Origin: Trypanosoma brucei
Taxonomy: Eukaryota
Reading direction: 5' to 3'
Assembly: GCA_000002445.1 (NCBI GenBank)
Contig: CH464491.1
Span: 4,352,001 to 4,416,000 of the forward strand
DNA: 64,000 bases
Both the position numbers and the translations under genes were made by a program. Positions within the stretch are counted from its first letter, which is position 1, and each line of letters opens with the position of its first letter. This document shows positions 1-64,000 of the stretch, piece after piece. The notes under the pieces were generated by a model that was not told where the DNA came from, did no database searches, and saw only the letters and a program-made list of their open reading frames with translations.

Positions 1-861
1 AAGCAGAAAAATGAGGGCAAATAATCAGGGAATGAGCAGCCACTTATCATTTTAGCTCCATCACACTTTCCTGCGTAATGCGAAGGGAGAAGACCGCCGT
101 GGATCCGCACGGAGACGATACAAGCAGTGAAAAAAGAAATAATTATAAAAACAACAATAATAATAACAATAATATCGATCAGCATGGGGGGGAGGTAATA
201 CGCGAAACGATAAACGCTTTACTCAAAACAATTATGACAATAATAACAAAAAAGGTAAAACTTTTTTTTTAAAGGTGACAAATACGAGGAGAGAATCAGA
301 GGAAAAGCGGAATCACGAGACAAATACGAGGCCGACTGGCTTCCCTCAATATCATGCGCCCCCGTCATTTCAAAAAATTGGTTTTCCCTCTGGCGCCATC
401 TCTTCTTTTTTTTTACGTTTTTTTTTTTTCGATTATGGAAAGATCGATGTGTACACCCATCGCTTCTTTCCTTTTCAGTCCTTCTTATTTGGCTCCCCCC
501 TCCTCCTCCTTTTCTTTCGTACAACACTTCGTAGCGCACGCATACATACACAAAAAAAAACATGTACGACCGCACAATAAAAGAAAGATATATTTAATTT
601 AGACTTTAAAATCTCATGCTGCGTTCCCACATCCCTCCGTCAAAAGTTTTCCCATTGGCATCGCATCCGCCACATGAGATTCGTGCTTTAGTATCCACGC
701 ACACCTTTTTACTCAACCCCCAAATGAATTAACATTTTTATTTTTTTTAAAAAAAGAGGACAGAAAAGGTAAGATAAAAGATGGAAAGAAAAGAAAAGAA
801 AAACAAAAAAAAAATACAAACAGTTAAATAAAACGTTAAAACGATGCCCCAATCCAAAGAC

Positions 862-1149
862 TTACTTCGCCTTCCTCGCAAGAGACTTGGGAACATATGG
901 TGTAGCACCACCCATCATTACAACTTCCATTTCCTCATCACTGAAGGCTCGGGGACGGAAGTGGGCCGGCAAGTCATTTATTGAGTCCAAAATGCTACTG
1001 GTGCTGCCGCTGGTGGCAGCTCTTATACCGCTGCTGTTGCTGCCGCTGGTGCTGCTGCTTGGGGACGTGCCGCTACCACCCATCTTGAGGCGGGCGTAAG
1101 TGAAGCGAATAAGTGGGTTGCGTCGACACAAATGCGTGGGGAGAAACAT
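862..1149 (-). CDS. Small hypothetical protein, 95 aa from ATG at 1149 or 73 aa from ATG at 1083. The internal start reads MGGSGTS, an N-myristoylation-like consensus.
   Basis: Open frame with ordinary (non-low-complexity) composition on the same strand as all other genes. Both candidate ATGs were checked in the sequence. The protein is S/T/G-rich. No family recognised. Confidence 0.3.
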   Translation of the reverse strand: MFLPTHLCRRNPLIRFTYARLKMGGSGTSPSSSTSGSNSSGIRAATSGSTSSILDSINDLPAHFRPRAFSDEEMEVVMMGGATPYVPKSLARKAK

Positions 1150-1500
1150 ACTTCTTCAGTTGAAATAAAAATAGAGAAAGAAAAAAGAAAAGAAAAGAAA
1201 AGAAAAGACTCTACACCTTCTGGTTTCTTCTTATGCCTTTGATTTTTGGCTTCGGTGTCGGTTGCTGCTGTTAGAATTTTTCGCACCGGGCACTCACCAA
1301 AAAGAACTGGATATGCTTCGCTTTGCTTTGAAGTAAAAAGAAAAAAAAACAAACATAATACGAAGACGACAGCGGACACACAAATGCACATTGACATATA
1401 TATGCATTATATAAGCCATATTGCTCTGCTTGCTTGAAAGACCACAAATATCTTACGAACGGTAACAACCACTGGGACCGCAAGAGTAGCCGGAGAGGCT

Positions 1501-1526
1501 CACACACACACACACACACACACACA
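1501..1526. repeat. (CA)13 microsatellite in the spacer downstream of the 607-aa gene
   Basis: Direct read: cacacaca... at 1501-1526. Confidence 0.95.
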
Positions 1527-1601
1527 TGCGCACGTGCTGAGTTGTATAACCTTCAAATTCCAACAAAACTGGAGATGAAACAAAATGTCGGCCTGCGCCG
1601 C

Positions 1602-3425
1602 TTAAATTTCCACCGCAGCATAACCAACAACTGTCGCAGCCCAAGGGTCGACGTCAATGATGCCAGCGTCAACATGAAGTGCCTTCTTGCCGGCAAGGCA
1701 CCGCTGAATAGCGCTAAGTCCATCCACCAGAAACCGAAATTCCCCATCAAATGACAGTTGCAAAAGGACCAACTGGGACAGTTGAGTGACTGATTCCCGT
1801 AGACCGAAACCTTTACCATCGCGGAGCGAACCCATCAGTAAATCCACATCAGCTTCGTTATCGATAACAAAAATACAAACCACAGGTAAGCCACCTTCCC
1901 CACGGTTTTCACCCAACACATGAACGGCACACTGCGGGAACAGGGCGCCAAGCCACTGCACGAGCCCAGCGAGAAGTAACTGAGAGCCACTGCCCCGTCG
2001 TCCACCTCTCGCAACCGACCCTCCACCCAACAGCATGACATTTCCATCACCGCTAATTCGCCTCTCGGATATAAGTGAGAGTACAACAGAACCAACAGCT
2101 TCAAGGGACGCGGCATGGCGCCAGGCGGATGGGCACCGCGTTGACTGCAGCGATCCCAAGTCCCGCCCCTCAAGAGCAAAAGCAAGCACGCTGTGCATGA
2201 AAGGAAGTGATGCTGTCACTGCTCGTTCCGTCGGGCCGTGAAGTGCCTTGCAGGGAAAACAGCTATTAACTGCCGCTGCCGCTGCAACAAATGGTAACGA
2301 TAATGCGGCTAACTCGGTGGAAGCAAATACGTCAACACGCCTTGCGTGCGGATAAAGGTGCGCAACAGATCCATCAGTGCACACAGTAGAAACGCCAATA
2401 TTTGTTGTCAGTGGTGCTGCGGAGAGGACCGCATCAACAAACTGCTGTTCTTCACGTGAGAGCGTGGTGTCCGGTTGTGATGGACCACAAAGTGGGCTCT
2501 GTTCGCCACACATTACCGTATCCTTCTGAAGCAGAAGTGCAACGTGGAGATCACAGTCCCACGAATGCTCCGCAGCTTCATGTGGATGTTGAAGAACGAA
2601 TACAGAACAAAGGCACTTCTGAACGTGCAACGGAAGGCAGTCAGCCCACAGATTCAGTAGCTTCAGTAGCCTGTCCTGCTCCAGTGTGCATAGTAAGCAG
2701 CCCGTTGCGTCCGGCTGGCTATCCAAAAAACGAAACCTTCCCCCAACAGGAACCGATTTTGACGCCGTCCCCCGGTTCACGTCCTTTGGGTCATGTGTGT
2801 GATGAAAATGGAACTCCACCTCCCTCATAAGATGCAATTTAATAGGTGGGGAAAAGGGTTCCAGAAAATTCAATGATAGCCGTGGCAATGGCCTGCATCC
2901 TGTAGAATCAACACGTACTCCACCAAATTCTTCCGATCCGGCAAAACCCTCACCACCAATCGGGGATACATGGGGAAGTGACTCCAAAGCATGGCGCAGA
3001 TTTCCCGCTTTAATGTCCGGTGCAACAGCCGGCACTACACTCATCCATGGACAACGGGTACAAGAGGAGACTGACATGTGGTGAGCACAAGGAGGAGGGG
3101 AGGGACGCGTCCACAACGGTCCCCTCTTCATACAATTAGCGCGAATTAGCCAACAATGCTGAGGTTTTGGCAGCCTTCGCTCCTCCACGATCATATTAAA
3201 AAAACGGGCGGGAGCTCGAATGACATCACCGGGAGCCAAACCATGAAAGACGACACGTCGCTGTTGTCGCATCTCTGGCTTACGACTTGAGAGACAGACA
3301 AGTGACTCGCACCCAGTGGGCACCATCCGCTTCCCAACAATGAATACTTGTGATTTCACCGTGCCTCCTGATCGTCCCTTCGTTGGTGGTTTCTCTAACA
3401 TATTGCGCAGCTTCCGCGTGAGCAT
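1602..3425 (-). CDS. Hypothetical conserved protein (607 aa from the first ATG). The N-terminus is Arg-rich and may be an organellar targeting sequence.
   Basis: Long uninterrupted ORF. The track start at 3497 is TTG (caa on the + strand); the first in-frame ATG is at 3423-3425 (cat on +). No family motif recognised with confidence. Confidence 0.7.
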   Translation of the reverse strand: MLTRKLRNMLEKPPTKGRSGGTVKSQVFIVGKRMVPTGCESLVCLSSRKPEMRQQRRVVFHGLAPGDVIRAPARFFNMIVEERRLPKPQHCWLIRANCMKRGPLWTRPSPPPCAHHMSVSSCTRCPWMSVVPAVAPDIKAGNLRHALESLPHVSPIGGEGFAGSEEFGGVRVDSTGCRPLPRLSLNFLEPFSPPIKLHLMREVEFHFHHTHDPKDVNRGTASKSVPVGGRFRFLDSQPDATGCLLCTLEQDRLLKLLNLWADCLPLHVQKCLCSVFVLQHPHEAAEHSWDCDLHVALLLQKDTVMCGEQSPLCGPSQPDTTLSREEQQFVDAVLSAAPLTTNIGVSTVCTDGSVAHLYPHARRVDVFASTELAALSLPFVAAAAAVNSCFPCKALHGPTERAVTASLPFMHSVLAFALEGRDLGSLQSTRCPSAWRHAASLEAVGSVVLSLISERRISGDGNVMLLGGGSVARGGRRGSGSQLLLAGLVQWLGALFPQCAVHVLGENRGEGGLPVVCIFVIDNEADVDLLMGSLRDGKGFGLRESVTQLSQLVLLQLSFDGEFRFLVDGLSAIQRCLAGKKALHVDAGIIDVDPWAATVVGYAAVEI

Positions 3426-3994
3426 CTCGCCACCGCTAAAAACGCATAAAGTTGTCCAGTGTGCATTAAAAACAATAAAAAGAAAAAGAAGATCCAAAAG
3501 AAGGTCAGAGGGGGGAGGGAAAAGCTGAATCAGAAGCGAAATTAGAAAATGAACACCGAAGAACCAACGTAATAACCGGGCCTATTTGTGTCACTTAATA
3601 CCACTCATAACTCACGCAAAGAATACGAGAGCGATATGTGTATAAATAAATATTTATGTATGTGTGTGTCTGTCCGTTTTTTTTTTCACATATATATACC
3701 GTTATTGTAGCTTAATGTTGTAAAGGAAACATTATCGTCACTCGCACGTAAAAACGAAGGACTTACACCCCACGTTGTCCATGAAACGAAATGAACAACA
3801 GCAATAATAACGATAACAACAAGACAACGATAACAGGGGCTAAAGAGTTAGGGGAAAAAATCTTAAGGTGAGAGTGGTATTTCATCTTTTTTTTTCTTCG
3901 CCCTGCGGCTGCAGAGGAGAGAGTTAACGAATATGCGGTATGCAGCGGCAAGAAAGAAAAAAAAAGAGAAAATAGAGAACAAATAAAGCGCCTG

Positions 3995-6046
3995 CTAAAT
4001 ATTTGCTGCAGAACCACCTGCTGGACTCTGTTTTCCACTTCTTTTGAAGTTGAAGCCGATGTGATCCGCCTTTACGGGAGCCTCGTTAGACGCATGCCTC
4101 TGCTTGTGTAACTCGAACATATGCTCACAGTGCTGACTGTAATCCCGATGGATGTACCCAACAGCAAGGAGGGATGATACACAGGCAACAAGGACAACAA
4201 TAATCGGCAAAATCACGCACTGCCTTCCAAGACATATGGTTTTCCCCTCCTTCATCGCCTCATGGGTGTAAACCTCACCGTACAAACCACGATTAATCAA
4301 CAAAGAAGAAACAACAGTGGCGACGGTAATACAATTGTAGTATTTGCCCACATCACTAGCAAAAATGGTGCGCACAACAATAACGGATGCGGCGGCGCTG
4401 CAACCACCAGCAAACGATACAAGAAAACACGGAATGGCAAGAAGTGGAGCAGGAAGAACAAAAAATAGTGATAAAGCCACAACTTGAACCACAGCTGGCA
4501 CAAACAGCGCCGCAGTTATGGGAATACGCTCCTCCGCCGACCGGTTTTGGGAAACCATCTCGAACAAACTCAAAATAATACGACCAAACCCGCTGCCCAC
4601 CGACGTCAGTACGAGAAGGTATCCCACATAGGTGTCCGCTAGCAGTCCCCCGTCAAACGCCGCTAAAAGAAAGCGCATATTAGCTAAAACAAGAACCTCA
4701 GCGCCGGAAAGCGAAAACATTGTCCACATCAAAGCCCAAAAGCGAAGTGTCTTTATGTTGTCAGCCAGTTTAATGTGAAACTGCGGTGCCATGTAGTCGA
4801 GGTCGTCAACACAAGCTACACTTCCCACACTCTCTGACGCCGCTCGACTCACACAACTGGAACGCTCTGAGCACCTTGTGGATGTCATGGGAAGTATCAA
4901 AGACTGAGAGCGCTCAAGACACTGAAGCGGCAGCGCCATCACAGGGTATAGGGCAAGTATTGCGACGGTAGTGCAAGCAAAAGAAACACGGTACCGGTGT
5001 CCCAAATTGAAGTACATTGAAACAATGGCCTGCACAGGCAAGTAAACCATTAAAACTGCTACAATTCCAAACCCAATGGCAAATCGGAGACCAGATGGCC
5101 TCTGCCGAAGGTAAATTCTCCTCAGTCGCCGCCGCGTTACTCGCTCCTTCCGGGTAATGGTATCAACCTCAGAACCCTTCACAACATAGGGTGGATCCTC
5201 CAAATACATGTACCCAAGAACGGTGGCAACAACGCCTATGGAAGCAAGGAAGATGAAGAAGTTCCGGGTGTCCTTCGCCTCGCCTCCATAGAAAAACGCT
5301 GAGTGAATTGCACCGATGACGCCGTACCCTATTCCGGTAATCACTTTTGAAAGCGCAACCACGGGCCCCTTATCGGAAGGAAAAATCGATAACAGAGTCA
5401 TTACGGCAGCCGTGTCAAGCAGCCACGTCCCCACAGCCTGCAGCGCGGAGTAAAAAATGAACAGATAAAGATTCCCCTTTATAAAGTCATCGTAAGTTAG
5501 GGCCTGCAAGATAGCACCGACAGGTTGCGTTAGCAGGGCGAGAATGAAAACAGGCCGGGCGCCGTATTTGTCGTACACGGCACCAAGAGGTAGCATTAAA
5601 ATGCCTGCGACATCACTCCCTGTGAAGATAGACGTTATATCGTTCTGTGTAAAGTTAAATTTCGCCTGGAGCTGACCACTGTACAAATTGAACGTAAAGC
5701 TAGAAGAAACAACAAAACAGCACAGTGCACCAACTACAAGCTGCCAGAAACGTTTGGGCTCGCTCAACGCCTGCAAACCGTAGATTGGGGGCCTGTGATA
5801 AATCCAACTACCCCGCTCGCGGGAATCAGGTGACAGGCAGTGCGTGTCACGATGCCCCGTACTTTCGTATCCATCTATCAACCGCACTGTTCCCCTTGGC
5901 GAGAGAAGATGAGTGGTAGGTGCTGCTTCTTCTTCTTCCTCATGTTCCGAAACCGGCGTTGTAACATCCTCCTCAACTTGCTCCCTCAACATCGCCGACT
6001 CCGCTACCCCATACGACAGGAGGCACTGACGGAGAGAACACGCCAT
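3995..6046 (-). CDS. Major facilitator superfamily (nodulin-like) membrane transporter, 683 aa
   Basis: ATG verified at 6044-6046. An acidic soluble N-terminus of about 100 aa is followed by about 12 hydrophobic helices split 6+6 by a basic cytoplasmic loop (RKERVTRRRLRRIYLRQRPSG). This is the typical architecture of kinetoplastid nodulin-like MFS proteins. Confidence 0.8.
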   Translation of the reverse strand: MACSLRQCLLSYGVAESAMLREQVEEDVTTPVSEHEEEEEAAPTTHLLSPRGTVRLIDGYESTGHRDTHCLSPDSRERGSWIYHRPPIYGLQALSEPKRFWQLVVGALCCFVVSSSFTFNLYSGQLQAKFNFTQNDITSIFTGSDVAGILMLPLGAVYDKYGARPVFILALLTQPVGAILQALTYDDFIKGNLYLFIFYSALQAVGTWLLDTAAVMTLLSIFPSDKGPVVALSKVITGIGYGVIGAIHSAFFYGGEAKDTRNFFIFLASIGVVATVLGYMYLEDPPYVVKGSEVDTITRKERVTRRRLRRIYLRQRPSGLRFAIGFGIVAVLMVYLPVQAIVSMYFNLGHRYRVSFACTTVAILALYPVMALPLQCLERSQSLILPMTSTRCSERSSCVSRAASESVGSVACVDDLDYMAPQFHIKLADNIKTLRFWALMWTMFSLSGAEVLVLANMRFLLAAFDGGLLADTYVGYLLVLTSVGSGFGRIILSLFEMVSQNRSAEERIPITAALFVPAVVQVVALSLFFVLPAPLLAIPCFLVSFAGGCSAAASVIVVRTIFASDVGKYYNCITVATVVSSLLINRGLYGEVYTHEAMKEGKTICLGRQCVILPIIVVLVACVSSLLAVGYIHRDYSQHCEHMFELHKQRHASNEAPVKADHIGFNFKRSGKQSPAGGSAANI

Positions 6047-7063
6047 GGTGGTCGGTACGAATTAGACAGGTACGTATTCTACCAGAGTTATACACTAGGC
6101 TTCCCCGCTACTTTATTTTCCTTTAATTTTATTTTGCTCCGGTTACCCTTCACCTCTCTTTTTTTCTTCTTGACTTCTTTCGGATTATTCCGCTGATGTT
6201 GAAGGACAGCGGTTGCCACACGTGCCTCTTTTAAGCGGTGTTTAGTAAGGTGGAGCAGGCTTTCAGTCGAACCCTCCCCCTTTTATTATATTTTTCGCGT
6301 ATCCCCTGGGTTTCGCAGGTGAGAAGTGAATATATTTATATATGTTCCTTAAGTTATTTCTATGAACCAGCGCCACGCTATTGTAGGGGGAAACAAAACA
6401 GGAAAAAACAAAGGAAAACAGTGGGCAGAAACGGTAACAACTAGCACCAATTAAAGAAAATTCGCAGTGTTTGTAGTGTTCACCACACACGCACACACAC
6501 AGCCTTTAGGGCACAGATACGAATATGCGCACCTCATGCAGTACTGCTTTACATTTCCCTCCGCGTAACGGCGGATGCAATTCGGGAAATAGACGTGAGT
6601 TACACTCGCCCATCAGGTCACAAACGGGATGGTAATAACAATAACAGCGAGGGCGTTCATAGGGGGAAAAAAAAAATCTCAGCTGGTCCATGTAACCCAT
6701 GGAACCATATAGCATTCCCTCACGCACTGGGAACGAGATGATGCAAAGAGAAAGAGACGAAAAAGAAGGAAAGAGAAAGAAAAATAAGAACGAACAAAGT
6801 GTTCACAGGAGGAAGATGATGGGTAAAGAAGAAATAAAAGGGCCTCTACACCCATGTGATACAGGGAAGGATGCACGGCCGTTTCTCCTTCTCTTAAACA
6901 ATGCCACTGAAATCCAGCCTGCCGCATGCAACGAATATACCGGCACCGGATGTAAGGGCAGGCTGCAGAGGTAGCACACAAAAGGAGGGACCCGCACATG
7001 TATTCAAAGTGTACAATTGTTGACTGCACGGAACCACCTACAACCAAAAAAGGGGCGTATTTG

Positions 7064-7084
7064 TATATATATATATATATATAC
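7064..7084. repeat. (TA)10 microsatellite
   Basis: Direct read. Confidence 0.9.
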
Positions 7085-7422
7085 TGTGTATTTATGAGTG
7101 TAATGATCATTTGTGCGATTGCATTCCGCAAGATCAGGAAAAGTGGCGAGCATACTGTTAAGCACAAATTGAGTGCAGCTCATGCACACAGCAAACAAAC
7201 AAGATCGCATATAATTAAAAACAAAGATCGATCCAATCTATGTGCATTACTTTTTCAAACAAGTGTGTTAGTAAGTTCTACGTGGATCCACGAAGGCGCC
7301 TCCTCACACCCCGAGCCGCATTGTCAACTCCCCTCGCGGCGACTCCCTTTCACGCTACGTGTTGTGGAAAGAGTACTGCAGGAAATCCTCTCTCTATGGG
7401 CTGGTAAATCTATGAATTCTTC

Positions 7423-9750
7423 TCATACGGACACTGCCGACTTCGAAGAAGTAGACTCGAAGTCAGTGCCGTACTCACTATCTTTATCATCATGTTCTCT
7501 ATCACTATCCTCTTTCTCAGTGCCACTTTTACCCTTACTATCGCTGTCACTCTTTCCTTCAGAAGTCTCTTTGGATTCACTGTCTTTACCTTCCTTCGTC
7601 CCCTCATGTGATTCTGATTCGCTGCTAGAACCCTCAGTGCTTTGCCGTCGGCTCCCCTTCTCGCCCGAGTCTACTTCCCCGTCGCTTCCAGACTTGGAAG
7701 GTTCATCCTTTTCATCGTTATCACGCGCTTCCCCATCAGGTTCCGATTTTTTGCTGGCTTCACCAGCTGCGGCCGCAGCAGTGGCGGCATTATCAGCGCC
7801 CGCAGCGTTATCATCATCACTTGCATCGGCGCAGCCCTGTATGATAGCAGATAATGTGCCTCCATCTACACCACTCTCTTTGAGAAGCCGTAATATCTCC
7901 TTTTCCGTCTCCGCACGCACCTTGGCGGCACTATGTAGGTGAACCGGCTCCACAAATATGGGTGGTATTTGAACTACACGCGACAGCATTTCGTTAAGCT
8001 GCTCTGCCGCTTCACGCTCGGCCTCGCGGCCTAGCCGACGCAACTCCGTTACCTTTTTGCGGATAACATCATCAGTGTTAACTTGGGTGCTCTTCAAATA
8101 CTCCTTCAGTCGAGCATTCACCCGTTTCTGCCGCTGATATGCCTCCTTTAACGCAGCGGTCTCCTCACTCCTCTTGTCTTGGTATTGCTTAGCTTCAGCT
8201 GCTGTGATGTATCTTTCAAACACAGCTTGGGTACGCATCGCATGTGCTCGTGTCCCTTTAGGAACTGATAACCCCCTCTTATCCTCAGCCTCACCAGTGC
8301 CTCCAGAACTGCCTTCCTTCCCCTCCGGTGGCTTTGGTACCGAACGTTTCCGGCGGGCTGGTCGGGTCGCCGATCCCGGGCGCTGCTGCTTTTTCCGATG
8401 CAGTGACCGACCCCTAATAACTTCTTCTTTGCCTGAGACCGTTAATTTGAATGGTTCCACCTGTGTTGGTTGACGCTTGAGTTTCCTCTCTGCAAGTGCA
8501 AGCCGCTCCTCAGCCCACAATGCCTCGAAGTTGGGCACTCCCCCGCGGATTTTGGGTTTAAACGTCAAGTTCGGGTTGCGTTTTGCCGATGTACTTCTTG
8601 AACGCCTTTTGGGAGTCTTATCTTCTTTGCTTTCTGAAACTCCTCCGCTGACCTTTGGTTTAGACAAGGGCGCCATCACAAGTACACCGGTGGGTGGCGA
8701 TGATGATGGAACCGCCGAAGAAGGTGGAGGGGCTGTTGTCGTATGCTGGGAAGAAACAGTTACAACCGGACCGCTCACCGGCACGATGTTTGCCGCTCTG
8801 TCGCCCTGTTGTTGTACCTGCTGCTGTTGTTGCCGCTGATGTAGTTGTAGGAACTCAACCGGAGTCATCCCGAACCACGGTTGTGTACGGCCTGTTTGCT
8901 CTGCTGCAGCAACGCGTTGAGACTCCTCTGCCTTCACCTCCTCCATCTGATGCACAGCCCGTTGCTTAATGCGCTCAACTCGTATCTGTTCGTGCTCCTC
9001 AATGGCGGGCCATAACTTGAGAGCTACTTCAACCGGGACGTCGCGGATCTCTGACACCTGGCGGCAATCCCTTGCATTATGACCGCGACTATAATCCGAT
9101 TCCGACCCCCGCTGGCGGCGCGCACCCATGACCTCACGAACGTTACGCAAACCAGACACGCACAACTGCATGAACTCTTTTTCCTCCCGAATTCGTTCAG
9201 CCTTTTCCGCAGCGAGAGCTTCTACCATGACACGCCGTTGTCGCCACTCCTCTACCATGAGATCATACTTATTCATGTACGTGGAAGGCGGTACGGGATT
9301 TGACTTGAAGCGGCGGTTCAACTCGCGCTGTTCTTCTTGCTCCCGCTTCAATCGGTCTTCTTCCATGCGACGCGCATGTATGCCCCGCGGCCTCCTCAAT
9401 TCGCGCGCTTCGAAGGAAAATGGTTGCACGTTCCGCAATTTCTCCATGCGACGTTCCTGGTAATCACGAAAGTTGTTGAGGGCACTAAAGTACCGCTGCA
9501 TCGTTCTATGGGCCTCGCGCCGATGGCGCCTGCGTATCTCATCCAAACGCTCGACTGGGGAAATGGCGCGGGTGTTGTGAAAATCGGCAGTTTGAGATTG
9601 AAAGGTATTGGCATCGACGGGTTCCGGCATCTGTAACGTTTCGGGCGTTGGGTGCACAGCGGACAACTCCTTCTCGAGCAACTCCTGCTGGTGCCTGAGG
9701 TCATGAAGCTTCAACAAACTCACCATCTCTCCGTCCACCTCCGCCTGCAT
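7423..9750 (-). CDS. Large charged coiled-coil protein with TPX2-like FKxxP/PFxF motifs and an acidic Ser/Asp/Glu-rich C-terminal tail (775 aa). Possibly a microtubule-associated protein.
   Basis: ATG verified at 9748-9750. Motifs read in the translation: PFSFEARELRRPR, RFKSNPVPPSTY, EPFKLTVSGKEE, LTFKPKIRGGVPNFE. There is a poly-Q stretch, and a C-terminal 90 aa rich in SD/SE/KE. Confidence 0.75.
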   Translation of the reverse strand: MQAEVDGEMVSLLKLHDLRHQQELLEKELSAVHPTPETLQMPEPVDANTFQSQTADFHNTRAISPVERLDEIRRRHRREAHRTMQRYFSALNNFRDYQERRMEKLRNVQPFSFEARELRRPRGIHARRMEEDRLKREQEEQRELNRRFKSNPVPPSTYMNKYDLMVEEWRQRRVMVEALAAEKAERIREEKEFMQLCVSGLRNVREVMGARRQRGSESDYSRGHNARDCRQVSEIRDVPVEVALKLWPAIEEHEQIRVERIKQRAVHQMEEVKAEESQRVAAAEQTGRTQPWFGMTPVEFLQLHQRQQQQQVQQQGDRAANIVPVSGPVVTVSSQHTTTAPPPSSAVPSSSPPTGVLVMAPLSKPKVSGGVSESKEDKTPKRRSRSTSAKRNPNLTFKPKIRGGVPNFEALWAEERLALAERKLKRQPTQVEPFKLTVSGKEEVIRGRSLHRKKQQRPGSATRPARRKRSVPKPPEGKEGSSGGTGEAEDKRGLSVPKGTRAHAMRTQAVFERYITAAEAKQYQDKRSEETAALKEAYQRQKRVNARLKEYLKSTQVNTDDVIRKKVTELRRLGREAEREAAEQLNEMLSRVVQIPPIFVEPVHLHSAAKVRAETEKEILRLLKESGVDGGTLSAIIQGCADASDDDNAAGADNAATAAAAAGEASKKSEPDGEARDNDEKDEPSKSGSDGEVDSGEKGSRRQSTEGSSSESESHEGTKEGKDSESKETSEGKSDSDSKGKSGTEKEDSDREHDDKDSEYGTDFESTSSKSAVSV

Positions 9751-10984
9751 CGCTGCTAGAGAAGTTTTGGGGGGGGGGAGGTGATTTATCTCCTAATTTC
9801 CTTCCTTTTCCTTAAGCGGGAGAATGGAAACAAGGCAAATGTGGTATTAACAAACAAGCAGTTAAAGAAATGAACACGTAAGTAGGGGGAAATAGGATTG
9901 GGGACGAAATACATCGCCTGCAGTCGGTAAGTACGGTAACGTAAAGCGACAGGAAATTTTAACGTAGAAAAAAGTACAGAGACGGAACGTGACGCAAAAA
10001 TAGAATGAAATAAAATAACCAATCGTATATAAAAACTAGCCGCTGAGATAGAGAGCTCATCCTCGTTTAATTGAACTGGCATCAATCATAAGAGAGTGGA
10101 ATTCGCAACCAAATTACGAAAACGAACCACGGGAAGAGACCTTCGCCTCCCTTCCCACACTTAAACGCATACACGCAGACACGGAAAAAGCGCTTCTAAA
10201 AAAAAAAAAAAGCGACTGGTATCTCCCCGATATTCGTCCCGATCAGCAGCTTGGATTGTTGTTTTTGCTGTTGTTTTGTTTTACATCAACACATCTCCTC
10301 ACCCCCATCCCTCTCCTCATGTCCCGCTTGTTTTCCCCCAGGCGAGTCCCATGCGCACACCACCACTACCCCAAGTGATGGGCACGAGGAGATACAAAAG
10401 GGAGAAAACGAACTCCTTGGATCATCACACCGAAACAACAAAACGGGACGAAAGAAAAAAAAACCTCCTTCTCCTTTTCATACTCACACTCCGTGCGCAC
10501 CAAAACGAATAAACAAGCAAACATAAACATCCAAAGCATTCGGGATTAACAGCAACCTTCTACCAGATAGAAGCAGCACAATGCTCACCAGTAGAACATA
10601 CAAATAAACAAGTGGCAGATGACCCTTCCATCCACAAATCCAGAAAGAACACCGGCAACGACTGACAGAAACAATGGAACAGATAACAACGATAGTGGCA
10701 AAACTGAATACACTCATTAAATAAAGAAAGTTAAACTAACAGTAGTGATATCTGCGCGTAGTGGCCTTCTACATCCCTTACCGCTACCTTTTATTACCGT
10801 TTCGTGGCACCAGACCCCAACGCTCCCGGCAGCACTTGATTTTTAGCGTCCACAAATGATACACGGAATATATATAATTATTATCATAGGCGGCAGTAAC
10901 AAGCGATAAAACGGCAACAGCAATCCTCAAATCCTGTACCAACCTCAGCTCCACCACCACCAACGCTCCCCTCCAATAACCTCT

Positions 10985-12889
10985 TCATTCAACACCCGCA
11001 ATCGCCCCGGCGCTTTGCCACTGGTGGTACTCAGCGACGAAAATCAATGCGCTCCCCGCCATCATGAGGATACTGCCGGTTGCCTCAAGCGGCCAAAACA
11101 CGACAGAATCGAGCAGAAGACGGGAAATTAGCAAAGAAATTGCACCACCGAAAACAAAACTACCCGGGACACAAAGCCGGCTAAAGAAGGGGGAACTACA
11201 GTGATAAATCAAATGATATAAAACCAAAAAGAACACGCTAAAGAGAACCGAGGAAAAGTCCGTCATAACTAACACAAAGAGTGAAGATTGGGTGGACTGC
11301 GTCGGTAGTGAGAAGCCACCAGAGGCATAGGATGCTAAAGCCAGCATCAGCGTTACCGTGACGAGAGTAACAAAAGAAAGAAACAGGCCACTCACCTCCC
11401 TTCCCACACTTCGAAACTGAAAGAGATAAACGCACATAGCAGCGCCACCGCTGATTGCTATGGCAACGGGCCAAAGACATCTAAAAGTCACGTCGTCACC
11501 TTCAACAAAACACCCAATGACGAGTGCAGCAAAGGCCCACACGATGAGAATGGAAGCCATAGTACTCAAAAGTGGAACATTGTGTAGCTTGAGCACCTCA
11601 TAGAGGTGAGTTCCAACAAAAGGGCAGCAACAGAAACAGACGAAACCAACCGCACTGTTAGTAAACATAAACATGCAAACAAGTGACAAAGTGGCAAGCG
11701 CACCGCAAAAAGCGACACACATAACACGCGAAATACCGCTGCAGCTACTTATCACATCTACCTCCTCACGGCCTGGGCGCCACAGCAGTGCTAAAAAAAG
11801 CAACATGATCAACGAAGCAAGTCCGCTGGACACGAAGTCTACGAGCGACACGGCAGTAATGCGTTCTATCCCCTCCCTTGGGCCTGCAATAACAGCGATT
11901 ACACCCCAATGAAGCACAAACAAGGTAACAGCAATGAACAAGCCTGCCAGCGCCAGCCATGGGTAGTGGGACTCTACTATCACTTGAATTTCATTGTGGG
12001 TTTCCACAAACGACACAGACCCAACAACTGTCTCTGAGAATCGGACCCTTTTTACTTTCTTCCCAGGGGTGCGAGGTGTCGGACCCTCGGCAGGGCCCTC
12101 AGTGCCTTTCAGACTGTTTTTAGGTAAGTGGTCGCGAAATAACAGTGGCTCCAAGTAGTCAGGCACACCATCTGTGTAGTTAACCCGAGGGACCCCTTCG
12201 GTGACCTTCAGCCCCCGCCACCCCACATCATACGAAGAAGAACCGTCCTTCTCTTCTCGGATGTCGGGCCACAACCAGCAACAATTCGGTGGCAATGGTG
12301 CACTTTTGACCACGTCCCTTTCTTTTCGCCCATTTCCAGGGTGCTGCCACGGAGTGATCACCGGACTGACAGTAAAAGCCGGTGTGAAGTCCCCCCCCGC
12401 GGCTCTGTCGTCCCGCTGATAACACCAACTCACCCTCAGTTCCTGAGTATCATGAAGCAATGGCGACCCGTAACCAACCCCATATTCCATTGAACGAACG
12501 CTATCAGCTACTGGTGTGACACTTGATGTCTTCACCCTACTGTATTCGGCTCCATCACAATCGTTGACATAACTGATCCTGTCGACATCGCAACCACCAG
12601 TTCTGCCGCTACCACCACCGCCATCGCCACAATAAACATCGCTAATGACTCCATGGCGGCCATCAGCCTCGCTTGTAGCCCTTGCAAACGTAGAACAATG
12701 TCCAGAAATAGATGTTTCAGGTGATACCGTATCCGGCGAAGCGAGGGCCACGTACGCCGTCTCCCTACCAATCGTGTAGGGAAGGTACCGCTCAATCTCA
12801 TTGTGACGCCAGGGGGAAGTTGTTTCTTCTTCAATAACGGAGCTAACGCATGACACCCCATCCCTGGACTCACTTTCCCGGGCGCTCAT
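10985..12889 (-). CDS. Hypothetical polytopic membrane protein (634 aa). It has a soluble G/S-rich N-terminal half and a C-terminal domain of about 8-10 transmembrane helices.
   Basis: The track start at 13018 is GTG (cac on +) followed by a translated (TA)n run. The first ATG is at 12887-12889. The C-terminal 300 aa is strongly hydrophobic with Cys/Phe-rich helices. Confidence 0.7.
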   Translation of the reverse strand: MSARESESRDGVSCVSSVIEEETTSPWRHNEIERYLPYTIGRETAYVALASPDTVSPETSISGHCSTFARATSEADGRHGVISDVYCGDGGGGSGRTGGCDVDRISYVNDCDGAEYSRVKTSSVTPVADSVRSMEYGVGYGSPLLHDTQELRVSWCYQRDDRAAGGDFTPAFTVSPVITPWQHPGNGRKERDVVKSAPLPPNCCWLWPDIREEKDGSSSYDVGWRGLKVTEGVPRVNYTDGVPDYLEPLLFRDHLPKNSLKGTEGPAEGPTPRTPGKKVKRVRFSETVVGSVSFVETHNEIQVIVESHYPWLALAGLFIAVTLFVLHWGVIAVIAGPREGIERITAVSLVDFVSSGLASLIMLLFLALLWRPGREEVDVISSCSGISRVMCVAFCGALATLSLVCMFMFTNSAVGFVCFCCCPFVGTHLYEVLKLHNVPLLSTMASILIVWAFAALVIGCFVEGDDVTFRCLWPVAIAISGGAAMCVYLFQFRSVGREVSGLFLSFVTLVTVTLMLALASYASGGFSLPTQSTQSSLFVLVMTDFSSVLFSVFFLVLYHLIYHCSSPFFSRLCVPGSFVFGGAISLLISRLLLDSVVFWPLEATGSILMMAGSALIFVAEYHQWQSAGAIAGVE

Positions 12890-12892
12890 AGA

Positions 12893-12903
12893 CCCCCCCC
12901 CCC
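12893..12903 (-). repeat. G11 homopolymer on the coding strand (C11 on +), 3 nt upstream of the ATG of the 634-aa gene
   Basis: Direct read: ...agaccccccccccc agg... on the + strand. Confidence 0.9.
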
Positions 12904-12995
12904 AGGGACTAGAAAAGTTTCCGCACCCGCCACGGTAAATGCGCCCCAATATTGGGGTATTTACGATTGAGTAAACAACTGATCGTGCCCACAGG

Positions 12996-13014
12996 TATAT
13001 ATATATATATATAT
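12996..13014. repeat. (TA)9 microsatellite
   Basis: Direct read. Confidence 0.9.
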
Positions 13015-13757
13015 GCACTTATTAATGCGTGCTCTCTTGTGCGGAATATTGAAAAAAAACAAAAGAAAAAAGAAAATACAAGTTGGCACAATTTTAAACC
13101 GGAACCGCACCCCTACTGTGGTGCCAGGGACCAAACGAAGAGTGGGGAAACACGTAAATAAATTAAAAAGGAAGGAAACGGGATGGTACTTCCCTCACCC
13201 GTTGCACTGCAAATAAGTGTACACACAAATATGTGAATGTGCACACCGAATGATGATTCAGGCAGTCCCCATCGAAGCGGTGACAAGAAGAAAAGGTCAC
13301 GTCCCAAAGGGGACACCCCGTAGAGAGGCTCACACGCAAGTCACAGAAAGAAGAAGAGCCCCGGCGCTTCGGTCAACAGCTAAAGAAGTAGAAAAATTAA
13401 AGTTTTTGAAGAGGGCTAAGAACTAAACAACACAACGAGTCGAAAATATGGCATTTATCACGCGCATCGCTCCTCCCACAACCACAGAACAATAAGAGAG
13501 AGAAGGGTTTTTTCTTTTTCATTGGTGCATTCGCTTTCGGAAAGAAAGCCTTGAAAGAAGTAAAGGAGAGACAACATGTAAAAAAAAGGGGGGCGGAATA
13601 AAAGTGGATCAAGGGGGAATGAGCAATAGTTCGTACGAATGCCCACAACTCAATGAGTAGAGGGGGGCGAAAAAGCAGAAAAGAAAAACCTGCACAATCG
13701 CAAAAAAAAAAGAGCGCGTGCTTCTTACCAAACAAGGGAGCCGCTTGTGGCTTATTA

Positions 13758-16700
13758 CTATTGTGCCAAATGGAGATGTACGTCAACCGCATCATGAACG
13801 CAGGAAAAGTCCATTTCCAACAAGTGCCTCACATATGGTTCATCCCACCCATCCGTTAATCGCATGTACGTCAGTAGTTGTTGCTGTTCCGTTGCACACC
13901 CAGTGAGAGTCGTCAAATCCCTCGTTTGAGCGAGCAGGAGCAAAGCTGCAGCACACGTTTGAGTGCCTCTCGGCCCCCCATTCAAAATAGAAGGGCCGTG
14001 CAGAAACGGCCGCTGAAACCCCGACCAGCACATCGGGACAACACCGTTCGATGTAAACTGGCCTTTCAAATCGCAAATAACAGACGTCGGTGATACTTCG
14101 CTCCCCACGAGGCGCTGAACTAATGGTACGAACGTGGGTGAAATCTCAGTGGTCGAAGCAAGACCAGCTGTCACATTCAAATCATCCATAAAGACCCAGC
14201 GAAATGGCGCAATGACTTCTGGCACGATAACAACAGCGAAATGGAGAACCTTGAGGCACTCCAACTGAAGCTGTAACAGGTTCTCTTGTGATTCATCGAC
14301 GCGGCGGCTTCCACCGTTCTTCACTTCAGCGCCAACATCTGAATGAGTAAATGTTTCCGACAGCGCCCTCGCTATCTCTGGCAGAACAAGAGGCCAAAAT
14401 GGCTGCAGCAGCGCTGGATCCAACTTGGTTAGCAGCACACGGAAAAGAAATATTGCCTGGTAAATTATCGCGTTACTACGGGAACGACGACCCGGCACCG
14501 CTGTTGAGGCGGTACGAACCACTTCGGTAAATTGCTCACGTAGAAGCAGGCAAAACTCCCTGTCTGACATGAGAATAGTGGATGGCATGGACGCCACATA
14601 GAAGGTCAGCCTCCGCATCTGCACCGCGCGCTGTAGCTGCTGCTGTTCTTCATTAGATGACTGATTCACAAGTCCAGCAAAGCGATTCGGTTGAGATGGC
14701 GACGGCGTGAAAAGCTGCGCCATCTCAGCGTGGAACGCACGATCTCGAGAGAGGCGAGCGAACAAATGGCCATAGTAATGCAATGAACGCTTGGGAAGGC
14801 GGAAGAAGTCCCAATTACAGGGACCATCCAAAAGCTCTTGACGGAGACGTCGCGGGACACTGTCACTTATGCTGACTGCCGCTAAGGCGACGCGCAAAGC
14901 CGCCCGCACGAGGGGCGTCCGTGCATGAGCATCCTCATCTATCTGGGCGTCAATGCCGAACGCAATTACAGGAAAAACGGAGCGCTTGCACATGTGAACT
15001 ACCGACGTTGTAACACGATCGTGCTCCAAAAGCAGACCACGCACAGCCCTAGGGAGCACACGAGCTACAACGTTGAGTACAAAGTAAAGAGCTTCAGGGT
15101 CAACCGAGGCTGTCTCCGACGCAATGCTACTAACGGCACTCAGTGAATCCAATATTTTACAAAGCACAGACAAGCAGCGTTTCTCTTTTCCCCAAGCCGA
15201 AGAAGAAACGACCACTACCTCACTCTCTTCAGTAGTGCCCTCGGGAGGTAAAAAGTGGGAAAGACACAAAAGCATGAATGCAAGCGTCGGAACCGAAACT
15301 GCGCCGGCGGTTAGTCGAGCGTGGAAGCAGCTCATCATCACGGTCAGTACCTGCGGCATGTCATCCGCTGGTGTACGCCAAACACGCATAAATGTATGAA
15401 CGAAGTAGAGAGCGGCAGCATCGAAAGCTAACCCGGACCCGAAAACCTCACACTGGGAGGCGACAAGCGGTGCAACAGACTGTGGTTCCGCAAGAATCTC
15501 CGTCACAGCATTAATCAGCGCGAGAGCAGATGTTGAAGCCCCTGCTCCCAATAAAAGTCCCATTGACTCTGCTTCTGACAGTAACGCAGGCGAGATATCA
15601 AGTTTGGGTGCAGCCGAAATGATGGTAAGGAGAGCAACGTCCTCACCATCATTCCCCTTGCCTACTGTTGTAGCGTCTGAACCCGACCCACTGTTATTAT
15701 AACCCAGATCACTAGTCATAGACTCTTTCACCAACTCATTAAGTTGATGCACGTGCTCTTCCGCCCAAACACTGACAAAAATTCGGAAAAAATCTATCGG
15801 TATCGTTTCGCGACAAAAAAGTAGCACGCGATGGATTGCAGTTTCCACCAGAAACGCTGCTGCTGCCTCTGCAGTGATGCTGGCCTCAGAGGGGAGAACT
15901 CTTTTCCCTAATGCTGGGTCATCACGATCATCCTGTTGGCTTTGTTTGGACCTCAGCTGTGGTGCTGCTTCTCGATATTTTTTAACGCACAGGTGAACCT
16001 TACACAACGTAGCTACAATCTGCTGTATGGATTCTCGCATTACTTCTGTGCACTCCACGGCTCGCTCCACAACCTTGTGCACTATCCGTGGTGAAGCAGA
16101 CGCAAAAAGCATACGTGAGGAGAACCAGCCGGACCCAGTGTCCCCTGACTTCGCGTCGATGCTATCTTGAGCAGCAGTGGTTGCGCTTCCTGCTGCGAAG
16201 TAGTATTCAAGCACACCAAAAATCCCCTTCAAACACACCTCTACCACCCTCAAAGTCGTGCAATCCCTCAGCGACGAAGTTGTCCTCGCCTGCTGCTCAA
16301 TAACATGTATAAACGTCTGCAAAACACGCGAACAAACCTCTTCGCGCCGCTCGTGCAGGAAAGGCATAAGCCCAAGCAATGTGTCGCACCAAACGTTAAG
16401 AAGATCACGATCGGACCGGCCATGCGGGAGCAACGCTCGTGCCGCTGCCCGCTCAACTCCAATCTCCACTGTTTCGCAAAACAAGTCCATCCTCAGTGCG
16501 GATGCGCAACGACACACTACAACACTCTTATTTTCAGGAGAAGAATGCGACTCTGCAGGGCTCACATTACTAATAAGCCTCACCGAGTCCAACAGGTGTT
16601 GCAGCATGGCTATTTGCTCTGGAGGGAACAAACGGCACCGTACGACTTCGTGGAGGAGTTCGAGTATTCTTTTGGAAACGGAACCCCACGTGTTTATAAC

Positions 16701-19700
16701 CATCCTCGGCAACTGTATTAAACTCTGACTTTTCTGCAGCATCATTGTCAGTGCCTCAACAGCAGCCACGCCCAATTCTCCACCACGCCATATACCATCT
16801 GTACTTGTTTCGCTAAACCGAGGAGATAGGTTTTGGTACGCTATGCCCAGAAGCACCTGCACGAGTGCGGCAAAAGCGGAACCCACTACCACCGACTCAC
16901 CGTTCGTCTCACCTTCAACATCCCCCGACGTGTCGGAGCGTGCATTGTGGACGGGCATTGAAAGAAGTGGCAACCGAGACCCCATGTATGCTGGAGCGGG
17001 AAGCTTACACATATTAAGAAGCAGTTGCGGGGAAGAGGCAGGGTTACTCAATATACACCCAACAACTCGAACAAACTCAGCGGGTTTCAACTGATTTACT
17101 TCGTAATCCCTGAGCTCCTGATTGCTGTAAGTTGGGAGATCATCCGGCTTCTTCTCGACTCCACCACAGCTCTCAGCCGCTGGGTTGAAGCACACAAGCT
17201 GTCGGGTAAGTGAAATAAGTAATGGGTTCAATAACCGGTGAAGATACGGAATAAACTGTCGTACTGTGGACTGAGCTATCCACCTCAGTGAAGGATCATT
17301 ATGCTCTAGGGCCCGCAACAACATATACAAGCCAGGAAGAAAGAGGTTCTGCGGCGCCTCGCGTTCCGCCATCCAGAAGAATAGGATAGCAAGCCGTTCG
17401 CCGCACTCCACTGTATCCTCAACGGTAATGCCATCAAGTATTATCCGCGCTTCGTCATCTGCGTAAAGCTGCAGAAGTAGATCCACAACAGCAGGTTGCA
17501 TGCCCTCGCTACATATCCCCAATAGGTGCCACACACGTGGCACAAGCTGCGCCTTCAGCTCGCGGTTTTCGCGCATACTTTCACCAAACTGAGTGGGAGA
17601 ATCAATGGACTTCGAAAAGTCGACAAATAACTGCAGTGAGTCCCGCTGGACAGCCAAAGATGGAGAGCTCGCTGCGGCAGAAGTAACTGAATGCAGCCAG
17701 CCATCAAGCACGTCGTCACAAAGTTCGCACCTCCCCCATCCTGAAGAAATAACACGAGAGAGAAGAGTGAGGACACCGTCATTGACCCGAACAAGCAACT
17801 CCCTCCGCTCCGCGGCATGATAGGCAACAAGCTTTGTCAAAACGCTAGCGCTCTCCGTCATGATAGTTAGTAGTTTTATCTCACTTTCCTTATCGGGCAT
17901 AGTGTTCCCCATAGGATCCACGTCACTCGGCAAAGCCAATATGATATCGGTGAAGAGCAAATTGAACACTTGAAAGGACCCTTCCACCAAACAAAGGGAC
18001 ACCTCCAGTGGAGACACCATTCCACAAGCACCTGGAACCTCCGGTGCCGTAGCATGAGTAAGAGCTGAGGTGCTTGCACTGCGCAAAATACCACAGAGCG
18101 ACTGGCAGATTGCAAAAATCTCACAACGGAAAGCGGCGATCTGTTTCGCACTCCGCCGAAGCGGTACGATGGCATGTTTCTGAAGAAGGGATGCCATTCC
18201 TTTCAACTGCAAAAACCTCGATTGCAGCTTTTCAAGATAGTGTTGGTCCATACGGAACTGACGAAAGAGCCCTTGGCTGTTATCCGCTTGTGGTAACTGC
18301 TGCAAATCTGAAGAAGGCGGGCATCCTGTACTCGACGCGGCGGCACACCCTGACACATCCAGTGCAGTTGAAAGGGAAGTGGAAGCCAGGGGGGTCGAAC
18401 CATCCGCAAGTTGGTCTGCACTGTTTTCCAACAGAAAGACAATTCCACGTTTGTGGTTGACAAAGTATTCCCATGAAACTGACGCGAAGAAGGCATCTAG
18501 TACCGTTTCGACGCAGTCCACTTGCAGGGAACCTCTATTCATAAGAGCCTCCATGGAAACGAGCAAATCGCAAGCATAGGGCATAACCAATGGAACAAGA
18601 TGTTCTTTGAATGGAGTGCTCGCAAAACAAGGACCCATACCATCATACTCATCATAACTGTTAGCATCCCGACTGATCAAACTACTTCCGCTGCTCATTA
18701 TGTCGTCACCATCATGCATGTCACTGCCAACAACGGCCTTGAAGAGCACAACCAACGCCCTCAGCCATGTGATTGGCAATATATACGGGCTCATAGACTC
18801 ACCGCACTTCTTTTCACTACTATCTGTACTCAGCACAGCAGCAGACTTACATGCAGTAACGTGCAGTACATAATAGCACGATCGCTCCAAGACGCTAGCT
18901 CCAGTTACATTTGTCGACTGTTGCTGGACGGGTGATTCACCGAAGTGCAACTTCCACCAAGAGACAAATTGGTGGAATGCCTGTGCTACGTGAAAAGACG
19001 AAACCTCACGAATGAACTGAGAAGCAATATCAGGGAAAGGTCCCATCAACCACTCCACAACGCGCCGTTGAGTACTGTTGCTGCTATCCGGTGCTCCCAA
19101 CTGTTGAACCACAGCGCTCACCAAAAGCGACTTCTCGGCGAAGGTGAGCAAAGCAGTGTCATTCAGCGGAAACGCTATTATGAGAAGGTCAAGCATGAGC
19201 CTTCGTGTTCTTTCGTTCTGCTCCTGCAGAGTCGCGAATATAGAGCTGAAAACAAGACGAAGATCATTCCCAAAAAATGCGGGGGGTGCAGCTGAGTGGT
19301 TAAATCCGCTACCAATTCCCTGTTCAACCGCATGAACGCCAAAAGTAACTTCATCATCTCCATCGCCGCCGGGAATGCGATTTACCGCCTCATCAAGCTG
19401 TTGCTTCAGGTACTGCAGAGCAGAGCCGCGCAGCGAAGGCGAATTCTTCAGTGTAAACCACAAAACGCGGTATACAGCGGCATCGCCACAACGAAGCACA
19501 CTTTCAGGTGGTTTCCCACTGTCCGCAGACGACTCACCAAACTCTTCATCACGATCACGTTTGGCTGACGCCTCTGCCGCAGCGTAAGTTTTTATGATAT
19601 CGTGTATGTTCCCCATGAGCTTCAATGAGAGGCGGTACACTTCACTTTCTCCACCCTCTTCTAAACCACCTAGCAAAGCGGGAATGATACCTGGTAGCTG

Positions 19701-20165
19701 CAATGCAACTACTTCGGCGGGCAACTCACGTAGCATATTTACGTCAACAAAGTTAAGCAACTCGCACTTCACTTGTAACGAACAACGAGGCAAGAGATTA
19801 AGCACGGCGGCCAGTACCAACGGCATATGCTGCACAAGCGGGAGTGCTCCTAAGCGTTCAGAAAGGCGCTGCAGCACTTCCAGTGCTTTCCTGTGCACTC
19901 CCATCACCCCTTTCGGGTCAAGACACTTGTATATAACACGGCACAGCAATGTGGTATCCAGCGCAGACCCCACTGCCAATTCGACATTTGCCTCCAGGCA
20001 CTTCAAAAGTTGCGTGAGAGATGTCGAGAGGCCCGACCAATTTGACATGGGGGTGCGATCCATTGTCTGTAGTATTTTCAACACCTCACCATTGTACTTG
20101 GTAGCTCGTCGTGATACCTGCTGACTTGAAGTTGTTCCGTCTGGTTGCTGCTGCTGCTGCGACAT
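13758..20165 (-). CDS. DOP1: Dopey (DOP1/Dop1) family protein, 2135 aa. This family acts in Golgi/endosome trafficking.
   Basis: ATG verified at 20163-20165. The N-terminal region matches the Dopey_N signature: KYNGEVLKIL...NWSGLSTSLTQLLKCL, then MGVHRKALEVLQRL (compare human SGVHRKALETYEII), then LLGGLEEGGESEVYRLS (compare LPGLEEGSEYYERT). Giant size is typical of Dopey proteins. Confidence 0.82.
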   Translation of the reverse strand: MSQQQQQPDGTTSSQQVSRRATKYNGEVLKILQTMDRTPMSNWSGLSTSLTQLLKCLEANVELAVGSALDTTLLCRVIYKCLDPKGVMGVHRKALEVLQRLSERLGALPLVQHMPLVLAAVLNLLPRCSLQVKCELLNFVDVNMLRELPAEVVALQLPGIIPALLGGLEEGGESEVYRLSLKLMGNIHDIIKTYAAAEASAKRDRDEEFGESSADSGKPPESVLRCGDAAVYRVLWFTLKNSPSLRGSALQYLKQQLDEAVNRIPGGDGDDEVTFGVHAVEQGIGSGFNHSAAPPAFFGNDLRLVFSSIFATLQEQNERTRRLMLDLLIIAFPLNDTALLTFAEKSLLVSAVVQQLGAPDSSNSTQRRVVEWLMGPFPDIASQFIREVSSFHVAQAFHQFVSWWKLHFGESPVQQQSTNVTGASVLERSCYYVLHVTACKSAAVLSTDSSEKKCGESMSPYILPITWLRALVVLFKAVVGSDMHDGDDIMSSGSSLISRDANSYDEYDGMGPCFASTPFKEHLVPLVMPYACDLLVSMEALMNRGSLQVDCVETVLDAFFASVSWEYFVNHKRGIVFLLENSADQLADGSTPLASTSLSTALDVSGCAAASSTGCPPSSDLQQLPQADNSQGLFRQFRMDQHYLEKLQSRFLQLKGMASLLQKHAIVPLRRSAKQIAAFRCEIFAICQSLCGILRSASTSALTHATAPEVPGACGMVSPLEVSLCLVEGSFQVFNLLFTDIILALPSDVDPMGNTMPDKESEIKLLTIMTESASVLTKLVAYHAAERRELLVRVNDGVLTLLSRVISSGWGRCELCDDVLDGWLHSVTSAAASSPSLAVQRDSLQLFVDFSKSIDSPTQFGESMRENRELKAQLVPRVWHLLGICSEGMQPAVVDLLLQLYADDEARIILDGITVEDTVECGERLAILFFWMAEREAPQNLFLPGLYMLLRALEHNDPSLRWIAQSTVRQFIPYLHRLLNPLLISLTRQLVCFNPAAESCGGVEKKPDDLPTYSNQELRDYEVNQLKPAEFVRVVGCILSNPASSPQLLLNMCKLPAPAYMGSRLPLLSMPVHNARSDTSGDVEGETNGESVVVGSAFAALVQVLLGIAYQNLSPRFSETSTDGIWRGGELGVAAVEALTMMLQKSQSLIQLPRMVINTWGSVSKRILELLHEVVRCRLFPPEQIAMLQHLLDSVRLISNVSPAESHSSPENKSVVVCRCASALRMDLFCETVEIGVERAAARALLPHGRSDRDLLNVWCDTLLGLMPFLHERREEVCSRVLQTFIHVIEQQARTTSSLRDCTTLRVVEVCLKGIFGVLEYYFAAGSATTAAQDSIDAKSGDTGSGWFSSRMLFASASPRIVHKVVERAVECTEVMRESIQQIVATLCKVHLCVKKYREAAPQLRSKQSQQDDRDDPALGKRVLPSEASITAEAAAAFLVETAIHRVLLFCRETIPIDFFRIFVSVWAEEHVHQLNELVKESMTSDLGYNNSGSGSDATTVGKGNDGEDVALLTIISAAPKLDISPALLSEAESMGLLLGAGASTSALALINAVTEILAEPQSVAPLVASQCEVFGSGLAFDAAALYFVHTFMRVWRTPADDMPQVLTVMMSCFHARLTAGAVSVPTLAFMLLCLSHFLPPEGTTEESEVVVVSSSAWGKEKRCLSVLCKILDSLSAVSSIASETASVDPEALYFVLNVVARVLPRAVRGLLLEHDRVTTSVVHMCKRSVFPVIAFGIDAQIDEDAHARTPLVRAALRVALAAVSISDSVPRRLRQELLDGPCNWDFFRLPKRSLHYYGHLFARLSRDRAFHAEMAQLFTPSPSQPNRFAGLVNQSSNEEQQQLQRAVQMRRLTFYVASMPSTILMSDREFCLLLREQFTEVVRTASTAVPGRRSRSNAIIYQAIFLFRVLLTKLDPALLQPFWPLVLPEIARALSETFTHSDVGAEVKNGGSRRVDESQENLLQLQLECLKVLHFAVVIVPEVIAPFRWVFMDDLNVTAGLASTTEISPTFVPLVQRLVGSEVSPTSVICDLKGQFTSNGVVPMCWSGFQRPFLHGPSILNGGPRGTQTCAAALLLLAQTRDLTTLTGCATEQQQLLTYMRLTDGWDEPYVRHLLEMDFSCVHDAVDVHLHLAQ

Positions 20166-21811
20166 CCCAACTGCGGTAAACTAAGACAACTAAAACACCA
20201 ACGGAAGGATTCGGAAGAGTCAATAGTACTAATAATAGTGATAAAGTTTTCAATGATGAGGGAGAAGTACATAAGATGGAGGAAGAGAACCTTCAAGACA
20301 GTGATGGTGACAACAACCAAAGGTAAAGCATTTTCCACGCGGAAAAAAACATCGAAACAAAAAAGGGAAGATTTGGTTTGAGAAAAACAGGGAAGCAAAT
20401 ATATGGACGCACTACAGTGCTACGAACATCAGGATCCTCACGCTCATACACAACAAGAGAGAATAGTGTCTCCTCTCTCTCTTTTCAGCTCGACCAGCAT
20501 TTAAAACTGCATTGGCGCGATTCCCAGTCAAACTGCTGGGCGGTAGCACAACCTCCCGCTTTGCAATGAAAAAAAAAAGGAAGAAAGCGGGAAAAAGCTC
20601 TAGCACAGCGGGGGGAGGGGGGGAAACATCGTGCTTCCTGGTGGTATCAGTTCCCAAATACATATTTGTCAAGTACCCTTATTGATTTACGAGACGAACG
20701 AAAATAACACAACTTACGGGTGACCACATCGGCACTCAAACTTTAAGTTACCCGACAAAAAAAAAGAGCTAAGGGAAGCGCAAGGGTGCCCGTGAAGGCG
20801 ATGGTGCACGGCACACACACCTTTCAAACCACTTATGGATTCCATGCAGTGGACTCAAAAAAAAAAAGATAAATTCCTCCTTCCACCGTAACCACAGTCA
20901 CCCAAGCTAAATTGCCCCTCAAAGCAGCTTATAAGAAACTAGTGTGCAATTCTTTTTTTTCCTTCTGTGCGCACGTGCGCACAGGTTAGACTATGCAATC
21001 AGGTCACAGTAATCCATGGCACACCTCCACGATTTGATCCCTCGAGTGAGCGGGGCACGTTTCGAAAAAAGTTGTGCGTGTAATCATCCCACGGCAGGGG
21101 ATCCGTCAAACCGCACAAAAATAAAAAATAAAAAGTGCCAACTCAACATAAAACCAATCCCTTTCGAAGAACACCATGCACCCCAAAATGCAAACGTACG
21201 CATATGCACATCCTTGTTATGCCGTGGTATAATTTGGTAACACAACAACGGGTAAACCGAGAGGCACAAATACACATCTCGTCCATAGGCAGTTCAAATA
21301 GTCGTTGATTTCATCAATTATTACAGCGGTGGACCACCGTGGAGAGCCGGTCAGGAGGGCACAATGAGAAATGTAGTTAACGTGATATACATAACTAAGA
21401 AAGAAGAAAAAAGTGTCAACTTGACATAAAATTAGGCGCAAGTGGTTATAGAAAAAAAAAAGGGGCAACAAGAGATGAGATTGAAATAAAGGACAAGACG
21501 GAAAGGTGGAGCCGAGGAAACACCTGCGGGGGAACAACACGATGATTTTAAGTAGGAGGACGGATACCGAGCAAGACGGAATGAAAAGAATTCTTTAAAC
21601 ATAAAATAATAATAATAAAAAAGAACCTTCAAAGACCATCACCTCGATCAGGTTAAGCTCATGCTTCAGCCCTGTCCCTCCGTTTATCATTATCATCCAA
21701 TCTAGTTTGAATAAAGCAATCAAGCGGCGGCCCTTTACCAAACTACTTATCAATTGCACTTGTTTCTTTTTTCCTTCCTTTTTCTTTGAAAAGAGGAAAA
21801 AAAATGTTTAT

Positions 21812-23524
21812 TCATCCAACCGTCTGCCCACTCAGCTGCCTTTTTCTCGCGATCAACAAATCTCCCTGGGCCTTCAGTGCCTCAGCCTCCTGTGCTTTCT
21901 TTGGATCGCCGTAAAGAAGGAGTAACACGGAGAGCCGGTAGTATAAAGTGGCAAGGTTTGAAGAATCCATCTCTTCCATGTTGTCATCCATTAGCATAGA
22001 ACCTTCAGATTCCTCACACTTGTCTCCATCGTTGAGCCGCGCCTCCAAAGCATTTTCTACCGCCTCATCGCAGTCGCCTCTCTCTGGAAGGCAATCCCGA
22101 AGGCACTTTTCAGCCTGCTTTAACATAAACAAAACCTCCTTCTTTGGGGCGCGCGATGCCATAATAAGGAACACCTTCGCTAGAAGATGAAGTGTCTCCC
22201 GTTGTTGCCCAGGTATGGCCTTGATTAACTCACTACTCCCAGAACCCTGGCAGCTCGTATTTATGTTGTACAAGTTGATGAACACATTCTTCACCAACTT
22301 CATACGCTGCCAAAAGAGATGTGCCGTTGGGCTTTTGAGAGCAAATTCTATCAAAGCCACTCCAAGTTCATGCATTGGCCGAGCATACGCCACGTACTCC
22401 TCCAACGAGTATATGGCCCCTTCAAAGTCTTCAGACAGGCAGCTATAGTAGTAAAGGACGTGGGACTCCACAATTACCCCAGTGTTACAGCTGTAAACAA
22501 ATAAATAATTCAAACACGCAGCTGCAAGTGAGGCACACCCCTCACTAATGGCATTTTCACTCACAGCGCGGAATACCGTGCAGGCGAAATCCACAAACTT
22601 TTCCTGATCCACTTTCTGTGGCGTGGTCCCCTCCTCTACGATGAACCGATAATGAATGCCTTCCTCCTGAGCCGGCTTCAGTGTGCAAAGGAAGAACTCA
22701 ACAGCTTGACCGATCGGATTGCGATAATCGACCAGAATGGAGTAGTGTGCATCTTCCAGGCAGCGCCACCACGCCACAAGGTCCGTCCCGTCCTCCAGTT
22801 CAGTGGTAATCTTACCGGAACGCTGTGTATATGTGCAACCGATAGTTTGACATAGCAAACCGTGGCCACCGCTCATGTGGGCTAACTGACATGCTCTTGA
22901 GCAATACTCAACGCCACCACACTCCGCGCATGTGTACCCCTGAGCATAGACGGGATCGAGACACATGGTGCACTGGGGACCAATGTATGGTGTAAGCACA
23001 AAACGCAGTTGCTGCTGCATGGCATATGGGGATCCACCTACGGTGACAGTTGCCTCACCCATGTACCAACCGTAGGCGGTATAGCCCTCACAACTCACTG
23101 TCACGTCAGACAGCATCGGCTCCGTAGAACCCACAATACGTCCCTCGAGCTGGTCGAAGTGGACGTCAAAACGGCAGGGCTCGTTGAGCTGCCAGTGATA
23201 GTGACTGCGCATCACCACGGTTGCGTAACGGTCCTTCAGTGGGCGGGGAATTCGGCCTAGCCCAGGGATCACTACCGGTTCCTCTCCACTGCTACCTTCG
23301 CAACATTCATCACTCATGGCGAATATTTTGCCTTGATGACGTACAGAGATCACTTCATCCTCTACTGCAAAGCGCAATAACACATGCCAGTCACCAAACT
23401 CACCTGAAGACTTCGTACCAGCCTTCCGACCCGTGTGCAGTAATCGCTCATCATCCGTCGCGGAGTTGGCAAAAAACGTGAAGTGAAGGGTGAAGAGCCC
23501 CGAGTGCACCCCGCCCGTACTCAT
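21812..23524 (-). CDS. MYND-type zinc-finger protein with a TPR-like helical C-terminus, 570 aa
   Basis: ATG verified at 23522-23524. The Cys/His spacing CTMCLDPVYAQGYTCAECGGVEYCSRACQLAHMSGGHGLLC fits the MYND finger consensus (C-x2-C...C-x2-C...C-x3-C...H...C). The MYND finger lies at about 22850-22970. Confidence 0.8.
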   Translation of the reverse strand: MSTGGVHSGLFTLHFTFFANSATDDERLLHTGRKAGTKSSGEFGDWHVLLRFAVEDEVISVRHQGKIFAMSDECCEGSSGEEPVVIPGLGRIPRPLKDRYATVVMRSHYHWQLNEPCRFDVHFDQLEGRIVGSTEPMLSDVTVSCEGYTAYGWYMGEATVTVGGSPYAMQQQLRFVLTPYIGPQCTMCLDPVYAQGYTCAECGGVEYCSRACQLAHMSGGHGLLCQTIGCTYTQRSGKITTELEDGTDLVAWWRCLEDAHYSILVDYRNPIGQAVEFFLCTLKPAQEEGIHYRFIVEEGTTPQKVDQEKFVDFACTVFRAVSENAISEGCASLAAACLNYLFVYSCNTGVIVESHVLYYYSCLSEDFEGAIYSLEEYVAYARPMHELGVALIEFALKSPTAHLFWQRMKLVKNVFINLYNINTSCQGSGSSELIKAIPGQQRETLHLLAKVFLIMASRAPKKEVLFMLKQAEKCLRDCLPERGDCDEAVENALEARLNDGDKCEESEGSMLMDDNMEEMDSSNLATLYYRLSVLLLLYGDPKKAQEAEALKAQGDLLIARKRQLSGQTVG

Positions 23525-24049
23525 CTGCTGTTAAGAAAACAAACAACAGAACTAGATAACGCAACCCCCACGTGACCAGCCGACTGCAACAACAACGGCA
23601 CTCCTGGTCCGTATTAACAAACTTCCTCAACCTCTTTTATTTAACTGTAATAGCTCTGTGGGTTTATGGTTTTTTTTGTTACGAGTGAAAAATTACCAGG
23701 CTACACGCACTTCCGTCCTGAAGAGCGATGAGATCGAACCTACAAAACCCCGATGACAAATTCCACCAACCTAAACGGTTTCCTTAATATCTGCTGACCA
23801 CAGGTAACAAATTCAGAGCAGAGAGTAAGCGTGAAGTGTTCACAAAATAGTTAGCAAGGAAGGAGATATATAGAGGAAAAGAAAGGAACTGTACACACAC
23901 AGCGTCTCTTTTGTTTTAGGCGGCCTCCGTCTCTTGCACCCCCGTCTCCCCCACGTAAACACCAACACCAAAGAAAAAGTAAGTTTCACCTTCACAGGAC
24001 TTCCTTGGAGCCCCATCAAGCTCTCCCAGGAAACCCTTCAACCTCAACT

Positions 24050-26059
24050 TCACCACCAAGTGTCACAGCCCAGTACCTCACGCAGAAAGATCGTGGCGTA
24101 ACTGGACGATGGGAGGAAAAAGGACAGGGTCGCATCAAAGACATCACTACTCCCTCCTTCAACAGTAGTAAACGACACACTGCACCCCACTGGCCGGACA
24201 ACCGTCGCCCGTAACGCCCCTGGCATCCCCACGCCGAGGACCTTCTTCCTTTGGGCGAACTCGTCAACCGTCCCGAGGTTCAGCTCCATTAAAACCTTGT
24301 CAACAGCTGAGCGAACGCCCCCCTCGACCGATACGTTGTAACCCAAAAGCGGCAAAGTCACAGGCAACTGTGGGCCGTGTAACATGGAAAGTAGGCGGTT
24401 GAAGATGAGACTCTGCGCACCGCACAGCCACAATACACGGAAAGCATACGGCACCGCCTGTAGCGCATCGCGGCACACATCCCTCCAGAGCTGGGTGCAT
24501 TCCGTTACGTCCGCTCGGGTTAGCGTTGTATAACGCGTGCGGTGAAGGCGGTTGAGTGCCTGTACAATGCAACGTGCATCACGCAACCTCGCGGGAACGT
24601 AACGTGGTTCCATATGGGTTGGAAATAAGTCGTACAACTCGGGGGCCCCACGAAGAAGGCATCGCACAGCTTCTGGCCACCTACCTCCTAATATATGAAC
24701 ACCAATGTGGTCCATGAAACACTCAGCATGTTCACTGAAACGCTGCTGACCAAAGTAGTTCAGAAATCCCTCTTTCTCCAGTCGGCAGGACCTCTGCATC
24801 AACTCGGAAGGGGTAATACCACGAACATCACGCAGCCGGATGTGGAACATGTTCCCTTTGAGCTCACCAATTCCAACAGGTGCGGAGTGCGGTCCAGAAG
24901 TCTGCAAAATCTCCACGTAGCTTGACAAATCGTCCGTCCACGTCAAACGCAATGGAACGTCACCATCTATTCCACTTTCCTCTTCGCGAGGGTGCCGGAG
25001 CTGCCGGGTGCAGGGAACCGAACAGCGCTGGTACGTCACTGCACACTTATCCTTCATCCCTGCCGTGCAAACGGCATCAATAGGAACGCAGAAGTGCTCC
25101 GCCAATAACATACGCAGCTCCATTATATCCAAATTGCGTTTGCGGATGAGAAGGTGAGTGAAACCAACTGTTTCCCTGTTCCCGTCAACACGCTGCCGCT
25201 TTCCAAACCCACTTGACGAACCCCTGATGACCACCTGCCCATTCGAAACGCGGCATGTGATCCGGGGGTACCGCTTCGACATCACCTCGTGGAAGGAGCG
25301 TCGCACCTCCTTTGATGCAGTCACAGGGAATTTAGCAGTTAGATGAAGCGGCGGCCCCTGGGGAACTGATGCGTTCCATGCCACCAACGCGTCAGCTACC
25401 GACTCCCCGAGAAGATGCGAAAGAAGAAGAAACTCACAATCGTAGCTAACAATGATGTGATAATCAATCGCACCACCATCGCCATCTCTACAAATATGAG
25501 CACTGTCACCATCCAAAGCAATGTTTACAGGACCAGCTGTTGCTTCCCTGTGACGACGGGTCTCACTACGTAAGTGGGGTACCGATACCTTCATAGCACG
25601 ATGCAGCTGCTCTCGCTCAGCCCTCTCGTTAAACACGCCGATGTCATGCTCTTTGGTTGGAAACAAGAGGTTCCTAGCCGCGGCACAGGAAGAATACTGC
25701 GCAACAGCTTCCCTCTTACTACCAAACACCTCCAGAAGGGTTTCCAACAGAGACTCATTCAAGGAATCATCCATTGGGAGCGCTACATTGATATGCTTTT
25801 CGGAGTCGCCCGCGCTGCCGCCGCATTGCCCTCGGTTCAGTTCAGTCGCCGTGGACAAGACGGTTTGGACACTGCCAACTTCGCCACAACTATTCGTTGG
25901 TGTCCGCGGTATGGGAAGCTTGTATGTTTGGGCATCTGTTGCCTCGCCCGCGGGGTCTACCTCCGCAACGATGAAGTCCTCAGGGCAGTCCTTCAGTCGC
26001 GCAACCGCAACACGCTCTACTGGCACATGAAACTTCTCCACACCACAGGCCTGAAGCAT
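24050..26059 (-). CDS. PUS7: tRNA pseudouridine synthase of the TruD/Pus7 family, 669 aa
   Basis: ATG verified. The TruD catalytic motif is present: VCTAGMKDKCAVTYQRC (GxKD with the catalytic Asp). The downstream FLNYFGQQRF motif (NYFGxQRFG) is diagnostic of TruD/Pus7. Confidence 0.85.
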   Translation of the reverse strand: MLQACGVEKFHVPVERVAVARLKDCPEDFIVAEVDPAGEATDAQTYKLPIPRTPTNSCGEVGSVQTVLSTATELNRGQCGGSAGDSEKHINVALPMDDSLNESLLETLLEVFGSKREAVAQYSSCAAARNLLFPTKEHDIGVFNERAEREQLHRAMKVSVPHLRSETRRHREATAGPVNIALDGDSAHICRDGDGGAIDYHIIVSYDCEFLLLSHLLGESVADALVAWNASVPQGPPLHLTAKFPVTASKEVRRSFHEVMSKRYPRITCRVSNGQVVIRGSSSGFGKRQRVDGNRETVGFTHLLIRKRNLDIMELRMLLAEHFCVPIDAVCTAGMKDKCAVTYQRCSVPCTRQLRHPREEESGIDGDVPLRLTWTDDLSSYVEILQTSGPHSAPVGIGELKGNMFHIRLRDVRGITPSELMQRSCRLEKEGFLNYFGQQRFSEHAECFMDHIGVHILGGRWPEAVRCLLRGAPELYDLFPTHMEPRYVPARLRDARCIVQALNRLHRTRYTTLTRADVTECTQLWRDVCRDALQAVPYAFRVLWLCGAQSLIFNRLLSMLHGPQLPVTLPLLGYNVSVEGGVRSAVDKVLMELNLGTVDEFAQRKKVLGVGMPGALRATVVRPVGCSVSFTTVEGGSSDVFDATLSFFLPSSSYATIFLREVLGCDTWW

Positions 26060-26489
26060 TCATGCCCTAAATACCGGTCGTCGACCAAGGAGGTGAGGAA
26101 CTCAGACGAAAAGAGAATGGGGAAAGACAATGTCCAAAGATGATAAATGGTGAAAGCTAACAGGAATGTTGAAGAAGTGCACTAACAGGAAGCAATCAGG
26201 GCGTGAGCAGCCTCGTTGACCTCCAGTACACTTATTTATCACCTTTTCGTCATGTGCCCGCTTACTCAGTTCCACGGGTAAAAACGAGGGGGGGAAACAG
26301 TTTGGAAAATAGGGAAACTACCACCCTTTCTAGTCCTCTCATGCTGCACTGAGTGACAGTATATGATGAATGGACGAAGGAGGCACATCCTCATAGCAGT
26401 GTTAATATGACCACTCACCAACTCACACGTGGAAAAATACATTGCCAAGCAAACGGATGCTCACTTTACCAACTACCACGTGCTTACTC

Positions 26490-29246
26490 CTAGGCCCTCG
26501 GCACGGCCGCTAGCCTTCCTGCTTCTTCGGCATCTCTTAGTCGCTCCTGTAAGCGGTCACCAAATAAGTTTGTGCGGGTTATAACTCCAATAACACGATG
26601 CCGACGATCCACTACCGGAAGAAGCCGCAGCCCCAAGTGACGGAATATATAATACGTCCGCGAGATGCACATCACGTCACGCACGTAATATGTGCTGAGA
26701 TCCACATAAGGGGAGAGGTCCACATGGCAGCGCATCGTTGATTTGGATAATAGCTCAACGGGAGGCATAGGAGGTAACCGCCGCCAGAAAATGCACTCAC
26801 GCACTTTGTTTAGATCTGCATAGGTGGCGTGAGACCGCGGACCACGGGGAGGTCCGTCCGTTACGTTGGTTTCAGGTGGAACGATAGTGTCCATACTTCT
26901 CCCCGCCTGTGTAATGATACTTTCATTGCAGTCAGTGAACGGGCCACAAGCGCTCCCTCCCTCACTTTCACACACCTCGATTCCTGTTGCCTTTGTCTGA
27001 ACCCGACCAACCGATTCTCCGTTTTTACCTCCACAGGGCACGTTGCTAGCAAGCATACTCAAGCGGCCACTATCTATCACATCTGACCCATCTGTCTCAC
27101 GGAAGTACATGAACCACAACAACAGTTCCAACTGGGAGCGGGATATGACACCCTTGTATGTCATCTTCGCCATGGCCACCACAGGGAACGTGTTGTGCTG
27201 TGTGGACTGCAGCACCTCCACCACTTGTGCAATGGACTCCACAGTGTTGAGAGTCACTGCAGGGGATGTCATGATATCCTTGGCACAAAACATATCAAAC
27301 TTGTGCACACCTGTCTGTGCCTCCAGGAAAGGCACCGACTTCAGGTCAAGCAGTGAGTGGTATAAGGAGTGGCAGAAACGATCGGCTAACGCTCGGGCAA
27401 AGACGACTCCTACCATTAGGCAAGTAATGTGGGTAAGATCCGCAGTCATCTCCATCATAATCACGATGAGAGAAAACGAGAGACGGGAGATGCCGGAAAA
27501 GTACGAGGCGGCGCCGATGAGAGATAGCACCCCAGGATCCGCCCATACCTCATTGTTGAACAAGGTGCCAACGAGCCGGCCACCCATCGCACCAATAAAG
27601 AGGGAAGGAATAACCGTGCCGCAGGATACGAACATTCCTCCCGCGTAGCTTGAAGAGAATGTGTAAAGCATAAGTTGTAGCAAACACGCGTACCACGGAA
27701 TCAGCCCCGTGGTGTGACGCGAGAACAAGACGCGTATACTATTGTAAGGACCCATCAGTGCAAGCGTCGCTAATGGATTGAATGTGTTCTCACGATCCGC
27801 GCAAAATTCGGTGAAGAGTTCAACTTTCATCTCCGCTTTGTGATCTTTCACGTACGGAGGTATTTCGATGCAACCGAACGCCAGCGGTAGCACGTAGCAA
27901 ACAGTGTTGTACGCCAACGAAAACAAGCAAGGCTCCAAAACACGCAGGAACGTATTGGGAAAGAGTCGCTCCCTGCGCCATCGCAAAAATCTGACACTCG
28001 ATACTGTGTACAAAACAGCAAGCAGCCCAAGGGCTAAGGAACCGACAACTGTTGGTATAAACGTGTAGACATTCAGCGGCACGTGGTTACCCGGTACGTT
28101 GTTGACAATAAACATTGCGATCGCCGATGGTAGAAACTCACCGTGAGTCATTGGTGATTGTGCCAGCAGATGCCAACCGCTCATGTAGGAGTTGACTATC
28201 TGAATCACACACATGCATGCCAAACAAGAGACGAAAACCATACACGCGAGCCTCACCGAAAAAAACGTGGCCACCTCCTCCATCACGAACAGCAGCCCAC
28301 CGATAGGCGCCGAGAAAGCAGACGTCACGCCACAGGCAGCACCAGCCGATATGAAACTCCGCATATCTCGTGGGTTACGGAAGGTTGAAAGCAGCGACGT
28401 GGCACCACAGTTCAACGTTCGGCTCCGCCCTGTTGGCAATCCCGCGCCAATAAGAGAGCCAATGTGAATAATCGGGCCCTCCGCTCCGACAGGAACACCG
28501 GCAGATACAACAAAAATGCAGGAGAGCGTCTTCACGATTAAATTGCGTATGTTAAACACACGGGGAAACATCACGCCATTCAGGTAAGCCATAACTTCGG
28601 GGACACCGCTGCCGGCTGCTGTGGGCATCACAAGGCAACAGAGGGAGGAGAGCAGCGCAAAACCGGCACACCATAGGATATATATTATATAGCATTTTCC
28701 AGCCACAGCCCAACTAACACCACTGGGGGTTGACCGCATTGGAAAACCTGCACCTCCTCCAACGGTCTGCGCTTCAGTCCCACCACGCCCATGGGTCTCA
28801 TGCAGATAAGTACGTAACATCCCTCGCTTCCGGCGCTCAAGATACTCGAGAGTTTGAAAAAGTAATACGGACCACAAACCAACACAAATGCCTACTGCAA
28901 TAAACATAACCCACTTGAGCCAACGTGGTTCCTTCTTCCATTGCGCCATACGCTTCTTGTAGACAGTTGACTGGGGTTCGCTGTAATCAATGCTCTCATA
29001 GTTGTCCATCCTGCGGCGCTCCTCATCCGACCGAACGTGTGTCCGCTGAGCCCTACGAAATAACGGAGGGCGAGCACGGGCAAACGCCGCATCGCCCTCC
29101 TCTTCAGTCCGCGCCAGTTCCTGAAACCATGCGCTCGTTGCGCGGTCCTTTGCATTTGTGCTCAGCGACTCCAAAACATTCCGTCGGTTCCATCCACCAG
29201 CGTCTGCCTCCTGCGGTGGCTGCGATGGCAACAACTTGTTGGACAT
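26490..29246 (-). CDS. CLC-type voltage-gated chloride channel/transporter with two C-terminal CBS domains, 918 aa
   Basis: ATG verified. Selectivity-filter motifs are present: GSGVPEV (GSGIPE), GAEGPIIHIGS (GK/xEGP), and PIGGLLFVMEEV. There are 10-12 transmembrane helices. The C-terminal CBS pair is split by a long insert, as in eukaryotic CLCs. Confidence 0.9.
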   Translation of the reverse strand: MSNKLLPSQPPQEADAGGWNRRNVLESLSTNAKDRATSAWFQELARTEEEGDAAFARARPPLFRRAQRTHVRSDEERRRMDNYESIDYSEPQSTVYKKRMAQWKKEPRWLKWVMFIAVGICVGLWSVLLFQTLEYLERRKRGMLRTYLHETHGRGGTEAQTVGGGAGFPMRSTPSGVSWAVAGKCYIIYILWCAGFALLSSLCCLVMPTAAGSGVPEVMAYLNGVMFPRVFNIRNLIVKTLSCIFVVSAGVPVGAEGPIIHIGSLIGAGLPTGRSRTLNCGATSLLSTFRNPRDMRSFISAGAACGVTSAFSAPIGGLLFVMEEVATFFSVRLACMVFVSCLACMCVIQIVNSYMSGWHLLAQSPMTHGEFLPSAIAMFIVNNVPGNHVPLNVYTFIPTVVGSLALGLLAVLYTVSSVRFLRWRRERLFPNTFLRVLEPCLFSLAYNTVCYVLPLAFGCIEIPPYVKDHKAEMKVELFTEFCADRENTFNPLATLALMGPYNSIRVLFSRHTTGLIPWYACLLQLMLYTFSSSYAGGMFVSCGTVIPSLFIGAMGGRLVGTLFNNEVWADPGVLSLIGAASYFSGISRLSFSLIVIMMEMTADLTHITCLMVGVVFARALADRFCHSLYHSLLDLKSVPFLEAQTGVHKFDMFCAKDIMTSPAVTLNTVESIAQVVEVLQSTQHNTFPVVAMAKMTYKGVISRSQLELLLWFMYFRETDGSDVIDSGRLSMLASNVPCGGKNGESVGRVQTKATGIEVCESEGGSACGPFTDCNESIITQAGRSMDTIVPPETNVTDGPPRGPRSHATYADLNKVRECIFWRRLPPMPPVELLSKSTMRCHVDLSPYVDLSTYYVRDVMCISRTYYIFRHLGLRLLPVVDRRHRVIGVITRTNLFGDRLQERLRDAEEAGRLAAVPRA

Positions 29247-30363
29247 ACTTCAGTAGGGGAAACCAAAAAAGAGAAAAAAGAAAATGAGGTGAAAGGGATT
29301 ATAATTTTATATAGTCACGCCGGTTCGCGGGTATCCGCAAGTGAAGCAGATGGGTCAGGGCACAAGAAGGAAGCACAGCAACAAACTTATTTACCCTGTC
29401 ACAAGAGGCAAAGAAGAAGAGAAAGGGGGTCAACATTTCACACAGACAAAGATGCTAAACAGGACTTCCGACTATTCGGTAGGAAACTAGTTCATGCATT
29501 ACTGAGACCGTAAGGGGAAGTCGTTCCGCTCCCCTTTAAAATGAGGAATATTTACTTAGGAAATGAACTCCGCTGTAAAATGACTTCATCATCACCACGA
29601 CTATACCTTTTGCGGTAACCACAACTTGCAGAAGAGGTAAGAAGAAGGCAGTAATAGATCAACATCCACCCAAAGAGTTATCTTATCCCACATGTATTCT
29701 ATTTGTACGACCCAACAGAATAAAAGATGAGCAACTGCAGCGGGTTAGAGCCACCAGAATATCTCTCTCACATGACTCAGGCACAGCGGCAACTAACTGC
29801 CTGTGAAGTCACACGTAGACAAAACGACATACGATAAACAACACTTTTTTGCACCCTTAATGATGAGATTGTTATTAGCATCTAAAGGCTGGCTCCACCA
29901 CTATTGTATAGAGGCTAAACACGCACATACAGCGGTAGAGGAAATGGGTGCATAAGTCATTTACCTCCTAACTTCCTTCATCCACCACCGATTTACACAC
30001 AAAAGGGAGAGGAGTTTTTTTTCTTTTAGTGCATTGATACGTGGGTTTACACTATCTTTTCCTTCCTTCACGTACTTGTTACATTTTTCTGCTATCCGTA
30101 CTTCAACATCAAACGAAGAGCAAAGAGGAAAAGAAGAGAAGAGAAGGGCAAATAAATATGAACAGTCTAACAACAGGTAATAATGTAAGAAAGTGTGAGA
30201 AACCTCCAACGGGTTGCTTCGTTTAGAAACATTTGAAGCATGGTCGAAATACTGTAAAACGTTCCTGACGGAGTGCACCGCCAGATAAACAAATAATGAT
30301 GTGGAACAAGGGAGAGAATTTTTTTTTAAAGAGAAAAAAAGAGTAACTTCACTCCTCCCAGAC

Positions 30364-33255
30364 TTATAGGTGGAACTCCTCTACGTCCTTATGCGGTTCC
30401 CCGGCGTAGCATTTGTTGCTACCATCCGCCGTGCCTCTTCTCGAGGCAACATCATCGTTGTCCCCCGACAACGCATTGGAATCTTCGTCCCTCACAGCAG
30501 AGGAACGGCGCCGGCGTCGAATGTCATCACCATCATCTGTCATGCAGTCCTTTACCCTCTTTGGTTTTGTGGAGGATATAAGTGTCGTCGGCTTCAACGC
30601 CCCACGTGTCTTCCGCCTTGATGACGGGCCATCCTTCGAAGCATTTGTTTGTCGCGTTTCCTTTCGCTGCAGCAGCAGCGATTCCCGTAGCGACAATTCT
30701 TGAAACGGCCCGCCAGTGATAACACTACCCTGAATTGAAGAAGGGACTACGCCCGAAAGAAGAAGCAACAGGCCCTTACCGCGCAGTTTGTCCCTCGTGT
30801 CTGTATTAGAAATAATACTGCTGTGATGAGATTTCGCAAACGCAATGAGCGGAGTTGGTGACAATATTTCCTTCACCTCCTCGTCACTCAGGCCCTCCTG
30901 CAACATAAGCGTATGCAACGCGAGCACCACCTCGGCGGCGATGATGCCACTGGCAAAGCGCTCGCACACGTCGTTCGCACGCTCAAGCAAAAGTTCACGG
31001 TGCTCCTGCTTGCACGGTGCCTCGGTAAGTGCGGCAAGCGTTCCCGCTATGAGATGTGTTTGCGCAGCACCCGCACCTGAAAGGGAATGGAGACAAATGG
31101 CCTGAAGCGGTGGGTGCCACTCAGGTCGCAGAAGGGCTGGGCGCAGCTGTACGATGGCACTCGTGATGGAAATGAACTGAGCATCGGTGAGCATGGCGCC
31201 TGCCGCACTGGACGTACCTGAAGCATTAATAACAGCAGTTTCCTTACGACCAGTGTCATTACAGGATTCTCGCCTCTGTAGCTCGTTCCCAAGAACTTCT
31301 GCGGTGGCCGAAAGCAATTCCTCATGGTCGAGCTTAAGGGCCCGCAACGAGCCCATGCAGCTTGCAAGCTCCTCGCCTTTGAAACTTGGTAGTATGTTGA
31401 GAGCGCGGTCGCAGAAGGGCACTGTCACTTCAGCATGACGGGTGATGCCAAGCTTTACCGAGCTGTACAGAAGTAATACAATGTCGCGCGCGGTTGCGTG
31501 ACTTGCAGAGACACGCAGACGTGGCATCATCTGCTGTACAACTCGAATTACACCCTTTAGAACGAAAGTGAATGCATACATAAGCATGCAAAGGTCGTGC
31601 ACAGTGGCATTTGCAGCCTTCTCCAGTATGTGTGTTGCTGTTGCCGAGTAAAATTCCACGTCATTGAAACCCAAAGTTGCGCACTGCAACAAAATATTGA
31701 CAAGCTCAGGAGCATCAAAACGAGACGGATTGCGCCTCGTGAACTCCACAACTACCAATAATAAATCATTGAATGGAAGACGACTACGCGTGAGGGCCTC
31801 CATCAGCAGAATCGCCTCTCGCGCCACAAGCTTCCGAGACCAGTTCTTCTGTGAAGAAAGCGAAGTGAATAGGTCAGGCAAAAATGTCTTCTTCGCCATA
31901 GGGAGGGGCGCAAGCATTGCAGCTAGTTCCACCTGAACCCGAAACGGGGCGTTCGCCGCGGCAACCGATATCATTGGCATGTGCTGCTCCAGCAGGGTTG
32001 GACCACCGTATGCACGCAGTGCCAACATAACACCAACAACAAGCGGCAATCGCCGCACATCCACGCTCGCAGTCACGTCACCAAATTTCATGTCACGCAC
32101 CAAAACTGTGTAGAAGTGTGTGGGCTGCTTGTCTGCGGGAAACAATTTTAACGCACCATCGGCAAGGTTCAGTAACCGATGGCCATAAACTGTTAAAGCG
32201 TCCTCCACACAAGCATCCATAAGCTCACACAAGGGCGCAGCAGCAGCGGCAAACCATTCGCGCTTCTCGAAACGCATCATGAGCCGCATGAGAGCTGTTG
32301 TGCGGGACACGTTCGGGGCGGCATTGTGTAGCCCCTTCAACCGTAACGCAATTGCTTCCATAATCTCCGCATGCATCACCTGCTTTACCTCACATTTATG
32401 CAGCATATCAGTCAATTGCACTTCGTCGGCCGCTTGCACAGCCTTCAGCATCGATTGCACAAAAGCAGCGACTACTGAAGGATTTAATGCGCCCTTTGCC
32501 TCAGCAGTCAAACTGGAGGGGCCGCCTTCCGCCCTGTGATCGCGTCGCGCTCGCGCCGGTGACATCGCAGCCAGTGCACTTTCAAAGCCTTCAGCCGACC
32601 GAGCAGAGCTTGCAGCGAGCAGCGATACGACGGGCATTTCTAACCCCCTGTAACATTCAATTACAGCACTTAGATGCTCCATAGAAATGTACGATGAAGG
32701 TTGAGCACAAATGTGCCGCTCTGCCACAACATAGAAGTCAGGGTAGTGCACTCTCCTCTCGTAAAAGCACTCGATGATACGGTAAAGCTGTTGCCCAGTA
32801 AAACCGTCCATCCGTCTAATGCAATGCTCGGCCAGGAGAGACCACGTGTCCTCATGCCGTACCCCCGCCGCAGCCAGTGAGTCAATTAGCTGAACAGTCC
32901 CCGTGCTATCCATACTCGGCAGGGCTTCAGAGAGTAGTGGCAGAGCGGAGAAGGAGATATCGTTTTGCCCCAACATGCAGCAGGCGGCAATAGTTCGTGA
33001 GAGCTGCCCACCAGTCATACGCGGCAGTTCTGCTCTTACCAATGCAACGGCCTTCGCCGCGACGGGGCTCTGCTCAAGCTGGAAGTAGGCAAGGCACTCC
33101 AAGAGTCGCCGAAGAGCGGACGGACCCGGGGAAGGCCCAACGCTAAGCTCTAACGCGGTAAGTTTTTCCTTTAGAGCGTGTCCTAGTTTCTCATCGAGTA
33201 CGACACTGTGTATCTTCTTTAGGTGGTACAAGTCATGAATCACGCGAGTTAACAT
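30364..33255 (-). CDS. Hypothetical alpha-helical protein (963 aa) with a basic/acidic disordered C-terminal tail
   Basis: ATG verified at 33253-33255. Long ORF with ordinary composition. No confident family assignment from the sequence alone. Confidence 0.75.
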   Translation of the reverse strand: MLTRVIHDLYHLKKIHSVVLDEKLGHALKEKLTALELSVGPSPGPSALRRLLECLAYFQLEQSPVAAKAVALVRAELPRMTGGQLSRTIAACCMLGQNDISFSALPLLSEALPSMDSTGTVQLIDSLAAAGVRHEDTWSLLAEHCIRRMDGFTGQQLYRIIECFYERRVHYPDFYVVAERHICAQPSSYISMEHLSAVIECYRGLEMPVVSLLAASSARSAEGFESALAAMSPARARRDHRAEGGPSSLTAEAKGALNPSVVAAFVQSMLKAVQAADEVQLTDMLHKCEVKQVMHAEIMEAIALRLKGLHNAAPNVSRTTALMRLMMRFEKREWFAAAAAPLCELMDACVEDALTVYGHRLLNLADGALKLFPADKQPTHFYTVLVRDMKFGDVTASVDVRRLPLVVGVMLALRAYGGPTLLEQHMPMISVAAANAPFRVQVELAAMLAPLPMAKKTFLPDLFTSLSSQKNWSRKLVAREAILLMEALTRSRLPFNDLLLVVVEFTRRNPSRFDAPELVNILLQCATLGFNDVEFYSATATHILEKAANATVHDLCMLMYAFTFVLKGVIRVVQQMMPRLRVSASHATARDIVLLLYSSVKLGITRHAEVTVPFCDRALNILPSFKGEELASCMGSLRALKLDHEELLSATAEVLGNELQRRESCNDTGRKETAVINASGTSSAAGAMLTDAQFISITSAIVQLRPALLRPEWHPPLQAICLHSLSGAGAAQTHLIAGTLAALTEAPCKQEHRELLLERANDVCERFASGIIAAEVVLALHTLMLQEGLSDEEVKEILSPTPLIAFAKSHHSSIISNTDTRDKLRGKGLLLLLSGVVPSSIQGSVITGGPFQELSLRESLLLQRKETRQTNASKDGPSSRRKTRGALKPTTLISSTKPKRVKDCMTDDGDDIRRRRRSSAVRDEDSNALSGDNDDVASRRGTADGSNKCYAGEPHKDVEEFHL

Positions 33256-33951
33256 GTCAATCGGTATTATACTCCTTTTCTGGCAGCGTTCACTTCCCCC
33301 ACGCCCATGCTGCGCGTTTATTTAGCAAATGTTAAATGTAGTAATATACCGCCGCCAACGCCCACCGCGTGCACGAGTCGGCAATAAAACATGAAGAAGA
33401 GGAGGAAGAGGGAGATAAAAGGATAAACCTGATACGCTAAAAAGTGGGGACAACAAATTTTCATAAACAGTGGTGTGGCATCACCATGCACACACACACA
33501 ACTAACTTCAAGGATACTGACAGTCAATAACTCCAGACTCGACGACCGCCTAAACCCCAAATTATCAAATGTTAAAAAAAAAGACAAGAACACACGAAGA
33601 GCAGCTACGATATTTTCACTGCTTTTCATATGAAGTACTAATAACAAAACATGTGGACGCAAAACTGTGGATTTGCGGGTGCGTCTGGGCTCACCGTAAC
33701 TATTATTTGGTGCCCAAGAAGGTAAAACGGCTACGACTGAGACGATAAACAAGTAGTAATGATGATAGGTGAAAGGAGTTCATAACAACACAACGAAGAA
33801 AGTCGAGGGAAAGCAAAGTGGAAATAGTCAAATAACGGAACACGTATGGTACGTAGAACAGCATGGCACGTCCACACGTCCACACGCCCGCACGCACACA
33901 CACACACAAACACACAAAAACAGAGAGAGCGAAAAATCACCGGGTTCATTA

Positions 33952-34308
33952 CTACAGTGGGTTGTTGGATCCACGCGGACCTCCCTCCGCCCATGACGGC
34001 TTTGGAATTTCACCCTCGCGAAAATTCTTCACCTGCTCTACCGACCACTGGCGCGCTTGCATCTTCTGCACTTCTACCGACTGCGCTGCTTCCTCCTTCT
34101 TTTCTTGAATCTGTCGCGCGGTATGTTTGATACCGGCACCGAGGTCAATACCGAAGAAAATCATCACAAAGAAGAACATGGCCACGCCAGACCAGGGAAT
34201 ACACCTAAAGGCTGCAGCCAGTGCGCTCTCCTGCCTTTCCCTTTGCGCCAACACATGGCGCTCCCAGCGGCGCAGCTTCAGAAAGTCGCAGAACATGCGA
34301 ACCCCCAT
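33952..34308 (-). CDS. Candidate small membrane protein (118 aa) with a single strongly hydrophobic helix (VAMFFFVMIFFGIDLGAGI) followed by a charged tail
   Basis: The first real ATG is at 34306-34308; the track start at 34425 is GTG. The ORF is a GC-normal island of about 55% GC inside AT-rich low-complexity DNA. Just upstream on the coding strand (34310-34400) is a poly-pyrimidine tract followed by AG, as expected for a trans-splice acceptor. Confidence 0.45.
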   Translation of the reverse strand: MGVRMFCDFLKLRRWERHVLAQRERQESALAAAFRCIPWSGVAMFFFVMIFFGIDLGAGIKHTARQIQEKKEEAAQSVEVQKMQARQWSVEQVKNFREGEIPKPSWAEGGPRGSNNPL

Positions 34309-34690
34309 TACGGTTACTCGGTGACTCACTATTACAACAAAGCTCTTTCCTTCCCCCCCTTTTTTTTTCGAAATAATAATAATAATAAACAAAAAGAAAC
34401 AAAGGTAGACGCATGAGTAATACACTTTTTGAAAGGATACAATGCATCAAACGAGTTGTATACGTACAAATACACAGAGGGCACGAGTATCCGTGCATCC
34501 GTAAATATTCGTAGGAGTGAAACATATAAACCCCGGTACAAATGGATGTACATGGACACAAAACAACAGGTGATTGCACAGACTGCATGTTTTGTGTTTG
34601 TATCGCGTGCGCATGCTTACGTGTATATGTGTTTGGTGCTTGTGTTTGCGTACTTGTTTGTATATTTATTTCTTATATGTATAAATACGC

Positions 34691-34715
34691 ATATATATAT
34701 ATATATATATATATA
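34691..34715. repeat. (TA)12 microsatellite
   Basis: Direct read. Confidence 0.9.
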
Positions 34716-36106
34716 AGCTTCGATGTGTCAACAGACACTAGTCACACATAGCCACACTCTTGTGCAGGAAACATAAAAATAAAATTATTAAAAAAAAAAC
34801 AACAACACTCACCTCCAGCGTCGCTTAAAAGGCAACAGACGGTGAACTCTTCGCCTCAACCTTCTTCTTCGCTCCTTCTCTTCTTTTTTTTTGTTTTTTG
34901 CTTACCTTTCGTTTGCTTCCTGCTAGCGATGTCATTTCCTTCCTCTTCCCTTCAACACTCGTCCTCACCATACACAAACAAAATACAGGGACGCCGTCCC
35001 CCACCATCCATGCCGTCCGAGGAAAAAAAAAAAACATCAACAACAACAACAATAATAAAGAATGCAACACAAAACACGAACTCACACTCGTACATTAAAT
35101 ATAACAATTATCATTTGTCCTCCCTTTCCCACATGGGCCAGCAGTATTTAAGCGAGGAGAACAACAACGTGCTAAAGGCAAAAATCTAATGCAACAATTA
35201 CTCATTGTTAACATCTTCACACAAACAAACACATGGATGTATAAACTGCGCATACAAATATGAGTAAATGTAAACATATATTTATTCATACTTATGTTTG
35301 TGAGTTTGTGAATTTGCGACGTACATTTATGCTCATGCGTGGGATTCTAATGTGGTGGACGAAACAAAGATGTACGTTTCTTTTTTTTTTTCCTTCGTAA
35401 GTATGTAATTGAGTGACAGAGCTTAATCAGCTCGGTTAGACCGTGTTTGAGGAAGTGAAGGCAAATATAAACAAAAACAGGAAAAGGAAAAGGAAGATAA
35501 ACGAAAATGAAAATGAAAACACGAAACAGCAGGAAAAAAAAAATCGGTACATCTAACAACGAAAACAAAAAACAAAAAACAAAAAACAAAAAAAACACCG
35601 GCTAATTTTCTCTTCTCTGTCCCTTCGTCACCGCCACCACCATCTCCCCCTTCTTTAATTTATTTATTTTTTTTCTTCGCTCATGTTAGTTTCTTCTTCT
35701 TATGTTGCTGCAGTGCCGTAGAGCCATATTTCACCTTTTGTATTTTTGTGTTCATCGAACCTCATGGCATGAAATGCGGCGGCATGCTGCAACTCATAAT
35801 TAATGAAAAAAAAAACAAAAACAGCAGGGGATGAGAGGTTGAGGATGGGAAGAAAAGTAAATGAGAGAAAGAAAGAGGTGAGGCGGAGCTTTAAAAAAAG
35901 GCGTGAAATAAAAAAAAAAGGAAAGCAAACAAACAAACAAACAAACACACGGAGCAGAAGGATGCGAAAGAAAGAATGAATGAATGAAAGAAAAAATAAA
36001 ATTGAAAAACAAAAACAAAAACAAAAACCATCCGACAACTACTAACCTGTACAACTGTAAACGGCATATTGGGATTATTTCATTTACTTTGAGCGCATTC
36101 ATACGT

Positions 36107-36187
36107 GTATATATATATATATATATATATATGTGTTGAGTTATTCACCTTTTCCTCTTTTCTCTCGTGTGTGTGTGTGTGTGTGTG
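36107..36187. repeat. Compound microsatellite: (TA)13 at 36107-36132, then a spacer, then (GT)10 at 36167-36187
   Basis: Direct read. Confidence 0.9.
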
Positions 36188-37977
36188 CGGGTGGCATTCT
36201 TCTAAAAATAAAACAGGTGAGACACGAGTAAACGAGCAAATGAAATATGTGGTGTGTGTGTGGGGGGGGGGAAATCTGTGGCATCGGTATCATAAAGGAT
36301 GCGTCTAAGTGATCTAAGCAGATACCAAAGCAAACAAAAAATAAAGTTAAAAAAGAAAGAGAAGGAATGGACTGGACTGGACTGGGTGGTAAGAAAAAGA
36401 AAAGAAAGAAAAGAGAAGATGTACTGAAACAAAGTCGAAAGAACAAATATATCCGACACAAATGTGTGAATTGCTTCTTCCCTCCCCTCCCTCCTTCCCC
36501 TTTTCTTTCTGTTTCATTTTCTTCTTCCATTCTAATATTACCTCTCCCTTTCACCACAACATAATTTTTTTTTAAAAGAAAGAAAGAAAAGGTGGAAAAA
36601 AAAAAAGAGTAGCCGCACCGAAGCAACAACGCCCGTACAGAAATACAAACGCACACGCACGAACACAAGCCAAAAACAATTTAAAAAAAGGCAGAAGAAG
36701 CTGGAACAGTGAACAAACACACGTGGCACACACGAAAGCGACCACACGTGTACAAACAAAACAAAAACAAGAAAAAGAAAAAGAGGGGAACAAACACAAA
36801 ACACTCAAAACACTCAAAACACAAAACACTCAAAACAAACACACACGCGCATACGTGAAACAACCAAAGATGCGCAGATATCGTATAAATATACACAACA
36901 ACATACGCAGCAAGTGGTTGCCTTTTTTTTAAAAAAATTAATTGGTGTTGTTGCTGTTGTTTCTTCTTGACAGTTCTCACTATTTTCTTTCCTTTTGCTT
37001 TCCCTTGACAAAATTCATGCATCTAATGTAAAATAAAAACGTAAAGAAAAGTGAGGAAGGGTAAAACCAAGAAAAGGAAGGAAAGAAAGAAAGAAAAAGA
37101 CTAAGTAAGTAAGTAAATAAGAATACGTAATCTGATTCTTTAAACTTACCGACTGCCTCTTTCCCCTTCCTTTTGTGTTTCCCTTTCCTCCTGTGTATCA
37201 CTTCTTCTATACAACTCGTTTCCTCTTCTCCATCACAACATCTGTTGTCTGCTCTTTCTCTTTCTCTCTCTCTCGCTCTTCCCCACATTTTCTTTTCTTT
37301 CTCTTTTCTTTTCTACTTACAAAATATTTAGTTATTTAATTATTTGTAACTTTTTTCTCCTTTCTCTTTGTGTTCTGTTTGCGTTTGTTTGCTTGTTTGA
37401 GATAATTATTTCCTCTTTGGAACTCCTCTTTCTCTCTTTAGTTTACCCCTCTCCATACGACTGTTTGGGTCATTTCCTCCCTCACACTTTTTCCCATGCC
37501 TTTATTTCATTTATTCATATAAGTATATATATATATATGAATGATTTCCTCTTTTCTCCGAGGACTTCTCTTCTCTCTTTCCTCCCTTTTGTTCTTCCCT
37601 TCTCTCTTTTTTTTTGTTTTGCTTTCTTTTTGCTTTTACTAACGGTATCTTGAGGAGAGAAAAGAAAAATTTCTTCTCAAAATCGCCGCTCCTAAAGCCA
37701 ACAAAAGGCCTCAACATCTGATGGCCAACAAACGCCAAAAAAAAAAAACGCACACGACGAGGGAAAAGAATAAAGAAAGAGGGAGAGTGCCCACCTCGAA
37801 GCAAAACGAAAAGGAAAAGGAAATAAACCCAAACTCCAGAATGCGGTAAAGAAAAGATGTCGATGGAGGGTTAAAACAAAAAGAACAAACAAGAAAGGGA
37901 ACAAACAAAGAAGCACGCAACACACCACAACCAAACACAAGACATTTTACACAGCAGAGTGTAACGAAGTAAACCAA

Positions 37978-39258
37978 TCAAAAGTCAGGTACTTCACTAG
38001 GCATAGTCAGTTTAGCCACTTCACCATACTTTGAGCTGCTGTACTTGCGACGCACCGATTGGTAACGCGTTGTGGAGACGTAACTCACAAAATCTAACAT
38101 GGTCCTCGCGCACGCCTTGAAATCACGTACTTGAGCCTTACTGTAGTACTGAAGCTGACGAGTCCATATGATATCGTTGTTCAGCACATACGATGAGCCT
38201 TGCTCTTTCATGTGTAGTGTCACTAGTGCAAGAAACAAGGCGGCCTTTGCTTGCTGCGACGGGGAGAACTGAAGGCATTTGTAATCAAGCATGCCGTGGT
38301 CAAGAAAAAAGAAAGCGGTGTGCCGAAGCTGTAGAACATATGCCGTGCATTCCTCATCAGAGCGCGGCTGCGAACGCGACTGTGAGCGGGAACGCGACAG
38401 AGATTGTGGTTGTGACTGTGATGCTTGCATTTGTGTCTGTTGAGATTGAGATTGCGACTGCGATTGGATCTGCTGTAGCTGATGTGACAACTGTTGCGTC
38501 TGCTGCTGCCGCTCGAGGCCCTCAACAACGTCAAGTAATCGAACAATGAAAGGAAACGGCGTTGGAACAGTAAAGCGGAAGGACAGCTCAGTGCACATCT
38601 CACGTTCCATGCGAATGACCTCATCACGAGTGTAGGTATTGGCACATATGTACACGCACTCCTTCACCTCCGGAGGCCATATCTCTTCGTACTTGGCAGC
38701 AAGAAGAATGGCGGTGATACCAACTAACTGCAGCTTTGAACGCGGTATGTACCGTCCGGTCGTACGCCTCGTGTTAACAGAAGAAAGGTAGCGGTCTACG
38801 ATGCTCACCGTGAGGTAAAGCGTCTCGGGATGTAGTTTAAACTTTAGGTGAACGTCAATAAGCCAATCGACGAGAATCATTCGCATTTTCTCGTTTATCT
38901 CTGGCTGGTACGTTAAATAGCGGGGTGACGGAAGGACCTGACCGTATATAGCCTCCTTCTCACTTTCCATGTACATTGTTGTGATGTCCTTAATAACATC
39001 GCTGCAGTATACCGGATTATTCTCACGAAGCCGGTCAGCATGAGGGCTTACAGATGACTCCTTCCCTGCCGTACCTACGGGGCTGTAGAGACTTGAGCGA
39101 AGGCTTAACAAACTGCCGGAGCCGTGTCGCACAGCGCTGGATGAGTAAGGATAACGACACGACTCTAAATTAGCGCTGCGCCGCTGAGCAAGTCGCTGCT
39201 TCACATCTCCAGAACCTGTGGACAGGTTTGAGACCTCACGAAGTGCCGTGGGATTCAT
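37978..39258 (-). CDS. B-type (mitotic) cyclin, 426 aa, with a Q/SQ/RS-rich low-complexity insert between the two cyclin folds
   Basis: ATG verified at 39256-39258. Cyclin-box signature: MRMILVDWLIDVHLKFKLHPETLYLTVSIVDRYL. Insert: RQQQTQQLSHQLQQIQSQSQSQSQQTQMQASQSQPQSLSRSRSQSRSQPRSDEE. Sitting next to a dihydrolipoamide dehydrogenase gene resembles the CYC6 neighbourhood I recall on T. brucei chromosome 11. That is from memory and not verified. Confidence 0.88.
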   Translation of the reverse strand: MNPTALREVSNLSTGSGDVKQRLAQRRSANLESCRYPYSSSAVRHGSGSLLSLRSSLYSPVGTAGKESSVSPHADRLRENNPVYCSDVIKDITTMYMESEKEAIYGQVLPSPRYLTYQPEINEKMRMILVDWLIDVHLKFKLHPETLYLTVSIVDRYLSSVNTRRTTGRYIPRSKLQLVGITAILLAAKYEEIWPPEVKECVYICANTYTRDEVIRMEREMCTELSFRFTVPTPFPFIVRLLDVVEGLERQQQTQQLSHQLQQIQSQSQSQSQQTQMQASQSQPQSLSRSRSQSRSQPRSDEECTAYVLQLRHTAFFFLDHGMLDYKCLQFSPSQQAKAALFLALVTLHMKEQGSSYVLNNDIIWTRQLQYYSKAQVRDFKACARTMLDFVSYVSTTRYQSVRRKYSSSKYGEVAKLTMPSEVPDF

Positions 39259-41355
39259 TGCCGTGCAGGACCCCTAATTTTGTACTAGTCGTGCGCAGTC
39301 TGCGAATGTCTAGTGTGTGTACGTTTGTGCGCGTTCGTTCGTAACTCCACTTTTACGTGCTCTTACTTTGCTGATGTTGCTATTTATTTTTTTTGTTGCT
39401 TAAATACTTCTTTCTGAAGTAGGCCTTGGTAAACTGGAAAGTGGAAGGCAAGGTAGTTGAACCGCTTCCTTCACGCCCTCCGGCCTCTCGTTAGACGTTC
39501 AACTAATGCACGTTTCGTTACAACAGTCTCCCCTTGCGTTTCGCTGTTGTTGCTCGCTCAGATGGACTCACTCCTTTCAATCTTCAGCTGTATGTGTGAA
39601 CCTTAGAGGAACACGGGTACCTTCTCCGTTTCTATTCACGCCTAACCTCTTCAGTGCACCGTCCTTCTTACTTTTTGAATAGAAACCTGATGTTGCCCTC
39701 CTCTTATCCCTGCTTATTCGTAGTTTTATTTTAATCTTTCCCTGTTTGCTATAACGTACCAGTTATTCCGTTGGAGCCAAATTGTTCGGAGCGTTGTGGG
39801 AGGAGCGAAAATAAGACAAAACAAAAATGAAAGGGGAAAAAAAGGGACAGAAAGATACGAAATAAAAGAAAGGTATGTCAGTTTGAGTTTTTTTAACAAA
39901 AAGCCACACCGAAGCATTCAAAAGCAGCAGTCCCTCTCGTTGCTCTCAAGCAAGAACGTGATTAAGTTTTTTAAAAAAAAACGACCGAATAAAAGAGTTT
40001 AAACCTTCTTTTTCGTTTTGCTTTGGCATGATAATCAAAATATGAGAAAGAATAAGAAACGGATGACCTATCGAGAAAATATAGGTAAGGAATTTCGACA
40101 TCTGGCGTGGAGGGGGAAAAAAAGAGGACGAAAAAAAAAAAAGAAGAGCAAACAACCATGCGCGGGCAACAGAATGTGGAGGGAAAGAGGGGGGGGAGGG
40201 AACCCGAAAAGAACTCACAGCTCTCCATCATCATTGCCACACGCCTCACACTTTACGGGACATTCTCTACGCCTTATTTCCTCCTCACTCTCTCTTCCTC
40301 ATATCTCCTTCCTCACATGCCGCTGGGGGTATGCTTCAGTTAGTTCATGCTGATTCGGCCGTTGTTGTTGTTTTTGCTAGCGTTTCACTCACAACAACTA
40401 CTTGAATGAAGTTTAGTAACGATCGTTCGCTGAAGACACGGCTTTGCTGACGGACGCCCAGCACCTTTATACGAATGTAGCCGCATGTTAAACGTAGACT
40501 GTTCTCCTTGCTTTTTTTATACGTTCGGTAAGTCGTTTCTATTTTTGCTCTTTCTTTTGCTTTTTATTTTGTTTGAATCATTTTTGGTCCTTCACTCTTG
40601 TCTTAAATTCACGCTCTTCTGTTTGACAACCGTTAAATATAGTCGAACACACTGCTCCCCCCGCAATTAAACTTCGCACTAAACTCTAGTTTATCACTTA
40701 TTTTTTTTTTCGTTATTTCCTTTCCTGTTCCTCACATCATCCTCGAATCAAATTCTTCTTCTTTGAGCTTTGTATTCTTCACGTCTCCCACTGATGTGAT
40801 GATTCATTCACGCCCGCCCCCAACAACGACTGCGAATTATGGGTTTTACTTTGCCAATAACCGAACCACCCGTTGACGGCGTATCGTCGTTTCGTCATCC
40901 TTCTCCCCACCCCCTAAATGTCGCTCAATATTTAATTTGTTTAACCCCCTTCTCCCAAACCCTTTACGCTCCCCCTCCCCTACACGCCCGTCCCATTTCC
41001 TCACCGTTTCTACTAATTCACCCGTTTCACAGCTCAAATGTAAACAATATAACGAATAAAAGGAACGAGAGAAAGAGAGAGAGGGAGAAACTAGAAGAGA
41101 TTCAACAAATAAATGCCCGCGTTAATACACATCCTTCAGCCACTATTCCTACACCGCTGATCCCGCAGAAAGGGGGGGGCGAGGCCGGTCACATGTAGTG
41201 ACCCGCATCCATTCGTTGTCTTCTGTCTTGTGTGTGTGTGTCTGTGTGTACATTCCCTCCTCGCTTACTCGCACTCAACCGACCCATATCTCCCCCCCTC
41301 CTCGTCCCCTATATGTGAAATGCGCATGTTTGCGTCCATTTATGATTGACTCACA

Positions 41356-42828
<1,473 letters not shown>

Positions 42829-43176
42829 CTACCGAGTTTATACTTCGATGTTGCTAGGGGTTGTTTGTTTGATGTTGGAGTGCGTATGCAGATGCTTCGA
42901 AGATATCCTCTTCCCTTCACAGGTCGCTCACTTCATTTTAAATGAGTAGAAAAAAGAAAAAAAAGAAAGGTGGAAAAAAAATTATGTACTCCGCTTTTTC
43001 CCACCGATGGAATGAAAGGCAGAAACGCTCCAGTATACAAGTTATTTATACCCATATATGCTTATGTACAAGCGACCCGACAGGCTTCGACTCCCACGAT
43101 AGCGCGTCAATCATTGCAAGTGATAACAGCACTAAAGCGGAAGTTCATAATGGAGGAAAAGGTAAGTAGTATGTGC

Positions 43177-43198
43177 ATATATATATATATATATATAT
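43177..43198. repeat. (TA)11 microsatellite
   Basis: Direct read. Confidence 0.9.
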
Positions 43199-43564
43199 GC
43201 TATCCTAGGGAGGAAAAATAAAAGGGAGACGTGCCACACAGGACGTGGCACAAGGCAACATTACAAATGGAACGTATGGTATAGCACACCAAGTATTATA
43301 ACAACCCCCCCTTTCCCCATATTAAACACATCACCGGCAGACTCACTTTTCCATTCACTTCCGCGCAAAGTAACGGCACTGGCAAAACATGAAGAAGCGA
43401 TGAGAGGTCAAGAAAGAGACCGGCGACAGTAAGAGAGCACATACCATGACATTACACCCCAACCGAAGAACAAACACGCAAGCAAAGTAACCCCGGGAGC
43501 AAAATGAATCCGCATCCACAGCAATGGCACAACCCAAACGAAGGTTACGAAAATTTTCTGCTCC

Positions 43565-44719
43565 CTACAGATGCTCCGCCAACTCCTCCCTCTGCTCTTT
43601 GGTTAGCATATCAGGCATCTCAAACAAAACCTTCACGTACAGGTCACCAAACTCTGATGGCACGTTGTGCCGAGGCATCCCCTTCCCGGGTACCTTCAGC
43701 ACCGAACCATATTGTGTGATACCTGTCTCATTCACGAAAAACTCCGACCCATCGAGATGCTCTACACGCCGCTGAAAGCCAAGAAGCGCCTCCTTCAACG
43801 TCACCACAAGCGTCATGTCGAGATCTACATCGTTTGCACGGCGGGAGAAACGGGGATGTTTCTTCGTCTGAACGCTCAAAAGGAGGTCTCCAGGAATCGT
43901 ATCGGGGGACTCATCCGCCTCCATCTCAAACGAAAGAACATGTCCTTCAGGCATACCGGCATCTATATCGACTGTAAGCTCCACATCAGCTCGATGCACA
44001 CCGTTGCCGCCACACACCCCACATCGTTCCTTCATAATACTGCCGCGCCCACCACAGTACGGGCAGGTTTGGCGTATTTCCTGAAACATGCCTGGGGCAA
44101 GCTGCAAACGTTGCCGCAAGATGCCATGCCCCCCGCAATGTTCACACGTTTTCAGCCCAGATGGGCGTTTGGCGCCCGTGCCCCGGCACTTAGTGCACAC
44201 CTTTTGCTTGTTAATAGTGACAGTTCGCCTACCACCCGTGTACACAACATCGAGAGGCAGGTGAAGTGTCGCCTCGGTATTCTTCCCCCTTAGGCGCCTG
44301 GCAGCGTGGTGACGGAAAAGCTGCGAGATTGAGCCAAACTGCTCTCCTCCACTCTCTGCCTCTAATCGCTTCAGCTGTCGCAACCCTTCCTCACCGCGCA
44401 TATCGTACATGCGGCGTTTCTTTTTGTCAGAAAGCACCTCATTTGCACGAGTGATTCTACTGAACATCTCACGCGCATCGCCACCAGAAGAAACATCTGG
44501 GTGATATTTACGGGAAAGTTCCCGGAACCTCTGTCGCACCTCCCTGTCAGTGGCCTCAGGAGTCAGACCGAGCACAGCGTAGTAGTCAATCTCATCCGCC
44601 CCATCCCCACTGTCATCATGGGAGTGCACAACGGGAGCGAAACCTAGACACGCAAAACTAACGAACAGAAAGGAAACAAGTTTTGTATTGGAAGTGTGGG
44701 CTGCCGCCAAACCCCGCAT
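43565..44719 (-). CDS. Type I DnaJ/Hsp40 chaperone with an N-terminal signal peptide (ER-lumenal type), 384 aa from the first ATG
   Basis: The track start at 44728 is TTG; the first ATG is at 44717-44719. Signal-like hydrophobic segment LVSFLFVSFACLGFAPVVHS. J domain with the HPD tripeptide (YYAVLGL...RKYHPDVS). Four CxxCxGxG zinc-finger repeats: CTKCRGTG, CEHCGGHG, CPYCGGRG, CGVCGGNG. Confidence 0.9.
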   Translation of the reverse strand: MRGLAAAHTSNTKLVSFLFVSFACLGFAPVVHSHDDSGDGADEIDYYAVLGLTPEATDREVRQRFRELSRKYHPDVSSGGDAREMFSRITRANEVLSDKKKRRMYDMRGEEGLRQLKRLEAESGGEQFGSISQLFRHHAARRLRGKNTEATLHLPLDVVYTGGRRTVTINKQKVCTKCRGTGAKRPSGLKTCEHCGGHGILRQRLQLAPGMFQEIRQTCPYCGGRGSIMKERCGVCGGNGVHRADVELTVDIDAGMPEGHVLSFEMEADESPDTIPGDLLLSVQTKKHPRFSRRANDVDLDMTLVVTLKEALLGFQRRVEHLDGSEFFVNETGITQYGSVLKVPGKGMPRHNVPSEFGDLYVKVLFEMPDMLTKEQREELAEHL

Positions 44720-45156
44720 CTTAACCAATAAATGAAGCTGGCGGCGGTGTTTGTGAACCCCGTACTGCTCCTACGACTGAAGCTCACCCACAACCCACAG
44801 CCTTGAAACCTTGATCGGAGTGTAGACGTATTCCTCTCTTCCGTTTACCCCTTTGCTCCCTTCCCAGCCACCTTCACCCTTGCCCTTTGTTATATTTGTT
44901 GCGGTGGCGACCCTCCCCCTATTGTATATATTAAGTGTTGTTATTCTAACCACACACGCCCCACACACAAGTGTATGTACGTGCGTTAGATGAAGAAAAA
45001 AAACAAAAAAAAATATTTGGGATTGAGAGGAACATGAAACAGAAAGTAGACATCGAAAAAGGAGTTGAACAGGAAGTGGAAGGAAAACCGAGCAACACAA
45101 TGCCAAAATATATATATAATTGTACTCGCATATAACTCTCGTAACGACCAGTAAAT

Positions 45157-45188
<32 letters not shown>
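45157..45188. repeat. (TA)16 microsatellite, followed by a (CA)n run at 45225-45243
   Basis: Direct read. Confidence 0.9.
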
Positions 45189-45191
<3 letters not shown>

Positions 45192-45582
45192 GGAGCTACA
45201 CCACTTCCGTCTCGTGCCAACACCATACACACACACACACACACACTTCCATCCGAGCTCCACTTTTACTTGGTATTTGATACCCTTCCCCCTTTTAATT
45301 TTTTTTTGAGGTTCTTCTCTACATCAGATCCCACAGCAATCTTCAACTGCAGAATTGACACCCACCCCAACTCGACGACCGCACGATTTAAGACGAAACA
45401 GAACACAGATAGAAGAATAGTAACACGAAAAAGGTAAAAAAAAAAAAAGAAGTGGAAACAATTATTTTCCTTTTGAAAGAAAAAAAAACAGGAACCTGAC
45501 GACATTAATGAAAACAATCAAACAGAACCTCACGCACCACAATAATTCATTGCGTGACCACACCATTAAATTGTTCCCGTCA

Positions 45583-46287
45583 TCACGATGACTGACCTGG
45601 CATTGGTTTGTACCCCGTTTGCGCCACAGGTGTCATGGCCTGCTGGCCGAGTCGCAGGTTCACATCGGTTACTCCAAGAGGAGCGCCTCCCTGGCGGCCA
45701 GACCGATTCTCTGCTGAATGCTGCGCAGCTTCACCCATAAGTCGCTCCTGCTCCTCTCGAGTTACCTCCCGCGTGGCAGTTCGCGTAAACATCATGCTGC
45801 TACGTTGTGTGATCATGAGCCGCCGTACGTGAAAAGAAAGGTTACCTTCATGTTCATCTGCGGCCAATACGCGGGAAATAAACCACTGTTGAACAACTAT
45901 ATACGGGATAGTTGAAGCTGCCAACCCAAACATGACCTGACCAACAGTCGATATGTTACGAATGAGCCATGAGGGTTTCTCTTCCCGCCCCTTGCCGCCA
46001 ATGGGTGTCAGCGCACGTCTCACGCGATGCCATGCAAATCGTGAGCTCACTTTGTAGCCAACAAAAAAAGCAAGCGGCATGCCAACAAGGGTCCCCAGCA
46101 TTCCCTGCCAAACGAGTTGTTTCTCTGGCGGAGTCAAATTCTCCTCGTAGTTCTGAAGAAACTTTATCAGGTCAGTACGAGTGTAGGGTTTCGTCTTCTC
46201 GTCGAAATTCATCATCGCCATGCCGGCGGTAACTGTGCCCAGTTCCCGCACACCTCCCCCTCCACCGCTGCTGTCACCTGAAGACAT
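45583..46287 (-). CDS. Hypothetical small membrane protein (234 aa) with two predicted transmembrane helices and a Gly-rich N-terminus
   Basis: ATG verified at 46285-46287. Hydrophobic segments: LVGMPLAFFVGY and VGQVMFGLAASTIPYIVV. Confidence 0.6.
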   Translation of the reverse strand: MSSGDSSGGGGGVRELGTVTAGMAMMNFDEKTKPYTRTDLIKFLQNYEENLTPPEKQLVWQGMLGTLVGMPLAFFVGYKVSSRFAWHRVRRALTPIGGKGREEKPSWLIRNISTVGQVMFGLAASTIPYIVVQQWFISRVLAADEHEGNLSFHVRRLMITQRSSMMFTRTATREVTREEQERLMGEAAQHSAENRSGRQGGAPLGVTDVNLRLGQQAMTPVAQTGYKPMPGQSS

Positions 46288-47276
46288 GAAAAGGCCAGTT
46301 GAAACCGAGGTTGATGCACTTTCTGCACTAATATAAGCGGTTTAAAAGAGTGGATAGAAGGTAAGTATGCGTACATGTATAAAGTTGTATCATGGAATGT
46401 AAGACAGCAAGGAAACAAACTCCGCACAACGCCGCGGTAAGTCACACCTATTCGTGTTCCCTTCCTCGCCTGCGACTATCGAAGTGAAAAACCTACGCCC
46501 CCACACACGCGCATTCTATCGGTATTGCCCTTTTGCTATCCACTCCGTACCTTTACCACGACAAATTCTTCTTCATTATCTACGTAGAGGTTCTGAGTGG
46601 TCCGAACGAAATTTTTTAAAAAAATGGGCTCCACCATCCCCTTTCACAGGGCGACGAACGAGGGCAGGGGGCATGTGCCAACGGCAGGGGCGACGCGAAA
46701 AGGGTTGAAAATGGAGTCGTACCTTTTCTACCCTTTCTCACCCCTCCTCCCTGCTCTTTTGTCTTTTTTTTTTCTTCTTTTTCCTTCTGTCACGTAGAAG
46801 ACGGCACACATTAAGACCATATGAGAATCTTGCATTCACTTTGATGATGTTGTTGTTGTTTTTTTTAAAAAAATAATACCTCTTCCTACTGTCCTCCTCT
46901 TCATTTTGTTCTTAATTCGATGGAAATAACAAACAAGATCCACCTTTCATTCCTTTTCTTTTTTCTTTTTACTCTTAACGAATAATTGTTTATCTCGACC
47001 ACAACCCTCATCTCCAATATAATTTACCCTAACCCCTCCCTCTCACGCACATCGGTACGTCCATACTCATATTTTCTTTCCGCACTATACTCCTCTGTCA
47101 CGCGGAGGACACCAACGTTGTCTTACGCCTCCCTCCAATTCTCCTCTTTATAATGCGGTGGAAACAGGATATTTCTCCTCTCTTCGTATGTATCTTACGC
47201 GACTAAGTGTGGAGGGTGCACCTACATATAAATATATATTTATATATATGCATGTGCGCGACGAAGTTAGACTTCA

Positions 47277-48935
47277 TTAACGGCGTCCCTCCTCCTCTTC
47301 CTCAGGGTTAAGGCGAACACAGTCATCAATGCGAATGATGGTGATGGCTGCCTCCGTGGCGAACTGCAATGACTTCACTTTGCTGGGTTGTGGCTCGAGC
47401 ACGCCGGCCTCGACGTTATTGCGAGCCGTCCCTTCAACGAGGTCAAGACCGCAGAAGCGGGAAGCGCTCCCCGCATTGCCACCTTTCGCCCCCTCCCTCT
47501 GAGCCTCATTGTGAATGACACGCAGCCGTGACACCAACTCTGTAGCGTCCATTGCAGCGTTGAGGGCTAATGTCTTGGGAATAACCAACAGCGCCTCTGC
47601 AAAGGCTGCTACTGCCAGTTGTTCCCTTGAGCCGAGTGTAAAGGCAAAGTTCTCCAGATAGACAGACAGCGCCGCCTCTACCGCCCCACCGCCAGCCACC
47701 ACCAGACTCGCCTCTAGAGTCCGGGCAACTGCCCAAAGGGCGTCATTCAAAGCGCGCTCCATCTCTTCAAGGACAAAGTAGTTTGCACCACGGCATACTA
47801 TGGTTGCGCAAACGGAGTTGCTCGTACCGGAGATGATGATAACATCATCCTCACCGAAGCGTTCCTCATATACGCGGTCCGCTTGGCCGAGCCACTTGGA
47901 TTCGAATACTTCCTCACCTTCGAGGTCGGACATCGTGTGCACGATCTGCGCACCGGTAGCCTTTGCAATGCGGCGCATATCCTCCTTCTTAACACGACGC
48001 ACACCGAGAATACCTTCATCCACCATGTACTTCATCATGCTGTCTTCAATACCCCACGAGGTAAGAATGACGTTTGCACCGGCGGCGATCATCTTCTTTA
48101 TGCGCTCCTTCGTGATGTCGAGCTCCCGCTGACGGATGGCCTCAGCCTTCGTGGGGTCTGTAATGGTGATATTCATACTTAACTTCATCTTCACAGCGCG
48201 TAAGTCGAAGTCAATGAGTGCAATCTTGGCATTCTGAACCGATGTCGGCATCCCTTGTGCGGCGCGGGAGAGACCCAACGCGAAGCCTTGCAGGAGCATC
48301 GATTCACGCGAACTCTTGCCGTGCTGAAGCAAGATGCTCACAGCCTTCCGCGGGTACACAACATCCCCCAAGTCATTCACAGTCTTCACGGACTGAATAG
48401 CATCCACCACAATTTTCGCGAAGAGCTCGGCATCGGCGCTGAGGATCTTACTGCTCATGGATGTGCGGGCGATGTTCAGCAGCACTTCCTTGCCAAGCGC
48501 ATTCACAGAGACACTTAAGCTATCCTTCAAGTACCGCAAGGCCTCACGAAGAGCCAACTTATAACCTGCAATAATGCTGGTGGCGTGGATACCCTGAACA
48601 ATGAGGTCCTGAGCCCGCTTAAGCAACTCGGCGGCGAGGATAACAACAGAAGTGGTACCGTCACCGACCTCTTTGTCCTGCAACTGCGCGAGATCCACGA
48701 GCAGGCGGGCGGCGGGGTGCTCAACGTCTAAGCTTTTCAGTATTGTGGCTCCGTCATTTGTAACACACACGTCGCCAACATCATCCACAAGCATCTTGTC
48801 GAGCCCAACAGGACCCAGAGATGATTTGACAACGTTCGCCACGGCAGCTGTGGCCGTTACATTCTCCCGTCGTACTGCCAATCCACTCGTCCGGAAACCG
48901 TTAATTCCAAGCGCGGCCTTCTGCTTGGTTTGCAT
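47277..48935 (-). CDS. CCT1: T-complex protein 1 (CCT/TRiC chaperonin) alpha subunit, 552 aa
   Basis: ATG verified. Signatures: VANVVKSSLGPVGLDKMLVDDVGDVCVTNDGATILK, the ATP-binding VGDGTTSVV, and LVVAGGGAVEAAL. Confidence 0.92.
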   Translation of the reverse strand: MQTKQKAALGINGFRTSGLAVRRENVTATAAVANVVKSSLGPVGLDKMLVDDVGDVCVTNDGATILKSLDVEHPAARLLVDLAQLQDKEVGDGTTSVVILAAELLKRAQDLIVQGIHATSIIAGYKLALREALRYLKDSLSVSVNALGKEVLLNIARTSMSSKILSADAELFAKIVVDAIQSVKTVNDLGDVVYPRKAVSILLQHGKSSRESMLLQGFALGLSRAAQGMPTSVQNAKIALIDFDLRAVKMKLSMNITITDPTKAEAIRQRELDITKERIKKMIAAGANVILTSWGIEDSMMKYMVDEGILGVRRVKKEDMRRIAKATGAQIVHTMSDLEGEEVFESKWLGQADRVYEERFGEDDVIIISGTSNSVCATIVCRGANYFVLEEMERALNDALWAVARTLEASLVVAGGGAVEAALSVYLENFAFTLGSREQLAVAAFAEALLVIPKTLALNAAMDATELVSRLRVIHNEAQREGAKGGNAGSASRFCGLDLVEGTARNNVEAGVLEPQPSKVKSLQFATEAAITIIRIDDCVRLNPEEEEEGRR

Positions 48936-49498
48936 TTGCGTTTAATTAAGTATTAGCAGGTAAACTTCCGTTAAGGTAATTTGTGAAATGTACAGGCGAC
49001 AAAATGAGGGGGGTAAAAAAAAAAAAAGAAGGAAAACATGAAAACGATTAGAGCGAAAAGGATGGGTAGGAGACACGATAACGATTGCCGGTCCACAAGA
49101 GGAGAGTGAAAAAAAGGGGGGGAAATATGAATGACCATAAGAGAAGTAACAACAACTAGTGCAACACATGACACCGTTTCTAAAAAGCGACAAAAGAAAC
49201 GTATCGGTTAAATCGTAACCGAGGCATATCGGAATTGAAATCATCACCAATGCAACAACGTAAGTTCCGTGTAGCGTTGCAAGCACCCTTCATCTTGACA
49301 TGGCAGGAGCTGAAGAGGACCATCAGCTTATAGGCAAATCAACTAACTGCGAGACAAACAAATAAATTATAAAAAGCCGAGACGAGGATGAAAGGTTGTG
49401 AAGTCGACATATGAAAAAAAAAAAGAAGACTGATGCGCTCGAACGGTCACTCAAGTTACCGCTACGCAAATTATAACACACATATACATCTATCTATC

Positions 49499-49519
49499 TA
49501 TATATATATATATATATAT
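49499..49519. repeat. (TA)10 microsatellite
   Basis: Direct read. Confidence 0.9.
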
Positions 49520-50660
49520 CTGTAATCGACCTTACTGACCCATTAATGTTCTACTACTCCATGTATGCCAACCTACCTTCACAAAAAAAAAAGTGAGTGA
49601 GTGAGTGAGAAAAGGGAATAAAGTGAACCTTTCGCTGTTTAAGGAAAGAAGGGGAAAATATAAGTCAAAAAAACAAAACAAAACACAAAGAAGGGAAAAT
49701 CCAACAGCACAGCGCACGTGTAGAAGCACCGCCACGTTGTTCTGCTTCAACAGAGACCATGGCCCGATATCCCATCCACACCCAGTCGCAATGCGGAACA
49801 TTATTCCGTCATGTAAGTTAAATTCAATTTCAATTTCATATGCACTTCACCTCGCGCACTCTACAAAATGTTGAAGGGTACAGGAGGGTAAAAAAAAAAA
49901 AAAGAGAAAATAAAACAAAATAAACTAATAACTAGCCAAAACCCCCTAGCACATCTGCGCAGCAAATATTTGCATAACTGAGTAAACATACGTGCAAAAA
50001 TAGGCATGGGTCGCTCATTCTCACCTCGTCATATTACAGTCACGATTACGTTCACTCTACTACTCTTTTTTTTTTTCGACAGTACATTTGGCATACCCGC
50101 TTCTCCTCCTGAAACTTCCCCTTTTTATCATCTCCCATCTTTCGGGCGCCCGTACATCCCGCACTGTCATCATATTTTCATTATTTTTTCTCCCCCACCC
50201 CCCACGCTCCAATGCCTACTATACAACATTTACTCTTTCTTATTCTTCTTCCTTTTTTTTTTCCTCCCCTTTTGTTTCCTTTGCTTTCGCTATTAATATA
50301 TCCCCGCGTAATGATGTGTTAATGGAACACAACACGCCGCTCATACGGTCCCTACCTCTTCTCTTGAAAAATACTTTTTTTAGTACCATGGTATGAATTT
50401 AAATATACAAATGCACAACACATCAGTGGTGGGAACACAAAACATGAGTAGGGAGAAGGGAAGAAAACAGAAAGGGAAAGAGAAAAGATAGTTTTAATTG
50501 CGCCCGCGAAGAGCACATTTTGGATGTTGTTGTTGTTGTTGTTGCTGCCTATCACTTCTTTTTTTTTTTCCCTCCCCCTCTTTTCTTCTTATCCTTTATG
50601 ACTTCACCTCATGTTTCACATACTCACAAGCATACATCACCATAGCATGGGAAGGAGGGA

Positions 50661-51503
50661 TCACTTTGGTGGTGGTGCTTCACTTTCAACACTAGATTGA
50701 AGACGCTCAAATTCTTCCTCCCTTTCCAGTAATCCCTTAAAGTACCGTACCGTTTTTACCTTCAGCTCCAGTGTGGCATCTTCATCTACGCAAAGCACAG
50801 CTGCGGGATGAAGTTGCAAGGCGGTGATGGGATGTGCATGCGTTACGCTGCCTTCCACACAATGGGCTACAGGCACAGCTTTTCCTGCTCCTGTCGCTAC
50901 AACCACAACATTCCTTGCATTCATTACCGTACGAATACCAACAGTTAAGGCCATCGTCGGCACCTTTCGGATATCATTATCGAAGAACCGAGCGTTGGAA
51001 GTAATTGTCTCCTGATTGAGAGACTTAACACGTGTGAGGCTTTCCAAACTGCTGCCAGGTTCATTGAAAGCCAAATGGCCATCAGTGCCTACACCCGCGA
51101 GAAAAAGTTCCACGCCACCTACAGCCGCAATTTTCTCCTCATACATGCGACACTCTGCCACCAAATCAGCGGCTGTCCCATTTAAAAGGTTGCGGTTCTG
51201 TTCGGGAATATCCACATGATCAAAGAAGTTATGTTTCATAAAATAGTAATAACTCTGCGGATGGTCACGGGGGAGACCGACGTATTCATCCATGTTGAAA
51301 GTTACCACGTTACGAAAAGAAATGCGGCCATCGCGGTACGCCTTCACGAGCCGCTGGTATGTTTTCAGTGGAGAACTACCGGTCGGAAGACCAATAACAA
51401 ACGGCCTCTCGCTGGAGGGACCAAAATCAATTATCTTCTTAATGATGTATTCCGAGACGTAATCCGCGACGGCTTCATCATCGGGGGAAATGACGATACG
51501 CAT
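50661..51503 (-). CDS. GNPDA: Glucosamine-6-phosphate deaminase/isomerase (NagB/GNPDA), 280 aa
   Basis: ATG verified. Signatures: MRIVISPD..., GLPTGSSPL, TFNMDEYVGL, and the active-site region VGTDGHLAFNEPGSS. Confidence 0.92.
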   Translation of the reverse strand: MRIVISPDDEAVADYVSEYIIKKIIDFGPSSERPFVIGLPTGSSPLKTYQRLVKAYRDGRISFRNVVTFNMDEYVGLPRDHPQSYYYFMKHNFFDHVDIPEQNRNLLNGTAADLVAECRMYEEKIAAVGGVELFLAGVGTDGHLAFNEPGSSLESLTRVKSLNQETITSNARFFDNDIRKVPTMALTVGIRTVMNARNVVVVATGAGKAVPVAHCVEGSVTHAHPITALQLHPAAVLCVDEDATLELKVKTVRYFKGLLEREEEFERLQSSVESEAPPPK

Positions 51504-52906
51504 GAATTACGTAATTGCTGTTGATGCTTCCTAATCCAAAAATGATCAATTATGTTCCTTGTATTCGTATATATATATATATATATATATATTTCCTCCC
51601 CTCTCAGCTCCCTACAGACACACAAAACACACAAACTTTGTGGCTGTAACAAATGGCAGTTGATTGTTGTTATGATTCTTATATTCCCTTTTCTCCTTCA
51701 GTTGTGCACTCCCTTTTCACTGTGCCTAGGTAATATTCCATATGTAAAACAAAATAAAGGAAACACACAGTGGGCAAAAAATGATGCACACGGAAGGAAA
51801 GAAACCAAAATAGGAGGTAAGGCAATAAAGAAGAAAAATTTTAAAAAAAAACGCAAACAAAAAAAGAAGAAGTAGAAACAGCAGGGAGAAAAAGAAAATG
51901 AGAATGAGAATGAGAACGCCGTGCAGATGGGGAAACAAAAAAAAAAGGAAGTCACTAAAGAATGAGACAGAGACGAGCAAATAAACAGAAAAAAAAACAC
52001 GAACATAAGCATAAGCATAAGCATGTGGTGCTCAAAGGAGGGGAATTCTTTTTTTTAATTTTTATTTATTTTCTTTCTTTCTTTCTTTCTCTCTCTTTCT
52101 TTTTGGGGAGTGAAGGAAACTCTGCTACAGCAGAAGTAGCGACAGTGAACCTCAGCAACAGGTTTAGTGGAGAGAAAAAATATATAAGTCGTAAATAAGG
52201 AAAGATTTAAAAAAAAGGAAAAAAAACAATCAAACGGACAAACACAATCCAGTTAATGTCTTTTTTTCTTTTTTTGTTGTTCTTTACTTTTCAGTCCTGA
52301 AAAGTAAAGTAAAAATAGAAAAATAAAAGGAAAATTAAAAAAAGAAAAAAAAGAAGCAGAGAACAGCAGGCGGTCAGGTACGCAGGCGGGATTAAGGAGG
52401 AGACATATATGAAAACAGAAAGTAAAAAAAAGAAAAAAGAAAAAAGAAAACACAGCATATCATATCATAGCACAGCACTAGTACGACCAAATAGAAGGAG
52501 TGATTTTTTTTTTTTGAAAAAAAAAAAAGAGGGGTGAATTAGTTTACAAAAATTAGAGGGATTGAAAAATGGGGAAAAAAAGAAATGGAGGAAGAGGACT
52601 GGTGGCGTAGAAGCAAAAAAAAAAAAGAGAGAGAGAGAGAGCAAAAAGAGGGGGAAAAAAAAGAGGTCACACAACAGCAACAACATAAAAAGAAAAAAAG
52701 AACACACAGGAAAACCATACACCGTTCCACGTGCGGTAGTGGTGCAAATCAAAAATTAAAAATGAAAAAAAAAAGAGAAAATAATAATCACAATAAGGTG
52801 TAATGACACAAGATAATTCAAAACCTTTAATGAAAAAAAAAAACGCAGAAGATAAATGAGTGGGAATGAGTCACACACGCGACAAATAAAGAAAGAACAC
52901 AAACAA

Positions 52907-52920
<14 letters not shown>

Positions 52921-52948
<28 letters not shown>
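52921..52948. repeat. (AT)14 microsatellite
   Basis: Direct read. Confidence 0.95.
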
Positions 52949-52953
<5 letters not shown>

Positions 52954-54746
52954 AACCCAAACAAAGGCCTAACAACTGAGCATACTACCACTTTCATTTC
53001 TCCTAATTTATTAATTTCTCTTAAAGTTAAACGCGATCTGTTTTTATTCATCCACTCATTAAAATTTTCTTATTAACACAGTTATTCACATTGCCACTAC
53101 ACACGCGTAGAAACATATATAAACACATGGCTTTCAGAAAATGTAAAATGTATGGCATTGCTTAAAAAAGCAAATGCCTCCTTTATCCATGCCTCCCCCC
53201 CCCCCTCAAGAAAAACAAAACAACATTCACCCCCATAACGACAGACACGTAAAAAAGAAATATATATATATATTTTTTTTTTGGAATTTTCTTTATCTTC
53301 TTTTTTTATTTTATATTGTGAAATAACGAGAAAAAGGAAAAAGAAAGGTATACAACAGGATTGGGGAACAGAAACAAAAAAAAAAAGAAAGAAAAAAAAA
53401 GAAAAAGAACAAAATATATTTTTGTACAGCGCAACAAAAAGGGGGTAACAAGGATGATAATAACATTCAATTTCATACAAACAAACAAACAAACAAATAC
53501 ATTTATTTATTTATTTTAGAGGGAATAATGAAATGAATGTACACCTGATAAATGAAAGATATCAGAGCCTTCGTCGTCCCTACGCACTGCTGAGTGCCTC
53601 TCTAATGTGCACAATAAATTAAATAACACACATACAAAAGTACCGGAAATATAATTTAGAAATAGTAAAAGAAAAGGGAAAAAAGGGAATGGAAAGAGAA
53701 AAGAAAAAGAAAGTAGAAAGCGATGTGGATCATTCGCCAAAACATTTTTATTTATATTTTTTATTTTTTATTTGTGTGTGTGTTTGTGTTTGTTTTCGCT
53801 TTATTCCTTTCTTTCTTGTGTACACGAAACTTCTCATTTCTTCCCCGATTCCATTACTTTTCAGTTTTAGTTTCTTCTCCATTTTTTTTTCCCCCTCCTC
53901 CTCCTCCTCCTCACCAAAACGCATTAAAACAAACGTCTCTTCACATTTTCTCTCCCCTTCTTCCATTTCTTTTCTTTTTTATTTCATTCCTTTTTCTTAT
54001 GCATGTGTTCGTGTTGTTTCTTTTTTTTTTTCTTTTTAAGGGGGGTTTGATGGGGTGAAATAAAACAAAGTAATATCAAATAAAGGAAAAAGTTAAAAAA
54101 CGACAAGGAAAAGAGGTAAATAAATCATGCAAATAAAACGAACCATTCAAACTACTAAAAAAAAAAAAAGAGAAAAAACAAACAACACGCACACATACAC
54201 ATACACATACACAAAAAAAAAAAGCCAAAAGGGGAAGCACGCATATGAGCTTTAGCAAAAAAAAAAAAAGAAAAAAGAGACACACAGATACACACAAACA
54301 GAACAAATTAAAACCAAAAGTAAAAGCAGAGGAACAAAACTTCCACCGGTACAAATGGTGGCAAAAGAAAAAAATGTGGGGCACACAAAAGTGCAGTTAA
54401 ATCGACGCCCGCAGAGAAGAACCAACGGTGAATATGAGCGATGGAGGTAAATATGGAAAAAGAAAAAAAAGAAGGGAGGGAAGGGAAGGGAAGGAAGGGG
54501 AGGAAGGAAAATAACAACACAAAACAAAAGGTAAAGGTTGTTACGAGATAAACAACGAAATTTATTTATTATTACTATTATTAAAAACAAAAAAAACAAA
54601 AAAAGTGGGAAAAAACAACACAAAAAGGTGCGTAAGCGCCCGACAGTAAGGAGTAAGAAAAAAAAATTATGAAGAAAGTAAAAATGAAGTGAAACCTTAC
54701 GAGCATGCGAGAAGATGTACACACAAACACAAACATAAACACTAAT

Positions 54747-54777
<31 letters not shown>

Positions 54778-55632
54778 TACTTTTGAAGGTCCGATGCATC
54801 ATGCTTCAAGCGGAACAACAAACCAAAGAGGAAAATAATAATAATAATAGCAATATAATAGCAATAAGTAATAGTAATAGTAATAATGACAGCACATGCA
54901 CTCATATATACATGCAAGTACACATAAGCACACATGCGTGCATATACACAAAACGGAAAAAGAAAAAAAAAGACATAACATAACATAACGTGCCACGTCA
55001 TCTTGTATATGCATTTGCATCTTTCTCTCTCGCTCTCAGCGTAAATATATGCATACTCATTTATGTGTTCACAGCAGCAGCTCTTAGTCCCATACGTACA
55101 CCTACACATGTAGGTCAGGTTGGTGTGCTGGCTGACTCATTACGTTATTGCTTACAAGCGTGCTTTTTAAACAAAACATGAACGCACCAGGGTAAACCCC
55201 TTAAAAAAGGAAAATATTACCAATCCAAATAATAAAAAAAAACATAAATGCACAACAGTGGGGACAAGTGCGGGTATATACATATGTATATATATACACT
55301 TACTTATAAAGAACCAAATGAACCCAAATTACCATACAATTCAGCATCCCACTCCGCATGGAACGCACATTATATTAAGGAAAGAAAAAGAAGTTTCATG
55401 TGAAAATGAACGTATTGGAACTTCAGCCCCTCAGGGCCCTCCACATTCGCCTCCCTATTCTTTATGTATCGCCTTCCTTCCTCAAATTCCTTTATTCCTT
55501 CATCCTCTTCTTTTGATTAGTTTAGCGCTGCTGCCCTTCCATCTTCTCATTCACGCCCCATCCTCTGATAGTTACATATTTACACCTCTTTTCCCACTCT
55601 TTACTCCTTTCATCAGGTGTTTTCTTTTTTCT

Positions 55633-55638
<6 letters not shown>

Positions 55639-55670
<32 letters not shown>
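55639..55670. repeat. (TA)16 microsatellite
   Basis: Direct read. Confidence 0.95.
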
Positions 55671-55673
<3 letters not shown>

Positions 55674-55950
55674 TATTACCTCCCCCTACCCAATCCATAT
55701 CCTAGCGGTTGCCATGTTCATTCTATTCCACATTTCGTGCCTCTGCTTTTTTTTTCGTCTATCCTCTTGTTTTGTTTTGTTATTTTTTTGCTGTGCTTGT
55801 TTCTGTTCGTGTGGGGAAGGGGGAGGGGGGACTTTCACCGTTGTTTTCCCCTTCTCCCTTTAAAGAAAAAAAAAAATTAATTCCTTATACAACCGAGATG
55901 ATTTCTGGTGTCAACATCGCTTCTACTCCTGCATTCCACTTAGCCGCACC

Positions 55951-57924
55951 TCATCGTTTTGTTGCACCATCTCGAAAAGAATATCGGTGACCCGCTACAC
56001 TGTGCTGAGAACTCGGCTTATCAGACACTTTCCGCGGTGGTCCTTCTAATTCACCGTTATCGTGTGTGCGTTTCACATGTTTCTTCCTTTGTTTATGGTC
56101 ACTGCCATTGTTGTTTTGCTCCCCACACCCGAGGTCCATCTTTTCATCTTTGTGTGCTGAAAAGGAAGTGGTACTTCCATTGGAATGCAGGCCTGCGCCT
56201 GGAATACCATTTGAACTGGGTGGTCGTAACCCTTTTGAAACTAATGGACTACATGCATCTTGTGGGGCAGGGCCGGCACCGACAGCTACGCCACTCGGCC
56301 CATAGGAAGTGATACCCGAATTATTTGTACCATTAGGAAGCAGAGGAAACAGGTAGTTGGGCTTCACTGACTTACCTAACGCGCTGCACGACTTCCACTC
56401 TCTCTTTTGCTCAGGCTTGACTTCAGATTTGGCCTGCTTAACCTTGGGTCCACTTTGGGCAGCAGATGCCTTGACCCGTTGTACATCGGGCGACCGAGAA
56501 ATATTCTTCGCACTAAGCCTTAAGCAACCCGTAACTTTCATCGCCTGCACTCCATTGTAATTTTTGTCACCCACTGAATTGGTACCACTTCTCGGAACAG
56601 GTTTTGTAACCTGAACACCGGGCGGAAGTCCAGAAGGGTACGGATGCGCCTGGCGGGGCCCGATATTGGGTAACTCACCACTAAGTGCCATAGTTGCCCC
56701 TACTGTTGATCCTATATAATGACTCCATAGCGCTCCAAGCTGGTGGAAAGAGTTACTATTGCTATCCACAACAACACTTCCTCCAACGCCTCCCACCACT
56801 TCACTGGAAACGCCCATCGTGGTATTCTTACTTTCTGCAGAGTCAACCTTGTCGGTTGTTTCCGCATCTAATGACGGGGCGGCCAGCCTCGGTAGTGTGA
56901 GTTCAGCATCCACGCGATCGTTGCCTAAGGTTTGCTGCTGGTGTTGTTGTTCTCTCGAAAAATTGTGATCGGGACTAGTTGGCGCTACATCCACTAATGG
57001 AGGCTGACAATGTTGGAAAAGCTCCCGTAGCTCCAGTTCGTACGTAGCGCGGAAGTTGTTCTCCGTAAAGTACGCCATACTCATGAGCGCCGTGCACGAA
57101 GGTCGCTCGACTGGGTCCATGCGGAGGCACGAAGTAAGAAATTCTAACCATGGCGATGCTGCGGTGGGGAAACGCTGCTGCAGCGTCTCTTCCACATCAA
57201 CGTTAGGGAAGGTTACACGGCGATACAAGGCATTGTGTTCAAACGTAGAAACCATCTGCTGCGGGACGGGCCCGCAAGCACGCATGATAAGCGAGAGCTG
57301 ATCCAAGTCAGAGTCTCCGGGGAAAAGCGGCTGTCCGTCGGAGAGCTCTGAAAAAACGCAACCAATAGCCCAAACATCAACCGCTTTGCCATATGATACA
57401 TCACCAACTAGTAACTCCGGTGCACGATACCAGCGAGTTGCAACATATTCCGTATAATTCCCCCGACACGACAACTGCCTGGCGAAACCAAAGTCGCACA
57501 ACTTCAGAACGCCGTCCCTAGATACTAGGATGTTTTCTGGCTTTACATCGCGGTGAATGATATTGTGTGCATGGCAGTAACTCACACCGTTCAATAACTG
57601 AAAGGTGTACCGCCGTACCTCATCGGGTGAAAGTCCATACTTCTTTTCCTCAATCAGCTGCAGAATCGTGTTCTCAACATACTCAAAAACAAGATAAAGC
57701 TTCCCATCGCGGCGAAATACATCTAACAGGGCTATGACGTTAGGGTGGCGTAACTGCTTCAGCACACGTACCTCCCGAAGCGACGTTTTGCGGACGTGAT
57801 CGTCATCTTCAGCCTGTTTGTACTTTTTAATAGCAACGATGCGTGATGTCGCCCGGTGCCGCGCCTTCACAACTACACCATAAGTCCCCTCCCCAAGCAT
57901 ACCAAGTGTTTCGTACGCATCCAT
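55951..57924 (-). CDS. CMGC protein kinase of the CDKL (cyclin-dependent kinase-like) type, 657 aa, with a long Ser/Pro/Gly-rich C-terminal extension
   Basis: ATG verified at 57922-57924. Kinase motifs: GEGTYGVV, VAIKK, HRDVKPENILV, KLCDFGFAR (DFGFAR is CDKL-like; MAPKs have DFGLAR), and WYRAPELL. The last 330 aa or so is low-complexity. Confidence 0.88.
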   Translation of the reverse strand: MDAYETLGMLGEGTYGVVVKARHRATSRIVAIKKYKQAEDDDHVRKTSLREVRVLKQLRHPNVIALLDVFRRDGKLYLVFEYVENTILQLIEEKKYGLSPDEVRRYTFQLLNGVSYCHAHNIIHRDVKPENILVSRDGVLKLCDFGFARQLSCRGNYTEYVATRWYRAPELLVGDVSYGKAVDVWAIGCVFSELSDGQPLFPGDSDLDQLSLIMRACGPVPQQMVSTFEHNALYRRVTFPNVDVEETLQQRFPTAASPWLEFLTSCLRMDPVERPSCTALMSMAYFTENNFRATYELELRELFQHCQPPLVDVAPTSPDHNFSREQQHQQQTLGNDRVDAELTLPRLAAPSLDAETTDKVDSAESKNTTMGVSSEVVGGVGGSVVVDSNSNSFHQLGALWSHYIGSTVGATMALSGELPNIGPRQAHPYPSGLPPGVQVTKPVPRSGTNSVGDKNYNGVQAMKVTGCLRLSAKNISRSPDVQRVKASAAQSGPKVKQAKSEVKPEQKREWKSCSALGKSVKPNYLFPLLPNGTNNSGITSYGPSGVAVGAGPAPQDACSPLVSKGLRPPSSNGIPGAGLHSNGSTTSFSAHKDEKMDLGCGEQNNNGSDHKQRKKHVKRTHDNGELEGPPRKVSDKPSSQHSVAGHRYSFRDGATKR

Positions 57925-59214
57925 TGCGTTCGTATTCCTCTCTCACTTCCCTTTCCTCCCTTTCTTTTTGTTTTTGTTCTTTTTAAAGACACCTCCTTTG
58001 GGTACGAACTTTTCCCTCTTTTGAATGCTTTGGTTTGCTTCCTCTTCTCCCTTTATTCGTCCCTTTTCCCAAAATCTGTGCGGAGGGTTACACAACTGAT
58101 CTCCTTCGCTTCCCAGTGATCGCTTTGATTTAATTCAGTTGCACACGTAAGTATTCTTCTCACTACCTCTCCTCCACCTTTTTCCCCCTCTCCTTTTCTC
58201 TTTTTTTTTCTAATGTACTGGATGTATCGTCCGTTTCAATGTTTGTTTTTATATCTCTCTCTCTCTTGATCAACTGTAAGTGTCTTGTGCTGTTTCCCTT
58301 TTCCTTTCCCTGCAAATGTCGCCTCCTTTGTGATATCCAGTTTGTGACCGTGTACGCGCTTATATAAACGCACGTCCACTTGCGTGCGTGTGTTTAAGTA
58401 CTATAATACAACTTAGTGTATGGCAGCAGCGGAAATGGAACGGATAACACAGTTATAGTTCTCTTGTGCTGTGACTGATTTTTTTTCTTTCTTTCTTTTC
58501 TTCCTCTCCCTCTTCCACCTTTCCTCACTGTATGTTGGAGTCCGTCCTTTGCAGCAGCACGCGGGTGTTTTTCTCCCAAGATAGGCTCCTACAATAATCC
58601 CGTGGAGGAGGTACGCACAAATATATATATATATATATTTAATGATAATAACAATAACAATAGCAGACGCACAGCCAAAGAGTCTGCAAATGAACGAATG
58701 AGCAAATGCGACGAGCCAAATTCTTCAGTCACACGCAACCGACTCACTCAATAGCACAGAGCAGGTTAAACGAAGACTATACAAAAGGGAAAAGGTCCTG
58801 AACGGCGCCTTTCCGAAACAACGGGGTGATAAGAGTAAGGATGACAAAGACAGAGAAGGAAAGAAAGAGAGAAATTCAATAATTTTTTTTAAAAAAAGTA
58901 AAGGTTACCGGCTGAAACCACTGAAGTGCAGCTCCCACCTAATGAGGAGCCACTCACCCTAAACCTATTACCTAATCGCAGTTGCAAATCAGAGGGAAAG
59001 GGAAATAGGAAAATTAGCACGGGCAACGGTAGGAATATAGGTTAGATTGAGCAGCTCGACACATTCTCAAAAACGCACGGAAAGGAAGAAGGGAAAGACA
59101 AAAATAAAACGCCGTGAAATGCAATCTAAGTGGTGCTTTCAGCCCACAAGAATAGAAGACAGAAAACGAAATTCCTCTGCCAAAACAAAAAAAAAGAAGG
59201 TGGAGCAGTTTTTC

Positions 59215-61764
59215 CTATACGTTAGCCTCCAAAGTGTTCTCACTTGAAAGAACGAGACGCACAAATGTTAGGGCTGCACGCAACATACCTGCCGTCACCG
59301 CAACGGGTTCCACAAAACTTAGAGTGGCAGGTCCCTCATTCCAATCCACACTCCCGCAAAACCCACTAGCAACGCGTGATGTTGGTCCCTCACTCTCACT
59401 ATTGTCGCTCCCGCTGCTCTCAGTGTCACTTTTGCAGAAGTAGCGACGCTGCGTCTCGCGGTCGTAACTCGTCACATTTATATGGTCATCGTAAAATGCC
59501 AAGTCCTCGCGAATGTAAACATGCAGCGCCGATGCGTTGTGAACCGCCCTCATGGAGGGTCGTGGGTTCTCGCTCCTTCGCCACAACTCATCGCTTTCGA
59601 ACTGCAGCCAGGCACGCCTTAGCGGGTAATGATGATCCGTCACGTAACCCACCACACGCCGTGGTAGCTCACACAACGCCTCGCTAAGCACATCCAACAC
59701 AGCGGCTAAAACGGGCACATCTCCCGTTAATGGGATAGACGCAGATTGGCATTGACATCCTCCGGCGCTAGACCTTAGAGACTCGGCAATGGCCCTCATC
59801 TGTCGCGCCAACGACATTTGAAGGGCACCACCAGCACGTACAAAACCAAGGCCACATTCAGCAGCCCAACCACGGCCAGCAACCGACGTGTCCACCGCCA
59901 ACAACACACAACCCGCGCACTTCAACAACAAAGCGATGTGGGATCGCTGCAAATGTGAAGATGGACTTACGAGTAACATCGTTCCAACTTCTCCAACAGC
60001 GGCGTCGTGGGGACATGCGGGGGTTGGACTGGAGGTATTCCCATCTATTTTCAAGAGCAGTCCTCTCTTTGCGGAACTGTCCACCCGCTTCGGCCCTGTG
60101 AAGGGGAAATGAGGGGCAAGTAAGGTTTCAAGATCGCCGTGTGCCACAAAACGGGCGGGAATAATAACGTTAGCGAGGCGGTCTGGGAGCACTAACCTCC
60201 CGCGACGCAATACAGCCACATCGGGGCACGCGCACATGTCTTCACTAGTGCTGAAAGTATCCCGACGGCACACCTGAAGACGACGGATCATGGCGTCGAA
60301 GGCGGTTGTGTCCACTTCATCAACCATGAAAACTGGGGCGGCACCCACAACACCATTGTGAGAATTGCGCTCTGCATAATAGCGCGCGCCAAACGTCTTC
60401 ATCACGGGTGGGGCATGGGAGGGAGTTATGATGACTGACACATCATTGGCCCACGCCCAGTCGTACAGCATTCTTGACGCCTCCAACTGAGCCTTCTGCT
60501 GGTCTGCTGACGTCCATTCACCCTCAATTTGTCTCGCTCCGCCCTTCGGACGCCCCATTTCCACCTCACCAACCTCGCTTTCGTTACTTCGTGTTGGTGG
60601 TGGTGGTGGTGGCCTTGCATGTAAGAAGTCTAAGAGGCCTCCTTCGTGGTCTATAACGAGGAGCATGACCAAATAACATCGACCACCACTCGTAGCGCTG
60701 TCAGTGCATGAACCGTCACAATTACGGCTGCCGCTGCCAATTGTCCCCCGTCCATCCAGTACAAAGTGAGGGGTGTCTGCACCCTGATGAGCATTGAAGG
60801 TGGGGGCGACAGTCGGTAGGAAAAAGGAACCACAAGGAAAACTCCGCGAGTACGTAAGTGCCGAACCGAGGCACGGAACTAAGCACGTTGCTGGGTCTTC
60901 CAGAAGCAGCCGCGCCCGTGCGGATATCGTTTGAGCAGGCACTGCATTTCTTCCATGGTGGAAAGGCGTACAGAGAAAGTCCAAAAGAAGCTTCTCAAGC
61001 ACCAACAATGCATCACCTTCAACTTCCGTAGACAAGGTAAAATGAATGCATCCAGCTAGCACGCTCCGTGGCACAGACGTCTTACACCTGTGAGAGGGCA
61101 CCTGCAGGTCCCGTAAGGACGCAGTCACTATTCTCTCAATAAAATCCATTGCGCTAACTTCCCCATCCACTGAGATGGGCGACACCGAAATGTCTCGTAA
61201 CTCCCCAGGACTAGTTAAGGCACGGAGGATACGTATTATACGCAACCGATTTCTTGTAGCAGACATGGTATCTACCACAGGATAGCGTGCTTCAGAACTT
61301 AGTAACTGCCTCAACAAAGAAGCGCAGAGTACCAGTAACCTCCCGTGACCATCTATAAGCTGCTGTTTACGTTTAAAATCTTTTTTGGGGTGAAGGGCAG
61401 AAGGCCCTGCACCACTTCCCGCGAAGAAGGCGCGACAGAGTTCATAGTACGTAGGGAACTCACTTAGTTTGCACAGCACATCACCCGCCCTTGGGCGCAA
61501 AATTATTACTTCACCTTCGGCACCAACGGAGAGAGTCAGTTGACCATACGGGCCGATGTGCAACTCCATCGAACATTCCTGAAGTGCGCGCGCAAAAAAA
61601 ACCATGGAGGGACGTGAATGATGGACGGCAAACCCCACCGCCTGTACACGCCTTTGCTCCTCGTGGGGATTATTTTGGTGGAACTCGCGTATGGGGTACC
61701 CGTATTCAGTGGTAAAATGATCCCGAGTGTAACTCACAGTGCTATGCATATATTTACCCTTCAT
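59215..61764 (-). CDS. Hypothetical conserved protein, about 849 aa
   Basis: The track start at 61770 is TTG; the first ATG is at 61762-61764, with an alternative ATG at 61747-61749. Long ORF with normal composition. No family recognised. Confidence 0.75.
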   Translation of the reverse strand: MKGKYMHSTVSYTRDHFTTEYGYPIREFHQNNPHEEQRRVQAVGFAVHHSRPSMVFFARALQECSMELHIGPYGQLTLSVGAEGEVIILRPRAGDVLCKLSEFPTYYELCRAFFAGSGAGPSALHPKKDFKRKQQLIDGHGRLLVLCASLLRQLLSSEARYPVVDTMSATRNRLRIIRILRALTSPGELRDISVSPISVDGEVSAMDFIERIVTASLRDLQVPSHRCKTSVPRSVLAGCIHFTLSTEVEGDALLVLEKLLLDFLCTPFHHGRNAVPAQTISARARLLLEDPATCLVPCLGSALTYSRSFPCGSFFLPTVAPTFNAHQGADTPHFVLDGRGTIGSGSRNCDGSCTDSATSGGRCYLVMLLVIDHEGGLLDFLHARPPPPPPTRSNESEVGEVEMGRPKGGARQIEGEWTSADQQKAQLEASRMLYDWAWANDVSVIITPSHAPPVMKTFGARYYAERNSHNGVVGAAPVFMVDEVDTTAFDAMIRRLQVCRRDTFSTSEDMCACPDVAVLRRGRLVLPDRLANVIIPARFVAHGDLETLLAPHFPFTGPKRVDSSAKRGLLLKIDGNTSSPTPACPHDAAVGEVGTMLLVSPSSHLQRSHIALLLKCAGCVLLAVDTSVAGRGWAAECGLGFVRAGGALQMSLARQMRAIAESLRSSAGGCQCQSASIPLTGDVPVLAAVLDVLSEALCELPRRVVGYVTDHHYPLRRAWLQFESDELWRRSENPRPSMRAVHNASALHVYIREDLAFYDDHINVTSYDRETQRRYFCKSDTESSGSDNSESEGPTSRVASGFCGSVDWNEGPATLSFVEPVAVTAGMLRAALTFVRLVLSSENTLEANV

Positions 61765-63151
61765 TTCCAATGTTGCTACCGTCCCTCCAACCTCGGCTTT
61801 TTGAGGTGGGAAAAAAGCTTCGTATGTACTGAGAGTTTAATTTTACATCAATATGCTGCTTTAAAAGCGGATCTAGAGTAAGATTGGGGCGATAACCGAC
61901 CGATGGAGAAAAAGAAAAAGAAAGACAATGGGGCTATCGGCGCTCTCACGTTACTGTCTTGTTTAGGAAATAGCAACAAAATAAAAATTAAGAGAAAGAA
62001 GATGTGGGAGATAAGTGTAAATGATCAACTAACACTTTTTTTTCTTTTTGCAAATGCAACTAGTGGTAAAAGCGGTGAATATAAAAGATGACCTAAGAAT
62101 AGAGAGAAGGGAAGGGAAGGGGAACTGAAGGTAGTGGGGCGGAAAGAACACATTAAAACAGATTTCCCCCATATCGCAACGAAAGAAGGGCAAAAAAAAA
62201 AAGGAAAAAAAAGATGTTGACACTACGAGGAATGGCACGTGAACCAAAAGGTTGACGGGAGAAAGCAAAGTAGTGAGCACACGTAAGAGCGTGATTTGCA
62301 AAGGCAAATATTATATAATGTATCACAAAAACGGGGAAAGCAAAGCAAAAGTAACAGTAACAGTAACAGCGAAAGACAACATATACTCGGATAAATAATC
62401 CTCCTTTCTCTCAGATGTTGTTGTTTCCCTCACGTGTTCTCAGCCAATCAAACATTCTCCTCAGTGGCAAACACTCATCCCTTTCCCCCTCCTTTTTTAC
62501 TATACCCAAAGGTATAGTCATCCACTCATGTGAGCCGCCAACACCTCCCATACACACACTTTACAAACACACATAAGCACAAAGCTGAAACGAAGGCAGA
62601 AATGGATATGAAAAGATCAAAAAAAAACGGCCACTGCAGATGCCGTGCTTGCGCTCGTACTGGCATTTCCACGTGCGGCGGCGAGAAACATGAAGAAACG
62701 CGGTTTCAACAAAAAAGAGCTGATCAGAAACAACCAGGAAGGAGATGGTAAATGGTGCGCAACGACAATCGGGTGCAATCGATTTGAAACGGCCCTCCTC
62801 CACTGCGTAAAGAGGGGAGCTTACGGTATTCGCAGGTGCACGAAACAAAAAATAAAAGTGCTCACTCAAAGCGAGACAAGCAGTTAATATAAGTAGACTA
62901 GCGGTGAAAAAAAACAACAACAACAACAAAAATCAACGGATAGTCCACTCATCAGCACCCCTTTCGCATAATTTCCTTCACCCGTATCTTTTAATTACAT
63001 TGCGTCAGTTTACGCAAGCGCGCCGCATGCACAAAGTTTCACACAGCTTCACAAAAGCGCAGATTCCCCTTCCATTACCTGCTCCTTCCCACCCACCTCA
63101 CACACACTACCAGTCAGCCCTGGTTTCAGTCCTTTTATTATGTCACTCCTC

Positions 63152-64000
63152 TTATTTGTCACCCTTGTCCCGTCTCGCCGCACTCTTGCGGTACTGTTCA
63201 AGCTCCTCATCCTTCTGCCTTCGGATCGTGTCTATTGTCGGCTCACCAAACCCACCCTCTCCCATATCATACAATCGCTTAAGCATTGCGTCACTCTGCG
63301 CACGCCCGCCGCCAGCCTTCGGAGGGAACATCGCATCCAACGGTACCTTCCAGCGGTCGAGCTCGGAATCGCCAGTTGATTGCGTGACCGGTCCTCCACT
63401 CGGGCCGTCGCACAGTGGCGGGTCCCCGATGTCGACAAACGTGTCGTTCTCAGGCATAATAAGAATTGTACCACGTTCTACGTCCAACTCCACCTGTCGG
63501 GCGTCAAAGGGTGTAAGGAAGAGAAGATGATTAAGAAGCAACCGCAGCTTCGCGGAGTCTGCATCACTGGAGAAGACGAGGTAAGCACCATAGAGGTGTG
63601 CGATAAAGCGAAGGCAGCGAGTGAGAGTCTTCATTTGCTCCATTGGTCCCGGGAAGGCGTCGACCTTGTTGCACACAATCACTGTTGGCAGGCCGGAGAG
63701 ACGAACGCGCTTCAGATCGGGGTGTCCCTCACCCAACGCCCGTTGCGCTCGGGCGTGGAGTTTATCGGGAGTGTTGGATCCCTTCGCCCGCATCTTTTGC
63801 AGTATCTCATTGGCTCGACGGTCAACACGCTTCAACCAATACGCAAGCGTGTCCCACATGGACGAGGGATCCGAAAAATCCACAACGATAGCGATGTGCA
63901 TTAAGTGAACGTTCTCAGGTGTGATAACCACCTCACATAACTGTGACAGCTCCATCCCCTGCGCAAGCTCCCAGAAGTGCACAGTCTGCGAAACGTGGCG
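63152..64000 (-). CDS. Dynein light intermediate chain, cytoplasmic dynein-2/IFT-dynein D2LIC-like. The gene is truncated: its N-terminus lies beyond the window edge.
   Basis: The apparent start at 63982 is GTG, so the ORF continues past position 64000. HFWELAQG matches the (L)H(I/F)WELGG motif of D2LIC. It is followed by IAIVVDFSDPSSMW and a CNKVD-type segment (G4-like NKxD of the Ras-like fold). The C-terminus is charged and coiled-coil-like. Confidence 0.6.
   Translation of the reverse strand, partial: RHVSQTVHFWELAQGMELSQLCEVVITPENVHLMHIAIVVDFSDPSSMWDTLAYWLKRVDRRANEILQKMRAKGSNTPDKLHARAQRALGEGHPDLKRVRLSGLPTVIVCNKVDAFPGPMEQMKTLTRCLRFIAHLYGAYLVFSSDADSAKLRLLLNHLLFLTPFDARQVELDVERGTILIMPENDTFVDIGDPPLCDGPSGGPVTQSTGDSELDRWKVPLDAMFPPKAGGGRAQSDAMLKRLYDMGEGGFGEPTIDTIRRQKDEELEQYRKSAARRDKGDK

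What the first reader, a model, noticed from the sequence alone, without database searches (positions are those of the whole stretch)
33952..34308. Compositionally distinct small ORF (118 aa, single TM) hidden in the low-complexity tract
This is a roughly 55% GC island inside AT-rich repetitive DNA. It is on the same strand as the transcription unit and has a real ATG. A poly-Y tract plus AG lies directly upstream, as a trans-splice site would require. It encodes one strongly hydrophobic helix followed by a Gly-containing GIDLGAG motif and a charged tail. Small single-TM proteins such as mitochondrial or ER complex subunits are often missed in annotation. No ORF track entry starts at its ATG.
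Basis: seen in the sequence. Interest (0 to 1): 0.5.

Follow-up and report, generated by a model that had tools for sequence, protein, structure and literature searches.

The report
Known small trypanosome mitochondrial membrane protein
The small open reading frame is a real gene, already annotated in Trypanosoma brucei as Tb927.11.16710: a 118-residue single-pass protein of the mitochondrial inner membrane, conserved in all kinetoplastids, whose function nobody has yet worked out.

Summary
Window 33952..34308 (minus strand) is an ATG-started 118-codon ORF of 55.5% GC between flanks of 37-44% GC. A pyrimidine tract plus AG lies about 50 nt upstream. The protein has one hydrophobic helix ending in FGIDLGAG and a charged tail.

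It is not a missed gene. The protein is 100% identical to T. brucei TREU927 EAN80616.1 / UniProt Q381B5 / Tb11.01.8440 / Tb927.11.16710, "hypothetical protein, conserved". Orthologues (53-77% identity) occur in Trypanosoma, Leishmania, Porcisia, Angomonas and Bodo. More distant relatives (about 22-40% identity) come from uncultured kinetoplastids. Wherever the contig reaches far enough the order is LipDH - cyclin 6 - this gene - RESC6-like protein; shorter contigs still keep the RESC6-like neighbour. Non-synonymous change is far below synonymous change (pN 0.18-0.25, pS 0.57-0.81).

Published proteomics detects the protein (up to 68.6% coverage). hyperLOPIT places it in the mitochondrial inner membrane in both bloodstream and procyclic forms.

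No Pfam, PDB sequence or fold match was found. It does not co-purify with the TIM translocase and is absent from the published new complex II-IV subunit lists. A COX16 resemblance failed profile-profile testing.

The best reading is a kinetoplastid-specific accessory membrane subunit that docks through its glycine-rich helix to an unknown partner. The gene is already known; the function is open; interest is modest.

The parts
33952..34308 (-). Coding sequence of Tb927.11.16710: 118 codons plus a TAG stop at 33952-33954. Product is 13.6 kDa.
   Evidence: Translation. 100% identical to EAN80616.1 / Q381B5. ID link Tb11.01.8440 = Tb927.11.16710 = Q381B5. Purifying selection.
34237..34305 (-). N-terminal helix, residues 2-24, basic, with the near-invariant RxWE (W15). 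Predicted to lie on the matrix side.
   Evidence: AF2 helix 2-24 with pLDDT about 94. W15 present in at least 90% of sequences. N-terminal part carries net charge +4, against about +2 after the TM.
34132..34194 (-). Transmembrane helix, residues 39-59. It opens with the invariant P38-W39 (the P38 codon, 34195-34197, lies just outside this range).
   Evidence: Hydropathy. AF2 pLDDT 92-96. Invariant columns.
34132..34155 (-). Family signature F52-G53-x-D55-x-G57-x-G59 (FGIDLGAG). This is a GxxxGxG glycine-zipper-like face with an invariant Asp at the exit of the TM helix.
   Evidence: F52, G53 and D55 are invariant and G59 is present in at least 90% of 35 sequences spanning 22-77% identity.
33973..34059 (-). 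Conserved C-terminal segment, residues 84-112 (QARQWSVEQVKNFREGEIPKPSWAEGGPR). It covers the end of the long helix plus the REG..P.P motif. G99 is invariant. Predicted to face the intermembrane space.
   Evidence: Alignments A1, A2 and A4. The AF2 helix continues to residue 97 and the chain is then unstructured.
34369..34409 (-). Polypyrimidine tract upstream of the gene, a putative trans-splicing signal.
   Evidence: 80% pyrimidine over 40 nt. Comparable tracts plus AG lie 50-80 nt upstream of the ATG in T. cruzi and L. mexicana. Function is inferred and was not measured.
34359..34360 (-). First AG after the pyrimidine tract, the candidate spliced-leader acceptor. It would give a 5' UTR of about 50 nt.
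   Evidence: Sequence reading. Inference only.
34309..34425 (-). In-frame upstream extension from GTG 34425. It is AT-rich and most likely 5' UTR or intergenic sequence, not coding.
   Evidence: Annotated orthologues start at or within four residues of the position of ATG 34308. The 158/159-aa versions come only from automatic calls on short Logan contigs.

Best explanation
The feature is the nuclear gene Tb927.11.16710 of Trypanosoma brucei, transcribed within the minus-strand polycistron. Its mRNA is most likely trans-spliced at the AG about 50 nt upstream of the ATG. The product is a 13.6-kDa protein that is made, imported into the mitochondrion and anchored in the inner membrane by one transmembrane helix. 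This is shown for both bloodstream and procyclic forms.

The following steps are inferred. The basic N-terminal helix stays on the matrix side. The long helix and the conserved REG..P.P tail face the intermembrane space. The strictly conserved PW...FGxDxGxG face of the transmembrane helix packs against the helix of a partner, or against copies of itself. On this reading the protein acts as a small accessory, stabilising or assembly subunit of an inner-membrane machine present in both life stages. That excludes a role restricted to complexes III and IV. The partner is unknown.

My confidence that it is a real, expressed inner-membrane protein is about 0.97. My confidence in the accessory-subunit mechanism via glycine-zipper helix packing is about 0.4-0.5.
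For: - Identity: 100% match to EAN80616.1 / Q381B5. Accessions are consecutive with the neighbours EAN80615 (the 963-aa protein, Tb927.11.16700, confirmed by the TrypTag primer that encodes its C-terminus) and EAN80617 (cyclin 6, Tb927.11.16720). A published table states 'Tb11.01.8440 / Tb927.11.16710 / Q381B5 / 13.612 kDa' explicitly.
- Coding status: orthologues at E 1e-32 to 1e-54 in Trypanosoma, Leishmania, Porcisia and Angomonas, and Bodo in the profile search. The order LipDH-cyclin-gene-RESC6-like is kept in L. mexicana, T. cruzi and three metagenomic kinetoplastid contigs; three shorter contigs still show the ~900-1260-aa downstream neighbour. pN is 0.18-0.25 against pS 0.57-0.81.
- Expression and location: up to 68.6% sequence coverage by mass spectrometry. 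hyperLOPIT TAGM-MAP assigns 'mitochondrion - IM' with probability 0.9995 in bloodstream forms and 1.0 in procyclic forms.
- Architecture: helices 2-24, 29-35 and 39-97, mean pLDDT 80.7. P38, W39, F52, G53, D55 and G99 are invariant across 35 sequences. Three of those six lie in or at the start of the TM helix, as expected for specific helix-helix contacts. The N-terminal part has net charge +4 and the C-terminal part is near neutral.
Against: No partner or complex has been identified. The protein is not enriched in TbTim17 or TbTim13 immunoprecipitates (ratios about 1.2). It is not among the complexome- or cryo-EM-derived new subunits of complexes II-IV. It is not in a published table of euglenozoan OXPHOS subunits. 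It matches no PDB chain. Topology rests only on charge bias and prediction. The N-terminal helix is not strongly amphipathic. A free-standing role, for example as a small homo-oligomer affecting lipids or ions, is not excluded. Trans-splice site usage was not measured.
Confidence: 0.7

Rival explanations
1. It is an as-yet-unassigned peripheral or substoichiometric subunit, or assembly factor, of an OXPHOS complex present in both life stages: complex I, complex II, or monomeric or assembling ATP synthase.
For: The protein is in the inner membrane in both bloodstream and procyclic forms, as complexes I, II and V are. It has a GxxxGxG-type TM like the small ATP synthase subunits. Recent work shows that g-like proteins bind only ATP synthase monomers and so escape the dimer structures.
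Against: It is absent from published candidate lists for complexes II-V and from the NDUTB/SDH table. It matches no PDB chain, and by established knowledge the PDB includes the T. brucei and Euglena ATP synthase and respiratory complexes. It was not found in the supplements held for the ATP synthase Fo-subunit RNAi study, though those files may be cut.
Confidence: 0.2
2. It is a highly diverged kinetoplastid COX16, an assembly factor that helps metallate COX2 and merges the assembly modules of cytochrome oxidase.
For: Size and layout are similar: a single TM followed by a charged helix, then KNFREG..P.PSW against KNIRGPRPWE in COX16. hhalign of A1 against vertebrate COX16 aligns exactly TM-to-KNFR over 59 columns.
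Against: That alignment is not significant (probability 0.6%, E 0.09). With the broader profile A2 the probability is 0.2%. None of 26 members hits Pfam COX16 PF14138 at E<=10. An iterated profile search recovers no COX16. The protein is present in bloodstream forms, which lack complex IV. The COX16 profile was built from vertebrates only, so the test has limited power.
Confidence: 0.06
3. It is a component of the trypanosomal TIM/PAM protein-import machinery.
For: It is a small inner-membrane protein expressed in both stages. Its level falls slightly after TbTim17 RNAi (mean about 0.77-fold).
Against: The fall is not significant (p about 0.16). It is not enriched in TbTim17 or TbTim13 SILAC immunoprecipitates (about 1.2). 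It is depleted, not enriched, with the stalled carrier intermediate (0.29). It behaves as a substrate, not a subunit.
Confidence: 0.03
4. It is a chance ORF or non-coding GC island in intergenic DNA, or a small ER/secretory-pathway subunit.
For: ORFs of this length occur by chance: 40 in the window, and in 6% of shuffles of the region. No Pfam family matches.
Against: Deep conservation, synteny, purifying selection, peptides covering up to 68.6% of the protein, and a mitochondrial inner-membrane assignment. No Rfam family lies in 33000-38000.
Confidence: 0.01

Closest known systems
Tb927.11.16710 (Tb11.01.8440; UniProt Q381B5; EAN80616.1) and its kinetoplastid orthogroup (T. equiperdum TEOVI_000506400, T. 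cruzi TcG_00053, L. mexicana CBZ29733.1, Bodo saltans 'membrane-associated protein')
   Same: Identical sequence, the same neighbours, and the same length and start codon. This is that gene.
   Different: Nothing differs. The database entries carry no function.
COX16 (Pfam PF14138), cytochrome c oxidase assembly factor
   Same: About 110 aa, one TM helix, and a charged helix followed by a short Arg/Gly/Pro/Trp motif. Also a mitochondrial inner-membrane protein.
   Different: No significant sequence or profile similarity. The signature FGxDxGxG and PW are not COX16 features. The protein is present in a life stage without complex IV.
Small single-pass inner-membrane subunits that use GxxxG-type helices (ATP synthase subunits e/g/k, EMRE of the calcium uniporter, and Mic10, which has two TM helices)
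   Same: Small size, and a glycine-spaced face in the TM helix that is the most conserved part of the protein. They may work in the same way, by helix packing and oligomer or complex stabilisation.
   Different: No sequence or fold match to any solved chain. The invariant Asp within the motif and the REG..P.P tail are specific to this family. The resemblance is analogy from general knowledge, not homology.
Toxoplasma gondii complex III 80-aa 'transmembrane protein' (PDB 9G9T/9I4X chain J)
   Same: It shares an R..IPWS string just before its TM helix, and was the best PDB hit of the family profile.
   Different: E = 4.1, which is not significant. The match does not extend into the signature motif. 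The kinetoplastid complex III subunit lists are reported and do not include this gene.

Membership tests
Tb927.11.16710 orthogroup (kinetoplastid conserved hypothetical protein) | Sequence identity to the annotated T. brucei protein | tested here: met
   100% over 118 aa to EAN80616.1 / Q381B5. The ID is linked in the Harsman 2016 table.
Tb927.11.16710 orthogroup (kinetoplastid conserved hypothetical protein) | Conserved genomic position between cyclin 6 and the RESC6-like gene | tested here: met
   Neighbours are EAN80615 and EAN80617. The full order is the same in L. mexicana, T. cruzi and three metagenomic kinetoplastid contigs (L005, L006, L008); three shorter contigs show only the gene and its ~900-1260-aa downstream neighbour.
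Mitochondrial inner-membrane proteome of T. brucei | Experimental localisation to the inner membrane | tested here: met
   Taken from the literature, not measured here. hyperLOPIT TAGM-MAP gives 'mitochondrion - IM' with probability 0.9995 (bloodstream) and 1.0 (procyclic). One predicted TM helix.
COX16 (PF14138) | Match to the family HMM or profile | tested here: not met
   No Pfam hit at E<=10 for 26 members. hhalign probability 0.2-0.6%. The COX16 profile used was vertebrate-only, so power was limited.
COX16 (PF14138) | Required for complex IV (COX2) assembly | not testable with these tools
   Needs RNAi or knockout with BN-PAGE. Presence in bloodstream forms, which lack complex IV, argues against a dedicated role.
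Structurally resolved subunits of kinetoplastid or euglenozoan OXPHOS complexes | Sequence match to a chain in a solved complex | tested here: not met
   phmmer and two profile searches of all PDB chains gave nothing below E = 0.7. Foldseek gave 0 hits. The L. tarentolae CIII/CIV entries of late 2026 may not be in the PDB copy, but their new subunits are listed in the paper and differ from this gene.
TIM translocase of T. brucei | Co-purification with TbTim17 and reciprocal baits | tested here: not met
   Published SILAC-IP ratios are about 1.2, meaning not enriched.
Trans-spliced trypanosomatid mRNA | Mapped spliced-leader acceptor site downstream of a polypyrimidine tract | tested here: inconclusive
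   The tract at 34369-34409 and AG at 34360/59 are present, and analogous signals occur in T. cruzi and L. mexicana. No RNA data were available.

The most novel reading that the evidence does not exclude
The family is a kinetoplastid-specific, constitutively expressed small subunit or assembly factor of an inner-membrane machine that current structures and complexome analyses have missed. Examples would be a factor bound to ATP synthase monomers or assembly intermediates, to fragmented complex I, or to a kinetoplast-linked membrane structure. The invariant PW...FGxDxGxG helix would be its docking element.
Probability: 0.25. Interest if true: 0.45.

Novelty: already known. Interest (0 to 1): 0.22.

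Why it matters
As a scan result it is a true positive: sequence reading alone picked out a genuine 118-codon gene in AT-rich intergenic DNA. The gene is nonetheless already in the reference annotation and in several proteomes, so nothing new is added to the gene catalogue. What remains open is the function. This small inner-membrane protein is found only in kinetoplastids as far as these searches can see. It is conserved from free-living bodonid-like kinetoplastids to human pathogens, and it is present in the bloodstream stage, where the mitochondrion is stripped down. Parasite-specific, constitutively expressed mitochondrial membrane proteins are of some interest for understanding the unusual kinetoplastid mitochondrion. 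That interest is modest until a phenotype or partner is known.

Tried and rejected
- Pfam on the protein and on 26 family members at E<=10 gave only scattered, inconsistent weak hits.
- PDB sequence searches with the protein and with profiles A1 and A2 gave nothing significant. The best was T. gondii CIII chain J at E = 4.1, which I rejected.
- The COX16 hypothesis, raised from memory of the human sequence, was tested with hhalign and an iterated profile search and was not supported.
- An apparent homologue in 'Colponema vietnamica' suggested a family wider than Euglenozoa. I rejected this. That sequence is 70% identical to one lying in a typical kinetoplastid syntenic block, so it is probably prey contamination.
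- Literature searches for the gene, old ID, UniProt, XP/EAN and orthologue IDs found no main-text mention anywhere.
- Supplements of the protein complex map, the ATP synthase Fo study and the kDNA screen do not contain the gene in the stored (partly truncated) text. The two 2026 complexome papers have no supplements held. The stored TrypTag table is cut and does not show this gene.
- The bacterial promoter/terminator scan is irrelevant for a trypanosome. Rfam found nothing in 33000-38000.
- The neighbouring 175-aa ORF (36141..36668) is spurious.

Full report
**Observation.** Window 33952..34308 read on the minus strand is an ATG-started ORF of 118 codons ending in TAG. Its GC content is 0.555. 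The 0.7 kb towards the next gene has 0.44 and the 3.7 kb upstream has 0.366. GC by codon position (0.60/0.42/0.65) resembles that of the large neighbouring genes. All large ORFs of the window lie on the minus strand, so the ORF is on the strand of the transcription unit.

Upstream on that strand, a 40-nt tract of 80% pyrimidine (about 34369-34409) is followed by the first AG at 34360/34359, 52 nt before the ATG. The protein has one hydrophobic stretch (residues ~39-59) ending in FGIDLGAG, then a K/E-rich region.

Length alone would not be convincing. The window contains 40 ATG-ORFs of at least 118 aa, and 6% of shuffles of the intergenic region produce one.

**Identity.** The protein is 100% identical over its full length to a Trypanozoon protein carried as EAN80616.1 (T. 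brucei TREU927, 'hypothetical protein, conserved'), UniProt Q381B5 and T. equiperdum TEOVI_000506400. The 963-aa ORF downstream is EAN80615.1. Its C-terminus is encoded by the TrypTag tagging primer listed for Tb927.11.16700 / Tb11.01.8430. The 426-aa ORF upstream is EAN80617.1, cyclin 6, Tb927.11.16720. The CLC channel two genes further downstream, next after the 963-aa gene, is Tb927.11.16690. A published proteomics table states the link outright: 'Tb11.01.8440 / Tb927.11.16710 / hypothetical protein, conserved / Q381B5 / 13.612 kDa'. The window is therefore T. brucei chromosome 11 and the ORF is an annotated gene, not a missed one.

**Is it really coding?** Orthologues of 114-120 aa with 53-77% identity (E 1e-32 to 1e-54) exist in T. 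cruzi, T. vivax, T. grayi, T. theileri, T. rangeli, T. conorhini, Leishmania, Porcisia and Angomonas. Bodo saltans appears in the profile search. An exhaustive HMMER search of 1.84 billion cluster representatives finds 16 clusters in total, down to about 22% identity.

In L. mexicana and T. cruzi the gene sits in the same order: DnaJ - LipDH - cyclin - gene - RESC6-like protein. The six distant metagenomic relatives I could place all keep the gene next to a ~900-1260-aa downstream neighbour, which carries RESC6 marks in three of them. The three longest contigs also show LipDH and cyclin upstream. All of these are therefore kinetoplastids.

Between T. brucei, T. cruzi and L. mexicana, non-synonymous differences per site are 0.18-0.25 and synonymous differences are 0.57-0.81, which is saturated. 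Annotated orthologues start at or within four residues of the position of ATG 34308, so the upstream GTG extension in the mechanical ORF list is not coding. No Rfam family lies in the region.

**Expression and location (from the literature).** In SILAC proteomics of procyclic mitochondria the protein was seen with up to 68.6% sequence coverage. In the hyperLOPIT spatial proteome, the TAGM-MAP classification is 'mitochondrion - IM' with probability 0.9995 in bloodstream forms and 1.0 in procyclic forms. This rejects the ER alternative. It also shows that the protein is present in the stage that lacks complexes III and IV.

**Anatomy.** With a 35-sequence alignment AlphaFold gives mean pLDDT 80.7. 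It predicts helix 2-24 (pLDDT ~94), a short helix 29-35, and one long helix 39-97 whose first 21 residues are the transmembrane segment (pLDDT 92-96). Residues 98-118 are unstructured.

Across the whole family the invariant positions are P38, W39, F52, G53, D55 and G99. W15, G59 and R97 are near-invariant. The best-conserved elements are therefore the two ends of the membrane helix (PW ... FGxDxGxG) and an R-E/D-G turn followed by P.P. The N-terminal part carries a net charge of about +4 and the C-terminal part is close to neutral. By the positive-inside rule this suggests N-terminus in the matrix and C-terminus in the intermembrane space. That topology is an inference.

**What it is not.**
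- No Pfam family matches the protein or any of 26 relatives.
- No PDB chain matches by sequence or profile. The best is a T. gondii complex III chain at E = 4.1, which does not cover the signature motif.
- By established knowledge the PDB contains the T. brucei ATP synthase dimer and the Euglena respiratory complexes, so the protein is not a resolved subunit of those.
- It is not one of the four new T. brucei complex III subunits (Tb927.3.700, Tb927.11.16510, Tb927.10.4240, Tb927.5.2560).
- It is not among the complex II-IV candidates or the L. tarentolae cryo-EM subunits.
- It is not in a tabulation of euglenozoan-specific OXPHOS subunits.
- It is not enriched with TbTim17 or TbTim13. Its level falls only slightly, and not significantly, after TbTim17 RNAi.

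**The COX16 lead.** By eye the layout resembles COX16: a TM, a charged helix, then KNFREG..P.PSW against KNIRGPRPWE. I retrieved real COX16 sequences and ran profile-profile comparisons. The alignment reproduces the resemblance, but with probability 0.2-0.6% and E 0.09-0.29. An iterated profile search never reached COX16. I therefore do not file the protein as COX16. The vertebrate-only profile limits the power of that test.

**Most likely mechanism.** These steps are shown: the gene is real, the protein is made, and it resides in the mitochondrial inner membrane in both life stages.

These steps are inferred. The mRNA is trans-spliced about 50 nt upstream of the ATG. The protein is imported and laterally released with an N-in/C-out orientation. 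The conserved glycine-spaced face of its helix, with the invariant Asp at the membrane exit, packs against another helix. The C-terminal REG..P.P segment provides a second contact on the intermembrane-space side.

Conservation concentrated in the membrane helix is typical of small accessory or assembly subunits such as ATP synthase e/g/k, EMRE or Mic10. This is an analogy, not homology. I therefore commit to 'small accessory or assembly subunit of an inner-membrane machine that is present in both stages', at a confidence of roughly 0.4-0.5. The partner is unidentified. The main rivals are an unassigned OXPHOS-associated factor (a specific version of the same idea), a diverged COX16, and a TIM component. 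The last two are disfavoured by the data above.

**Novelty and verdict.** The gene is already known: it is annotated, detected by mass spectrometry and localised. Its function is uncharacterised, and no paper in the searchable library mentions it in the main text. As far as exhaustive sequence searches can tell it is restricted to Kinetoplastea. The single non-kinetoplastid label, 'Colponema vietnamica' in EukProt, is 70% identical to a sequence embedded in kinetoplastid synteny and is best explained as prey contamination. Interest is modest and rests on the open function.

Noticed in passing
P0035 (EukProt EP00744_Colponema_vietnamica_P015416); locus L005 10001-10522: The only family member labelled as non-kinetoplastid is 70% identical to a protein on a 25.6-kb contig (SRR7467761). 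That contig has typical kinetoplastid gene order on one strand: TCP1, an unannotated 498-aa gene, La, DnaJ, LipDH, cyclin, RRM, a 141-aa gene, the small gene, a 1044-aa gene. The Colponema transcriptome entry is therefore probably contamination from a kinetoplastid, perhaps its prey.
   Followed up: partly
Loci L005-L009 and the contig of P0031: The pair 'small membrane protein followed by a ~900-1260-aa neighbour (RESC6 marks in three of six contigs)' is kept in every kinetoplastid contig examined, including very divergent ones at 22-34% identity. The longer contigs also keep LipDH and cyclin upstream. This is an unusually deep microsynteny marker for placing metagenomic kinetoplastid contigs.
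   Followed up: partly
window 30364..33255 (-): The downstream neighbour is Tb927.11.16700, a 963-aa protein. UniRef names it 'RNA-editing substrate-binding complex 6 protein domain-containing', although hmmscan against Pfam-A gave no hit here. hyperLOPIT places it in the mitochondrial matrix. Two adjacent genes of the polycistron are therefore mitochondrial.
   Followed up: partly
window 36141..36668 (-): A 175-aa ORF in the long AT-rich spacer between cyclin 6 and the small gene. It has GC 0.40, no codon-position bias, a low-complexity translation, and no tblastn match in T. cruzi, L. mexicana or bodonid-like loci. It looks spurious.
   Followed up: yes
L005 8154-9926 and L006 7313-9378, compared with window 34309-37977: The bodonid-like contigs carry an extra RRM-domain gene (361-363 aa) and, in L005, a 141-aa gene with a tblastn match in L006, between cyclin and the small gene. 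No remnant is detectable in the 3.7-kb T. brucei spacer or in T. cruzi or L. mexicana. This implies lineage-specific gain or loss.
   Followed up: partly
window 33885-33915, 34691-34715, 35562-35593, 36108-36132, 36797-36837: Microsatellites in the spacers: a (CA)n run just downstream of the stop codon, (AT)12.5, (AAAACAA)4.6, (TA)12.5 and a 9-nt repeat. These are typical trypanosome intergenic low-complexity DNA.
   Followed up: no
window 37978..39258 (-) and 41356..42789 (-): The upstream genes are cyclin 6 (CYC6, Tb927.11.16720) and a 477-aa pyridine nucleotide-disulphide oxidoreductase that I read as dihydrolipoamide dehydrogenase; assigning it to Tb927.11.16730 rests on gene order and its mitochondrial-matrix hyperLOPIT entry. 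They fix the window to T. brucei chromosome 11.
   Followed up: yes
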